Shown here: one piece after another, positions 1 through 53,245 of the stretch
Layout of the letters: each line of letters starts with the position of its first letter
How positions within the stretch are numbered: position 1 is the first letter of the stretch
IMG/VR virus record: IMGVR_UViG_3300032246_001650
Coordinates: 1-53,245 of that record
Length of the DNA stretch: 53,245 bases
Direction: 5' to 3' (one strand)
From: a virus
Taxonomy: Duplodnaviria > Caudoviricetes
Position numbers and translations under genes: made by a program
Notes under the pieces: model-generated
What the model saw: only the letters and a program-made list of their open reading frames with translations
What the model was told of the DNA's origin: nothing
Databases searched by the model: none

Positions 1-16
1 AATCCTGTCCTGACTA
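1..16 (+). ncRNA. 3' end of a tRNA-like repeat element (truncated by window start)
   Basis: AATCCTGTCCTGACTA is identical to the 3' ends of the elements at 142, 25728 and 28998. Confidence 0.75.
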
Positions 17-141
17 CAAAATTAAAATTATGAAAAGACTTAAAGAACTTTTATTTCGTCCATACAGGTTAGATGAATTATTTATAATATCTGGATGTAT
101 TGGTATTGCGGTATTATGTATGTTAGCGATATAGTAAAAAT

Positions 142-227
142 AGTCAGGTGGCGGAATGGTAACGCAATGTTTCTAGACGAAGTTCAGCCGGGGGAGGCTG
201 TTGCAGGTTCGAATCCTGTCCTGACTA
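142..227 (+). ncRNA. tRNA-Leu-like element with degenerate anticodon arm
   Basis: Acceptor AGTCAGG/CCTGACT, Leu-type D arm GGCGGAATGGTAACGC, T arm GCAGG-TTCGAAT-CCTGT, variable stem CAGCC/GGCTG; no pairable anticodon stem. Confidence 0.75.
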
Positions 228-229
228 CT

Positions 230-907
230 ATGAAAAATAGACAAGCAGCATTATTGCTTATAGCAGTATTTGTATTTGGTTTTGTTTTAAGTTACGCGTT
301 GTGGGCTGAACCTAAACAAACCATTACAACACAGGTAAATACACCTGTTGTGGTTGATACAGTAGTATCAGTTAGAGGTAAAAAAGCATTGTTCATTGGT
401 GACTCGCATACCGCCTTTGCTTATGGTTGGCAAGACCAAGTATGTAAGAAAACAGGTATGACCTATTTAAATACATCAGTTGGAGGTAAACAAACGTATT
501 GGATGCTAGAGACAGCTAGAATGAATATGTCCTCAAATTATGATTATTGTTTTATATATGGAGGCGCTAATGATATGGCCGGCAATAGACCGCCTATAAG
601 GTCGGTTAAGAACATTCAACGTATTGTTGACTTGTGTAACATACATGGTGTTAAAGCCGTTGTAATAACTGGATTCGACCCAATTACATGTGTGAACGTT
701 GCTGGGAGGGATCAATATAAAGGTTATCCACAACGTTATGCTAGGTTTCAGCAAATGTTGATTGATTCAATTACTGGCGCGCAAGTAATTAAAACCCATT
801 GTATTTCAAGGACTGATTGTGGAGATTTTTTATGCCACATGACAGCCTCAGGTCATAGGAAAATGGCTGAGGCAGTGATTTCAGGTTGTAAGTTTAAGAA
901 GATTTAA
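230..907 (+). CDS. Membrane-anchored SGNH/GDSL hydrolase
   Basis: FIGDSH block I, GGAND block III, DFLCH block V, N-terminal hydrophobic helix; start moved from 95 to 230 because 142-227 is an RNA element. Confidence 0.8.
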   Translation: MKNRQAALLLIAVFVFGFVLSYALWAEPKQTITTQVNTPVVVDTVVSVRGKKALFIGDSHTAFAYGWQDQVCKKTGMTYLNTSVGGKQTYWMLETARMNMSSNYDYCFIYGGANDMAGNRPPIRSVKNIQRIVDLCNIHGVKAVVITGFDPITCVNVAGRDQYKGYPQRYARFQQMLIDSITGAQVIKTHCISRTDCGDFLCHMTASGHRKMAEAVISGCKFKKI

Positions 908-914
908 GGATGGG

Positions 915-946
915 TTTGGCTTTGTTAAACCTGTTTATTATATTTA
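915..946 (+). promoter_or_regulatory. Bacteroidota-type host-sigma promoter (representative of ~30 copies in the window)
   Basis: TTTG(GC)-N20-TATATTTA; similar copies near 4871, 6212, 9121, 9900, 11291, 16229, 16901, 25621, 26471, 28461, 29102, 29785, 32035, 33544, 34701, 38040, 42154, 43579 and others, each just upstream of a gene or RNA. Confidence 0.85.
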
Positions 947-966
947 TTATATAAGAAATAAAAGTT

Positions 967-1314
967 ATGTTTGTATACAATTTAAGTGAAACGGAGTATT
1001 TGACCTTTAAAACACAACGCGACCATTTTGAATTATATTCAGGTCATGAGGCTGGAGGTGATTTAAAGCGAATAGCTATTTATCGAGGTGGTAAGTGGTT
1101 GTTTGAGAGTTATGACCAACAAAAATTATTTTGGTTTTTGTTTAATATGTTTAAAAAACAATTTGGTAAGGCAATGAAGGCTTATGTTAGGTCTTTAAAT
1201 GAGAAACCTAAAACATATGTTATTGTTTGTGCTAAACGTAGAATTGATATTAAGGTACAGAAATTGAAACGTGATTGGGATAATTGGTTTTATAATTTCT
1301 TTTATAGTAGATAA
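967..1314 (+). CDS. Hypothetical protein
   Basis: ORF directly after promoter with AAAGTT-ATG start context. Confidence 0.7.
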   Translation: MFVYNLSETEYLTFKTQRDHFELYSGHEAGGDLKRIAIYRGGKWLFESYDQQKLFWFLFNMFKKQFGKAMKAYVRSLNEKPKTYVIVCAKRRIDIKVQKLKRDWDNWFYNFFYSR

Positions 1315-1461
1315 TATGCCTTGGTACGATAGATATTTTTTCCCAATTTTTTATACGGGAGTAGCAGTTATTATAGGTTTGAGTGTTGGTTCTTATTTTA
1401 AGAAACCTAAACCAAAAAAAGCAAACTTTAAAGTTGAAATTAAATATAAAGATACAATAAA

Positions 1462-2283
1462 ATGAAAAAATTAATAATTATGTTAATGATGCTATTTACC
1501 GGAATGGTAAATGCTCAATGTGACTTTAGTAGTGTAAAGTTACAACAATGGAATCAAGGTGTTCAATACAAATGGTATTTGTCTGGATGGGATTATGATT
1601 CATGTAAAGACTATATGTTTATGGTTTATACAGCCAAAACTAAAAAAATTGATACTATTCAAGATATTAAAGGTATTGTTCAAATTAGTTTTAATGAACC
1701 AGGTGAGTATAAACTTTATGTTAAACTATGGGACAAATGTAATAAATGTGATACTGCTTTAGTTAGATGGGTAAATATTGTTGCTTGGGCGCCTAAAGCT
1801 AGCATGTGGGGTAAGAAAGTAACTTGTGATTCGGCTGTATTTGAATTGACTGCTATGAATTTAAAAGATACTTGTTGGAGTTATTATTATTATATTTATA
1901 ATGGACCTGAACTAGATAGTATAACTGATGGTAATTTTGATACTTTAACTGATTATCAGTTGTATATGTACTATGGTTTCTATGATTCAGACTTACAATT
2001 AAATGAGGAAACAAGAGTGTTAAGATATAAGTTTCCTAAAAATGGTAAATACTTAGTTATTGGACAATACTATAATAAATGTTTAAATCAAGATACAGTA
2101 TTCTTCCAACGATATAATATTAAATGTAATACTAACGCCGTAACACCGTTTATTAAATCAGAACCTAAATTAGTTGGTGTATATGACATTATGGGAAGAC
2201 CAGTCGCTTATATACGTAAAAATGAAGTATTGATTTATATTTACAATGATGGTACTACTCGTAAAATGATTATCAATGAATGA
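1462..2283 (+). CDS. Secreted PKD-like protein with Bacteroidota C-terminal sorting-type tail
   Basis: Signal peptide MKKLIIMLMMLFTGMVNAQ; FNEPGEYKL PKD-like motif; C-terminal VYDIMGRPV...IYNDGTTRKMII. Confidence 0.65.
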   Translation: MKKLIIMLMMLFTGMVNAQCDFSSVKLQQWNQGVQYKWYLSGWDYDSCKDYMFMVYTAKTKKIDTIQDIKGIVQISFNEPGEYKLYVKLWDKCNKCDTALVRWVNIVAWAPKASMWGKKVTCDSAVFELTAMNLKDTCWSYYYYIYNGPELDSITDGNFDTLTDYQLYMYYGFYDSDLQLNEETRVLRYKFPKNGKYLVIGQYYNKCLNQDTVFFQRYNIKCNTNAVTPFIKSEPKLVGVYDIMGRPVAYIRKNEVLIYIYNDGTTRKMIINE

Positions 2284-2475
2284 TTTAGATAATGTAGATT
2301 TATTCTCTTTTATAGATGATTCAGTAAAAGAATTTTATGGAATTAATGAAGAGGAATATGTGTTTATTTTAGATAATGCTACAGATGAGGAAATTGATAT
2401 TTTATGTGAGTGTATTATAAGTGAAGAAGATATTAAAGATCAAGGTTTTCAAATAGTAAAAAAGTATATTAAAAA

Positions 2476-2589
2476 ATGAATCATTTAGATAAAGAATATC
2501 AACAATTACTTCAAGACATTATTGAGTTTGGAGTAGATAAAAATGATCGAACAGGGACTGGTACTAAGATTTCTTTTATTAACCACTAA
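2476..2589 (+). pseudogene. thyA: Orphan 5' fragment of thymidylate synthase
   Basis: Translates MNHLDKEYQQLLQDIIEFGVDKNDRTGTGTKISFINH*; DRTGTGT is the canonical ThyA N-terminal motif. Confidence 0.85.
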
Positions 2590-2618
2590 AAAAACAAGTC
2601 CTGTGTATATTTATAATC

Positions 2619-3290
2619 ATGATAGGAATATATAAAATCACAAATCCTGAAGGTAAAATATATATAGGACAATCTATTGATATAGATAGACGCTTTAAAG
2701 AATATAAACGATTACAAAAAAGAAGTGCTGGAAGAAAAATAATGAGTTCTCTTAAAAAATTTGGTTCTGAAAAACATACTTTTGAAATTATTGAAGAATG
2801 TCTAATAACACAATTACATGAAAGAGAATATTATTGGAAAAAATACTATGCATCAGTAGAAAATGGTTTAAATTGTGATTATTTTGATAATAGTGGAGGA
2901 CCTAGAAGTGAAGAAACAAAACGTAAAATTTCTGAAGGAGCTAAAGGTAAAAAACGGTCTGAAGAAACAAAACAAAAACTTAAAAAACCTAAAACAGAAG
3001 AACATAAACAAAATATAAGTAAATCAAAACAAAATATATCTGAAGAAACAAAACGTAAAATTTCTGAGGGTAAAAAAGGAAAAACACCTAATAGGGATTA
3101 TAAAAAATGGGCTAAAACAAGAACAAATCCTATTCTTCAATATGATTTAGATGGAAATTTTATTAGAGAATGGGAAGGAACAAAAGCTGCAGCTTTATAT
3201 TTAGGTTGTGATCCTACTACTATAACAGCAAATTTAAGAGGAATAACAAAAAAAGGATACGGTTTTATATGGAAAAGAAAAATAATTTAG
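2619..3290 (+). mobile_element. GIY-YIG homing endonuclease with NUMOD3/NUMOD1-like repeats
   Basis: GIYKITN...IYIGQS; repeated SEETKRKISE; C-terminal ILQYDLDGNFIREW. Confidence 0.92.
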
Positions 3291-4633
3291 ATCCACAATA
3301 TAATAATTTATTGAAGGATATTTTAGAAAATGGAATTAAAAAACAAACCAGAAATGGAGAAGTAATTTCAGTATTTGGAAGACAAATTCGACATAGTATG
3401 TCAGATGGGTTCCCTCTTTTAACAGGGAAAAAGATGTTTTTTAAAGGTATTATAACTGAATTATTATGGTTCTTGAAAGGTGAAACAAATATCAAATATT
3501 TAGTTGATAATGATTGTCATATTTGGGATGGTGATGCTTATAAGAACTATATGCAACAATACAATGTGGTAGATGCTGAGGAATATTCTAAAGGATATGA
3601 GGACCAATGTTGGGGATACCCTGTATTAGACCACGTTAAACCAACAACTGCTTCATATAAGCGAGGTCAAATAAATGCTTATTTAGAAGGTAAAGCTGAT
3701 AAACCTTTTTTTTATTTAACACAAGAAGAATTTATCAACAAAATTAAAACAGATGATAAGTTTGCTAAAAAGTGGGGTGAGTTAGGTCCTATCTATGGTA
3801 AGCAGTGGAGAAGTTGGGAGACTTTTACTTATGATGATTATGCAAATAGACCTAAATGGGTGAAGGATGATCCAATAGACCAAATTCAAAACCTAATCAA
3901 CGACCTTAAAACAAATCCAGACTCAAGACGATTGATGGTTAGTGCTTGGAATGTAGGTGAATTAGACCAAATGGTTCTCCCACCTTGTCATTATGGATTT
4001 CAAGTTTATACAAGAGAGTTGAGTTTGGATGAGAGAAATGAATTATTAAATAAAGTATTAAACCGCAACCATAAAAGAGAAAATTGTTTTAGTGATGAAG
4101 AATTTGAAAGGGAAACATTAAAAGATTGTAACACATTCAATATCCCAACACGAGCAATCTCTTTAATGTGGAATCAACGTTCAGTAGATACATTCTTAGG
4201 TTTACCATTCAACATTGCTTCTTATGGTTTATTACTTGAAATCATTGCTAAGGAAGTTAACATGGTTCCTGATCAGTTGATTGGTAATCTAGGTGATGTT
4301 CATCTGTATTCAAACCATATTGAACAAGCTAAAGAACAAATTGGTAGAGAATTAACAATCGATGAGAGAATGGATTGGTGGTTTGAAAATAAAAAACCAA
4401 ATAGAGATATTTGTGATCATGTTGACGAGCAATCACCTTACGGTAAAGGAGTTTATTTTGATTCTGTAGGAGTACCTAAAACAACAAGAGAACCATTCCC
4501 ATTACCTAAATTAATTATTAATTCCAATAATGAAATGAGAATAGGTGGAGGAATTTTTACTTATGTAAATACCGACTTTACTTTAGAAAATTATCAAGCA
4601 CATCCAGCAATTAAAGCCCCTTTATCTAACTAA
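3269..4633 (+). CDS. thyA: Thymidylate synthase with large insertions
   Basis: ELLWFLKG, LGPIYGKQWR, DSRR, LPPCH catalytic Cys, QRSVD..LGLPFNIASY, DVHLYSNH. Confidence 0.97.
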   Translation: MEKKNNLDPQYNNLLKDILENGIKKQTRNGEVISVFGRQIRHSMSDGFPLLTGKKMFFKGIITELLWFLKGETNIKYLVDNDCHIWDGDAYKNYMQQYNVVDAEEYSKGYEDQCWGYPVLDHVKPTTASYKRGQINAYLEGKADKPFFYLTQEEFINKIKTDDKFAKKWGELGPIYGKQWRSWETFTYDDYANRPKWVKDDPIDQIQNLINDLKTNPDSRRLMVSAWNVGELDQMVLPPCHYGFQVYTRELSLDERNELLNKVLNRNHKRENCFSDEEFERETLKDCNTFNIPTRAISLMWNQRSVDTFLGLPFNIASYGLLLEIIAKEVNMVPDQLIGNLGDVHLYSNHIEQAKEQIGRELTIDERMDWWFENKKPNRDICDHVDEQSPYGKGVYFDSVGVPKTTREPFPLPKLIINSNNEMRIGGGIFTYVNTDFTLENYQAHPAIKAPLSN

Positions 4634-4906
4634 TTATGAATTATACTAATGTTGCTACGATTGAAGAGTATAGTAGACCAATTGCTGCCTCATGTGATTG
4701 GGATGCGTTACTTGATTTGATAGATGATTATTTTGGTCCTGAAAGTAAACGATTAGGATGGTATGTTAATAATGCTAAGTACCCTGATGCTTATGTTGGT
4801 TACTTTGAGTATAGAGATAGTTATGGTGATGTTGTTGAAGTAAAAGTTTACGAGGTAGATTTTAAATAGGTTTGGCCCTCTAAATTCAAGATGTTATATT
4901 TACGTT

Positions 4907-5125
4907 ATGGAAAAAGGTAATAAAAGTTCTGTTAGTCTAAGTTTAGGTACTATTGTATTTTTGATTTTTTTAACACTTAAATTATCCGGACTTGGGGTTG
5001 TTGCTACTTGGTCTTGGTGGTGGGTTACATCTCCTTTATGGATTGGTTTTGCTATTACTTTATTTATTATTGGATTAGCAAGTTTTATTTTAATGATGAG
5101 AGATATTTTTAATTTATTTAAATAA
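4907..5125 (+). CDS. Small membrane protein (WSWWWV type)
   Basis: Two hydrophobic segments around WSWWWVTSPLW. Confidence 0.7.
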   Translation: MEKGNKSSVSLSLGTIVFLIFLTLKLSGLGVVATWSWWWVTSPLWIGFAITLFIIGLASFILMMRDIFNLFK

Positions 5126-5358
5126 TGACTAAAGTACCTGATTTAGATTTACATGGTGTTAAGCATGAGGATGCTATGATGATAGTAGAAGAATGGTCTG
5201 TGTTATGGGATTATCGAGTACCAGCATTTACTGGAAAAATCATTACAGGTAATAGTCAAAGAATGAGAGTATTAGCTGAGATGGCTTTACGTAAAAATAA
5301 ATTTGATTACAGATTACTAAATGAGAATGTAATTATTGTAGTAGGTAAATATAAATAA
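5125..5358 (+). CDS. Stand-alone Smr-domain-like protein
   Basis: LDLHG...IITG motifs typical of Smr domains. Confidence 0.65.
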   Translation: MTKVPDLDLHGVKHEDAMMIVEEWSVLWDYRVPAFTGKIITGNSQRMRVLAEMALRKNKFDYRLLNENVIIVVGKYK

Positions 5359-5361
5359 GTT

Positions 5362-5661
5362 ATGGCTAAAAGATTATCCAGAGAACAAAAAAAAGAAAAA
5401 GCAGTTGTTGATCTAATCAACCAAATGTTTATTATTGCCGGCCACGATGTTACCTATGATGATATTTTAGGTAAAGAAAAATGGTTTCAGGAATACTCAA
5501 TGACGGTTCAGCAAGCAGAAGAATTTAAAAAATGGGGTAAAAAATACCTTATGAAGGAACTTAGAATGTACGCTAAGGCAGCAGAAAGAGAAATGATGTG
5601 GTTTAATTTACAATATGGTTTAACTTATTCAAATTGGGAGGAATATGGAAAAGAAATATAA
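5362..5661 (+). CDS. Hypothetical protein
   Basis: 99-aa ORF tightly packed in operon. Confidence 0.7.
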   Translation: MAKRLSREQKKEKAVVDLINQMFIIAGHDVTYDDILGKEKWFQEYSMTVQQAEEFKKWGKKYLMKELRMYAKAAEREMMWFNLQYGLTYSNWEEYGKEI

Positions 5662-6211
5662 CAATTGGTATTGGAAACTATACAGATGGTTCAAATGGGA
5701 TGCTAAACATTTCCATAGAGATATAGCTCAAGGATTTAGAAATCTTTGGAAATGGTTCCCTATTATTTGGAAAGATAGAGACTGGGATGATCATTTTATT
5801 TTTGAAGCATTAAAATTCAAACTTAAAAACACTGCTGATTACTTTCAAAAACATCAACGTTTTGTAGGTTGGGAGGATGAGGTTAAATATATTAGAATTT
5901 GTGAAAAACTAATTAAACGAATCCAAGATGATTATTACCAAATGGAATATCTTGATGAAAAGTATTTAATCGAAAAAATGAGAATTGGAGAGGATGGTAT
6001 ACTTAAATTTGATACAATTAAAGATAACTTAGAGGAATACATTAATCAACATCCAAAAACAAAAGAAAAAGTATTATCATCTGAGAAATATAAAACATAC
6101 TTACATACAAATAATGGAATTGCTTTAGCTATAGGAATTGAGCGTCATTTAAAAGCCCGTAAGTTGTTATTTAAAATTATGGAAGAGAAAATTGAGTCGT
6201 GGTGGGACTAG
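5645..6211 (+). CDS. Conserved-type phage hypothetical protein (Trp-rich)
   Basis: 188-aa ORF with WKDRDWD motif and C-terminal WWD. Confidence 0.7.
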   Translation: MEKKYNNWYWKLYRWFKWDAKHFHRDIAQGFRNLWKWFPIIWKDRDWDDHFIFEALKFKLKNTADYFQKHQRFVGWEDEVKYIRICEKLIKRIQDDYYQMEYLDEKYLIEKMRIGEDGILKFDTIKDNLEEYINQHPKTKEKVLSSEKYKTYLHTNNGIALAIGIERHLKARKLLFKIMEEKIESWWD

Positions 6212-6259
6212 TTTGGCTCATTAAAAAATTATTATTATATTAATATAAATAAATAAGTT

Positions 6260-7114
6260 ATGTTACATTTAAATTTAGTAAACCAAGAAAAATCAGACAT
6301 CAAATACAAAATCAGTAAGTTTCCTGATGGGCAACAATCAGTTGATTTAGTGAGAGGTACAGTAAATGTTATAAATTATATTAGAATTGAAACCAGATTA
6401 AATTCATTTTCTGATTTAGAAATTTTAATTTGTGCTACTAAAGCACTTAGGAATATGACAACTAAACCAATTTCACTTTATGTTCCTTATTTCTTGGGTT
6501 CACGTTCAGATAGAAAGTTTGTTGAAGGTGGAGTTAATTATTTAAAAGAGGTAATTTGTCCTATTATTAATTCATTAGATTTTGCAACTGTTGAAGTATT
6601 AGATCCTCATTCAGATGTATTAGAGGCATGTCTAAACAATTACGTTAAACATTCAAACTTTTATTTAGTTAAACAAGCTTTAACCCAAATTGATAATAAA
6701 GATGGAGCTAGAGATAGAGTATGTTTAGTAAGTCCTGATGCGGGAGCATACAAGAAAATATTTGATGTGGCCCAAAAATTTAACATTAACAATGTTGCTA
6801 CAGCTACTAAAGTTAGAGATTTAAAAACAGGACAAATTTTACATACTGAAGTTCCTAATCTACCAGTTAGTACAACTGATGAAGAATTAAAGTATGTTAT
6901 CATAGATGATATCTGTGATGGTGGTAGAACATTTGTTGAATTAGCTAAAGCAATTCAAAATCAAAGACCAAATGCTAAACTTTATTTAGTTGTTACTCAT
7001 GGTATTTTTAGTGCTGGATTTGATGAACTAAGTAAATGGTTTGAAGGTATTTATACCACTGACTCATATAAAGATATTGATAACGAATTAGTAAAACAAG
7101 TAAGCGTATTTTAA
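6260..7114 (+). CDS. Ribose-phosphate pyrophosphokinase-like protein (Adps-like)
   Basis: FPDG, PYFLGSRSDR, DPHS, SPDAGA, IIDDICDGGRTF PRTase loop, VTHGIFS. Confidence 0.93.
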   Translation: MLHLNLVNQEKSDIKYKISKFPDGQQSVDLVRGTVNVINYIRIETRLNSFSDLEILICATKALRNMTTKPISLYVPYFLGSRSDRKFVEGGVNYLKEVICPIINSLDFATVEVLDPHSDVLEACLNNYVKHSNFYLVKQALTQIDNKDGARDRVCLVSPDAGAYKKIFDVAQKFNINNVATATKVRDLKTGQILHTEVPNLPVSTTDEELKYVIIDDICDGGRTFVELAKAIQNQRPNAKLYLVVTHGIFSAGFDELSKWFEGIYTTDSYKDIDNELVKQVSVF

Positions 7115-7115
7115 C

Positions 7116-7589
7116 ATGAATATAATTAAACCAGACTCAGGATATGATGCTATTTATACTGATACAAAAGTATTTTTAGCCGGATCAATTGAAATGGGGG
7201 TTGCTGAGGATTGGCAATCAGTAGTACCTAAACATTTTGAAGACAAAGCAAACTTAGTATTTTATAATCCTCGTAGAGATGATTGGGATTCATCTTGGGA
7301 ACAAAAAGAATCAAACCCACAATTCAATCATCAAGTTAATTGGGAGTTAGATAAATTAGGCAAATCAAATTATATTTTTATGTATTTCTCTCCAGAAACT
7401 AAAAGCCCAATTAGTTTATTGGAATTAGGACTATTTTTACGTAAAAATAATATGATAGTTTGCTGTCCTGAAGGATTTTGGAGAAAAGGAAATGTAGACA
7501 TTGTATGTACTAGAGCAGGGGTACGTGTTTCTAATACATTAGAAGAAGCAATAGGTAGACTTAGAACATTTTTAAGAAATGTAGAATAA
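7116..7589 (+). CDS. Nucleoside 2-deoxyribosyltransferase-like protein
   Basis: VFLAGSI, NPRR, QVNWE, SPISLLELG motifs. Confidence 0.8.
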   Translation: MNIIKPDSGYDAIYTDTKVFLAGSIEMGVAEDWQSVVPKHFEDKANLVFYNPRRDDWDSSWEQKESNPQFNHQVNWELDKLGKSNYIFMYFSPETKSPISLLELGLFLRKNNMIVCCPEGFWRKGNVDIVCTRAGVRVSNTLEEAIGRLRTFLRNVE

Positions 7590-7645
7590 AAATTTAATTT
7601 TTTAAAAAATTATTCGTATATTAAGGTTATAAAAAAAATAGAAAT

Positions 7646-9097
7646 ATGAATCCACTATTATTAACGGATGGCTATAAAACAGGCCACCACCAACAATACC
7701 CAAAAGGAACCACTTTGGTTTATTCAAACTTCACTCCACGTTCAAATAAATATGCTCCTAAAGGATGTAATGAAGTAGTTGTGTTTGGCACACAAATGGT
7801 AATGCAACAATTACATGAAGCGTTTCAAAATGATTTCTTTAGTAGACCTAAAGATGAAGTGTGTGGAGAAATGAAACGTGAGTTGTCTATGTATTTAGGT
7901 ACTGATTATGATGTTTCACATTTTGAAGCATTACATGATTTAGGTTATTTGCCTATTTGTGTTAAAGCATTACCTGAAGGTACTAAAGTGCCTATGAAAG
8001 TTCCTGTATTAACTATCTATAATACAGTACCTGAGTTTTATTGGGTTACAAATTATTTAGAGACTATCTTGTCTAACTTGTTGTGGAAGCCAATGACATC
8101 AGCTACTATTGCTCATCAATATAGAAAAGTATTGACTAAATGGATGGAGAAAACAGACGCTGAAAGAGCATGGTTTATTGATTGGCAGGGCCATGACTTC
8201 TCAATGAGGGGTATGGATTCAGTTGATGCTGTTATTAGTTCAGGTTTAGGTCACTTAACTTCATTCTTGGGATCAGATTCATTACCTACTATTTATGGTG
8301 CTAGAAAGTATTATAATGCTGAAGGTATGGTATGTGGTTCTGTAAACGCTACTGAACATAGTGTAATGTGTGCTGGTGGTAAAGAAGATGAAGTAGAAAC
8401 ATTCAGAAGATTGTTAGAAACTTATCCAACAGGTATTTTATCAGTTGTATCTGATACTTGGGACTTATGGAAAGTATGTACTGAGCATGTAGTTACTTTG
8501 AAAGAAGAAATTATGGCTCGTAATGGTAAGTTGGTTATTCGTCCTGATAGTGGTGATCCGGTTGATATTATTTGTGGTGAATCTAATTCAAATGTAGCTA
8601 CCACACCACAAAATAAAGGTGTTATCCAATTACTTTGGGATGCATTTGGAGGAACAGTTAATGAACAAGGTTATAAAGTTCTTGATAGTCACATTGGAGC
8701 TATTTATGGTGATTCAATTACTATTGATAGAGCAGAAGAAATTTGTAAGCGTTTAGAAGCTAAAGGATTCGCTTCAACAAACGTAGTATTAGGTATTGGT
8801 TCATTTACTTACCAATATAACACTAGAGATACATTTGGATTTGCTATGAAAGCAACTTATGTAGAGGTAAATGGTGAAGGTAGAGAGATTTTCAAAGATC
8901 CTATTACTGATGATGGAACTAAAAAATCAGCAACTGGTTTGTTAGCTGTGTTTAGAGATGACAATAATGGTGCCTACCAGTTACATGACCATTGTGATTG
9001 GAATACTGAAGAAAAAGGTGAGTTACAAGTTATTTACAATAACGGTCATTTTAAAAATGTAACCACATTAGAGGAAATTAGAAACCGTTTGAAATAA
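7646..9097 (+). CDS. Nicotinamide phosphoribosyltransferase-like protein (Namat/NadV-like)
   Basis: TDGYK, HDFSMRG, ATEHSVM, SVVSDTWD, IRPDSGDP, IYGDSI, RDTFGFAMK, KDPITD..KKS. Confidence 0.95.
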   Translation: MNPLLLTDGYKTGHHQQYPKGTTLVYSNFTPRSNKYAPKGCNEVVVFGTQMVMQQLHEAFQNDFFSRPKDEVCGEMKRELSMYLGTDYDVSHFEALHDLGYLPICVKALPEGTKVPMKVPVLTIYNTVPEFYWVTNYLETILSNLLWKPMTSATIAHQYRKVLTKWMEKTDAERAWFIDWQGHDFSMRGMDSVDAVISSGLGHLTSFLGSDSLPTIYGARKYYNAEGMVCGSVNATEHSVMCAGGKEDEVETFRRLLETYPTGILSVVSDTWDLWKVCTEHVVTLKEEIMARNGKLVIRPDSGDPVDIICGESNSNVATTPQNKGVIQLLWDAFGGTVNEQGYKVLDSHIGAIYGDSITIDRAEEICKRLEAKGFASTNVVLGIGSFTYQYNTRDTFGFAMKATYVEVNGEGREIFKDPITDDGTKKSATGLLAVFRDDNNGAYQLHDHCDWNTEEKGELQVIYNNGHFKNVTTLEEIRNRLK

Positions 9098-9114
9098 GAT
9101 ACATACTTGACAAT

Positions 9115-9141
9115 GAGGGGTTTGGCTATCCAAACCCTTCT
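9115..9141 (+). terminator. Hairpin overlapping the -33 box of the next promoter
   Basis: GGGTTTGG-CTAT-CCAAACCC inverted repeat; the same design occurs at ~14710, ~19539 and ~33539. Confidence 0.6.
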
Positions 9142-9175
9142 TGTTATATTTATCTCATAATAAGAAATAAAAGTT

Positions 9176-9898
9176 ATGCCAAGAATTTATAAAGTAGGTG
9201 GTTGTGTTAGAGATAGATTATTAGGGATTGAATCTAAAGACATTGATTTTACATTTGTAGTTGATGATGTAAAAATGAGTGTTGATGATGGTTTCGTTTC
9301 AATGTACAAGTATTTGTCTGATGAAGGATTTACTATTTTCTTATCAACACCTGAATGTTTTACTATTAGAGCTAAGTTTCCTATGAACCACCCAAATGAA
9401 GGTATGGTAGCTGATTTTGTATTAGCTCGTAAAGAAGTAGGATATGTTGAAGGCACTAGGAGACCAATTTTAGAATTAGGTACTTTAGAAGATGATTTAA
9501 GACGTAGAGACTTTACCTTAAATGCTTTAGCTGAAGATGAAGATGGAAACATTATAGATTTGTTTGGTGGAATTGAAGATTTGAAACGTGGTTATTTAAG
9601 AACTCCACTACCATGTACTGATACTTTTAATGATGATCCACTTAGAATTTTAAGAGCAATTCGTTTTTGTATTACTAAAGGATTTTGGATTGGACCAGCA
9701 ATGGATGGCATTATTCAAGATTATGATTATGAAACTAAAATGCATGTAGTGTCTATGCAGCGTATTAGAGAAGAATTGTATAAGTGTTTCAAACATGATA
9801 CTCTAAAAACACTTAAAACACTACATGAGTATCCAGCATTGAGAAATTATATTTTCCAATCATGTGAGTTGTGGTTGAAGCCAACTTTTGAACAATAG
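9176..9898 (+). CDS. cca: tRNA nucleotidyltransferase (CCA-adding / poly(A) polymerase family)
   Basis: VGGCVRD..LG..SKDIDF, DLRRRDFTLNALA, DDPLRILRAIRF, RIREEL. Confidence 0.9.
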   Translation: MPRIYKVGGCVRDRLLGIESKDIDFTFVVDDVKMSVDDGFVSMYKYLSDEGFTIFLSTPECFTIRAKFPMNHPNEGMVADFVLARKEVGYVEGTRRPILELGTLEDDLRRRDFTLNALAEDEDGNIIDLFGGIEDLKRGYLRTPLPCTDTFNDDPLRILRAIRFCITKGFWIGPAMDGIIQDYDYETKMHVVSMQRIREELYKCFKHDTLKTLKTLHEYPALRNYIFQSCELWLKPTFEQ

Positions 9899-9945
9899 GT
9901 TTGGCTTCATCACCCTCAAATGTTATATTAATATAAATAAGAGTT

Positions 9946-10605
9946 ATGAAAATCGTATTAGAAAAAGGACAAAGATTATTTTTTACTAGTGATACTCATT
10001 ATGGTCACTCTAATATTTGTAGTGGTACTACAAAATGGGTTGGCGCTGAAAATATGACTCGTAAATTCAGTTCATTAGATAGAATGAATGATGAATTAGT
10101 ATTTTGGATTAATCAAAGAGTAGGTGAGAATGATATTTTATTTCATTTAGGTGATTGGTCATTTGGTGGGTTTGAAAATATTGAAGAATTCAGAAACCGT
10201 ATAGTATGTAAGAACATTCATTTGGTACTCGGTAACCATGACCATCATATTGAGCGTAATAAAGACGGTATACAACGTTTATTTTCATCAGTAAACCATT
10301 ATGTTGAATTAGATGTTAGACGTCCATCTGAATTTGCTAAAGGTAGAATGGATAAGTTTAACTTTGTTTTAATGCATTACCCAATCGCTAGTTGGAACAA
10401 TATGAATAGTGGAGTAATGCATTTACATGGTCACGTTCATTTACCTCCACACCAAAGAATTGCTGAAGGTAGAGCAATGGATGTAGGTGTAGATGGTAAT
10501 GGTTTAGAGCCTATTAGTTTGAATGAAGTTTATGCCTTACTTAATGATAGACCAATTGACAAACTTTGCCTTCCTCGTGACCATCATGTTAAAAGGTTAA
10601 ATTAA
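9946..10605 (+). CDS. Calcineurin-like metallophosphoesterase
   Basis: SDTHYGH, LGD, GNHD, HYP, HGHVH. Confidence 0.9.
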   Translation: MKIVLEKGQRLFFTSDTHYGHSNICSGTTKWVGAENMTRKFSSLDRMNDELVFWINQRVGENDILFHLGDWSFGGFENIEEFRNRIVCKNIHLVLGNHDHHIERNKDGIQRLFSSVNHYVELDVRRPSEFAKGRMDKFNFVLMHYPIASWNNMNSGVMHLHGHVHLPPHQRIAEGRAMDVGVDGNGLEPISLNEVYALLNDRPIDKLCLPRDHHVKRLN

Positions 10606-10627
10606 TTGATATTTATTACCGAATGCC

Positions 10628-10714
10628 GGGTCGCAGCGGTAATAATTTATTAAAAAAACTAAATACCCAAGCGTAAGTAAGGAACTGCGACCCTGAAAGC
10701 GTCTTGGGTTTTTT
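10628..10714 (+). promoter_or_regulatory. Structured 5' leader (interleaved stems) before HNH gene
   Basis: GGGTCGCAG (10628-36) pairs with CTGCGACCC (10685-93); ACCCAAG (10665-71) pairs with CTTGGGT (10703-09). Confidence 0.6.
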
Positions 10715-10718
10715 ATTT

Positions 10719-11282
10719 ATGAAAAAATGTAGTAAATGTCAAGTTGAGAAATCTTTATCTGAATTTAAAGGAAAAAGTTATTATTGTACCCCATGTAATC
10801 AAGAATATAGGAAACAATACAGAATTAATAACCCTTCATATATGAAAGAGTATTTTATATCTAATAGAGATAAAATTACTATCAAAGAAAAAGAATGGAG
10901 GGAAAACAATAAAGACAGATTTAATACATATCATAATAGTTATCATAAAGAAAGAAGAAAAAACCCTTTACATAAATTACATAAATTTATAGCAAGTGGA
11001 ATTTATCGAGGTATAAAATTTGGAAGTAAAGACACCACCAGCTTAGAAATTTTAGGATTAAACTCATGGGAAGAATTTAAAATATATCTTGAGAACCAAT
11101 TTGTTGAAAACATGAGTTGGAATAATTATGGGAAAGGTAATAACAATAACGTATGGCATATTGATCATATTATCCCTATTAGTTCGGCAACTACCTTAGA
11201 AGAAATAAAAAAATTAAATCATTATACTAATTTAAAACCAATGTGGTGTAGTGATAATATAAGAAAAGGAAATAAATTCTAA
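10719..11282 (+). mobile_element. HNH-type homing endonuclease-like protein
   Basis: N-terminal CxxC...CxxC; WHIDHIIP...LNHYTNLKPMW...N..KGNK. Confidence 0.82.
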
Positions 11283-11336
11283 AAAACAGATTTGGCTTTT
11301 TAAAAAATAAATATTATATTAATATAAATAAGAGTT

Positions 11337-11718
11337 ATGAAAGCACATTTAAAAACAATAGGAATATTAACAGCAATGGTATTATTTATTTACATTGGGT
11401 TTTTATTTCCAAAAGTAATAGCAGCATTGGGGGCATTGATTGCTTTAACAGCAGTATACTTAATAATTTATCTTTATATAAAAGATAATGATGATGAAGA
11501 TGAATTATCAGGTCCATTTAATGCTGGCGGAAGGGAAAGAGACTAATATGAAAAATCATTTAAAAGCAATAATAGCATGTTTGTTAATTTTAGGATTTAT
11601 TTACTGTGCTGTTATATACACAATATTAACCTTAACAATTGTAGTATGTACATTTATAGGGATAATGTTTTATGGTTTTGTTTATGAATGGGTAAATGAT
11701 ACTAGGGGAGATGATTAA
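11337..11718 (+). CDS. Two tandem paralogous small membrane proteins (11337-11546 and 11548-11718)
   Basis: Starts MKAHLKTIGIL and MKNHLKAIIAC, each followed by two hydrophobic helices. Confidence 0.6.
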
Positions 11719-11719
11719 T

Positions 11720-12118
11720 ATGAAAACACTTATAATTTTAAGAGGATTACCAGGTTCAGGTAAGTCAACATTAGCTAAAATGTTAGTTGGTGATAAAGAA
11801 TATCGCCACAAAGAAGCTGACATGTATTTTATTGATGGGGAAGATAATTATAAATTTGAACCTTCAAAAATAAAGGATGCTCATAAATGGTGCCAAGAAG
11901 AAGTTGATTTTCTTATGAAATACTCACATTCCCCTGTTGTAGTATCAAATACATTCACTCAAGAATGGGAAATGGAAGTATATTATAAATTAGCTGAACA
12001 ATATGGTTATAGAGTTCATTCATTGATAGTGGAGAATAGACATAAAGGTATTAATGAACATAATGTGTCTGATGAGACTATGGAAAAAATGAGAAAAAGA
12101 TTTGAGATTAAATTATGA
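11720..12118 (+). CDS. P-loop kinase (AAA_33 / polynucleotide-kinase-like)
   Basis: RGLPGSGKST, EADMYF, AHKWCQ, VSNTF, HNV. Confidence 0.85.
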   Translation: MKTLIILRGLPGSGKSTLAKMLVGDKEYRHKEADMYFIDGEDNYKFEPSKIKDAHKWCQEEVDFLMKYSHSPVVVSNTFTQEWEMEVYYKLAEQYGYRVHSLIVENRHKGINEHNVSDETMEKMRKRFEIKL

Positions 12119-12291
12119 CACCAAAAGAAAAAGCAGAAGAGCTATTTGACAATTTCTTTAATTTATACCCAAACCAAGATGCTTATTTTATTGCCAAGCA
12201 ATGTGCATTGATTGCAGTTGATGAGATAATAAAAATACTACCTCACCCTGATTATTGGCAAGAAGTAAAACAAGAAATAGAAAAATTATGA
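12115..12291 (+). CDS. 58-aa hypothetical protein (MTPKEKAEEL...YWQEVKQEIEKL), not in the ORF track
   Basis: Overlapping ATGA junctions at both ends; similar to ORFs at 22448 and 27672. Confidence 0.75.
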   Translation: MTPKEKAEELFDNFFNLYPNQDAYFIAKQCALIAVDEIIKILPHPDYWQEVKQEIEKL

Positions 12292-12554
12292 GCGAAGATT
12301 ATTCACCATATTGTCCTATATGTTCAGGTTGTGGAGAGGATGGGTGTTGTTCAGCAGTACATTGTGAACAACATCCTGATGGTAGTTACTGCCAAACCTA
12401 CCTACAAGATTTAAAACATGCTTACATGATGAATGAATGGTGGTATGAAAATGTTTATGATACTTTATCACCTGAACTAAAAGCTAAATGTGATGAGGAG
12501 TTTGATAAGGCTTATGATTATTGTTACAAAGAGCTTGGCTCCTCAGAACAATAA
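12288..12554 (+). CDS. Cys-rich hypothetical protein
   Basis: YCPICSGCGEDGCC; start at the ATGA overlap. Confidence 0.7.
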   Translation: MSEDYSPYCPICSGCGEDGCCSAVHCEQHPDGSYCQTYLQDLKHAYMMNEWWYENVYDTLSPELKAKCDEEFDKAYDYCYKELGSSEQ

Positions 12555-12581
12555 TGTTATATTTAATGTATAATAAAAGTT

Positions 12582-12842
12582 ATGAAAAAGATATTATTAG
12601 TACTAAGCATTGTAGCATTAGTTTCATGTAACAAACGAGGTGAAACGTATTACGAACCTCAAGATTTTATTGAAATAAATGGTAAAGTTTACAAACTTGT
12701 AAGTGTTGTACCTGCAGATAACTGTCATCCTATTTGGATAATGTATCCAAAAGACACAGCAGAAAAAATGCCTACAGTGTTAAACTATGAAGTACAAGAA
12801 GGTAAAACAACCAGAAACCAATCACTAATTAAAATTGATTAA
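12582..12842 (+). CDS. Putative lipoprotein
   Basis: MKKILLVLSIVALVSC lipobox. Confidence 0.7.
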   Translation: MKKILLVLSIVALVSCNKRGETYYEPQDFIEINGKVYKLVSVVPADNCHPIWIMYPKDTAEKMPTVLNYEVQEGKTTRNQSLIKID

Positions 12843-12848
12843 CAAGGT

Positions 12849-12941
12849 ATGGAAAATCAAAACAGCTGTTGCTTTATAGCAAGAATAGGAGAAGTTAAAC
12901 CAATTGAAGGAGCAGATTTTGAAATTCCGCAATATTTATAG
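12849..12941 (+). pseudogene. Orphan 5' fragment of RNA ligase
   Basis: MENQNSCCFIARIGEVKPIEGAD matches MENNNSVCFVARINEVKEIQGAD at 13511. Confidence 0.88.
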
Positions 12942-12954
12942 GAAAATAAGAAAT

Positions 12955-13521
12955 ATGAATCCTATAAAAAACGAAATTGGAAATAAATACGGAAAGTTAA
13001 CTGTTATTAAACAAGGAACAACTACTAAAAATGGAACTATAAAATGGTTATGTTCATGTGAATGTGGAAATGAAACTGAAGTTATTGGTTATTCTTTAAG
13101 AAGTGGAATTACTACTTCATGTGGGTGTAATAGAGGAAGAAAAGAAGAATTTGAAGGTTCTCATGTTTATAAAAGATCATATGGAATATTAAAAAGATCA
13201 TCTAAACAAAATAATAGAACTTTAGAATTATCTTTTGAAGAATGGAAGAAAATTGTACAACAAAATTGTTATTATTGTGGTTCTGATCCTTATAATAAAC
13301 GTTATGCTTATAGTAGTAAAAGATATAATAAGGGTATAGAACAAGATAATATAGAAATTTTTAATGGAGTAGATAGAATAGATTCATCTAAAGGTTATAC
13401 TAAAGAAAATGTAGTATCATGTTGTGTAATGTGTAATAGAATGAAATCAGATTTCAATCAACAAGATTTTTTTAAACAAATTAAATTAATTTATAATAAT
13501 ATATTAAATAATGGAAAATAA
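12955..13521 (+). mobile_element. HNH-type homing endonuclease-like protein
   Basis: GNKYGKLTV..WLCSCECG..SCGC N-terminal module; CYYCG; NGVDRIDSSKGY..ENVVSCC..CN..K. Confidence 0.85.
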
Positions 13522-14689
13522 TAACTCAGTGTGTTTTGTAGCACGTATTAATGAAGTAAAAGAGATTCAAGGAGCAGACAATATCGAATTAGGTGTTATT
13601 GGAGGCTGGAATTGTATTATCAAGAAAGGTAGTTATAAAGTAGATGATTTAGTTATTGTAGCAACTACCGATGCTGTGATTCCTCAAGAATTATCAGATG
13701 CAATGAACGTAACTAATTACTTACGTAAAGGTCAACGTGTACGTACTGTTAAGTTGAGAGGTGTTTATTCTGAATGTTTAATCATTCCTATTGGTTTTAT
13801 TCCTGACAAATATCGTTATGAAGGAGCTGATTGTATGGAGTTGATGAATATCTTCAAATACGAACCACCAGCAGTTCAAGTACAATTAGCATCAGGTCGT
13901 AAAATGAAATACCACCAAAATCCTAACTTTGGTATTTACTATAAGTTCCCAAACATTAAAAATGTTAATGGAATGTTTAATGAAACTGATGAAGTAGAGG
14001 TAACACGTAAAATACACGGCACCAATAGCCGTTACGGTATTGTTAAAAAACGTAAGTTATCTATTTGGGATAAAGTAAGACGTTTCTTTGGAGACAAATG
14101 GGTTGAGTATGAGTATGTTTATGGTTCACATAATGTAGAAAAAGGATCTGATTCACAAGGTTTCTATGATACAGATGTATGGAGAACAGTAGCTGAAAAA
14201 TACCAAATCAGAGAACAATTATGGGACTTATTTAAACGATACAAAGAATACTACGGTATTGAAGAAGGAATTGTTATCTATGGAGAAATTTATGGCCCAG
14301 GTATTCAAAAGAACTATGATTATGGTTTGAAAGAAATTAAATTTGCTGGATTTGATGTTACTATTAATGGTGATTATTGTAGTGTTGGTAAACGTCTTGA
14401 TATTATTAAAAATGTTATGCAATTACCTCATGTACCTATTTTGTATGGAGGTTTATGGTCACAAGAAATACAAGATAAATTTGTGTTTAATAACTTTATT
14501 GAAGTACAAGAACTAACCATCACAGATTTTAGGGAAGAAAATATAGTAGGTGTTTTAAAAACAACTAAAGTACCTCATGAAGGAATTGTTATTAAAGCAC
14601 TTGATGGTAGTAGAAAGAAAGTAGCAAAAGTAATTAATCCGGACTACTTAATCTACGGAGAAAAACACAACGTAGGAGATTCACACTAA
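13511..14689 (+). CDS. RNA ligase, DRB0094/Rnl2-like family
   Basis: N-terminal GADNIE OB-like module, VRTVKLRG..SE; KIHGTN motif I, YGEIYGPGIQKN, FAGFD, EGIVIK, KVINPDY. Confidence 0.9.
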   Translation: MENNNSVCFVARINEVKEIQGADNIELGVIGGWNCIIKKGSYKVDDLVIVATTDAVIPQELSDAMNVTNYLRKGQRVRTVKLRGVYSECLIIPIGFIPDKYRYEGADCMELMNIFKYEPPAVQVQLASGRKMKYHQNPNFGIYYKFPNIKNVNGMFNETDEVEVTRKIHGTNSRYGIVKKRKLSIWDKVRRFFGDKWVEYEYVYGSHNVEKGSDSQGFYDTDVWRTVAEKYQIREQLWDLFKRYKEYYGIEEGIVIYGEIYGPGIQKNYDYGLKEIKFAGFDVTINGDYCSVGKRLDIIKNVMQLPHVPILYGGLWSQEIQDKFVFNNFIEVQELTITDFREENIVGVLKTTKVPHEGIVIKALDGSRKKVAKVINPDYLIYGEKHNVGDSH

Positions 14690-14765
14690 AATATAAAAAA
14701 CATTTGAAGAAGGGGCTTGGCTTTGCCAAGCCCTTTTGTTATATTTAATGTATAATAAAAATAAG

Positions 14766-15377
14766 ATGATCGATAATTTAGAACTAATTAAACCGTTACT
14801 TAACTTTGAAGATAAAGGTGACTTTTATATGCTTTATGTATTAAAACGTAAAAAAGATCAACCTGAAGGTGAAAAAGATAATCATCAATCAGTAAGAACT
14901 ATTCGCACTTATTGTATTCGTTCAATTGAACAGTTAGAGAAACGTTATGATGAAATTAAAATGATGTGTGAAATGTTTAAAGCAAGAGCTTATATTCATG
15001 TTCAAAAACAAAATCATAGAGACGTTTCATTAAATATGATGATTGCTTTAGCTCAACGTATTCAAGATGGTAATTTAGAACAACAATCATTATTTGATTC
15101 AGTAGTAGGTCAATTAAAAACATTAGAGAAAAGATGGATTGTTGATGTTGATATGAAAGATATGGAAGTGGTTATGAAAATTGCAAAATTAATTTATCAT
15201 TTACGACCTGAAGGTCCTAAAGTTGAGACAATTATTCCTACTAAAAATGGTTATCATTTAATCACTAATAGGTTTGATGTAAAGGAGTTTAATAAGATTA
15301 TGTCATTACAAGGTGATGTACCTGATATAGTTAAAAAGAATCCTACTCTTCTTTATTTACCATCTAGTTTAGATTAA
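14766..15377 (+). CDS. Hypothetical protein, possible primase-polymerase (AEP)-like fold
   Basis: WIVDVD and PTKNGYHLIT resemble AEP motifs I and II. Confidence 0.45.
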   Translation: MIDNLELIKPLLNFEDKGDFYMLYVLKRKKDQPEGEKDNHQSVRTIRTYCIRSIEQLEKRYDEIKMMCEMFKARAYIHVQKQNHRDVSLNMMIALAQRIQDGNLEQQSLFDSVVGQLKTLEKRWIVDVDMKDMEVVMKIAKLIYHLRPEGPKVETIIPTKNGYHLITNRFDVKEFNKIMSLQGDVPDIVKKNPTLLYLPSSLD

Positions 15378-15441
15378 CTGATATTTGAAAAGTAAATTTT
15401 AATTTCCTAAAAATTCATATATTTATAATAAAATATAGAAT

Positions 15442-16221
15442 ATGAATTATAAATTACATTATGATAAGTTAATAGAAAAAGCTAAAAACAGAGTCCTAAA
15501 TAAACATGAATATAATGAAAAACACCATATTATTCCTAGATGTTTAGGAGGAACAAATGATAAAAGTAATATAGTAAAATTATTACCTAAAGAACATTAT
15601 ATAGCTCATTTATTATTATTTAGAGAATATCCTTCAAACCAAAAATTGGCTTATGCTTTTTGGATGATGTGTAATGGAAATAAAAAAGATAAAAGAACTT
15701 ATAAAATCTCAGGAAGATTATATGAAGAAGTACGAACTAAATTTATAGAAATTCTTAAAGAAAGAGAACCTACATTTAAAGGAAAAAATCACACTATTGA
15801 AACTAAAGAAAAAATTTCTAAATCAAAAAAAGGAAAATTACCTCCAGTAACAGGAAAAAAATATTCTCAAGAGTCTAAAGATAAACAAAGTAAAGCTAGA
15901 TTAGGTAAAAAAGATAGTTTAGAAACAAGAATGAAAAAATCTAAATCAATGACTGGGATAAAAAAATCAAAAGAACATGCTTTAAAAATATCTTTAGCTC
16001 AAAAAGGAGAAAATAATAACATGTATGGTGTAACTGGATATAATAATAAAAGATCAAAAATAGTATTTCAATATAACACGGATGGGGATTTTATTAAAGA
16101 ATGGCCTAATGCTAGAATAGCTGCTCAAGAATTAAATTTAAATTACACTGCTATAAATGATTGTTGTAGAGGAAAACAAAAAACATCTCAAGGTTTTATT
16201 TGGAGATACAAAGAAATTTAA
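15442..16221 (+). mobile_element. HNH homing endonuclease with NUMOD3/NUMOD1-like domains
   Basis: EKHHIIPRCLGG.NDKSNIV.L..KEHYIAHLLL; HTIETKEKIS; VFQYNTDGDFIKEW. Confidence 0.9.
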
Positions 16222-16282
16222 AAACAAATTTGGCTTTTTAAAAAACTATTCGTATATTTAAGTATAATAAAAAATAAGAGTT

Positions 16283-16890
16283 ATGACAAACGAAACACAA
16301 CAAACAGCAGTTGAGCAATTGGCTCAAGAGTTATTAACTAAGTATCATATTAAAATAGATGCTTATCCTGAATTTAAACAAGCCAAAGAAATGGAGAAGG
16401 AGCAAATGATTGAATTTTATGTAAAAGGATGTGATGATACTCGTAAGATTAATGAAAATTATGGATTAGAATATGATAAAACATATGGGTTACACTTTTA
16501 CAACGAAACATACGGAGATTTAAAATGAAAATTTATCAGCACAAACATACAAAAGTATTTATGAGTCAAAATGATTACAACCACTTATCAACACGAGAAA
16601 AAGATGAAATGGTATTGTACAATTCAAACTACAAATTCAATAAAATGACAAACGAAACAAAACAAACAACATTAGAACTATTCGCAATAGCACTTTATGA
16701 AAAAGGATTGCTAAAAGGTAATGGTGATGAAATTCAAGCATTATTACAAGAACATAAAGAAATAGATATGAGGCAACACTTAGATACTTGGCTTCAAGGT
16801 AGAGTAGAAATGAAGCGTAATTTTGATGTTATAAGTAAAGGGAAAACATTTGAAGAATTTTGGGAAGAAACATACGGAGGTAACAAATGA
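16283..16890 (+). CDS. Two coupled small proteins of the 'QQTAVE...YGGNK' family (16283-16528, 16525-16890)
   Basis: Shared MTNETQQT, QAKEMEKE and ETYG motifs. Confidence 0.7.
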
Positions 16891-16959
16891 AAACCTCCTG
16901 TTTGGCTCTCGTATATCCAGATGTTATATTTATCAGGTAATAAAAAATAAATAAAGGTT

Positions 16960-18372
16960 ATGTATAGAATTAACGAAAATTTAAGTAAAGAAGGAATACT
17001 ATCATTAAATATAAATGAATCTCAAACAATTATATTTAAAGATAGAAAATATTATATTGAAAATCCTAAAGGAAAAGAAAAAGTATTTGCTTTTTCAGAT
17101 CCAGAATTAAAACAAATAGTTAAAATAAATAATAAAACATTAATGTTTAATATTAAAGATTTAGAAGATATTTTAATAAATAAACAGTTATATTTTAAAA
17201 ATGAAAAATAAGCTTGGGAAACTAAGTTTTTTTGTTATATTAACCTTATAAAAAAAAAAAATTATCTATGGAAAGATTTGCAATTAAACACAAACCAACA
17301 GGAAAGTTCTTACATGAAGATGAAGGAGGTACATGGTTAATAGAAGAATCAGATAGTTTTATTACCTTTGGTGATAAAAAACAAGCTGATGAAATATTTA
17401 GTTATTATTGTGAAAATGATGTTATTGAAACAGAAAATGGTGATTTTAACATCAATGAATTTGAAGTAACAAAATTATAAAAACAGTTTGGAAGACTAAG
17501 AAATAGATGTTATATTAATATTATAAGAAAAAATAAAAAGTTATGCCTCCAGAAGATTATTATGTAACAACAATCCATATTTCAATGGATGAATTTCAAA
17601 ACATTTTTCCATGGTTTGAAAATCTAACAGACGGAATGCCTGTTGAAGAACCTAAAGCAAAACGTGGTAGAAAACCTAAAGCACATCGTGTGACAGAACA
17701 AACAATTGAAATGAAACAAGCTTAAAATATGATAAAAAATATATTATTAGTAACTTTATTCTTGATGATTGTTGTGTTAACTGTATATTTTAATATATTT
17801 GGTGTACAACTTATTGTTAGTTTATTAAATGCGGCGGATAATTTTCAATTATTAGTAGGAGCTGTTATTATGATTATAACAGTTGCTGTTGATGTTTATG
17901 CTTCATTGTTTATTATTAAAGAAATTAAAGAAATTATAAAATGGTAGTACTATTTATTTTAATTATAATGGCAGCATCAATCGCTGGGTTAATATATTGG
18001 ATGCAGTTTGATGTGCATCTAAATAGTAAAAAAGAACTTATTATTAAAGATGGATTGGTTAAAGAATTGATTGAAAAAGCAGTTAATAATCCTGATCCTG
18101 ATTCAATTATTATTCATGATGATGGTAAACATATTACTATGGGTAGAACATTAATAAAAGGTGAAGGATATAATGTATGTTTTTGGTTTCCATATAAAAT
18201 AACTATTTTATCTAAAGATTTTAATGACCGAGTAACAAATGATGATTGGGGATATGATGTAGGTTATATCAAACGTTACAGTAAAGATTATGCTTTAGTT
18301 AAAAAACTAATGGTACCAAAAGCAGATAACATTGAACAAAAACAAAGACAAAAATTAAATCTAAATAAATAA
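16960..18372 (+). CDS. Run of five small hypothetical or membrane proteins (16960, 17268, 17543, 17729, 17941)
   Basis: ORF track; three are preceded by their own promoter motif. Confidence 0.6.
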
Positions 18373-18376
18373 AAAA

Positions 18377-19228
18377 ATGAGTACATTTTCAAGAGTAGCA
18401 ATCGCGTTCGGAGTAATTGCGTTGTTAGTATTATCAGTAATTGGAGTTGAGCCTATTGATGCCGGTCACGTAGGTGTTAAAGTAAATTTGATCGGAACAG
18501 GTAAAGGAGTAGACAATGCTACTGAAGTTACTGGTTGGGTGTTTTACAATCGTTTTACTACTAAGGTAGTTGAGTTTCCAACTTTTATTCGCCATAAGGA
18601 ATATAAGAAAGAAGGTGAGATTGATGAGTCATTTGTAATTAACTCTAAAGACGGTTCAGAGTTTCACGTATCACCTTTACTAAACTATTCAGTTAAGCGT
18701 GAAAAAGTACCTTATATCTTTACTAAATACAGAGTTGAATTAGATCAAATTGAACAGGGTTTCTTAAAAACAGCAGTTTATGATGCGTTTAGAGTAGTAG
18801 CTAATAGTTATACAGCTGATGAATTGATTAGTAATAGAGAATTGTTTGAAAATAAAGTTAGATTGAATCTAGAAAAACATTTGACTCCTGAAGGATTTAT
18901 TTTAGCTCAATTTACTTCAAATCTAATTTATCCAGAAACATTTAAACGCGCTATTGAAGCTAAAAACAACGCGGTTCAAACAGCATTAACTGCCGAGAAT
19001 CAAGTTAAAACAGCTGAAGCACAAGCACGTATTAAAGTAGCAACTGCTGAAGGTAACGCACAAGCAATGTTGACAAGTGCTAAAGCTGAAGCTGAATCAA
19101 ACAGATTGAGACAACAAACATTGACACCTATGTTGTTACAACAAATGTGGGTTGAAAAATGGAATGGTGAATTGCCAAGTACAGTGTTAGGTCAAGGTAG
19201 TAATACATTCTACGGATTAAATAAATAA
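18377..19228 (+). CDS. SPFH/band-7 (prohibitin-like) membrane protein
   Basis: N-terminal TM, IDAGHVGV, AEAQARIKVATAEG coiled coil, VEKWNGELP. Confidence 0.9.
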   Translation: MSTFSRVAIAFGVIALLVLSVIGVEPIDAGHVGVKVNLIGTGKGVDNATEVTGWVFYNRFTTKVVEFPTFIRHKEYKKEGEIDESFVINSKDGSEFHVSPLLNYSVKREKVPYIFTKYRVELDQIEQGFLKTAVYDAFRVVANSYTADELISNRELFENKVRLNLEKHLTPEGFILAQFTSNLIYPETFKRAIEAKNNAVQTALTAENQVKTAEAQARIKVATAEGNAQAMLTSAKAEAESNRLRQQTLTPMLLQQMWVEKWNGELPSTVLGQGSNTFYGLNK

Positions 19229-19236
19229 TAAATAAT

Positions 19237-19512
19237 ATGAGAAACGAAATAGTAATGGAACCAACTGTTGAAAGAGTATCAATGGAACAAGAAGAAAAAA
19301 TGGTTGAAAAAGAATATAGACCATCTAAATCAGAATTGTTAAGAGATTATGAAATCAATATTCAATTTCTAAACAGAGGATGTGTTGTGAGAGTAGGATG
19401 TAAGTCAATCGCTTTTACAGATATTAATGAAGCAATGGCTGAAATTAATGAGTATGTAACTGGTGATACTTATGAAGTACAAAAAAGATGGCGTAAGCTA
19501 TTAGATATGTAA
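19237..19512 (+). CDS. Hypothetical protein
   Basis: 91-aa ORF, GCVVRVGCK motif. Confidence 0.7.
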   Translation: MRNEIVMEPTVERVSMEQEEKMVEKEYRPSKSELLRDYEINIQFLNRGCVVRVGCKSIAFTDINEAMAEINEYVTGDTYEVQKRWRKLLDM

Positions 19513-19578
19513 AAAAATAATTAAAACATTTTCAAATGAGGCTTGGTTATCCAGGCCTCTTTTGTTATATTAACATAG

Positions 19579-20001
19579 ATGAAAAAGTTTATATATTTGG
19601 ATGATGTGAGAACACCTAATGATCAATTTTGGGTTGTAGTTAGAAACTATGATGAGTTTGTAAATACAATTACTGAAATTGGTTTAGAAAATATTGAGCT
19701 TATATCTTTAGATCATGATTTAGGAGATACAGCTATGATGGAATGGCACACTAATGTTGCTCGTAATTTTACTTTGAATTATGATAATATTAAAGAAAAA
19801 ACAGGTATGGATTGTACTAAATGGTTAGTTGAGCAATGGATGAATGGTGCTCCAGTTTGTAAAGTAATGGTTCATTCAGCTAACGCAATTGGTTCTGCCA
19901 ATATGATGGGCTATATTAACAATTATAAACATGTTAGTCGTTTAGTACAGGATTGTGCTAGATGGATTGTACCGCACACTATAGAAACTCAAATTGGTTA
20001 A
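19579..20001 (+). CDS. Cyclic-phosphate-processing receiver-domain protein
   Basis: YLDDVRTP, ISLDHDLG, TGMDC.KWL, VHSAN..G. Confidence 0.75.
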   Translation: MKKFIYLDDVRTPNDQFWVVVRNYDEFVNTITEIGLENIELISLDHDLGDTAMMEWHTNVARNFTLNYDNIKEKTGMDCTKWLVEQWMNGAPVCKVMVHSANAIGSANMMGYINNYKHVSRLVQDCARWIVPHTIETQIG

Positions 20002-20940
20002 GTTATGATTTGGTTAGCAAGAATATTTACTTTTTTAGCAACAGTATTAATAATGTGGGCTATAATTGCTGTTATAGTTATAGCTCAAGATAAATGGTAC
20101 ACTTATAAAATAAATAAAAAATATAAAGATAAAAAATAAAAATCATGTCAGAAAAACAAGTTATAATGTCAAAGGTTGAATTTGACAGTATGGAAGAAGA
20201 ATTAACTAACCTAAGACAAATTGTTAAAGATAAGACAATCTCTATAATCAAGACACCCCATTTAGCTTGGAATTATCACTCTACTTATGTAGATAGTTAT
20301 ATCCAACAATATGTTTTTGGTGTTGAAGAAAGTGAAGTTGTAAAAACAATAGCAGAAGAACTTGAGAAAGTAAGAAAAGAGAGGGATGAAAATTACCAAC
20401 AAATTAGCAATTTAGAACTTAGTAACAATTGGTTAAAAGAAGAAAAAGATAAGTGGAAAAACTTACCTTGGTATAAAAGATTATTTATAAAATAAAATGA
20501 AAATAACACAAGATTTAATTGAATGTTTAGATAAAAATAAAATAACTTTAGACTCATCTTATACTGAATTTAGTGAAATATTAGAACAATATGAATTTGA
20601 AAATAATATTGAATTTGAAGAAGAAGAGGTGATAGACCTAATGTTTGAATACCAAAAGATTATAAGAAAAAGACAGTAAAATTATGGAAGTACTTTTTAT
20701 AATAAGTTACATAATAAGTTTTTTAATTTCTTTTGGAGTTATAATTTTATCATGGGTGAATAGGGATAAAAATATACTAAATCTTGGAATTGTATTACTA
20801 ATAACAAGTATATTAGTGGGATTCATTTCAGGTTTTGTGATACTAGGACTTATTGGTATATTAGTAATAGATTATAGATATAATAAATAAAAATACAAAA
20901 ATAATTTGGAATTTAAAAAATAATTAATTATATTAATATT

Positions 20941-21732
20941 ATGAAAACAGTAATTCTTGGTGATTCGCATGGAAGAGATTTGTGGAAACAAATCGTTGAA
21001 ATTGAAAATGATGCTGACCGCATTATATTTTTAGGAGATTATTTTGACTCATTTGACATACCAGGTGTAGTTCAATTACAAAATTTTCTAGACATAGTTG
21101 AATTTAAAAAGAATTCAGATAAGGAAGTAATATTGTTGTTTGGTAATCATGATTATCATTACATGCCTGGTTTTACAGGTTATGGTTATTCAGGTTATCA
21201 ATCAGGAATGGCTTATCAGTTTAGAGATGCTATTGAACAAAACTTAGAACATTTTCAAATGGTTTATTTATTCAATGATGTTTTATGTTCGCATGCGGGT
21301 ATTAGTCCTGAATGGTTAGAAATGTCATTTGGTAAACCTAATGATGAATCCGGACATAACTGGAATATTGATATAATAGATGGTATCAAACATGTTGTTG
21401 AATTAATTAATGATCATTTTAAATATAAACCATCAATATTTGAATTTAATGGTTTTAATGGTTATGGTGATAACACATGGCAAACACCTATTTGGATTCG
21501 TCCTAATTCATTATTGAAAGCAAATAAAAAAGATCCTAGGTTGAAAGACCAAATAATTCAAGTAGTAGGTCATACAGGTGTTAAAGATATCTTCAGTTCT
21601 GTTTTAGCAACTGAAAAATCAATGGGTGGTAGATATTATTTGAATGATGCTATTGAATCAAGAGGTTATTTAGTTCATGAGAATGGTAAATTTATCCCTA
21701 AAGAAGTAAGTAATGACACAGCAGGAGTTTGA
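20941..21732 (+). CDS. Metallophosphoesterase
   Basis: GDSHG, GDYFD, GNHD, SHAG, VVGHT. Confidence 0.9.
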   Translation: MKTVILGDSHGRDLWKQIVEIENDADRIIFLGDYFDSFDIPGVVQLQNFLDIVEFKKNSDKEVILLFGNHDYHYMPGFTGYGYSGYQSGMAYQFRDAIEQNLEHFQMVYLFNDVLCSHAGISPEWLEMSFGKPNDESGHNWNIDIIDGIKHVVELINDHFKYKPSIFEFNGFNGYGDNTWQTPIWIRPNSLLKANKKDPRLKDQIIQVVGHTGVKDIFSSVLATEKSMGGRYYLNDAIESRGYLVHENGKFIPKEVSNDTAGV

Positions 21733-22024
21733 ACTAAATAGACAAAAATGGATCAAAGAATGGGCTGATAAATGGAGATTACTTGATATTGATTTTGAAG
21801 CTTATATGCTTATGCAAGGTATGAGTCCAGATGAATATAAAAAAATGAATGAAGAAAGTTGGAAAGTAAATAACAATGAAAAATAAAATTGATTGGGATA
21901 AAGTTAAAACAACTATTTACTTAGTTGTATGGTTGGTTTTAATGATAGGTATTCCTTATTTATTCCTTTTGTAACAATAGATTGGATCCTCGAAAGAGGA
22001 TCCATATATTAAATAAAATAAGTT

Positions 22025-25000
22025 ATGACAAAATTAAATAAAGAAACAGTATTGCCTTTAGCAGCAATGATGACAGGTAATGTTTACACGGAGGCGTTGA
22101 AACAATCTATGGAATCATTTGATTGGAGTGAAACAATGTATGCTAGATCATCTACACCAAATAGTCCAATGACTAAAAAGCAAGTTAAAGCAAGAGCTAA
22201 AAATAAAGCCGCTCGTAAAGCAAGAAAGAAAAATAAAAAATGAGCAATCAATATAAAATCACAATCACATTGTTGGATAAAGACGATAATACTCTTGTAT
22301 CAACAGACGCTAAAATGACTCAAGACATCATTTTACATTTGGCTAAAATGCATAAAATAGATGGTTTGCAAGAACTATTTAGTATTGTTAAGGAACAATT
22401 CTTTGAACAAATGCAACAAAATCAAAAAGACCAAATAAATAACTACAATGAATAATCAAGCAGAACCATCATTACAAGCATCACAAATGTTTGACTTACA
22501 AGTTGAACTATTTTGGAAAACAATTTATAAAGGTCAAGATCTTGATTATGTTGATTGGGAATTACAAAAACATATTAAAAAGTTTGTCCACAAAGAAATC
22601 AATACAGTAATAAAAGCATTATCAAATGTTTTAGAAGGAGAAGAATTTAGCAATGCTTTAAAATATTGGAATGAAGTAAAAGAAGAAGTAGAAAAGTTAT
22701 GAGACGTGAATTAGGTTTATTTGCTAGATGGATATTAAAACACTATGAAACATCTGATGTTGGTGGTTATTTTTGTTGGAGGGATCCAATGGGTAATATT
22801 GTAACTGAACAAGATATAGTTAACCACTACATAAAAGAGCAAAAACCAGAGGTAGTAGAAACAGAAGAACTACTAGAGAAGTTTGCAAACAAGATTAATA
22901 ACATGCAAGACTTAGATCCAGAGTATAATGAGATTATCTCTCAAAACTTTGATTATCTAACTAGTAGTAAAAAACTTCCTCCACCTCCTCCTCCTAGTAG
23001 AGTTATGGTAAATGGTCAATGGATGGAATTACCTAAGAGCAAATAACCATGTTCAGTAAAGAAGTAGCTGGGAATAGAGAAAGGTATTTTGCTCTACAAG
23101 AAAAATACAAACAAATCATTGATGAGGCCTATAATGATTATTGTAGCACTTTTAATGATTCTATTGTGGAACCAAATACAAAAGAAGTGTTTATTGATAA
23201 ATGTAAACATAGTATAGAGTATTCAACAAAGTGGGGGTTGAAAATTGAAGAAAAGAATTTAACCCGAGATGAACGATACGACTTAATGCCTTCTTTAATT
23301 GGCCATCATCCAGGAAATATTGCTATGAGAAAACAAATAAATAACTTTGAAAGTAACACCCCAGGGGTATCTTATCATGAAGAATGGTTAGACTCATTCT
23401 GGATGCCAACTAAATTAATCACAGTAACATACAACAATGAAATGATTGAAGCTTATGTTTATGAATAAAGCAAGAGAATATTCATCACCATTAATAAATG
23501 AATTATTGAATGAAATAACACCTGAGGAAATGGAGAAAACAAGACTGGAAATGGAAGCAATGATACCTAAGTTTAAAGTAGGTGATAAACTAAAGGCAAT
23601 TGATTATGATAGAGAAGAATATGGTTTAGAATATGTAACCATTACTTCTATTAATGAGGAAAAACAAGTGTATCATTGGGAAGCAGATGAGGTAATGTTT
23701 GATATAGGAGGTAAAATTAGTTCAGGATATTTCTTTCACGAGGCAATAGAATATAAAGATGAAGTTGATATAGGTGAGATGATTAATGTTTGGATTGAGT
23801 ATCATGGTTATCTTGATTTAGATACAGATGAGCAAGTGATTATTAATTTTTACAATAAAATAAAAGGAGATGTAAAATGAATGGACTGACAGTATGGTTA
23901 TTGGGATTTTGGAGTGGAATTTTAATTAGTAAAGCAATTAACAGTAATAAAACACGGAGGTAAGTAAATGACAAATAATAAACAACAAACACCATTAGAA
24001 TGGTTTGTAGAAAGAATACAAAGTGATAAAATATTCAACTTTGAAAATGTTTTACAACAAGCCAAAGAAATGGAGAAGGAGAGAATGATTGATTTTGTTT
24101 CTTGGATAGCAAATGCTGAATGGATGAGTATTTGGGTAGTTGACAAATGGATGTGGGAATGCCAAAAAGAAAATTCAAATACAACTTACAAAACACATAA
24201 AGAACTACTTGATATATACTACAACGAAACATACGGAGGTAACAAATGAAAGTAATAGAAATTAAAACGCTAAAAGATTTACCACTATATGGAAAATATG
24301 TTCTGGTAAATGGTATTGATGAATTACAATACGGGACAAGACAATGGCATGTATGTGAAATGAACGACCTTGAGGATGGAGTTGATTTTGAAAAAAATGG
24401 TAGTTTTTATTGGCTTACCGAAAGGGGGACTAAGATTACGCAAGTAACACATTGGGCTGAGTTGCCTATTTTAACTAAATTAACATACGGAGGTAATAAA
24501 TGATAATATTAGCAGCAGTACTTGTATCTTGTCCTTTATGGTTAATAGCATCATATTTAAAAGACATAGTTAAACAAGGATATAACAAATGAAATCTCAA
24601 TTAATGCAATTTAGATTGTATCGTAAATGGATAGGTGGTACTTATTATCTAATAGATACTTGGATTACACTTCCATTTTGGTCTGACAAACTAATAACAA
24701 GTTGTGGAGGTAAAGTACTTAAAATAGAAACATACAGACAATAAATCATATCAAAAATTTGAATGAGGGGGATGTGGATGAAGAAGAGGATGACGATGAG
24801 GAAAAAAACAATAACAGATAATAACAATAATAATAATCCAGGGACAATAACAATAACAACAACATGATAACATTAATCATAATCAGTTACATCATCAGTT
24901 TCATATTTACTGCTAGCACCATCCATCAGGGATGGAGTGAAAAGGACAAAGACCAATTCAACAGTGGATTAACATTTTTATTAGCGAGTGTGTTGATTGG

Positions 25001-25248
25001 ATTTATAGCAGGATGGATAATAGTAGTAATGTACATCTGGTATAAAATTAAAGACCATTTTGATGAACACTTTAATGAATAAAGTAACAATGAATAAAAT
25101 AGCATTTGTCCGTGTATTAACAATGTTAGATACATTAATGATGGTCTTGACTGATGATGAATTGGAGGCGTTAATAGACGAGTTAACAGTGTTATATGAG
25201 GTGTATAGTGATAAGGTGGACATGCGAATGGGTGACCAATCCGAATAA
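22025..25248 (+). CDS. Tightly packed cluster of more than 12 small hypothetical proteins
   Basis: Consecutive overlapping ORFs (22025, 22240, 22448, 22699, 23049, ~23461, 23968, 24246, 24864, ~25072 and shorter ones); no recognisable domains. Confidence 0.6.
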
Positions 25249-25727
25249 TATGGATATCCAAATATTAGAATATAAATATGGTATGTGACCTGTTATGTAA
25301 TATGGATGGGGTTTGAGAGATGGTGTGGTCTAACCCCTTTTCCGCGCGCGGCCAAGCCCTCGTACAGATAAAGAAGGATATACCTCTCGCGCAGAACGTT
25401 TGGCTCTCCGCGCCTGGGATGTTATATTAACGATATGGAAGAACAAGTTGTATACGAAAAAGAATATGGAGAGGAAACATACGGTGAGGTTAGATTGAGA
25501 GATGGCATTTACAGATGTTATGCAACATCACAATTCGGAGGTGAGTTTAATCAAGAAGGTGGTGAATATGACAATATAGAAGAAGCAATTAAATTTATTG
25601 AATCATTAACTTAAAACAGATTTGGCCTCCCAGGATCAAGATGTTATATTTACGGAGTAATAGGAAATAAAAACAAAATCTTAACCAACGTATTGGGGTT
25701 TAAATCCCGTTAGGCTCTGGTTAGGAC

Positions 25728-25816
25728 AGTCAGGTGGCGGAATGGTAGACGTATTAACTCACTGAGATGACTTCAATTCGAGAAAAGATTTGCAGGTTCG
25801 AATCCTGTCCTGACTA
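25728..25816 (+). ncRNA. tRNA-Leu-like element with non-canonical central domain
   Basis: AGTCAGGTGGCGGAATGGTAGACG...GCAGGTTCGAATCCTGTCCTGACTA. Confidence 0.75.
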
Positions 25817-25969
25817 CAAACATGTAAGAAATTTATCTTGCATATATTTATTATCGTACAACAGGTACAATCAGTAGCCCCAGACCCGCTAGATGCGTAT
25901 AAGAATGTCGACCGTGGAGCCCTCAGTATTAAGCCTTGAGTACACAACCACATACAAAAACAAAAAATA

Positions 25970-25985
25970 TGCCCGTAAGGGCTTT
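25970..25985 (+). terminator. Short hairpin, possible terminator
   Basis: GCCC-GTAA-GGGC followed by TTT. Confidence 0.4.
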
Positions 25986-26066
25986 CGGTGTCTCTCCTTA
26001 ACCTCTTGTTTGGCTCTGTGGGACACAGATGTTATATTTATGTCATAATAAAAATAAATAAAGGTT

Positions 26067-26468
26067 ATGAAAAAAGTTATTATTGCTCCTGGAAATCGTG
26101 ATTTGAGAATTTTGATGGATGAAAATTTTAAAGCAGGTAAAGGTACTTACCGCGTCATCACCAAATGCCAAGCCGGGTTTATGGTTTCAAGTGATATTGA
26201 AGCCGATAGCGCCATTGGAGCATTCAGACGTTTCAAGCCTAAAGCTATTCAATCGATTGCCTTTATAAGCCATGGTTACCCAATCACTGTTTATGCTCGT
26301 GCCGGTAAGAAGGTTTGGGCGAGTGAATGTTTCTTGAGTGAGGTGACTGTAGGTGATATTAATCAAGAATTATATAACACAGCATTATATGGCCCAGGCC
26401 AATATAAGTCAGTTAATGCTAAAACATGGGCCGATAAAGCTTATGTAATGAATGAGGAGGTTAAATAA
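26067..26468 (+). CDS. Hypothetical protein
   Basis: Promoter-led 133-aa ORF. Confidence 0.7.
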   Translation: MKKVIIAPGNRDLRILMDENFKAGKGTYRVITKCQAGFMVSSDIEADSAIGAFRRFKPKAIQSIAFISHGYPITVYARAGKKVWASECFLSEVTVGDINQELYNTALYGPGQYKSVNAKTWADKAYVMNEEVK

Positions 26469-27398
26469 TGTTTGGCCTCCCCAATCCAGGATGTTATATT
26501 AACATTATAAGATAATAAAGGTTATGAAAATGATAATGTATAAAGATTTGATTAAACAAGCTCATCAGCTAGGTATTCACACCAAAGGATTAACTTATTC
26601 ACAAATACTTAAACACGTACAAAATAAACAAAAATAAAGGTTATGATGAAAAAAATTGATTTTAGATTTGTATTAGGAGCCATAGCATGCTTTGGATTAT
26701 GTTATAGCTTAGTTATGGGTAAGACAGGAATTGAATTCCAGGATGCCATAGCTGAAATGTTAATGTTCATTATATCATTTATAGGTGGATTGGTTTGTTT
26801 ATCATTAATTAGAAAATAATAAAATGGAACATTTAGCATATGTAGAAAAACGAGCAATGGAATTATCATCTGCTGTTGGTTACCTTAGAGGATTTATGAA
26901 TGGACATTTGTTATATAACAATCTTACACCATCACAATTTAAACTTGGATATGAAACATTGACACGATCATATGAATTGGGAGGTGATTATATGGACCCG
27001 TTTGATATGGAACGATTGAAAAAACGCGCCGAGGAATTGGGTGTGGAAATTTAACACGAACCTTTATTTTATTATTATAATATGGTGGTACACCTGGTGG
27101 TGTACTGCCTATGTACAACATGTATATGTACGTACAACTTACCCACTATATACCACGTGCGTTATTATCCATACCGGTGTGGCTATATGGGAAAAGGGAC
27201 TTAGATCGCCCTTCACATAGTATATAACTATAGCAGGTCGACAGATATATACTTATATCCCCCCCAAAATGAATCACAAAGTCCATATATGGGAAATTTT
27301 TTAAAAAGCCAAAGGACCAAAAGAAGATCTCTTAAAAAGAAGTTTGGCTACCCAAGAATATATACGTATATTTATGTCATAATAAAGGTTATAGAATC

Positions 27399-28690
27399 AT
27401 GAAAAAATCACAAATAGAAAAAGTAAAAGTAGGAGAAGTATTTATAGTTTCACCTCATCATAGTTTATCAAATCCAATACCAATATACGGAATTGTTATT
27501 GCTATTAAATGGTATATAAAAACAAACGCTTATGTTCATATGCATTATTGTGATGCAGATGGCAACCGTATTGGTAGTGGTGCAACAGTTAAAACTTTGA
27601 GTAAATTAGTAAAATTAAACAATTTGTAAACAAATAACAATCAATAGATTTATAATATACGGAGGTAACAAATGAGCAACAATAAACAACAAACGGCAGT
27701 AGAGAAAGCAAAAGAACTGGTTGAAAAATTCGAACAACTATACAATTACACATCACAAGCCAATATGTTATGCGAATCAACCGCTAAGCAATGTGCGATA
27801 ATTCATGTCAATGAAATGATAAAAAAATTAGTAGAGTTGTCTGATAATAAATTCACATATCTTAATGATGTGATGCATTATCAAGAAGTAAAACAAGCAA
27901 TAGAAGCCTACGGAGGAGATAACAAATGAAACTATACACAGAAGAAGAAGTAAAGCAAATGCTAATCAAAACAGATATGTTCACACCACTGCATATTGAC
28001 CATATTATGAATGAAACAACACCCATTGAACTACCAAGTGATGAGGATATAGAATCAGAGGCAAGATTTTATGAAAATTATAATGAATGTATGGATGAAT
28101 TAGAATCTGAAATAGCATCAGGAAGATATGGGTTTGTAGATGGTGCAAAATGGATGCGTGATAAAATACAAGGAGGTAACAAATAATGGAAATATTTTTT
28201 TTAGGATTAGGAGTAGTTGTAGCAATGGGAATGGTTACAATTGGTTATGCTACAAAAAGACAAGACGGTAATTCAACTGCAGTTGTGTTTAGCATAGGTT
28301 TAGCTTTACTTTTCTTTAGTTTGCTTGGATTAGGAATTTGTCTTGGTAATCTTCCACATGTGGTGAAAAAGAAAATTGAGCCTACTGTTAGGGTAGAATG
28401 TGTTAACGGTACATGTGATACAATTTACATGTATGAATTTAAAGAAGATTAAACCTCTTGTTTGGCCTTCCAAATTCAGGATGTTATATTTACCGAGTAA
28501 TAAAGGTTATAAAATCATGAAAAAAGAAGAAATTTTAGAAAGTTTAGAATCACTTAAAAAAATGTTAAACAAAATGTTAGTTGAAGGTGAAGCTAAAGGT
28601 AAAGAAGTTAGCGTCGCTTACGAATGTGGTATCTACATAGGAACTATTAAAGCTACAATTAACGAACTAGAAAATATTTTAGGAAAATAA
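27399..28690 (+). CDS. Small hypothetical proteins (27399, 27672, 27926, 28186, ~28517)
   Basis: ORF track; GGAGG-containing YGGNK junctions. Confidence 0.6.
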
Positions 28691-28697
28691 AATATAT

Positions 28698-28788
28698 AGT
28701 CAGGTGTCGGCAGTCCTATCTATCGGGGTTCGAATCCCACTAGAAACGGTGATAGAACGGATAACAGGTTCGAGTCCTGTCCTGACTA
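28698..28788 (+). ncRNA. tRNA-like element with a second, internal T-loop hairpin
   Basis: Same acceptor and T arm as the family; internal GGG-TTCGAAT-CCC at ~28726-28738. Confidence 0.7.
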
Positions 28789-28802
28789 CAAAAATAAAGA
28801 TT

Positions 28803-28988
28803 ATGATAAAACATATTAAACGTTTTTTATTTTCATTTACTAAAGAAGGAATTGAACAACAGAGAGTCCAAATGTTACAACAAAATTGTAAACATGAAAG
28901 ATGGAATATGGATAAACAAATTAGAACGATAGAATGTAAATCCTGTGGTTTAAGAGCATGGGTTGATGATTATACCAATCTATATTAA
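28803..28988 (+). CDS. Small zinc-ribbon-like protein
   Basis: CKH...CKSCG; start reassigned downstream of the RNA element. Confidence 0.6.
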   Translation: MIKHIKRFLFSFTKEGIEQQRVQMLQQNCKHERWNMDKQIRTIECKSCGLRAWVDDYTNLY

Positions 28989-28997
28989 AATAAAAAT

Positions 28998-29082
28998 AGT
29001 CAGGTGGCGGAATTGGTAGACGCAGTAGGGAGAGCCAAAGAGGTATCTACGAAAGTTATAGGTTCGAATCCTGTCCTGACTA
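28998..29082 (+). ncRNA. tRNA-Leu-like element with expanded anticodon loop
   Basis: Canonical Leu D arm GGCGGAATTGGTAGACGC; GTAGG/TCTAC stem closes a 16-nt loop; family acceptor and T arm. Confidence 0.75.
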
Positions 29083-29156
29083 CAAAATGAAGCCTCTCCT
29101 GTTTGGCTTCCGTATATCCAGATGTTATATTTACCGTATAATAAGAAATAAAGGTT

Positions 29157-29780
29157 ATGTATAGAATTAATGAAAATTTAAGCAAAGAAGAAAATTTAGA
29201 GTTAGCTAAAGCTTACCAAGAACAAGCCAAAGATATCGTAGAACGATTTGATGCTATTGTAAAAGAAGCTAATAAGTTTTGCCCCGGAAATACTTATGGA
29301 TTAAGTAAATCACAATTAGTTAAACACCAATCACCAACTGAAACTAGAAATAGATTATCTAATTGTGTTACTGCTGAATGGTATGTTAAATCTGTTTTTT
29401 CAAACAGAGAAAGGGAAGCCAAAGAAAAAGCCGAAAAGGAAGTCGCTATTGAACGCACCAAAAAATTGGAAGCCGAAAAATCACAGTTGCTAAACGAAGC
29501 TATTGCATTTTGTTTAGGCAACGGTAAGTTGTTTGGAACTGATTTCATTGTTGAAAATGCCATCCAAGTAGCTAATGACATTGCTTTCCAAGCTAAAATT
29601 AAATTACGCAACGAGGAAATCGGAGATGGTTACATTGGCTTTAGTGGCCAAAACTGTGAAGATGAATGTGCAGGATGGAATCCACAAGACAGAAGATGTG
29701 AATGTGGTAACAGAAGAGTATCTTGGACTAATGAATATTCTGATTTTAGGAACATGGAAATTTATGCTGAAGCTTGGTAA
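29157..29780 (+). CDS. Hypothetical protein with Cys-rich C-terminus
   Basis: CEDECAGW...RRCECGNRRVSW. Confidence 0.75.
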   Translation: MYRINENLSKEENLELAKAYQEQAKDIVERFDAIVKEANKFCPGNTYGLSKSQLVKHQSPTETRNRLSNCVTAEWYVKSVFSNREREAKEKAEKEVAIERTKKLEAEKSQLLNEAIAFCLGNGKLFGTDFIVENAIQVANDIAFQAKIKLRNEEIGDGYIGFSGQNCEDECAGWNPQDRRCECGNRRVSWTNEYSDFRNMEIYAEAW

Positions 29781-29839
29781 GGGGTTTGGCTTTACCAAGT
29801 TCGGATGTTATATTTACCGTATAATAAGAAATAAAGATT

Positions 29840-31178
29840 ATGACAAGAGTTAGTGTAATTATTAAAAGCCACTTAAATGATGCAATGGTTGAAATGGATT
29901 CTAATCCAATTTTAGCACAAAAACGTTTACGTTTTGTAAAGTATTTGGTTCATATGTTTCCTGACACCAATACTAGAATTGATGAGGATATTGTTTATCA
30001 ACAATTTAAATTAGGAGATAAATAATATGAAAGATTTTATACTATTTGAAGAAGCATTAGAGTTAAAGCAACTTGGATTTGACGAACCTTGTTTTACTGT
30101 CTACAACAATAGTAATTTAGTTAATTGGTGGGAAGACGCTGAACCTGTAAATAATAGTCAAATAGTTGAAGGATTTATCACAGCACCAACCTACTCACAA
30201 GCATTTAGATGGTTTAGAGAGAAGTACGATTTATTTATAAGCATTTTCCATTATGAAAATGGTTACTCTATAAACGATTTAAGAAGATTTGATACCTACG
30301 AAGAAGCAGAACTTGCTTGTCTCAAGAAGTTAATTGAAATAGTAAAAGAAAATGCAAACTGATCTAATCACCTTAGATGATGAGATGTATCAACAGCTTA
30401 AATCCATGTGGCAAAGCAAGGATGATGGTGATAAGGCCTTATTTAAAGGTATTATTGTAAATCAACTTAACCATAAGGATCTACTAACAGAATATTATGC
30501 TCATTTATTAGTTGGTGTTATACACCCATCATTAACAAACCAAGAACATTGGATTATGAAAAGATTTAATTTACAAATGAAATTATGGAGCCAAGGAATT
30601 ACACCCAAGACGCTATCAATATAATTAAAAAATGCCCCCAATGTATGGCATCTGTTAAACAAAAACCATGTGATGACTATCAAGCGCGGTTTGGAGCGTT
30701 TATACGCGTTAGACATGGTATTATAACCACTAACTTGATTGATTGGGCAACTGTGGCGCAAACCATAAACTCTCAATTATAAACAAATATAGTAAATATT
30801 TGGTTAGTTTCAATAGACGGTATATGTGGTATATGTGTATATACGGATAGATAGATAATAGTAGGGCAAGCAAACTTTGCAATGGATAAAGGATTAGTTA
30901 TAGATGCAACAATGTGGGCTCAATTAGAAGAAATGTTTTTCTATGGAACTAAAGAAGATGTTCATCTAGCTGTAGGTATTATTGCTGAATGTGAACTTGA
31001 AAGTTTTGGTCCAATAGGATGTTGGTATATGAAACAAATTCATGATTATGTTTTAAGTAGTGAATTTGAAAATGATGTTCATATTTTTATAATTAGGACT
31101 GTCCAATGGCTTAAAGATACAGAAGCTTGGAAGAAGATGCGTAAAGAGGAAGAACTGGTTTGGCCTCCGAGGATGTAG
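29840..31178 (+). CDS. Small hypothetical proteins (29840, 30027, 30352, 30585, 30882)
   Basis: ORF track; 30027 has the ALELKQLGFDEPC...APTYSQAFRWFREK pattern. Confidence 0.6.
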
Positions 31179-31214
31179 ATGCTATATTTATGTCATAATA
31201 AAGAAATAAAGGTT

Positions 31215-32030
31215 ATGCAAAACGTAGAAATTAAAAGAAAAAAAGGTCGTCCAAGTACTAAAAATGTAACTTACACTCCATCATTGATCGACTTTTCAAA
31301 AGTAACTAAACTGAATAGATTAGATATCGATCCTAGAATGATGAACACCTTCAAATCAGGATTAAAAATTGATCATTTGATTTCACATGAAGGAGGTATT
31401 CCAGCCGCAACTAACATTATGATGATTGGTGATCCAGGAGTTGGTAAAACAACTGTATTGTTAGATGTTTTAGCATCTGCTCAAAATAAAGGAGCTAAAT
31501 GTTTGTTTATTTCTGGTGAAATGGGTAAAAAACAAATGTTTAAATACACTCAAAGATTCCCACAATTTGGTGTTATTAATACTTTGTTTATGCAAGATTA
31601 TTTAGAGTTCAATACTAAAGATGTTATTGAACAAGTTTTGGATGGTGGTTATGATATCGTTTTGATTGATAGTGCTGCCGAAATTATTGATGGTGTTAGA
31701 GACGATAATAATTGGGATCGTAAAATGGCTGAATCATGGTTAGTTGATGTTTGTTCTAAAAACAATAAAGGCGAAAATAAATCAAAGGCTTATACTTCGT
31801 TTTTATTAATTCAACAAGTTACTAAATCAGGTGTATTTGCCGGTTCTAATAAATTGAAACACTTAACTGATGCAATGGGTGAAATGAGAAGAGAAGCAGA
31901 AAGAGATGGTGGTGCTACTTATATTAATTTCACCAAAAACAGAAATGGTGTTGTAGACACTAAAATGTATTATGAATTGAGTAATAATAAAATTATTTAC
32001 GGTTCTGTAGTAATTAATAAGGAGGCTTAA
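31215..32030 (+). CDS. RadA/Sms-like RecA-family ATPase
   Basis: GDPGVGKTT Walker A, LFISGE, VLIDS, QVTKSG.FAG...LKHLTD. Confidence 0.8.
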   Translation: MQNVEIKRKKGRPSTKNVTYTPSLIDFSKVTKLNRLDIDPRMMNTFKSGLKIDHLISHEGGIPAATNIMMIGDPGVGKTTVLLDVLASAQNKGAKCLFISGEMGKKQMFKYTQRFPQFGVINTLFMQDYLEFNTKDVIEQVLDGGYDIVLIDSAAEIIDGVRDDNNWDRKMAESWLVDVCSKNNKGENKSKAYTSFLLIQQVTKSGVFAGSNKLKHLTDAMGEMRREAERDGGATYINFTKNRNGVVDTKMYYELSNNKIIYGSVVINKEA

Positions 32031-32352
32031 TCTGTTTGGCCTCCCAAATTTCCAATGTTATATTTATGTCATAATAAAGGTTATGAAAAACGATATAAAC
32101 ACTACAATCAAACAATTTTTAAAAATTACTTTCCCTAAACAATTTATTTACTACAACAATCCAAAATCAATCAAAATTCAATTACCAAATTCAATTTCCG
32201 AATCTTTAATTACTTTTTTACAATCTCAAAATATTGAATTTACTTCTACCCAACCCGAATATATTATTAAAAATTTGTTTTATATAAAAAATATGACTCA
32301 AATTGTAATTAAAAAATAAAACATTATATTAATCAAATAAATAATAAAAGTT

Positions 32353-33528
32353 ATGAGTAAAAAAGATCTTATTTCAATCAACGTAAACGAACTTAAAGAA
32401 TTTTTAGGCCACATTATTTCAAATAATCAATTTTTGCAATCTCAGGGTAAGTCACCTGTTAGTGTAGAGGTTATTGGTGAAAGTGGTATTGGTAAAACAT
32501 CTGCTATTATTCAATTAGCAAAAGAACAAAATTTAAATTTTGTTAAACTAAACTTAGCCCAAATTGAAGAAATTGGTGACTTGGTAGGTTTTCCAATTCG
32601 TCAATTTGAAGTAGAAATGAATAATGAAAAAACTTGGGTTGACGAACATGCTTTTGATGAGTATATGAAACTTGGTTATAATTCAACTGGTTTGAATCGT
32701 ATGAGTTATTGTCCGCCTGAATGGATTTCTGGTAAAGAAGAAGGTGGTATTCTATTATTGGATGACTGGAATAGAGCTGATGTTAGGTTTATTCAAGCTG
32801 TAATGGAACTAATTGATAGACAACAATATATTAGTTGGACATTGCCTAAAAATTGGCATATTATTTTAACTGCCAATCCTGATAATGGAGATTATTTAGT
32901 TAATAGTATCGATAATGCTCAAAAAACTCGATTTATTAGTGTTCAATTAAAATATGATATTGATTGTTGGGCTAAATGGGCTGAGGAGAACCATATTGAT
33001 GGTAGATGTATTAACTTCTTATTAATGCATCCAGAATTAGTTACTACTGAAGTAAATAGTAGAAGTGTATCTATGTTCTTTAATAGTATTTCATCTATTA
33101 AATCGTTTGATGAGAGTTTACCTTTGATTCAGATGATTGGAGAGGGTTCAGTTGGTTCTGAGTTTAGTAGTTTGTTTACTATGTTTATTAATAATAAACT
33201 AGATAAAATGATTACTCCTGAGAATATTATGAAACAGGATGAAAAGTATGTTACTAATACTTTAAAGTCTTTAGTTGGTAAAGATAGTAAATATAGAGCA
33301 GATATTGCATCTACTTTATCTACTAGGATTGTAAACTATTTAGATATTTTTGCTAAGAATAATCATGTTGAGAAAGATATTATTGATAGAATCTCAACTT
33401 TAGTAACTGAGGAAATTTTTACAACCGATATTTGTTATAATATGGTTAAATCTATTTATAATAATAATATGAATAAATTTAAACCTATGATTATGAATAA
33501 AGATTTGGTTAAATATATAATGAAATAA
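32353..33528 (+). CDS. MoxR-like AAA+ ATPase
   Basis: GESGIGKT, GDLVGFP, PPEW, LLLDDWNRA, ILTANP, RF. Confidence 0.85.
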   Translation: MSKKDLISINVNELKEFLGHIISNNQFLQSQGKSPVSVEVIGESGIGKTSAIIQLAKEQNLNFVKLNLAQIEEIGDLVGFPIRQFEVEMNNEKTWVDEHAFDEYMKLGYNSTGLNRMSYCPPEWISGKEEGGILLLDDWNRADVRFIQAVMELIDRQQYISWTLPKNWHIILTANPDNGDYLVNSIDNAQKTRFISVQLKYDIDCWAKWAEENHIDGRCINFLLMHPELVTTEVNSRSVSMFFNSISSIKSFDESLPLIQMIGEGSVGSEFSSLFTMFINNKLDKMITPENIMKQDEKYVTNTLKSLVGKDSKYRADIASTLSTRIVNYLDIFAKNNHVEKDIIDRISTLVTEEIFTTDICYNMVKSIYNNNMNKFKPMIMNKDLVKYIMK

Positions 33529-33592
33529 GATCGACATTGGGGGTTTGGCTATCCAAATCCCCTTTGTTATATTAAAATAAATAATAAAAGTT

Positions 33593-34696
33593 ATGATAGT
33601 AAAAAATAGTATTTCTCCTAGATTCTCCCGTTATAATAATCATGGGTATTTTTATCTTTCTTATAATGATGTTGATAGTTATAATTTTTATAATGAGGAA
33701 GAGTTAGAATTTCATAAAAATAAATTAGTTACTCTTTTAAATAATGAAGGGAAAGGAACAATAAAAAAAGTTCTTTATGTAGGTAAAGCCTCAAATATTC
33801 CTCGTCATAAAATCAAAGCATTCATTTCAGAGAATAAAATCAAAAAAACATCCTTAATTGAAAGTTCAGATACTGTCATCTTTGATAAAAAAGTTATTAA
33901 AGATGTTTATGATTGGTTTAATAAATCTGTTGAAAAAAAAGTAGCTATTGTGCCTCTTACACAAAAAATAATAGATGGCATGCTTCAAAATAATAAAGAG
34001 TTTGCTCAAACCACCGGTAGAAATAGTAGTACTCCTGATTTGAGAAATAAATTTAAAAATAAAGAAAATGTTGTTATATATGAGCAGGAGTATAATAATC
34101 TTACTTTACAAGCTCAAGCTATTTTTGGTAATTTAAATTGGGAAAATTATTATGAACAATCTAATTACCGTGTTAAAAATTTAAGAGAAATTTATGAAAC
34201 ACTTGAATATTATTTTAAAAATCCCCACGGTAATGTTATTTGGGATGATGTTGTTTTAGATACTCTTAATAATGATGGTATTGATTTAAATGAAGAGTAT
34301 TTAAGTACATTAGATAGTATGTTCAATAGTGGAGATAAAGAACATATTCAATTAGCATTAGAAATGTTAAATAATGTTAATTTAGAAAAACATGGTTTAA
34401 CAGTAGCTCTTCTTTTAAACAAATATAAAGACACTTCAGGACTAAGTAAAAGTAATAGTAGTAATAATGCTTTTAGAACTTTAGATCGTTATTTCTTAAA
34501 TAAAGAAATTGATTGGAGAAGTGATTATAGACATTTTAGTGCTGGTTTATATAAAAACTATTCTAATAATACAGAACAAAAAGAAATAATTGAAAAATTT
34601 GTTTTAGAAAATATTAACACATACTTAAATGACTTTAAAGGAGGAGTTATAAGTATACAAATAGATAATTTTGAAATTAGTTTAAAAAACAAATAA
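33593..34696 (+). CDS. Hypothetical protein between the AAA+ and vWA genes
   Basis: 367-aa ORF with its own promoter. Confidence 0.75.
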   Translation: MIVKNSISPRFSRYNNHGYFYLSYNDVDSYNFYNEEELEFHKNKLVTLLNNEGKGTIKKVLYVGKASNIPRHKIKAFISENKIKKTSLIESSDTVIFDKKVIKDVYDWFNKSVEKKVAIVPLTQKIIDGMLQNNKEFAQTTGRNSSTPDLRNKFKNKENVVIYEQEYNNLTLQAQAIFGNLNWENYYEQSNYRVKNLREIYETLEYYFKNPHGNVIWDDVVLDTLNNDGIDLNEEYLSTLDSMFNSGDKEHIQLALEMLNNVNLEKHGLTVALLLNKYKDTSGLSKSNSSNNAFRTLDRYFLNKEIDWRSDYRHFSAGLYKNYSNNTEQKEIIEKFVLENINTYLNDFKGGVISIQIDNFEISLKNK

Positions 34697-34744
34697 CAGA
34701 TTTGGCCTTTGGGCCATTTTTTGTTATATTAATATAAATAGGTT

Positions 34745-35920
34745 ATGAATAATACATACGAAGAAATTGCTAAGTGTTCTAAGCAACTAATGCTTAAAGA
34801 ACCATTTTATGGTTTGTTTTTAATAGGTCTAAATAAAGAATTAGATAAAAGTATTTTAACAGCTTGTGTTACTCCTGATAAGATTAATGTTAAATTAAAA
34901 GTTAATCCTGATTTTTGGAATACATTAGATGATAAAACTAAATTAGGAGTATTAAAACATGAATTGCTCCATATTTGTTTTTTCCATTTAATTAATTGGG
35001 ATCGTTTTGAGAATAAGAAAATATATAATATGGCTGCTGATTTAGAAATCAACCAGTATATTAATAACGATATGAAAGGAGATATGTGGGATGGTTTAGA
35101 AATTTTTAATTCTCCATTTAAAGAACTTAATTTAAAAGAAAGACAAGGTACAGAGTATTATTATAAGGCCTTAATGCAAGATATTCAGGATAATCCAGAA
35201 GGAGATATAGCTAAAATGGCTAATGATAATGGTTTTGAGATGGATTTAGAAGGATTGATGGAGGGTATGAGTGAGGCAGAAAAGAAATTAATTGCTAAAC
35301 AAATTGATCACCAATTAAAAGAAATTGCAGAGAATAATAAAGGTAAAGGTAGAGGATTTGTACCAGGTGAAATGCAAGATTATATTGATAGTTTATTTGA
35401 AATTGTTGAACCTGTTATTGATTGGAAATCATATTTAAGACGTTTTAATAGTATGTCTACTATGATTTATACTAAAAAAACAAGACGTAAACCAAATAGA
35501 CGATTTGGAGTTGGTCCTGCTTTAAAAATTAAACAAAAGAAAAGAACATTAGTAGCTATTGATACTTCAGGTTCAGTTAGTAATGAAGATTTATTAGAAT
35601 TCTTTAATGAGATTTACCACATATATAAATCAGGTACTTATGTTGATATTATAGAATGTGATGCTTGTATTCAAAGAGTATATGAGTATAAAGGTGAAAG
35701 AAATGAAATTAAAGTACAAGGTAGAGGTGGTACTGATTTTGAACCAGTAATGGTTTATTTAGCCGAAAATAAAGATAAATATGCTAATTTAATTTATTTA
35801 ACTGATGGTGAATGTACTGCTCCTAATACTCAACCAATGAAACCTATGTTATGGGTTCATAGCTCAGGCCATAATATAAATGAATCATTACCTGGTGCTA
35901 AAATTAGAATTATAAGGTAA
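34745..35920 (+). CDS. Putative metallopeptidase + vWA protein (DUF2201-like)
   Basis: HELLH (HExxH), NMAADLEINQ, AIDTSGS MIDAS, GRGGTDF, YLTDG. Confidence 0.88.
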   Translation: MNNTYEEIAKCSKQLMLKEPFYGLFLIGLNKELDKSILTACVTPDKINVKLKVNPDFWNTLDDKTKLGVLKHELLHICFFHLINWDRFENKKIYNMAADLEINQYINNDMKGDMWDGLEIFNSPFKELNLKERQGTEYYYKALMQDIQDNPEGDIAKMANDNGFEMDLEGLMEGMSEAEKKLIAKQIDHQLKEIAENNKGKGRGFVPGEMQDYIDSLFEIVEPVIDWKSYLRRFNSMSTMIYTKKTRRKPNRRFGVGPALKIKQKKRTLVAIDTSGSVSNEDLLEFFNEIYHIYKSGTYVDIIECDACIQRVYEYKGERNEIKVQGRGGTDFEPVMVYLAENKDKYANLIYLTDGECTAPNTQPMKPMLWVHSSGHNINESLPGAKIRIIR

Positions 35921-36119
35921 ATGGAAGATAAATACTTTGGTAAAACAAAAGAAGAATTTATTGATTTTATAACTGATATGCTTATGACAGATAATGCTTT
36001 AGCTAATAATATATTAAATGAATATTTTAGTGATGAAACAACAGAATGTTGGAATTTTAGAACCTCTATTGTTGTTGAATATTATATTAAAAAACAAAAA
36101 AAAGAAAAAAAAAAAATAA

Positions 36120-36578
36120 ATGGAAAAATTTATAATTGAAAAAGAATTAGTTGATGGCTTTGCCGACGTCATTAAAAGTGCTGATAAAGATGGTATTAAA
36201 ATGGCCTTAGATATTATCTCTAATAGAGACACTGAACATAAAGAAAGTGAAAAAAACTTTCTAGAAATAATGAATAAAATCATTAAAGATACAGAGTTAT
36301 TTCCTGTAACTGAAGTATGGATTATTAAATTAGGAGGCCGTATTCTGACTTGTAAAGGCCAATCAGGATTCGTTTCAGAATCAGATGCTAAAAGACAATT
36401 GTCTCTCCATCTAACAAGACTAATAGGTTCTAAAAGTAAACATTATGATAATGAAAGTTACAGTCGTAGGTTTACTCCTTACCAAATTGCTTTGAGACGA
36501 ATTTTTAAATCAGGAAATGATTTGAGAAATTTTTTAATTAAAAATGGTTTAGTAGAAGTTGTTAGTATTAAATACTGA
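36120..36578 (+). CDS. Hypothetical protein
   Basis: 152-aa ORF. Confidence 0.7.
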   Translation: MEKFIIEKELVDGFADVIKSADKDGIKMALDIISNRDTEHKESEKNFLEIMNKIIKDTELFPVTEVWIIKLGGRILTCKGQSGFVSESDAKRQLSLHLTRLIGSKSKHYDNESYSRRFTPYQIALRRIFKSGNDLRNFLIKNGLVEVVSIKY

Positions 36579-36579
36579 T

Positions 36580-37296
36580 ATGAAAGAAATAATAGAATTA
36601 AATAGATTACCTGGAAAATATGAGGATGTAATTCTACCAATGATGTTTACAAATCCTAAATTAACTTTAGGAGGCAGTTTAGCATTATATATTTTAGGTT
36701 TAATAAAGTATAATTTTTCAGGTCGCACTCCAGATATAGATTTTAGTTTAACTGAAGCTTTAGATGAAGAAGATTTGACTTGGTTAATGAATTTTTTTGA
36801 ATTAAAACCAGCATCCAAACCAGCATATGATAATGTGGAATTTAATACTGAGAATTTAATAGATCATGAATTAATTTTATTAGAAAAAGATATAGAAATA
36901 GATTTTATTAATTCAGATAGTAGTTGGGAAAAATATTTTAAAGTAGATATATTTAATAAAAATTATTTACCTAAAAAAGATTGGTTTGAATTAGATTATT
37001 TTGGAACTAAAATAAAAATGACTCACCCAAGTGTTATTTTTGCTGCTAAAATGAAATATGCTACTGATCTTAAAGTAGGTAAACAACGTAAACATTTTGA
37101 TGATATTCAAAATATAGATTGGGATAATTATTTTAAAACTATCAGACATATTAAAACAGAAAATGAACAATATAAAGAAATTAGTAGTGATGCTTCTATT
37201 CAAGATGTTTTTAGTTTTAGAATAAAAAAATACTATTTTGATCCAGTAATGGACATATATACACCTATTAGTAATTCTGTAGATTTGCCTTTTTAA
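36580..37296 (+). CDS. Nucleotidyltransferase-fold protein
   Basis: LGGSLAL...RTPDIDF, KVDIF, terminal KHFDD helix. Confidence 0.65.
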   Translation: MKEIIELNRLPGKYEDVILPMMFTNPKLTLGGSLALYILGLIKYNFSGRTPDIDFSLTEALDEEDLTWLMNFFELKPASKPAYDNVEFNTENLIDHELILLEKDIEIDFINSDSSWEKYFKVDIFNKNYLPKKDWFELDYFGTKIKMTHPSVIFAAKMKYATDLKVGKQRKHFDDIQNIDWDNYFKTIRHIKTENEQYKEISSDASIQDVFSFRIKKYYFDPVMDIYTPISNSVDLPF

Positions 37297-37310
37297 TATA
37301 TTTATAACAT

Positions 37311-37793
37311 ATGGCGAATATCGTACTTTTAAGTTGTACTAAATCAAAATTAGACAAACCAGCTCCAGCTAAAGATATGTATTCACCTTCTCCTATGTTC
37401 CAAAAAACAAAGGCGTATGGTGAAGCACTTAAGCCTGATAAAATGTTTATTTTATCTGCTAAATATGGTTTATTACCTATGGATAAACAGATTGAACCTT
37501 ATGATTTGACTTTGAAAACTATGAAAAAAGATGAAAAAGACAAATGGGGTGAAATGGTAAAACAACAAATGGGTAAAGCGGGAGTTAATCCTCAATCAGA
37601 TAAATTTACTTTTCTAACTGGTTCCGAATATATGAAACCTCTTGAATCATTTATTCCAGAAGGTAACATTGAAAAACCTATGGAAGGTAAGAGAATGGGT
37701 GAAAGATTATCTTGGTTAAACTCACAAGCTCAAAAATTAAAAGAATTTATTCAAAATTTAAAGAAAACTATTTATGAAATTATCCGCAAATAA
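37311..37793 (+). CDS. DUF6884-like protein
   Basis: IVLLSCTKSK...AKDMY...FILSAKYGL...IEPYDLTL...MGERLSWL. Confidence 0.7.
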   Translation: MANIVLLSCTKSKLDKPAPAKDMYSPSPMFQKTKAYGEALKPDKMFILSAKYGLLPMDKQIEPYDLTLKTMKKDEKDKWGEMVKQQMGKAGVNPQSDKFTFLTGSEYMKPLESFIPEGNIEKPMEGKRMGERLSWLNSQAQKLKEFIQNLKKTIYEIIRK

Positions 37794-38097
37794 TTTACAC
37801 GAGTACATTCAGCTATATTTAAACGATGTTGAAGACTATGATTCTTCAGAACAATACATGTTGGCTGAAAACGTACTTAATCCGGTTAAAAACCTTATAT
37901 TAGAGTCAAATACTGATCCTATGACAATGTTATTAGAAATGAGAAACGTGGCTAATAACGCTGATAAGGCGGTTATAGAAGACTTTATATTGTATTTAGG
38001 TAACGTTTAAAAACCTCCCTTCACCTCTTTAACCTCTTGTTTGGCTCACCAGGAACCAAATGTTATATTTATGTCATAATAAAAAATAATAAGAGTT

Positions 38098-38901
38098 ATG
38101 TTAGACATTAGAAACACAAATTTCATCACTAAATCAGAAATTAAAAATCGCGCTAAATCAATTTTTACAGAAACAGGCGCTCCAAATGTAAGTGATAAAT
38201 ACGCTCACATTTCAACTGAAAAAATCATTGATGATATGGAATTGTTAGGTTGGGGAGTAGTAGATGCTAAAGAAGTTAAAGCACGTAAAGGTATTGGTTT
38301 CCAAAAACACTTAGTTGTGTTCCGTAATAATGAAATTCAGATCACTTCAGAAGATGGTGATAATGTTTATCCACAAATTCTATTAACAAATTCACATGAC
38401 GGTAAAAATGCATTTACTTTCACAGCTGGTTTGTTCCGTATGGTTTGTGAAAATGGTTTGGTTGTTTCAAGCCGTGAATTTGAAAATATGAAAATTCGTC
38501 ATTACGGTTACACGTTTGAAGAATTACAAGAAGTGATTAAAACAATGGTTGAAAAATTACCATTGACAGTTGAATCACTTAACAAATTCCGTTCTGTAGA
38601 ATTAGGTCAAGAACAAGCACTTGATTTTGCTAAAAAAGCTTTGTTAACTCGTTTTGATGAAAATGAATTAGAAAACATCAAAATTGATTTTAATGATTTA
38701 CTTACACCAGTTCGTAAAGAAGATAAAGGTTCTGATTTATGGTCTGTGTATAATGTAATTCAAGAAAAATTAACGCATGGTATGTTTAACTATGGTTATG
38801 GTAATAAAGTTCGTAAAGCTCGTAAAATTAAAAACTTTAATAAAGATTTAGAATTGAACGAGAAATTATACGATTTGGCACTTGAATACGTTCCCGCATA
38901 A
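38098..38901 (+). CDS. DUF932/DUF945-family protein
   Basis: LTNSHDG, GLFRMVCENGLV, IRH, DLWSVYNVIQE. Confidence 0.85.
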   Translation: MLDIRNTNFITKSEIKNRAKSIFTETGAPNVSDKYAHISTEKIIDDMELLGWGVVDAKEVKARKGIGFQKHLVVFRNNEIQITSEDGDNVYPQILLTNSHDGKNAFTFTAGLFRMVCENGLVVSSREFENMKIRHYGYTFEELQEVIKTMVEKLPLTVESLNKFRSVELGQEQALDFAKKALLTRFDENELENIKIDFNDLLTPVRKEDKGSDLWSVYNVIQEKLTHGMFNYGYGNKVRKARKIKNFNKDLELNEKLYDLALEYVPA

Positions 38902-38964
38902 AGGGAATGTATTTAAGTTTGGCAATTTGGAAGTTCTTTTATATATTTATATCAATAAATAATT

Positions 38965-39050
38965 GCCGCGGTGGGGAAACAGGTAGACCCGCAAGACTTA
39001 AAATCTTGTTCGCCGAAAGGTGAGTGCCGGTTCGATTCCGGCCCGCGGTA
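38965..39050 (+). tRNA. tRNA-Leu(TAA)
   Basis: Cloverleaf, CAAGA-CTTAAAA-TCTTG, long variable arm. Confidence 0.93.
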
Positions 39051-39081
39051 CAAAAATAAAAAATTATAATATTTATACAAA

Positions 39082-39234
39082 ATGAAAAAAGTTATTTTAG
39101 CGATCGCAGTAATGTTTGTTTTAGCTTCTTGTGCTAACAACACTTCAGAATCAATTGATATTGATTCATTGTCAGCTGATTCTATCACCGTTGATACGAT
39201 TTCAGTGGACACTACAGGCACGGACAGCCTTTAA
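39082..39234 (+). CDS. 50-aa acidic lipoprotein (not in the ORF track)
   Basis: MKKVILAIAVMFVLASC lipobox followed by D/S/T-rich tail. Confidence 0.75.
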   Translation: MKKVILAIAVMFVLASCANNTSESIDIDSLSADSITVDTISVDTTGTDSL

Positions 39235-39245
39235 TTGTCCTTTAA

Positions 39246-39317
39246 GCTTCTGTAGTTTAGCAGGTAAAACTTCGGATTTGTAACCCGACGTCCCCAGTTC
39301 GACCCTGGGTGGAAGCT
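39246..39317 (+). tRNA. tRNA-Thr(TGT)
   Basis: Cloverleaf, loop TTTGTAA. Confidence 0.88.
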
Positions 39318-39324
39318 CAATAAT

Positions 39325-39397
39325 GCGATAGTAGCTCAGTTGGTAGAGCATCACCTTGCCAAGGTGAGGGTCGCAGGTTCGAACCCTGTCTATCGCT
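39325..39397 (+). tRNA. tRNA-Gly(GCC)
   Basis: Cloverleaf, loop TTGCCAA. Confidence 0.95.
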
Positions 39398-39457
39398 CAG
39401 AATGTTGAGAATGGGAGCTTATTCCACAACAACCACTGCAGTGGTAAATAAGTGCCT

Positions 39458-39534
39458 GCGGGTGTCGTATAATGGTTTTATTATATTAGACTTCCAATCT
39501 AAGGATGAGAGTTCGATTCTCTCCACCCGCTCCA
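39458..39534 (+). tRNA. tRNA-Gly(TCC)
   Basis: Cloverleaf, loop CTTCCAA, encoded CCA. Confidence 0.92.
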
Positions 39535-39625
39535 AAAAGAAAAAAAAAAGAAAAAAAAATTTAATATAGTTTGGCATTTTGAAATTCCTTACATATATTT
39601 ATAACATATTAAAAAACATAAAAAA

Positions 39626-39779
39626 ATGAAACATTGTCAGTCATATCAATTTAGTCTTAAAGCCGCTTGGATGAATCGTCCGGTGTCTGAAGATATTAGA
39701 TTGAATGGGCTTATGATGTGATGTTTTTGAAACATATTGAAACACAAAGTAAGCCCGGTTCACAAGATCGGGTTTTTTT
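39626..39779 (+). promoter_or_regulatory. Leader peptide (39626-39721) with terminator/antiterminator
   Basis: 31-aa uORF; terminator AAGCCCGGT..ATCGGGTTTTTTT (39751-79); GGGCTTAT (39707-14) is complementary to GTAAGCCC (39749-56). Confidence 0.65.
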
Positions 39780-39780
39780 A

Positions 39781-39792
39781 GTTCTTTGACAT
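39781..39792 (+). promoter_or_regulatory. boxA-like antitermination element
   Basis: GTTCTTTGACAT, repeated at 41461 and 42210; GTTCTTTAACAT at 45339. Confidence 0.65.
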
Positions 39793-39804
39793 ATGAGAAG
39801 CAAT

Positions 39805-39877
39805 GCGACGGTAGCAAAGATGGTCAATGCGCTGGACTGAAAATCCAGTCATGCAGGTTCGAGTCCTGCCCGTCGCA
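39805..39877 (+). tRNA. tRNA-Phe(GAA)
   Basis: Cloverleaf, loop CTGAAAA. Confidence 0.93.
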
Positions 39878-39887
39878 CAAATAATAT

Positions 39888-39963
39888 CGTGGGGTAGAGG
39901 AGGCAGGTTTATCTCATCCGCCTTGGACGCGGAGGCACGTGGGTTCGAATCCCACCTTCACGA
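39888..39963 (+). tRNA. tRNA-Pro(TGG)
   Basis: Cloverleaf, loop CTTGGAC (A37). Confidence 0.88.
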
Positions 39964-40025
39964 CAAAAAAAATCGTATAATGTGAAATGCGCAATCACAG
40001 CAGGTTAAGCGATATCCTGCATTAT

Positions 40026-40099
40026 GACTTCGTAGCTCAATAGGTTAGAGCACCTCACTTTTAATGAGGGGGTTTCGAGTTCGAGTCTCGACGGGGTCA
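40026..40099 (+). tRNA. tRNA-Lys(TTT)
   Basis: CCTCA-CTTTTAA-TGAGG. Confidence 0.94.
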
Positions 40100-40206
40100 C
40101 AAGCTGTTATGCTTCAGAAGTGCTAGTTAGTGAAACACCTAATTGATGAGCCCATCAAAAAGTGAGTAGTTTTTGTAGTAACTACTTAAAATTAAACTAC
40201 AAAGTT

Positions 40207-40279
40207 CTTTCCTTAACTCAATTGGCAGAGTGCTCTCTTTACATGGGAGGAGTTATTGGTTCGAGTCCAGTAGGAAAGA
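40207..40279 (+). tRNA. tRNA-Val(TAC)
   Basis: Cloverleaf, loop TTTACAT. Confidence 0.88.
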
Positions 40280-40287
40280 CAAAAAAT

Positions 40288-40369
40288 GCCAGTATCGCAT
40301 AGCGGCAATTGCAAGGGACTGTAAATCCCTCCTCTTCGGAGTTCGTAGGTTCGAGTCCTACTGCTGGCA
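40288..40369 (+). tRNA. tRNA-Tyr(GTA)
   Basis: Loop CTGTAAA, variable arm. Confidence 0.94.
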
Positions 40370-40476
40370 CTAATTAGATGAAAGACACTTCAGAGATGGT
40401 TGACAGGAATCGGCGTTAGCGGTTCTAATAAGTGTTTTTTAGTATGAAGTACAAATACTAAATAGTCTGATTATTT

Positions 40477-40550
40477 GGAGATATAGCTCAATTGGTTAGA
40501 GCACTTGCCTGATACGCAAGGGGTTATAGGTTCAAGTCCTGTTTTCTCCA
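40477..40550 (+). tRNA. tRNA-Ile(GAT)
   Basis: CTTGC-CTGATAC-GCAAG. Confidence 0.92.
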
Positions 40551-40559
40551 CAACTAAAT

Positions 40560-40635
40560 GGTGTATGTAGCTCAGAGGAAGAGTATCCGCTTGTGACGCG
40601 GAAGGTCGGGATTTCGAAATTCCTCATACACCCCA
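40560..40635 (+). tRNA. tRNA-His(GTG)
   Basis: G-1:C73, loop TTGTGAC, encoded CCA. Confidence 0.9.
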
Positions 40636-40639
40636 AATT

Positions 40640-40723
40640 GGAGAGTAAAACAGTAAGGTTGCTGTCACCGCCTGCTAAGCGAGTGGTACTTTCGGGTATG
40701 AATTTCGACTATTCTGCTCTCCG
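40640..40723 (+). tRNA. tRNA-Ser(GCT), divergent
   Basis: GGAGAG acceptor, loop CTGCTAA, variable arm, G73; atypical D and T arms. Confidence 0.75.
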
Positions 40724-40753
40724 CTATGTAAAACTATTTATAAAAAACAGATT

Positions 40754-41206
40754 ATGAACTTCAGGACTCTATCAAACAGAAAAACAGTTGACTTAGTTGA
40801 CTATGTTAAAGCGTATTTAAACGACAATCCCGACACAGAATTGTTAGTTGGGTGCGATTCGCAAAACTATGCATATAACACGACATATGCAACTGTAGTT
40901 GCACTTTATAAACCAAAGGGCGGCGCGCATGTTTTATTTAATAAGGAAATTTTACCTATTGAAAGAACAAGACAAGTACGTTTAATGAATGAAGTTTGGA
41001 AATCTATTGAAGTAGCAGAATTATTAAAAAATTCAGGTTTACCTCAAGTTAAATATATTGACATAGACATCAACCCAGACAAAAAATATAAATCAAATGA
41101 AGTGTTAAGAGCAGCAGTTGGTTTAGTTGAAGGTATGGGTTATACAGTTAGATACAAATCAATGGGTGTAGCTGCAACTTACGCCGCAGATATGTTAGTA
41201 AAGTAA
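40754..41206 (+). CDS. RNase H-like YkuK-family protein
   Basis: LLVGCDSQ, RLMNEVWKS, IDIDIN, ATYAAD. Confidence 0.82.
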   Translation: MNFRTLSNRKTVDLVDYVKAYLNDNPDTELLVGCDSQNYAYNTTYATVVALYKPKGGAHVLFNKEILPIERTRQVRLMNEVWKSIEVAELLKNSGLPQVKYIDIDINPDKKYKSNEVLRAAVGLVEGMGYTVRYKSMGVAATYAADMLVK

Positions 41207-41213
41207 CTAACAC

Positions 41214-41287
41214 GGTTCCTTAGCTTAATGGATTAAAGCACTTCGCTACGAACGAAGAGAGTATAGGTTCGAGTCCTATAGGAACCT
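41214..41287 (+). tRNA. tRNA-Arg(ACG)
   Basis: CTTCG-CTACGAA-CGAAG. Confidence 0.93.
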
Positions 41288-41295
41288 CAAAATAT

Positions 41296-41366
41296 GGTCA
41301 GTTGTCCGATTGGTAAGGTGTGGCTCTGCAAAAGCCTTTATATAGGTTCAAATCCTATACTGACCT
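41296..41366 (+). tRNA. tRNA-Cys(GCA)
   Basis: Loop CTGCAAA, U73. Confidence 0.9.
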
Positions 41367-41373
41367 CAAAAAT

Positions 41374-41444
41374 ACGAGTGTGGTGAAATGGTATCATTTT
41401 GCTCTCCAAAAGCAAAGTTGAGGGTTCGAATCCTTCCACTCGTG
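41374..41444 (+). tRNA. tRNA-Trp(CCA)
   Basis: TTGCT-CTCCAAA-AGCAA, G73. Confidence 0.92.
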
Positions 41445-41483
41445 CTCGAATGTTTTTTATGTTCTTTGACATATTTATTATTG

Positions 41484-42137
41484 ATGGTAGATATCAAAAA
41501 TAATTTAGAAAAAATTTTATCTGGAGAGATAAAATTACAATATTGTGCTTCTATAAGAAAACATATATTATTAAATAATATATTTGATTATAAATGTAAT
41601 AAATGTGGAATTCATGAATGGATGGGACAAAAAATTACATTGGAAATAGAACATAAAGATGGAGATAATTGGAATAATAAAAAAGAAAATTTAGAGTTTT
41701 TATGTCCTAATTGTCATTCATTAACATCTACTTTTAGAAAAAAGAAAAATAAAAAACAAAAAAATATAATAAGTGATGAAGAAATAATAGAAGCATTAAA
41801 AAACAATAAAAACATAAATCAAACATTGGTATCTCTAGGAATGGACAATTCAGGAGGTAACTATAAAAGGGTAATCAAAATATGTCAGAACAATAAAATA
41901 GAAATACCTAAAATAAAAAGAGAAAAAATAAAAAAAGAATCAGAATATGATAAAAAATTAACTGAAAGAATCAATAATATATTAAAAGCTAATATTGATT
42001 TTACTCAAAGAGGATGGAGATTGAAAGTAGAAGAAGTAACAGGAATCCAACCTCAAAGAGCAGATAAGTTTATTGTAAGATATTTTCCAGAATTAAAAGA
42101 TATTTTATATAAACATAAAGATAAAAAAGAAGGTTAA
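41484..42137 (+). mobile_element. HNH endonuclease inserted in the tRNA cluster
   Basis: CNKCG..W....ITLEIEHKDGDNWNN..ENL.FLCPNCHS; start moved past tRNA-Trp. Confidence 0.88.
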
Positions 42138-42234
42138 AAGTTTTTAAAACAGGTTTGGCCTTCGTAAAACATGATGTTATATTTACGTCATAATAAAAAG
42201 AAATAAAAAGTTCTTTGACATACGAGAAACAAAT

Positions 42235-42317
42235 GCCGAGGTGGTGGAAATGGTAGACACACCGGTCTTAGAAACCGGAGCCTTAAAAGCATGCGAGTTC
42301 GACTCTCGCCCCCGGTA
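42235..42317 (+). tRNA. tRNA-Leu(TAG)
   Basis: CCGGT-CTTAGAA-ACCGG, variable arm. Confidence 0.93.
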
Positions 42318-42326
42318 CAAAAATAT

Positions 42327-42401
42327 TCACTCATAGCTCAGCGGTAGAGCAAGCGGCTGTTAACCGCTAGGTCATAGGTTCGAATCCTATTGAGTGAGCC
42401 A
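42327..42401 (+). tRNA. tRNA-Asn(GTT)
   Basis: Loop CTGTTAA, encoded CCA. Confidence 0.95.
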
Positions 42402-42407
42402 ATAAAT

Positions 42408-42483
42408 GCTCCTGTCGTCTAATAGGTTAGGACGCCTCCCTTTCACGGAGATAACGCGAGTTCGAATCTCGTCGGGAGTACCA
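42408..42483 (+). tRNA. tRNA-Glu(TTC)
   Basis: Loop CTTTCAC, encoded CCA. Confidence 0.94.
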
Positions 42484-42579
42484 AATCATGGGCAGTCGAT
42501 TAATTAGCGGCAACTAATTTAAGTACTGTATGTGATCTGATATGTATGAGTAACTTGCCGGTGAAAGTATGTAACAGTT

Positions 42580-42652
42580 TTTCTTAAATGGTGTAAGATG
42601 GGTTAGCACACCGCGCGTAGCGGAGGCCGAGGTTCAAGTCCTCATGAGAAAC
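42580..42652 (+). ncRNA. tRNA-like RNA with truncated anticodon arm
   Basis: TTTCTTA/TGAGAAA acceptor, D arm GTG..GG..CAC, T arm GAGG-TTCAAGT-CCTC; anticodon arm is only CCGC-GCGTA-GCGG. Confidence 0.6.
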
Positions 42653-42663
42653 AAAAAATATAT

Positions 42664-42738
42664 TGCGGGGAAGATGAGCCGGTGCACACACGAGTCTCAT
42701 AAGCTCGGACTAGGTGGGTTCAACTCCCACTCCCGCAA
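42664..42738 (+). tRNA. tRNA-Met(CAT), initiator-like
   Basis: xGCGGGG/CCCGCAA acceptor, loop CTCATAA. Confidence 0.82.
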
Positions 42739-42746
42739 CTATAAAT

Positions 42747-42817
42747 TGTCCTTTAGAATAATGGCAGTTCACCTGACTTTGACTCAGGGCGTGTTGGTTC
42801 GAATCCAGCAGGGACAA
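42747..42817 (+). tRNA. tRNA-Gln(TTG)
   Basis: CCTGA-CTTTGAC-TCAGG. Confidence 0.92.
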
Positions 42818-42829
42818 CAAAAAATAAAT

Positions 42830-42904
42830 GGGCTTGCATGTACCAAGGCTAGGCGATTCTCCTTTGCACGGAGAGTGTGGTGAGTTCGATTCTCACCGGG
42901 TCCA
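42830..42904 (+). tRNA. tRNA-Ala(TGC)
   Basis: G3-U70, TCTCC-TTTGCAC-GGAGA; atypical D arm. Confidence 0.82.
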
Positions 42905-43026
42905 CAAAAACATAATATGGGTAGGTAGGATGTTAGTAGTCGTTCCCTAAATCACGGACTAACAAGGTAAAGCGTTCAGATTAAAAATTAGGTAAACGTT
43001 ATTAAAGTAGTATTATGTTTTTATTT

Positions 43027-43103
43027 GGCTCGTTAGTAGAGATGGTTACAATGTCGCCCTGTCACGGCGAAGGTCACGGGTTCGAGTCCCGTACGAGCCG
43101 CCA
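43027..43103 (+). tRNA. tRNA-Asp(GTC)
   Basis: Loop CTGTCAC, encoded CCA. Confidence 0.94.
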
Positions 43104-43230
43104 AGAAAAGCAGTGAAGCTGTAATTGAGAGGTAGAGTGTTTTAAATACCAAAAAAGGGTTAATAGTAGGTAGGCGTCACTCATTGCACTCAATCAGTAA
43201 CCCCGAAAGACCCGAAGCTTTTCTTATTAC

Positions 43231-43318
43231 GGAAGTTTGGCAGAGATGGATGATTGCACCGGTCTTGAAAACCGGCATACCAGAAATGGTATCGGGGGTT
43301 CGAATCCCTCATCTTCCG
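43231..43318 (+). tRNA. tRNA-Ser(TGA)
   Basis: CCGGT-CTTGAAA-ACCGG, long variable arm. Confidence 0.93.
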
Positions 43319-43325
43319 CAACTAT

Positions 43326-43397
43326 GGTTCCATAGTTAAATGGATATAACAAGACTCTTCTAAAGTCTGGTTCGTGGTTCGATTCCACGTGGAACTA
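43326..43397 (+). tRNA. tRNA-Arg(TCT)
   Basis: AGACT-CTTCTAA-AGTCT. Confidence 0.92.
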
Positions 43398-43403
43398 CAA
43401 AAA

Positions 43404-43471
43404 GGGATGCTTACAGCAATTTTTTTAACTATCAAACTTTTAATTTGAAAACAGTAAAAACACAGCATCCC
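43404..43471 (+). ncRNA. Stem-ACAGCAA RNA, copy 1 (carries a tRNA-Lys-like anticodon hairpin)
   Basis: GGGATGCT/AGCATCCC; ACAGCAA at 43413; TCAAA-CTTTTAA-TTTGA at 43432-48. Confidence 0.75.
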
Positions 43472-43483
43472 GTAACTTCTTAA

Positions 43484-43549
43484 GGGCTTCTAACAGCAAC
43501 TATTAAAAACTCAAATTCCAAAATCATTTGACCGATAAAATAGAAGCCC
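43484..43549 (+). ncRNA. Stem-ACAGCAA RNA, copy 2
   Basis: GGGCTTCTA/TAGAAGCCC; ACAGCAA at 43493; TCAAAT/ATTTGA internal hairpin. Confidence 0.75.
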
Positions 43550-43629
43550 GTAAATTTTAAAAATCTCTTTTAATATAGTTTGGCTATGTAAAAGATTTAT
43601 ATTATATTAATATTATAAAAGAAATTAAA

Positions 43630-43684
43630 AGGATTCAGACAGCAATTTTAAAAACTTTCATTGGTAGAAAAAATACGGAATCCT
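43630..43684 (+). ncRNA. Stem-ACAGCAA RNA, copy 3
   Basis: AGGATTC/GAATCCT; ACAGCAA at 43639; TTTC-ATTGGTA-GAAA hairpin. Confidence 0.72.
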
Positions 43685-43692
43685 GAAACTTC

Positions 43693-43837
43693 TTGAGGTA
43701 ATGAGTACAAACAGCAATTATTAAAGATACATATCAATTAATAATTACAAACTAACACCTCAGTCATCGACTCCCCTAGCCGGTGCACGTACTCAGTAAC
43801 ACCTCAAACGTTGGCTAGGAGTGGGTCATGGCAGAGG
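43693..43837 (+). ncRNA. Stem-ACAGCAA RNA, copy 4, with pseudoknot or alternative pairing in the 5' leader of the DUF2828 gene
   Basis: TGAGTAC/GTACTCA plus TTGAGGT/ACCTCAA; ACAGCAA at 43711; CCTAGCC (43775-81) pairs with GGCTAGG (43813-19). Confidence 0.68.
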
Positions 43838-43865
43838 CTTAATTTAAAAAAAAGAAATAAAAGAT

Positions 43866-45242
43866 ATGAGCAATTTAATTAACGCAATGAGACAAAAAGA
43901 TGCCTTTACTGCTAACGGCGCTTTAACAAACTCTACTTCTTTAAACGCAGTTGTAGATATGTTCTTTTTAGCAGGTGCTTCTCGTAGAATGTCAGAACAA
44001 GATATTATTAATGTGTTTGTAAAAGCATATAATGAAGACCCTAATTTGACTGTTAAATGTTTATTTTGGGCTCGTGACGTTAGAGGTGGTGCTGGTGAAC
44101 GTAGATTCTTCCAAATCATCATGAATTATATCTCTTCTAAAGATGATAAAAATTTCATTAACTTATTAGGACATACTCCAGAATTTGGTTATTGGAAAGA
44201 CATTTTTACTTTAACAACTCCAAATAAAGTTTTATTGACTTGGGTTGAAGAAGAACTTAATAAAGAAAATAATGGATTGTTAGCTAAATGGTTTCCACGT
44301 AGAGGTGTTTGGTTCTCTTCAATGCATAAGTTTTTAGGAATGACTCCAAAAGAATTCCGTAAACTAATTGTTGGAAAAACTAAAGTAGTTGAAACTGCTA
44401 TGTGTAGTAAAGAATGGAATACTATCGAGTATTCTAAAATTCCATCACAAGCTTTCCAAAAATATAAAAGAGCATTTTTAAGAAATGATGAATCTAGATT
44501 TAATGATTTCATTGGTGCTGTTATAAAAGGTGAAGCTAAAGTAAATTCAAGTACTTTGTTCCCATATCAATTATACCGTTCATTCCTACAAGGTTTAGAT
44601 AAAAATTCAACTATGGCTCAATGGATGAATTTACCAGATTATGTTGGTGAAGGATCATTTTTACCTGTTTGTGACGTTTCTGGTTCAATGATGGGTTTAC
44701 CAATGGACATATCTATTTCATTAGGTGTTTACTTATCAGAAAGAAATAAAGGATTATTTAGAGATGCTTTTATTACTTTCTCAGAAGAACCAAAATTACA
44801 ATATTTAACAGGTAATATAATTGAAAAATTTAATCAATTACAAAGAGCAGAGTGGGGTATGTCAACTGATTTAGTGGCTGTATTTGATTTAATATTAAAT
44901 AAAGCAATTGAAAATAGATTACCTCAATCAGATTTACCAGAAAATATTTTGATTATCTCAGATATGGAATTTAATCATGCTTGTAGAAATAGAACTAATT
45001 TTGAAGTAATTCAAGATAAGTTTGAAGCTGCAGGTTATAAAATGCCAAAATTATCTTTTTGGAATGTAAATGGAAGAGAAGGTAACGTACCAGTATCAGC
45101 AGATACTAAAGATGTAGCCTTAATTTCAGGAGCTTCACCAGCAATCGTTAAAAACGTTTTAGAAGGTAAAGATTTCACTCCAAAAGGTATCATGTTAGAA
45201 ACTCTAATGAGTGAAAGATATGAAAAAATTGTAGCTCTTTAA
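43866..45242 (+). CDS. DUF2828-family protein (helical TROVE/Ro60-like N-terminus + vWA domain)
   Basis: TANGA..ST....VDMFF, LFWARDVRGGAGER, FGYWKD, LAKWFPR, VCDVSGSM MIDAS, FITFS, ISDMEF, FWNV. Confidence 0.85.
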   Translation: MSNLINAMRQKDAFTANGALTNSTSLNAVVDMFFLAGASRRMSEQDIINVFVKAYNEDPNLTVKCLFWARDVRGGAGERRFFQIIMNYISSKDDKNFINLLGHTPEFGYWKDIFTLTTPNKVLLTWVEEELNKENNGLLAKWFPRRGVWFSSMHKFLGMTPKEFRKLIVGKTKVVETAMCSKEWNTIEYSKIPSQAFQKYKRAFLRNDESRFNDFIGAVIKGEAKVNSSTLFPYQLYRSFLQGLDKNSTMAQWMNLPDYVGEGSFLPVCDVSGSMMGLPMDISISLGVYLSERNKGLFRDAFITFSEEPKLQYLTGNIIEKFNQLQRAEWGMSTDLVAVFDLILNKAIENRLPQSDLPENILIISDMEFNHACRNRTNFEVIQDKFEAAGYKMPKLSFWNVNGREGNVPVSADTKDVALISGASPAIVKNVLEGKDFTPKGIMLETLMSERYEKIVAL

Positions 45243-45257
45243 TTAGAGCTACTTAAC

Positions 45258-45331
45258 GGGCCTTTAGCTCAGTTGGTTAGAGCAGCGCACTCATAATGCG
45301 AAGGTCACAGGTTCAAGTCCTGTATGGCCCA
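45258..45331 (+). tRNA. tRNA-Ile2/Met(CAT)
   Basis: GGGCCT acceptor typical of lysidine-modified Ile2; loop CTCATAA. Confidence 0.88.
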
Positions 45332-45375
45332 CAAGGAAGTTCTTTAACATATTAAAAAGAAAAGGAAAATAAAAA

Positions 45376-45651
45376 ATGGAAATTACATCATTCGTTTTAG
45401 GTATGCTTACAATAACAGCTGTGCTTGCAATTGCAGTTGTTGTTTTAGGTATAGTTAGGATTTACAAACAAAAAGAACAAATTAAAGACTTACAAGACAC
45501 ATTAGGGTTAGTTGAACGAAATGCTAGCGATTGGGTTAGTAAATTAGAAGATCAAATGTGTAGGAATTTAGATGAAGTAAGACGAGAGTATTCATCTTAT
45601 GTTGATTCAAGAATAGACAAGCTTCAGTCTAAAAAGGAGGCAAATAAATAA
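45376..45651 (+). CDS. Small membrane-anchored coiled-coil protein
   Basis: N-terminal TM; C-terminal YVDSRIDKL. Confidence 0.7.
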   Translation: MEITSFVLGMLTITAVLAIAVVVLGIVRIYKQKEQIKDLQDTLGLVERNASDWVSKLEDQMCRNLDEVRREYSSYVDSRIDKLQSKKEANK

Positions 45652-45684
45652 TTTAAGTTAAACCAGTTAACGAACTTCCCAAAT

Positions 45685-45714
45685 AAGGCCTGTCAGAAAT
45701 GATAGGCCTTTTTT
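45685..45714 (+). terminator. Rho-independent terminator
   Basis: AAGGCCTGTCA-GAAA-TGATAGGCCTT followed by a T run. Confidence 0.85.
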
Positions 45715-45737
45715 AATTCTTTTTCATATTTATCAAT

Positions 45738-46199
45738 GTGAAATCATTCTGGTTCATCGTACTTTTATTGTTTCCTTTAACTCTGTGTTCTCAAATAAAA
45801 GTTGATAAAGCAGGAGATGGATGGGATTCTGTAGTTTATTCTGCTATTGATCTTATCAAAAAAACATCTCCACTTCATTATGCTGTATTAATGGAAACAA
45901 CTCAAAATGTACAATTTTGGAAAGAAGATTATTCATCAAATAATTTAATAGAAGGAAAAGGTGTTATTGTAATTTCATCTCAAGACATTAAGTTAAACAG
46001 TTTAAATAATATAGCTGCTGCCTTAATACATGAGAGTTACCATTTAAAGTTTCTTAAGTATGGTCCTGATTTAACAGGTTATGAAGAAGAATATCAATGT
46101 TATTTATATGAATTAAAGTTTTTAAAGTTGTTGCCACAAGTAGAGCCCTATCTATTAGCGCATGTAAAAGAACAACTTAAACTTTGGAATATAAAATGA
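45738..46199 (+). CDS. Secreted zincin-like metallopeptidase
   Basis: Signal peptide; ALIHESYH (HExxH)...EE. Confidence 0.65.
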   Translation: MKSFWFIVLLLFPLTLCSQIKVDKAGDGWDSVVYSAIDLIKKTSPLHYAVLMETTQNVQFWKEDYSSNNLIEGKGVIVISSQDIKLNSLNNIAAALIHESYHLKFLKYGPDLTGYEEEYQCYLYELKFLKLLPQVEPYLLAHVKEQLKLWNIK

Positions 46200-48085
46200 A
46201 AAAACTAATCTCTCTATTACTGACTGCAGTATTCTATTTAGGATTATCTGCTCAATCAGCTTCAACCTCTCCTGGAACAGGACATTGGGTTGTGATCGAC
46301 TCAGGTTATCAAGTAGCTACTTCGACTACTGGAAAAACTGTTACTCCTCTTTATTTCTATAACACATCAACCAGTGAAAAAATCACAGGTATGCAGTTTA
46401 GAATCCACTACGACAAAACTGCCTTTGTTGGTGTTATTCCTTCATTAAAAATTTCTACCTCAGATCAATACTTACAATATACAGATGATAATGTAAATGG
46501 ACATTTAACTGTTACTGTTGTTTATACAGGTACTAATTCTACATTTAATTATTCAAACGGTGCTACTTTTGATTTAACTTTTACTCATGCTTCAGATGCT
46601 GTTTGGAATACTTTAGATAGTATCAAGAGTTTAAAAGTTTCTGGTGTTGGTTCTTTCCCTAACTTAGCTTCAACTAATTTTGGTAATGATACTACTTTAG
46701 TAGTTTATTCTTACGGTGGTAGAATGAATCAGAAAATGTTAAGATTTGCTGGTAAATTTATTAACGTTACTGGAACAAATGCTAAAAACTTATGGGTTGC
46801 TTTAGAAAAGAAATCACCTACAGGAACTTGGACTCAAGTAGAAGCTAAATCTACTAATTCAAATGGTCATGTAGTATTCTTTAAAAACATTGATACTACC
46901 TATTGGGATGTTAGAATGACAATTAAAGGTGATACTATGACTCCTGGTTCAGTATTCTCAACTGCTGATGCTCAAAAAATTAACCAAGTAATGCTTTCTA
47001 CCTATACTCCTAAAGGATTTGATTTTTATACAATGGATGTAAATGGAACAGATGGTAATATTACAATTGCAGATGTTTATTCAGTTTATGGAAGATTAGC
47101 AGGTAGATTCTCAACTTGGCCAAATGGTAAAAAAGATGTAATGTTCTTTACTGTAGCCGAATATAATGCAATCAATGGTTCAGCTACTAACTTAGTTGGT
47201 ACTTATGGAACAAATTATAACTTAATTTATAATATCGATGGTAAAGATTCTATTACTTATTATGTAGCAGTTAAGGGTGATGCTAATGCGACTGGATTTA
47301 AAATGGCTCGTTTAACGCCTATACAAATTATAAATCCATCTAATGCTAAAAATTATATTATTGACAATACCGTTTCATATGATAACGTTATAGAAACTAT
47401 AGAGGTTAATATGCCAACTGTTAATGTTGATGAAGGTAATTTAGTTAATGTACCTGTTAAAGTTTTAACTGGTGGTAAATCATTAGGCGCTGTACAATTA
47501 GAATTAAAATACGATACTGCTTTATTAGAATTTAAGAAAATTGATTTAACTGAAAAAATGTTAAATTGGACTTCATATACTAACCCTGATAATGGAGTTG
47601 TAGCTTTTGGTTCAGCTGATTTAAAAGGTGGTAATTGGTTATTAGATGGTGAGAAAGTAATGGATTTACAATTCGTTGCTAAAAAACCTCAATCAGAATG
47701 GGGTACCGCAGCTATCTGGACTGGTCCTAAATTTGTAGGAGGTACTAATGCTCAAGATATGAACATCACTCCAGCAATGGGAATTGTACAAGTTAGAAAA
47801 ACTAAATCAGGTATTAATGTATTAGGAGTAGAAAAATTAATTTCATTCCCTAACCCAACAGATGGTGAAGTATTTATTGAATTCAGAGTAGACTACGATT
47901 CAGAAGTTGCTTTAAATGTAAATAATTTAATTGGTCAAAGAGTATTAGAGGTGTTAAATGAAAGAATGCCTGCAGGTGATTATAAGTACATTGCTAATTT
48001 AAATCAATTAGCTAATGGGATGTATATTATGACTTTACAAACTAGTACTACATCTAAGTCTCACAAAATATTTATCAACAAATAA
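46196..48085 (+). CDS. Secreted cohesin/dockerin-like protein with T9SS C-terminal domain
   Basis: Signal peptide; ITGMQF...YD and GAVQLELKYD cohesin-like strands; DVNGTDGNITIAD; FPNPTDG...LANGMYI...KIFINK. Confidence 0.8.
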   Translation: MKKLISLLLTAVFYLGLSAQSASTSPGTGHWVVIDSGYQVATSTTGKTVTPLYFYNTSTSEKITGMQFRIHYDKTAFVGVIPSLKISTSDQYLQYTDDNVNGHLTVTVVYTGTNSTFNYSNGATFDLTFTHASDAVWNTLDSIKSLKVSGVGSFPNLASTNFGNDTTLVVYSYGGRMNQKMLRFAGKFINVTGTNAKNLWVALEKKSPTGTWTQVEAKSTNSNGHVVFFKNIDTTYWDVRMTIKGDTMTPGSVFSTADAQKINQVMLSTYTPKGFDFYTMDVNGTDGNITIADVYSVYGRLAGRFSTWPNGKKDVMFFTVAEYNAINGSATNLVGTYGTNYNLIYNIDGKDSITYYVAVKGDANATGFKMARLTPIQIINPSNAKNYIIDNTVSYDNVIETIEVNMPTVNVDEGNLVNVPVKVLTGGKSLGAVQLELKYDTALLEFKKIDLTEKMLNWTSYTNPDNGVVAFGSADLKGGNWLLDGEKVMDLQFVAKKPQSEWGTAAIWTGPKFVGGTNAQDMNITPAMGIVQVRKTKSGINVLGVEKLISFPNPTDGEVFIEFRVDYDSEVALNVNNLIGQRVLEVLNERMPAGDYKYIANLNQLANGMYIMTLQTSTTSKSHKIFINK

Positions 48086-48432
48086 TGAAACTATTTAACT
48101 TTGGTAAACAAGAATATGTAAAAGTAGACGATAAAAATCGTTTCTATTACATGTTACAACAAATGCAATCTAATCGTTGGAAGATTACTTTAGTTGTATT
48201 GTCATTATTTTTCTTCATTATTTTAGGAATTAACTCTGCTGTTTTCTTTGGAGTAGCAATAGCTGAATCTTGGAAAGAATTATTACTTATTTTATTAGGT
48301 GCTTTCGTAGGTAACTTAAATAAAGTAGTAGATTACTGGTTCAACTCAGAAGATAGAGATAAGATGCTAATTCAGAAAGTAGATGAGGAAGATGGAGTAT
48401 CATTGTCAAGCACATTAAATAATGAAAAATAA
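48085..48432 (+). CDS. Two-TM membrane protein
   Basis: Two hydrophobic helices, VVDYWFNS. Confidence 0.7.
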   Translation: MKLFNFGKQEYVKVDDKNRFYYMLQQMQSNRWKITLVVLSLFFFIILGINSAVFFGVAIAESWKELLLILLGAFVGNLNKVVDYWFNSEDRDKMLIQKVDEEDGVSLSSTLNNEK

Positions 48433-48745
48433 TATGTCAGAAGAAAAAGAAGAAAGCGGTTTTAACGCTATTAAAAAAGCCGTTATCGGAGCAATTACCA
48501 CGGGTGTTGCTGCCGGTGGCGCATGGTTAGCTGGTTTATTTGGTGGTGGAAGTGAACCTGCAGCAACTCCTGCAAACACTCCTGCTCCTGCCCCTGTTGT
48601 TGTAAACGTTCAGCAGACTCAAGAAAATAAACAGCAAGTAAAACAAAACTCTGCTCCTATGGTTATCAAAGAAAGAGTAATTGAAAAACCTGCTGAATCT
48701 AAACCTGCTGCTAAACCTGCTCAAAATGAAGAAGATCCTTGGTAG
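48422..48745 (+). CDS. Pro/Ala-rich membrane-anchored protein
   Basis: TM followed by PAATPANTPAPAP. Confidence 0.7.
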   Translation: MKNNMSEEKEESGFNAIKKAVIGAITTGVAAGGAWLAGLFGGGSEPAATPANTPAPAPVVVNVQQTQENKQQVKQNSAPMVIKERVIEKPAESKPAAKPAQNEEDPW

Positions 48746-49412
48746 TCTTTTATTAGTATTACTAATAGCAGGATGTGGTTCTATGAAAACCACTACTGAA
48801 AAAGATGTAGTTGAAAAAGCAGATATTTCTACTGTTTCCGCTTATACCGATTCAACCAAGTATGCTGTTCAGGTATTAAGTATGGATATGTCTAAAGTAC
48901 TAACTACTTATCCTGCTTTACAAGAAAAGAATGTTGGATTAGGATTTGCTGAGTCTGTATTAGATTATTTAGATGAAACAAAAAGATTCATATTTACAGA
49001 AGAAAAATCTGAAATTAAAGAAAGAATGGTTACTCAATTTAAAGCATCTAAAAAAGGTGTTTTTGAAGAACCAATTGATGGAAAAGGTAAGATTAAGGCT
49101 GCTCGTTATTTTGTTTATGCTACTGTGGCCGATTTTGCTGTTGATGAAGACGAGGCTGTTGAAAAAGGTAAGACAAAAGTTGTGGTCACTACTTTCATAC
49201 GTTTACAAGTTCGCTTCGTTGATGCCATGACTGGCCAAGTTTATATTGGTTCAGGTGAAGGTGAAGCTGTTAAAGTAGGTGAATCATTCTTAAAATCATT
49301 AGATATGTCTTTCTCTCAATCAACTGTTGGTAAAGCAACTCGTAAAGCTTTAGAAACCGCTACAACAAAAGTAGTACAAAGACTGATTGCAGAAGGTGTA
49401 TTTAAATCTTAA
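48726..49412 (+). CDS. CsgG/HfaB-like lipoprotein
   Basis: LIAGC lipobox; LQVRFVDAMTGQV..GSGEG; GKATRKALE. Confidence 0.72.
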   Translation: MKKILGSLLLVLLIAGCGSMKTTTEKDVVEKADISTVSAYTDSTKYAVQVLSMDMSKVLTTYPALQEKNVGLGFAESVLDYLDETKRFIFTEEKSEIKERMVTQFKASKKGVFEEPIDGKGKIKAARYFVYATVADFAVDEDEAVEKGKTKVVVTTFIRLQVRFVDAMTGQVYIGSGEGEAVKVGESFLKSLDMSFSQSTVGKATRKALETATTKVVQRLIAEGVFKS

Positions 49413-50769
49413 AATATTATTTACAATATTAGTATTGGGCCTATTCTCGAATGGATGGGCCCAAACTTTTAATTATTCATATATTGATCCTTGTACTAAG
49501 GATATAAAATATATCACAGCAGATATGTCTAGTCCTATAGTTATTGCTTATTATGGACAAGTACAAACCTTTAATTATACTCAATTATATGATGGTTCAT
49601 TTGACGCTTGGATGAATAATATTTATAATCAGTACAAGACTACTTCTCCCTGTCAAGGTGCTGTAGCTACTACTACAACTACAAACTCAACAAACCAAGT
49701 TTCTAGTATAATATCTAATGTTACTAATTTAATTAACTTAGATTTTTCAGGAATTGGAGGGGCAAGTGTTAATGTAGGAGGTACTACATCAGCTGGAACT
49801 AATATAACAACTAATAATAAAAAAGATGGAAATAGTACTGATAACAATTCTGGGGGCGATAATAGTAGTAATGGATCTTCAAATTCAAAAGAAGAAGGAC
49901 AAACAGGACAAAATGGAGGAAATCCACCAGAAAATCAAAGCGGGTCTGGATCCTCAGGAAATGGAGGGGTAAATGGAAATGGTAATAATAGCTCTTCTAG
50001 TAATAATAGGAACAGTGATAACCAGTCTTCAGAGAATCAACAAGCTACTAGCGAACAAAACAAAGCTAAAGAAGACCAACAATCAACTACCAACCAACAA
50101 ACAACTAAATCTACTTCAAAAGCTAAAACAGAAGTTCAAAAACCTGCTATTTTAGTAACAGGAGATATTGTTGGGATTCAAAATAAATCAAATGGTTCTC
50201 AAGACGCTAGAGGCACCATGTCCTTTACTAAGGTAAAAGGAGATGGAACCGCTTCTTTAGGTTTATCAGCAGATTATATGCTTAATGCTAAAATAGGAAA
50301 TGTTACCGCTATACGTTCTTGGATTGGGGTTAATCAAAAAGGCAATAAACATATTAATGTAACTTCAGGTGGAATCAGTTTTTTACCTAAATCTTTTACA
50401 ACCACAGCAATGCTTGTAAGAGTAAATTCAATTAAAGACTTTACTGCCATTTATGGCACGGCAGGAACATATGGTTCCTTATATGGGGAAGAAATGATAT
50501 CTACTATGATGATTGGTGGTTTTATGTATAAAGGAAATTTAACTAAATCTTTATATGCAACATTAATTATGGCTGGTGTCTATACACCTTATCAAAAGTT
50601 CTATACCGAATCACTTTTTAAATCTAAACCTGTTGTCGTTCCGTTTTTAAACCTTAACTATAAATTAACTAAAACGTTTGGTATAGGATTAACAGCTGGT
50701 GGTACTTATATAGCAGGTCAAGATATTCTTAATTATCAAATTTTAATGGGAGCAAAATTACTATTATGA
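49387..50769 (+). CDS. Secreted protein with Asn/Gly/Ser-rich linker and probable C-terminal beta-barrel
   Basis: Signal peptide, low-complexity middle, alternating amphipathic strands at the C-terminus. Confidence 0.6.
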   Translation: MQKVYLNLKILFTILVLGLFSNGWAQTFNYSYIDPCTKDIKYITADMSSPIVIAYYGQVQTFNYTQLYDGSFDAWMNNIYNQYKTTSPCQGAVATTTTTNSTNQVSSIISNVTNLINLDFSGIGGASVNVGGTTSAGTNITTNNKKDGNSTDNNSGGDNSSNGSSNSKEEGQTGQNGGNPPENQSGSGSSGNGGVNGNGNNSSSSNNRNSDNQSSENQQATSEQNKAKEDQQSTTNQQTTKSTSKAKTEVQKPAILVTGDIVGIQNKSNGSQDARGTMSFTKVKGDGTASLGLSADYMLNAKIGNVTAIRSWIGVNQKGNKHINVTSGGISFLPKSFTTTAMLVRVNSIKDFTAIYGTAGTYGSLYGEEMISTMMIGGFMYKGNLTKSLYATLIMAGVYTPYQKFYTESLFKSKPVVVPFLNLNYKLTKTFGIGLTAGGTYIAGQDILNYQILMGAKLLL

Positions 50770-51926
50770 GATACCTATTATTCTTTTTATTCTTTGTTAA
50801 TACTTTATATGGTCAAAATTTTACCCATAGTGGATATGTTTATAATAGTTTTGGAACAGGAATGAATAATGTTCCTGTTAAACTTTATATTTCTAGTAAA
50901 GGAGGAATGACTGGAACTTTATCTAAAATAACTTCAAATATTCCATCAGATAGAGGAAGAGGGACTACTGTTTTATATTCAACAGCTAATACAGATGAAA
51001 CATCAGTAGCTATTACTTTCCCTTCAGGATTTAGTCCTTCATTTGGAGGATCAACTTATACAAATGGTCATGTTAATGCTAACTCATGGTTTACTTTTGG
51101 AACAACTTCTAGTTCCGGATTTAATGGAAATGGTACTAGTCCTAATAAACCTACTATTCATATTGGTTCAGTAGATAATGGTTCAACAGATAATAATGTT
51201 TCTTATGTTTCAACTGAAAGTTATACAGATGCTACTTATGGAGATGTTTTTAGAGTAAGATATGAAGGTAACTGTAAATATAATCAAACAGGTGTAAACT
51301 ATATTTGGGATTTATATTTTATAAAATCACAACCTGATGTTCAATTAGTTATTTGGAGAACATTTACAGCAGATGGTTCAAACCAAGAACAAATGGGTAT
51401 TTCAAGTGGTAGTGCTTGGGTGTCTGTTAATTATATAACAGCAGGTACTTACTCAGGTACAAGTTGGAAAATACAAACCGGAGCTAGTAGTTCAGGATCA
51501 GCAACTTATAATTCAACAGTTTATACTAACAGTTCAGGTTATTATAGTTTTAGCACTGTATTGTCTACTTCTACCTATAACTTCAATATAACGTTAGATA
51601 CCATCTATCCTAAATCAAATAAAACACTTATCGACTTAAATAATTTAATACTTAAAAAACGAAATATAACAGGTATAGATTATTACATTTATGATTTAAA
51701 TAATAATAATCAATTTACTGTAGCTGATTTATATTTAGTTAAAAAAACAAATAAATCTTTAATATTTACTTCTTCTCAAATAACAAGTATAAATTCTACT
51801 ACAAGTAATCTTAAATCAACTTACTTAGGACTAGGAACATTTTCCTTTACAAATGTAAGTACAGGAGGAACATCTAATTTTTATTTAATTCCTTTAACTT
51901 TTCCAAATCAAATTATCACTTTTTAA
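50766..51926 (+). CDS. Secreted beta-rich protein with dockerin-like motif
   Basis: Signal peptide; YDLNNNNQFTVADL resembles the motif in the 46196 protein. Confidence 0.6.
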   Translation: MRYLLFFLFFVNTLYGQNFTHSGYVYNSFGTGMNNVPVKLYISSKGGMTGTLSKITSNIPSDRGRGTTVLYSTANTDETSVAITFPSGFSPSFGGSTYTNGHVNANSWFTFGTTSSSGFNGNGTSPNKPTIHIGSVDNGSTDNNVSYVSTESYTDATYGDVFRVRYEGNCKYNQTGVNYIWDLYFIKSQPDVQLVIWRTFTADGSNQEQMGISSGSAWVSVNYITAGTYSGTSWKIQTGASSSGSATYNSTVYTNSSGYYSFSTVLSTSTYNFNITLDTIYPKSNKTLIDLNNLILKKRNITGIDYYIYDLNNNNQFTVADLYLVKKTNKSLIFTSSQITSINSTTSNLKSTYLGLGTFSFTNVSTGGTSNFYLIPLTFPNQIITF

Positions 51927-51941
51927 TCATATTTATAACCG

Positions 51942-52394
51942 ATGTTAAGTTTATTATCTTCAGTATTGTTTTTATTACAACCTACTCCTATTAAGGTTCA
52001 TGTTTCTAATAACACTTCTATTCAAAAAATAGAAACAAGAGATGTTACCTTTGGAGTAAAAGAAACAGTTGAAGAAATTTTATCAAACCAAGGTTATAAC
52101 CCTGTTGCTGATACTGCTGAGGGGTTTGATGTTTGGGTTGATATTGATAGTATATATTCTCCTCAACAAATATTAAATATTTTTGGGATGCAATGGTTAC
52201 GAAAAGATTATGTTGTTGAAACTTCGATCTGTATAGGATCAGGTTGTTTCAATGGTAAAGGTGAAAGAAGAACTTTTATTTTTGCCGCGTTTTTAGATGT
52301 AGAAAATAATGAGGTTCCTTTGAACCGTAAAGCATTTTCTAAGGCTTTAGAAGCTAGTTTGCGTGAAACAGCAAAATTTAAAAACAAACAATAA
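51942..52394 (+). CDS. Secreted hypothetical protein (CsgG-like tail)
   Basis: Signal-like N-terminus; FGVKETVEE; FSKALEASL. Confidence 0.55.
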   Translation: MLSLLSSVLFLLQPTPIKVHVSNNTSIQKIETRDVTFGVKETVEEILSNQGYNPVADTAEGFDVWVDIDSIYSPQQILNIFGMQWLRKDYVVETSICIGSGCFNGKGERRTFIFAAFLDVENNEVPLNRKAFSKALEASLRETAKFKNKQ

Positions 52395-52395
52395 T

Positions 52396-52668
52396 ATGAA
52401 ACAATTTTTTAAAAATTTATTTGACGACAACAACACCATCAATGAAAAAGCAGTGGTAGGTTTTATTGCTTTTTTCTTTTTATGTGTAGCTCTTGTTGTT
52501 GATTTAGTAACAGGGTACATGGGTACTGCATTAGTAATTAACGAATTTATCTTTGATGGATTTATGGTAATCATTTTAGGTTCATTTGGTATCGCTTCGG
52601 TTGATAAATTTATGAACAAAAAATCTAGTACAAAAGAAGAAGAAAAATCTGAAGAAGAGGAAGGATAA
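52396..52668 (+). CDS. Putative holin
   Basis: Two TM helices, charged tail, immediately upstream of the endolysin. Confidence 0.6.
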   Translation: MKQFFKNLFDDNNTINEKAVVGFIAFFFLCVALVVDLVTGYMGTALVINEFIFDGFMVIILGSFGIASVDKFMNKKSSTKEEEKSEEEEG

Positions 52669-52670
52669 TT

Positions 52671-53245
52671 ATGTTATTAAAAAAAGGTGATAATAATGAG
52701 GACGTTAAAAAATTACAAATTAAATTAGGTGTAGAACCTATTGGTAATTTTGGTCCTAAAACAGAAGCTGCTGTTAAAGCTTGGCAAAAAGCAAATGGTT
52801 TGGAGGATGATGGAGTTGTTGGAGATGCTACTTGGAATAAAATCATGGGTGTTACTCCTGCTCCAGCAGTTGTAGTTGCTCCTTCTAGTTTTAAACTTGA
52901 TAAATTAAAAGGACATATTCCTGATTCTGTATTATCTCAAATTCCAGATACTGCTGCTAAATTTAATATTACTAATCCTTTAAGATTAGCTCATTTTTTA
53001 GCTCAATGCGGTCATGAATCTGGAGGTTGGAGAGCAACTTCAGAAAATTTAAATTATTCTTCAAAAGGTTTAATGGGTATCTTCCCTAGATATTTTACTC
53101 CTGCTTTAGCAGAACAATACGCTCGTAAACCTGAAGCTATTGCTTCTCGTGTTTATGGAGGTAGAATGGGTAATGGTGCTGAAGCTACTAAAGAAGGATA
53201 TAAATTTAGAGGTAGAGGATATATTCAATTAACAGGAAAAGATAA
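52671..53245 (+). CDS. Endolysin: peptidoglycan-binding domain + glycoside hydrolase 19 (truncated by window end)
   Basis: LKKGD..EDVKKLQ..FGPKTEAAVKAWQ..GL..DGVVG; AHFLAQCGHESG, ENLNYS, YGGRMGN, FRGRGYIQLTG. Confidence 0.92.
   Translation, partial: MLLKKGDNNEDVKKLQIKLGVEPIGNFGPKTEAAVKAWQKANGLEDDGVVGDATWNKIMGVTPAPAVVVAPSSFKLDKLKGHIPDSVLSQIPDTAAKFNITNPLRLAHFLAQCGHESGGWRATSENLNYSSKGLMGIFPRYFTPALAEQYARKPEAIASRVYGGRMGNGAEATKEGYKFRGRGYIQLTGKD

Follow-up and report, generated by a model that had tools for sequence, protein, structure and literature searches.

A cluster of small hairpins lies beside a phage tRNA array in a 53,245-nt viral DNA stretch (IMG/VR record IMGVR_UViG_3300032246_001650, Caudoviricetes; hereafter the window), and one of them has a loop identical to the anticodon loop of a tRNA encoded in the same window. 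Do such hairpins mimic anticodon arms, and if so, what might present them and to what end? A first-pass annotation of the sequence had claimed an exact tRNA-Lys(UUU) loop in the first of three ACAGCAA-containing RNAs and weaker Pro-like and Trp-like resemblances in the third and second, and had suggested that these RNAs could be protein-presented decoys or sensors against tRNA-cleaving defences. We examined the hairpins, the RNA units that carry them and the distribution of related units across phages and bacteria.

The hairpins and their RNA units

Direct reading of the sequence confirmed the hairpins as they had been described. Copy 1 (TCAAA-CTTTTAA-TTTGA) and the tRNA-Lys(UUU) at 40026 (CCTCA-CTTTTAA-TGAGG) both have 5-bp stems and share an identical 7-nt loop. 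Copy 3 (TTTC-ATTGGTA-GAAA) has a 4-bp stem and a 7-nt loop with U at position 2 (U33) but U rather than a purine at position 6 (position 37); the loop of the window's tRNA-Pro is CTTGGAC. Copy 2 (TCAAAT-TCCAAAATC-ATTTGA) has a 6-bp stem and a 9-nt loop that contains TTCCAAA out of register, the tRNA-Trp loop being CTCCAAA. Copies 2 and 3 thus fail the criterion of a 7-nt loop with U33 and a purine at 37, as the annotation had suspected. The hairpins lie in the variable parts of three of four tandem units, and the features of the region, all on the plus strand, are as follows.

38965-43398 (+), tRNA array of 22 tRNA genes (ARAGORN and Rfam), ending 6 nt before unit 1 and including tRNA-Lys(UUU) at 40026-40100
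43404-43475 (+), unit 1: helix GGGATGCT/AGCATCCC, T, ACAGCAA, variable module, 3' tail GTAA; found by a stem scan; covariance model R1 (see below) 49.2 bits, E 1.2e-9; fold z-score -3.2
43432-43448 (+), unit 1 hairpin TCAAA-CTTTTAA-TTTGA, an anticodon-arm mimic with the tRNA-Lys(UUU) loop
43484-43553 (+), unit 2: helix GGGCTTCTA/TAGAAGCCC, ACAGCAA, variable module, tail GTAA; R1 51.4 bits; fold z-score -3.9
43511-43531 (+), unit 2 hairpin, 6-bp stem and 9-nt loop TCCAAAATC, not anticodon-like in register
43630-43688 (+), unit 3: helix AGGATTC/GAATCCT, AG, ACAGCAA, variable module, tail GAAA; R1 48.5 bits; Rfam RF01414 25.1 bits, below the gathering score of 41.5
43656-43670 (+), unit 3 hairpin TTTC-ATTGGTA-GAAA, with U33 present and U at 37
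43702-43799 (+), unit 4: helix TGAGTAC/GTACTCA, AA, ACAGCAA, 71-nt variable module, tail GTAA; found by stem scan, with only a weak partial R1 match at 43702-43766 (E 0.12) and an ortholog in related locus L007 at 2837-2929
43866-45242 (+), DUF2828 + DUF7788 gene (458 aa), predicted Ro60-fold ring plus vWA domain with MIDAS D270-x-S272-x-S274, the presumed protein partner of the units
45258-45332 (+), tRNA-Met(CAU), 16 nt after the DUF2828 stop codon

Each unit consists of a terminal helix, the motif NCAGCAA, a variable module, the 3' strand of the helix and then a G. Neither ARAGORN nor Rfam (RF00005) called a tRNA at 43404-43799, and Rfam at gathering thresholds found only tRNAs, indicating that the units themselves are not tRNAs. 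The z-scores of the four whole units were -3.2, -3.9, -0.5 and -2.6, but the hairpins are A/U-rich and thermodynamically weak: variable regions folded alone gave 0 to about -3 kcal/mol for most units, and some had no predicted hairpin at all.

Of the window's 25 ARAGORN tRNAs, 19 have loops of the form C-U-NNN-A-[A/C]. A hairpin of at least 4 bp with such a loop is expected in about 0.6 of 76 dinucleotide-shuffled variable regions, or roughly 1% per unit, and it is therefore unlikely that copy 1 arose by chance. Its loop is also kept in related loci (numbered with the prefix L), as CTTTTAA in L001-L003 and CTTTTAC in L007, and the loop of copy 3 recurs in L007 and L031.

Linkage to a gene for a predicted Ro60-like protein

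In 108 related loci, ACAGCAA occurred 182 times on the strand of the DUF2828 gene (116 with a terminal helix of at least 7 bp) against 33 times (4 with a helix) on the other strand. The covariance model R1 found 250 units in 188 related loci at E<=0.05, 127 in viral/phage loci and 123 in genome loci. All 250 are on the gene strand, most within about 1 kb; 201 lie upstream (median 213 nt), 49 downstream (median 177 nt) and none inside the gene. At least one unit was present in 72 of 107 viral/phage loci and 61 of 80 genome loci, whereas 54 of these 187 loci had no detected unit. Whole-genome scans of five phages gave 17 matches, of which 15 lie within about 600 nt of the gene, one lies 1.8 kb away and one is a weak stray. 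Pairing of the handle helix was 100% in our alignment of units, but partly by construction because units were selected by their helix.

The units flank the gene in phages of Enterobacteria, Campylobacter, Listeria, Staphylococcus, Enterococcus, Bacillus, Mycobacterium, Aeromonas, Synechococcus, Sinorhizobium and Klebsiella and in a Lak phage, with protein identities of 25-45% to the window's protein. The protein is encoded in 711 of 50,697 phage records, and a representative search of DUF2828 returned 6664 hits at E<=0.001. The Pfam model PF11443 matched none of 14 control genomes, and the ESM Atlas gave only DUF2828 clusters from viruses and bacteria, with no information on eukaryotes.

At the sequence level the protein is not detectable as a TROVE protein: Pfam gave only DUF2828 and DUF7788, and phmmer and profile searches against PDB Ro60 chains were not significant (profile E about 0.9). 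A single-sequence AF2 prediction was unusable (pLDDT 40), but AF2 with an alignment gave a model with pLDDT 94.4. The top 13 Foldseek PDB hits of this model are all Ro60/TROVE, with full-length matches that include phage phiLo Ro60 at E 2e-9 and Xenopus Ro60 at TM 0.62-0.64. The MIDAS residues D270, S272 and S274 are invariant in 62 sequences.

RtcB is adjacent to the gene in 26 of 80 bacterial genome loci, in 23 of them full-length on the same strand and 20-130 nt downstream, but in only 1 of 107 viral/phage loci. In addition, the cluster L mycobacteriophage LeBron carries a Ro-like protein, an RNA ligase and a polynucleotide kinase (PMC13148394).

The only RNA-library evidence consists of short contigs over units 3-4 (43633-43863 and, in two others, 43708-43893), which are a weak hint at best because they cannot exclude DNA carry-over; lack of contig cover elsewhere in the window carries no meaning.

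Anticodon-like loops and other tRNA parts across the family

We next asked, as the first-pass annotation had proposed, whether 7-nt loops with U33 and a purine at 37 are enriched in homologous units over shuffled controls. Variable regions were clustered at 80% identity, since clustering at 60% lumped unrelated A/T-rich units. Such loops occurred in 12 of 53 representative units against 4.6 +/- 2.0 expected, in 19 of 76 against 5.3 (including an independent subset of 9 of 29 against 1.8) and in 31 of 88 genome-set units against 8.0. In the last three of these tests, none of 1000 shuffles reached the observed count. Because the set of 53 largely overlaps the exact-motif part of the set of 76, the independent replications are the 29 variant-motif units and the genome set, neither of which shares units with the first set. 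Loops of the form C-U-NNN-A-[A/C] were found in 13 of 76 units against 0.62 expected and in 17 of 88 against 0.64. Nevertheless, only about a quarter to a third of units (25-35%) carry a U33/R37 7-nt loop.

With respect to loop size, only 7-nt loops and their breathing forms of 9-11 nt were enriched (106 of 164 units against 63.0 +/- 5.6). Stems of the canonical loops are 5 bp in 18 of 30 cases, and the most frequent triplets among these 30 loops are UUU (7), UGA (5) and CAU (4). The displayed triplets have no complementary tRNA anticodons, for which reason loop-loop kissing with tRNAs was rejected, and CUUUUAA and CUUCUAA do not fit a YUNR antisense-type loop.

Longer units carry other parts of tRNA. 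A relaxed NCAGCAA scan with long-range stems gave 154 long spans, most of them chance, and we therefore used only the 30 with a T-arm such as GGTTCGAATCC. Some of these, read by eye, are permuted (L011, L023, L028, L131 and others) or normal-order tRNA bodies with anticodon arms such as CTGAAAA, CTTGTAA, CTTAAAA, CTTCTAA and CTACGAA. No such tRNA-like domain is present in the window's four units.

Interpretation

The first-pass reading of these RNAs as protein-presented anticodon decoys or sensors is only partly supported. The enrichment of anticodon-like loops over shuffled controls, which that annotation had proposed as a check, is positive, and the association of the units with a gene for a predicted Ro60-fold protein fits presentation by a protein, but a decoy or sensor action against PrrC or AriB remains hypothetical, and because other units display T-arms or whole tRNA bodies, the general theme is tRNA mimicry on a Y-RNA-like handle rather than anticodon decoys specifically.

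The reading that we favor, with a probability of roughly 60%, is that the units belong to a Y-RNA-like RNP that presents tRNA mimics in tRNA damage and repair. Each RNA has a constant handle, namely a 7-9 bp helix joining its ends, followed by 0-2 nt (often U/UU), a single-stranded NCAGCAA and a G straight after the 3' strand. We infer that this handle would be the docking site for the Ro60-shaped DUF2828 protein encoded immediately downstream, as Y RNAs dock on Ro60. In this view the variable module presents a piece of tRNA: in minimal units such as copy 1 an anticodon-arm look-alike (5-bp stem and 7-nt C-U-NNN-A-A loop, here Lys UUU), and in longer relatives a T-arm/acceptor/D-arm 'elbow' like that of YrlA or a whole or circularly permuted tRNA body. 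The RNP might use these mimics to engage proteins that recognise tRNA (RtcB-type ligase, exonucleases, anticodon nucleases) and thereby serve surveillance, repair or protection of the tRNA pool during infection, next to the phage's own tRNA array. The anatomy of the units, their conserved linkage, the predicted protein fold, the loop enrichment and the RtcB neighborhood rest directly on our analyses, whereas binding of the RNAs by the protein, their processing into separate RNAs and their biochemical role are inferred.

If correct, this reading would give DUF2828, a very large family with no assigned function, a conserved partner RNA and would make it a second, sequence-unrelated branch of the Ro60/Y RNA system, one found in well-studied phages (Felix O1-like, Listeria P100-like, cluster L mycobacteriophages, Staphylococcus and Campylobacter phages). 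The modular tRNA mimicry and the RtcB linkage bear on what Ro/Y RNPs do with tRNA-like domains and on how phages defend their translation apparatus against tRNA-cleaving immunity.

Comparison with known systems

Bacterial Ro60 (Rsr) with its Y RNAs, especially YrlA (Chen et al. 2014, PMC4201824), likewise combines a ring-plus-vWA protein with small RNAs encoded beside it on the same strand; in Salmonella the operon is rsr-yrlBA-rtcBA. In both cases the RNA ends form a helix that is the presumed protein handle, a second module mimics tRNA (T-arm, acceptor and D-arm, with the anticodon stem opening toward the handle, as in L011 and L023) and RtcB lies adjacent. In contrast, the DUF2828 protein is not recognisable as TROVE by sequence, and the handle is a plain helix plus single-stranded NCAGCAA that resembles neither the known bulged Ro60-binding helix nor the CGAA motif. 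No Rfam Y RNA or YrlA model matched at E<=10 in the window region or at E<=1 in eight loci. Many units are minimal (46-70 nt) and display only an anticodon-arm mimic, and some keep a complete anticodon arm. The phage YrlA loci tabulated by Chen et al. and the outgroup candidates of Kjellin et al. (below) might bear on how novel the present family is.

Thermus phage phiLo (PMC12135203; PDB 9L5Y, 9KOP) also encodes a Ro60-fold protein, the top structural match to the window's protein, with partner RNAs (Yrl1/Yrl2) just upstream of its gene. However, phiLo's protein is a sequence-recognisable TROVE protein, its Yrl RNAs were picked by a CGAA motif in a bulge, and we found no tRNA array or NCAGCAA motif in the description consulted.

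The handle also resembles Dictyostelium Class I RNAs (RF01414; Kjellin et al. 2021, PMC7919456). These RNAs are 42-65 nt long and have a 6-bp terminal helix starting with G, directly followed by a conserved motif whose Rfam consensus reads CCUUACAGCAA, then a variable A/U-rich remainder, an A-rich run before the 3' strand and UG after the helix, an arrangement that the phage units resemble when the Rfam consensus is set against our alignment of them. RF01414 is the best Rfam family for 7 of 11 units scanned in three distant phages, but at 19.7-28.4 bits all scores are below the gathering score of 41.5. The helix, the (U)U-NCAGCAA motif and lengths of 46-70 nt in the phage units match the last 8-9 positions of the 11-nt Class I motif, although its first two C's are not conserved; the positions reported as invariant in Class I RNAs (U3, C6, C9, A10, A11) are also kept in the phage motif. 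Class I RNAs are eukaryotic, are driven by a DUSE promoter about 60 nt upstream and were reported as unique to Dictyostelia, whereas the window is a virus record in which an ORF carrying a Bacteroidota-type T9SS sorting domain suggests a Bacteroidota host. Their known direct binder is the RRM protein Rnp1A, and four Class I-binding proteins are reportedly listed by Avesson et al. 2011. A search for longer proteins found fungal DUF2828 proteins but none named as dictyostelid, which does not show absence.

It is possible, although on present evidence unlikely, that the NCAGCAA handle defines one ancient RNA family spanning phages, bacteria and eukaryotes. Class I RNAs, which are abundant and of unknown mechanism, would then be its eukaryotic members and ligands of a Ro-like DUF2828/TROVE-type protein, which offers a concrete hypothesis for a 20-year-old orphan RNA class. 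The family might work as a programmable display system in which one protein handle presents interchangeable tRNA parts (anticodon arm, elbow, whole body), each addressing a different tRNA-recognising enzyme or nuclease.

Lastly, phage tRNA arrays and tRNA-repair genes counter tRNA-cleaving defences, as with T4 Pnk/Rnl against PrrC and T5 tRNA-Lys against PARIS. The genomic setting and the conflict over the integrity of anticodon loops of tRNAs such as Lys(UUU) are the same, but those are functional tRNAs or enzymes, whereas here a non-tRNA RNA merely displays a tRNA part on a presumed protein handle.

Alternative explanations

The foremost alternative, which we consider doubtful, is the original decoy model, in which anticodon-arm mimics held on the Ro-like protein competitively bind or are cut by host anticodon nucleases (PrrC, PARIS AriB, VapC, colicin-like) and so spare the real tRNAs. 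Loops match real anticodon loops exactly, the units are embedded in phage tRNA arrays and tRNAs lie within the flanks of 76 of 187 loci. tRNA-Lys(UUU) is the target of PrrC and AriB, initiator tRNA(CAU) is the target of some VapCs, and anticodon stem-loop minihelices are substrates for several anticodon nucleases. However, most units lack such a loop and many display the tRNA elbow instead, which is not the cleavage site. UUU-rich loops are also what A/T-rich sequence favors, and modified bases needed by some nucleases may be absent from a mimic. The bacterial loci with RtcB suggest a housekeeping or repair role rather than an anti-defence one, and the RtcB linkage points at least as much to tRNA repair or surveillance as to decoying.

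It is less likely still that the units are cis-regulatory operators in the 5' or 3' UTR of the DUF2828 mRNA that mediate autoregulation. They do lie within a few hundred nucleotides of the gene on the same strand, and the last upstream unit often ends 20-80 nt before the start codon. Yet there are up to six copies per locus, they occur on either side of the gene, each is closed by its own helix, some are whole tRNA-like bodies or sit inside tRNAs, and they are spaced like genes of a tRNA array.

Alternatively, the anticodon-like hairpins might be chance or purely structural hairpins in the A/T-rich spacers of an otherwise real RNA family. The weak stems, the poor fit of copies 2 and 3 and the variation of loop size from 4 to 17 nt in MFE folds are consistent with this, but it is already disfavored by the specificity of the enrichment for 7-nt loops, the 20- to 27-fold enrichment of C-U-NNN-A-[A/C] loops in independent sets (0 of 1000 shuffles reaching the observed counts), the preference for 5-bp stems and the coexistence with T-arm and D-arm modules.

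Finally, although long forms are clearly tRNA-derived and units abut tRNA genes, it is very unlikely that the units are decaying tRNAs or tRNA-processing signals linked only incidentally to DUF2828, because the NCAGCAA handle is not a tRNA feature, tracks the DUF2828 gene even where no tRNA lies within 2-2.5 kb (67 of 133 unit-bearing loci) and is conserved across phyla at 25-45% protein identity.

Organisation of the RNA units

The window is a 53-kb fragment of a virus record. It carries a tRNA array at 38965-43398, and four small RNA units with a shared plan begin right after its last tRNA. In each unit a helix of 7-9 bp joins the ends and is followed on the 5' side by 0-2 nt and the motif ACAGCAA, then a variable stretch, the 3' strand of the helix and a G. 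The features are:

43404-43475, unit 1, tail GTAA
43484-43553, unit 2, tail GTAA
43630-43688, unit 3, tail GAAA
43702-43799, unit 4, tail GTAA
43866-45242, neighbouring ORF with DUF2828 and DUF7788

ACAGCAA occurs 14 times in the window against 6.6 +/- 2.6 expected, and four of these occurrences fall within this 300-nt stretch. The first-pass annotation had reported anticodon-like hairpins in three of the variable regions, and this observation is confirmed exactly as described. The hairpin of copy 1 is TCAAA-CTTTTAA-TTTGA, with a loop identical to that of the window's tRNA-Lys (CCTCA-CTTTTAA-TGAGG), copy 3 forms TTTC-ATTGGTA-GAAA (43656-43670), and copy 2 forms a 6-bp stem with the 9-nt loop TCCAAAATC.

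Protein genes also lie inside the tRNA array (40754-41206 and 41388-42137), namely an RNaseH-like PF04308 protein and a 249-aa ORF with weak zinc-ribbon/HNH hits that overlaps tRNA-Trp at its start. Outside the main array (142-228, 25728-25817 and 28998-29082), two isolated 'tRNA-Ser' calls have odd anticodons (aga, act) and non-canonical loops (CTAGACG, TCACTGA), and a third Rfam tRNA match (40.6 bits) was not called by ARAGORN; these may be tRNA-like elements or pseudo-tRNAs. A 633-aa ORF at 46184-48085 has a cohesin domain and a T9SS C-terminal sorting domain, which is unusual for a phage protein and suggests a Bacteroidota host.

Short contigs from metatranscriptome libraries of two studies cover 43633-43863 and 43708-43893, at 1 mismatch each; they cover only units 3-4 and the leader of the gene. 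The contig over 43633-43863 starts 3 nt inside the predicted 5' end of unit 3. Contigs cannot prove ends or transcription, and this is only a weak hint of expression.

The neighbouring protein is predicted to have a Ro60 fold

Sequence searches of the DUF2828 + DUF7788 protein against solved structures found nothing significant. With a 62-sequence alignment, however, AlphaFold gave a model with pLDDT 94.4, and the 13 best Foldseek matches in the PDB are all Ro60/TROVE proteins (Thermus phage phiLo Ro60, Xenopus Ro60 at TM 0.62-0.64, human Ro60 and Deinococcus Rsr), followed by generic vWA domains. The MIDAS motif D-x-S-x-S is invariant. The protein is therefore predicted to be a Ro60-shaped ring with a vWA domain that sequence methods do not file under TROVE. 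Mycobacteriophage annotators already call it 'Ro-like RNA binding protein'.

The units are linked to the DUF2828 gene across phages and bacteria

The protein is encoded in 711 of 50,697 phage records, and a representative search found 6664 relatives at E<=0.001. In the first ten related viral contigs examined, every locus had ACAGCAA beside the gene, including relatives at 33% and 42% identity, and the same units flank the gene in GenBank phages of very different hosts. Across 108 loci the motif is 5.5 times commoner on the gene strand, where 116 of 182 copies have a terminal helix, than on the other strand, where 4 of 33 copies do.

We built a covariance model from 33 units. All 7 helix pairs show compensatory changes, although the 100% pairing is partly due to our selection of units. 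The model found 123 matches at E<=1 in 100 sources, all on the gene strand. At E<=0.05 it found 127 matches in the viral/phage set and 123 in 80 loci from bacterial and archaeal assemblies (the genome set). All 250 of these are on the gene strand, with 201 upstream, 49 downstream and none inside the gene, and 72 of 107 viral/phage loci and 61 of 80 genome loci have at least one. Five complete phage genomes (473 kb) gave 17 matches, of which 15 lie close to the gene, one lies 1.8 kb away and one is a weak stray. The core motif is NCAGCAA; in 111 distinct viral/phage units the first base is A in 73, U in 17, G in 5 and C in 3. The base after the helix is G in 120 of 123 genome-set units.

Anticodon-like loops are enriched in the variable regions

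An enrichment of 7-nt loops with U33 and a purine at position 37 (U2 and R6 of the loop) over shuffled controls had been proposed in advance as a test of the anticodon interpretation. We counted hairpins of at least 4 bp (G-U allowed) with 7-nt loops in the variable regions, using one representative per 80%-identity cluster, and compared the counts with dinucleotide-preserving shuffles.

Units with a U2 + R6 loop of 7 nt, observed and expected
Set 1 (exact motif, our own scan), 53 representatives: 12 against 4.6 +/- 2.0; 1 of 1000 shuffles reached the observed count
Set 2 (model matches), 76 representatives: 19 against 5.3; 0 of 1000
Independent subset of set 2 (variant motifs, not in set 1), 29 units: 9 against 1.8; 0 of 1000
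Set 3 (genome loci, unlike the earlier representatives), 88 representatives: 31 against 8.0; 0 of 1000

The stricter pattern C-U-NNN-A-[A/C], which is the form of 19 of the window's own 25 tRNAs, occurs 13 times against 0.62 expected in set 2 and 17 times against 0.64 in set 3. Among loop sizes 3-11, only 7 is enriched (106 of 164 units against 63.0 +/- 5.6), together with 9-11, which include the same hairpins with frayed closing pairs. The stems of the canonical loops are 5 bp in 18 of 30, and the displayed triplets are UUU (7), UGA (5), CAU (4) and GUA (2), plus twelve singletons. Nevertheless, two thirds or more of the units have no such loop, several have no hairpin at all, the stems are weak, and copies 2 and 3 of the window fail the criterion.

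Loops containing AUUGG(U), as in the window hairpin at 43656-43670, recur in distant phages (related loci L007:2766-2823, L031:1552-1606 and L017:20-73), and TTGGT is enriched in variable regions (11 units against 4.2 expected). It is possible, though speculative, that UGG pairs with a tRNA 3' CCA end, as in T-box and RNase P RNAs.

Longer units resemble other parts of tRNA

Long units carry T-arm hairpins such as GGTTCGAATCC, which were present in 30 of 154 long candidate spans, most of the rest being chance spans. We read 26 of these by eye and saw three layouts. The first is YrlA-like, with T-arm, acceptor 3' strand, closing loop, acceptor 5' strand and D-arm, and with the anticodon stem opening into the handle formed by the terminal helix and motif (loci L011 and L023). 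The second consists of permuted bodies that keep a full anticodon arm (L028, CTGAAAA; L131, CTTGTAA). In the third, bodies in normal order (D-arm, anticodon arm, T-arm) are enclosed by the handle where the acceptor stem would be (L161, CTTAAAA; L175, CTTCTAA; L145, CTACGAA).

In two loci (L009:2518-2636 and L009:2729-2848; L011:4395-4515 and L011:4525-4637), Rfam's tRNA model matches tRNAs of 113-121 nt whose anticodon loop carries a 45-54-nt insert made of a small hairpin followed by (A/U)CAGCA. The result looks like a tRNA with the handle motif grafted into its anticodon loop; GenBank annotates the Cronobacter phage S13 pair as 'tRNA-Ser' and 'tRNA-OTHER'. We thus read the window's short units as the minimal members of a family whose variable module is some part of a tRNA, although, as stated, several units have no hairpin.

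Genomic context

tRNA genes lie within the 2-2.5 kb flanks in 76 of 187 loci. The RNA ligase RtcB lies beside the DUF2828 gene in 26 of 80 genome loci (for example L140:3979-5181 and L149:3960-5216), mostly in Clostridia and including a complete chromosome (L190). In 23 of these it is full-length on the same strand 20-130 nt downstream, whereas L175 and L184 have it upstream and L152 has only a short partial hit. The operon layout is RNA units, then DUF2828, then RtcB, which repeats the known Ro60-Y RNA-RtcB arrangement. In the viral/phage set RtcB is near the gene in 1 of 107 loci, the Listeria phage. Cluster L phage LeBron encodes a Ro-like protein, an RNA ligase and a polynucleotide kinase (PMC13148394).

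Interpretation and relation to known RNAs

The anatomy of the units, their linkage to the gene and the loop enrichment are results of the analysis, but the following mechanism is inferred by analogy with Ro60 and Y RNAs. The handle would dock on the predicted DUF2828 ring, and the tRNA-like module would recruit or occupy tRNA-recognising proteins, such that the RNP would serve tRNA surveillance, repair or protection. We place a probability of about 0.6 on the RNP and mimicry. The first-pass interpretation, that the RNAs could be protein-presented anticodon decoys or sensors against tRNA-cleaving defences, is partly supported; the decoy model remains a live but doubtful sub-case. That the units are cis-regulatory elements, chance hairpins or tRNA remnants is less likely still. 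The larger finding is a widespread, apparently undescribed Y-RNA-like family linked to the DUF2828 Ro-like protein.

Of the related systems, Chen et al. 2014 searched only genomes annotated with a TROVE protein, the phiLo study describes a canonical Ro60 with CGAA-motif RNAs, and Iyer et al. 2021 mention ROT/TROVE proteins with a tRNA-like partner in a few jumbo phages. Literature searches on DUF2828, on YrlA in phages, on Ro-like proteins with bacteriophages and tRNA, on Ro60 with Y RNA, phages and tRNA-like RNAs, and on the motif with Ro60 found no description of these RNAs, although they did not extend to supplementary material or to two relevant papers, such that prior mention cannot be excluded. 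Rfam 15 has no family for them.

The only Rfam family that these units approach is RF01414, Class I RNA of Dictyostelium. It matches over its full length at 25.1 and 20.2 bits in the window, at 28.4, 23.2 and 19.7 bits in Aeromonas phage APT65, and at 22.4 and 22.4 bits in a Staphylococcus phage, all below the gathering score of 41.5. The two architectures appear to correspond in having a short helix starting with G, then ..UUACAGCAA, an A/U-rich variable part and an A-rich run, and the 3' strand followed by UG, although only the last 8-9 positions of the 11-nt Class I motif match and its first two C's are not conserved. The positions that Kjellin et al. call invariant are the ones kept in phages, but those authors reported Class I RNAs as unique to Dictyostelia. 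Among eukaryotes, plants are reported to encode DUF2828 proteins, and fungi (Fusarium, Trichoderma, Tolypocladium and others) encode DUF2828 + DUF7788 proteins of 845-1263 aa (entries P0272-P0334 of our search for longer proteins), indicating that the predicted Ro-like DUF2828 fold is also eukaryotic.
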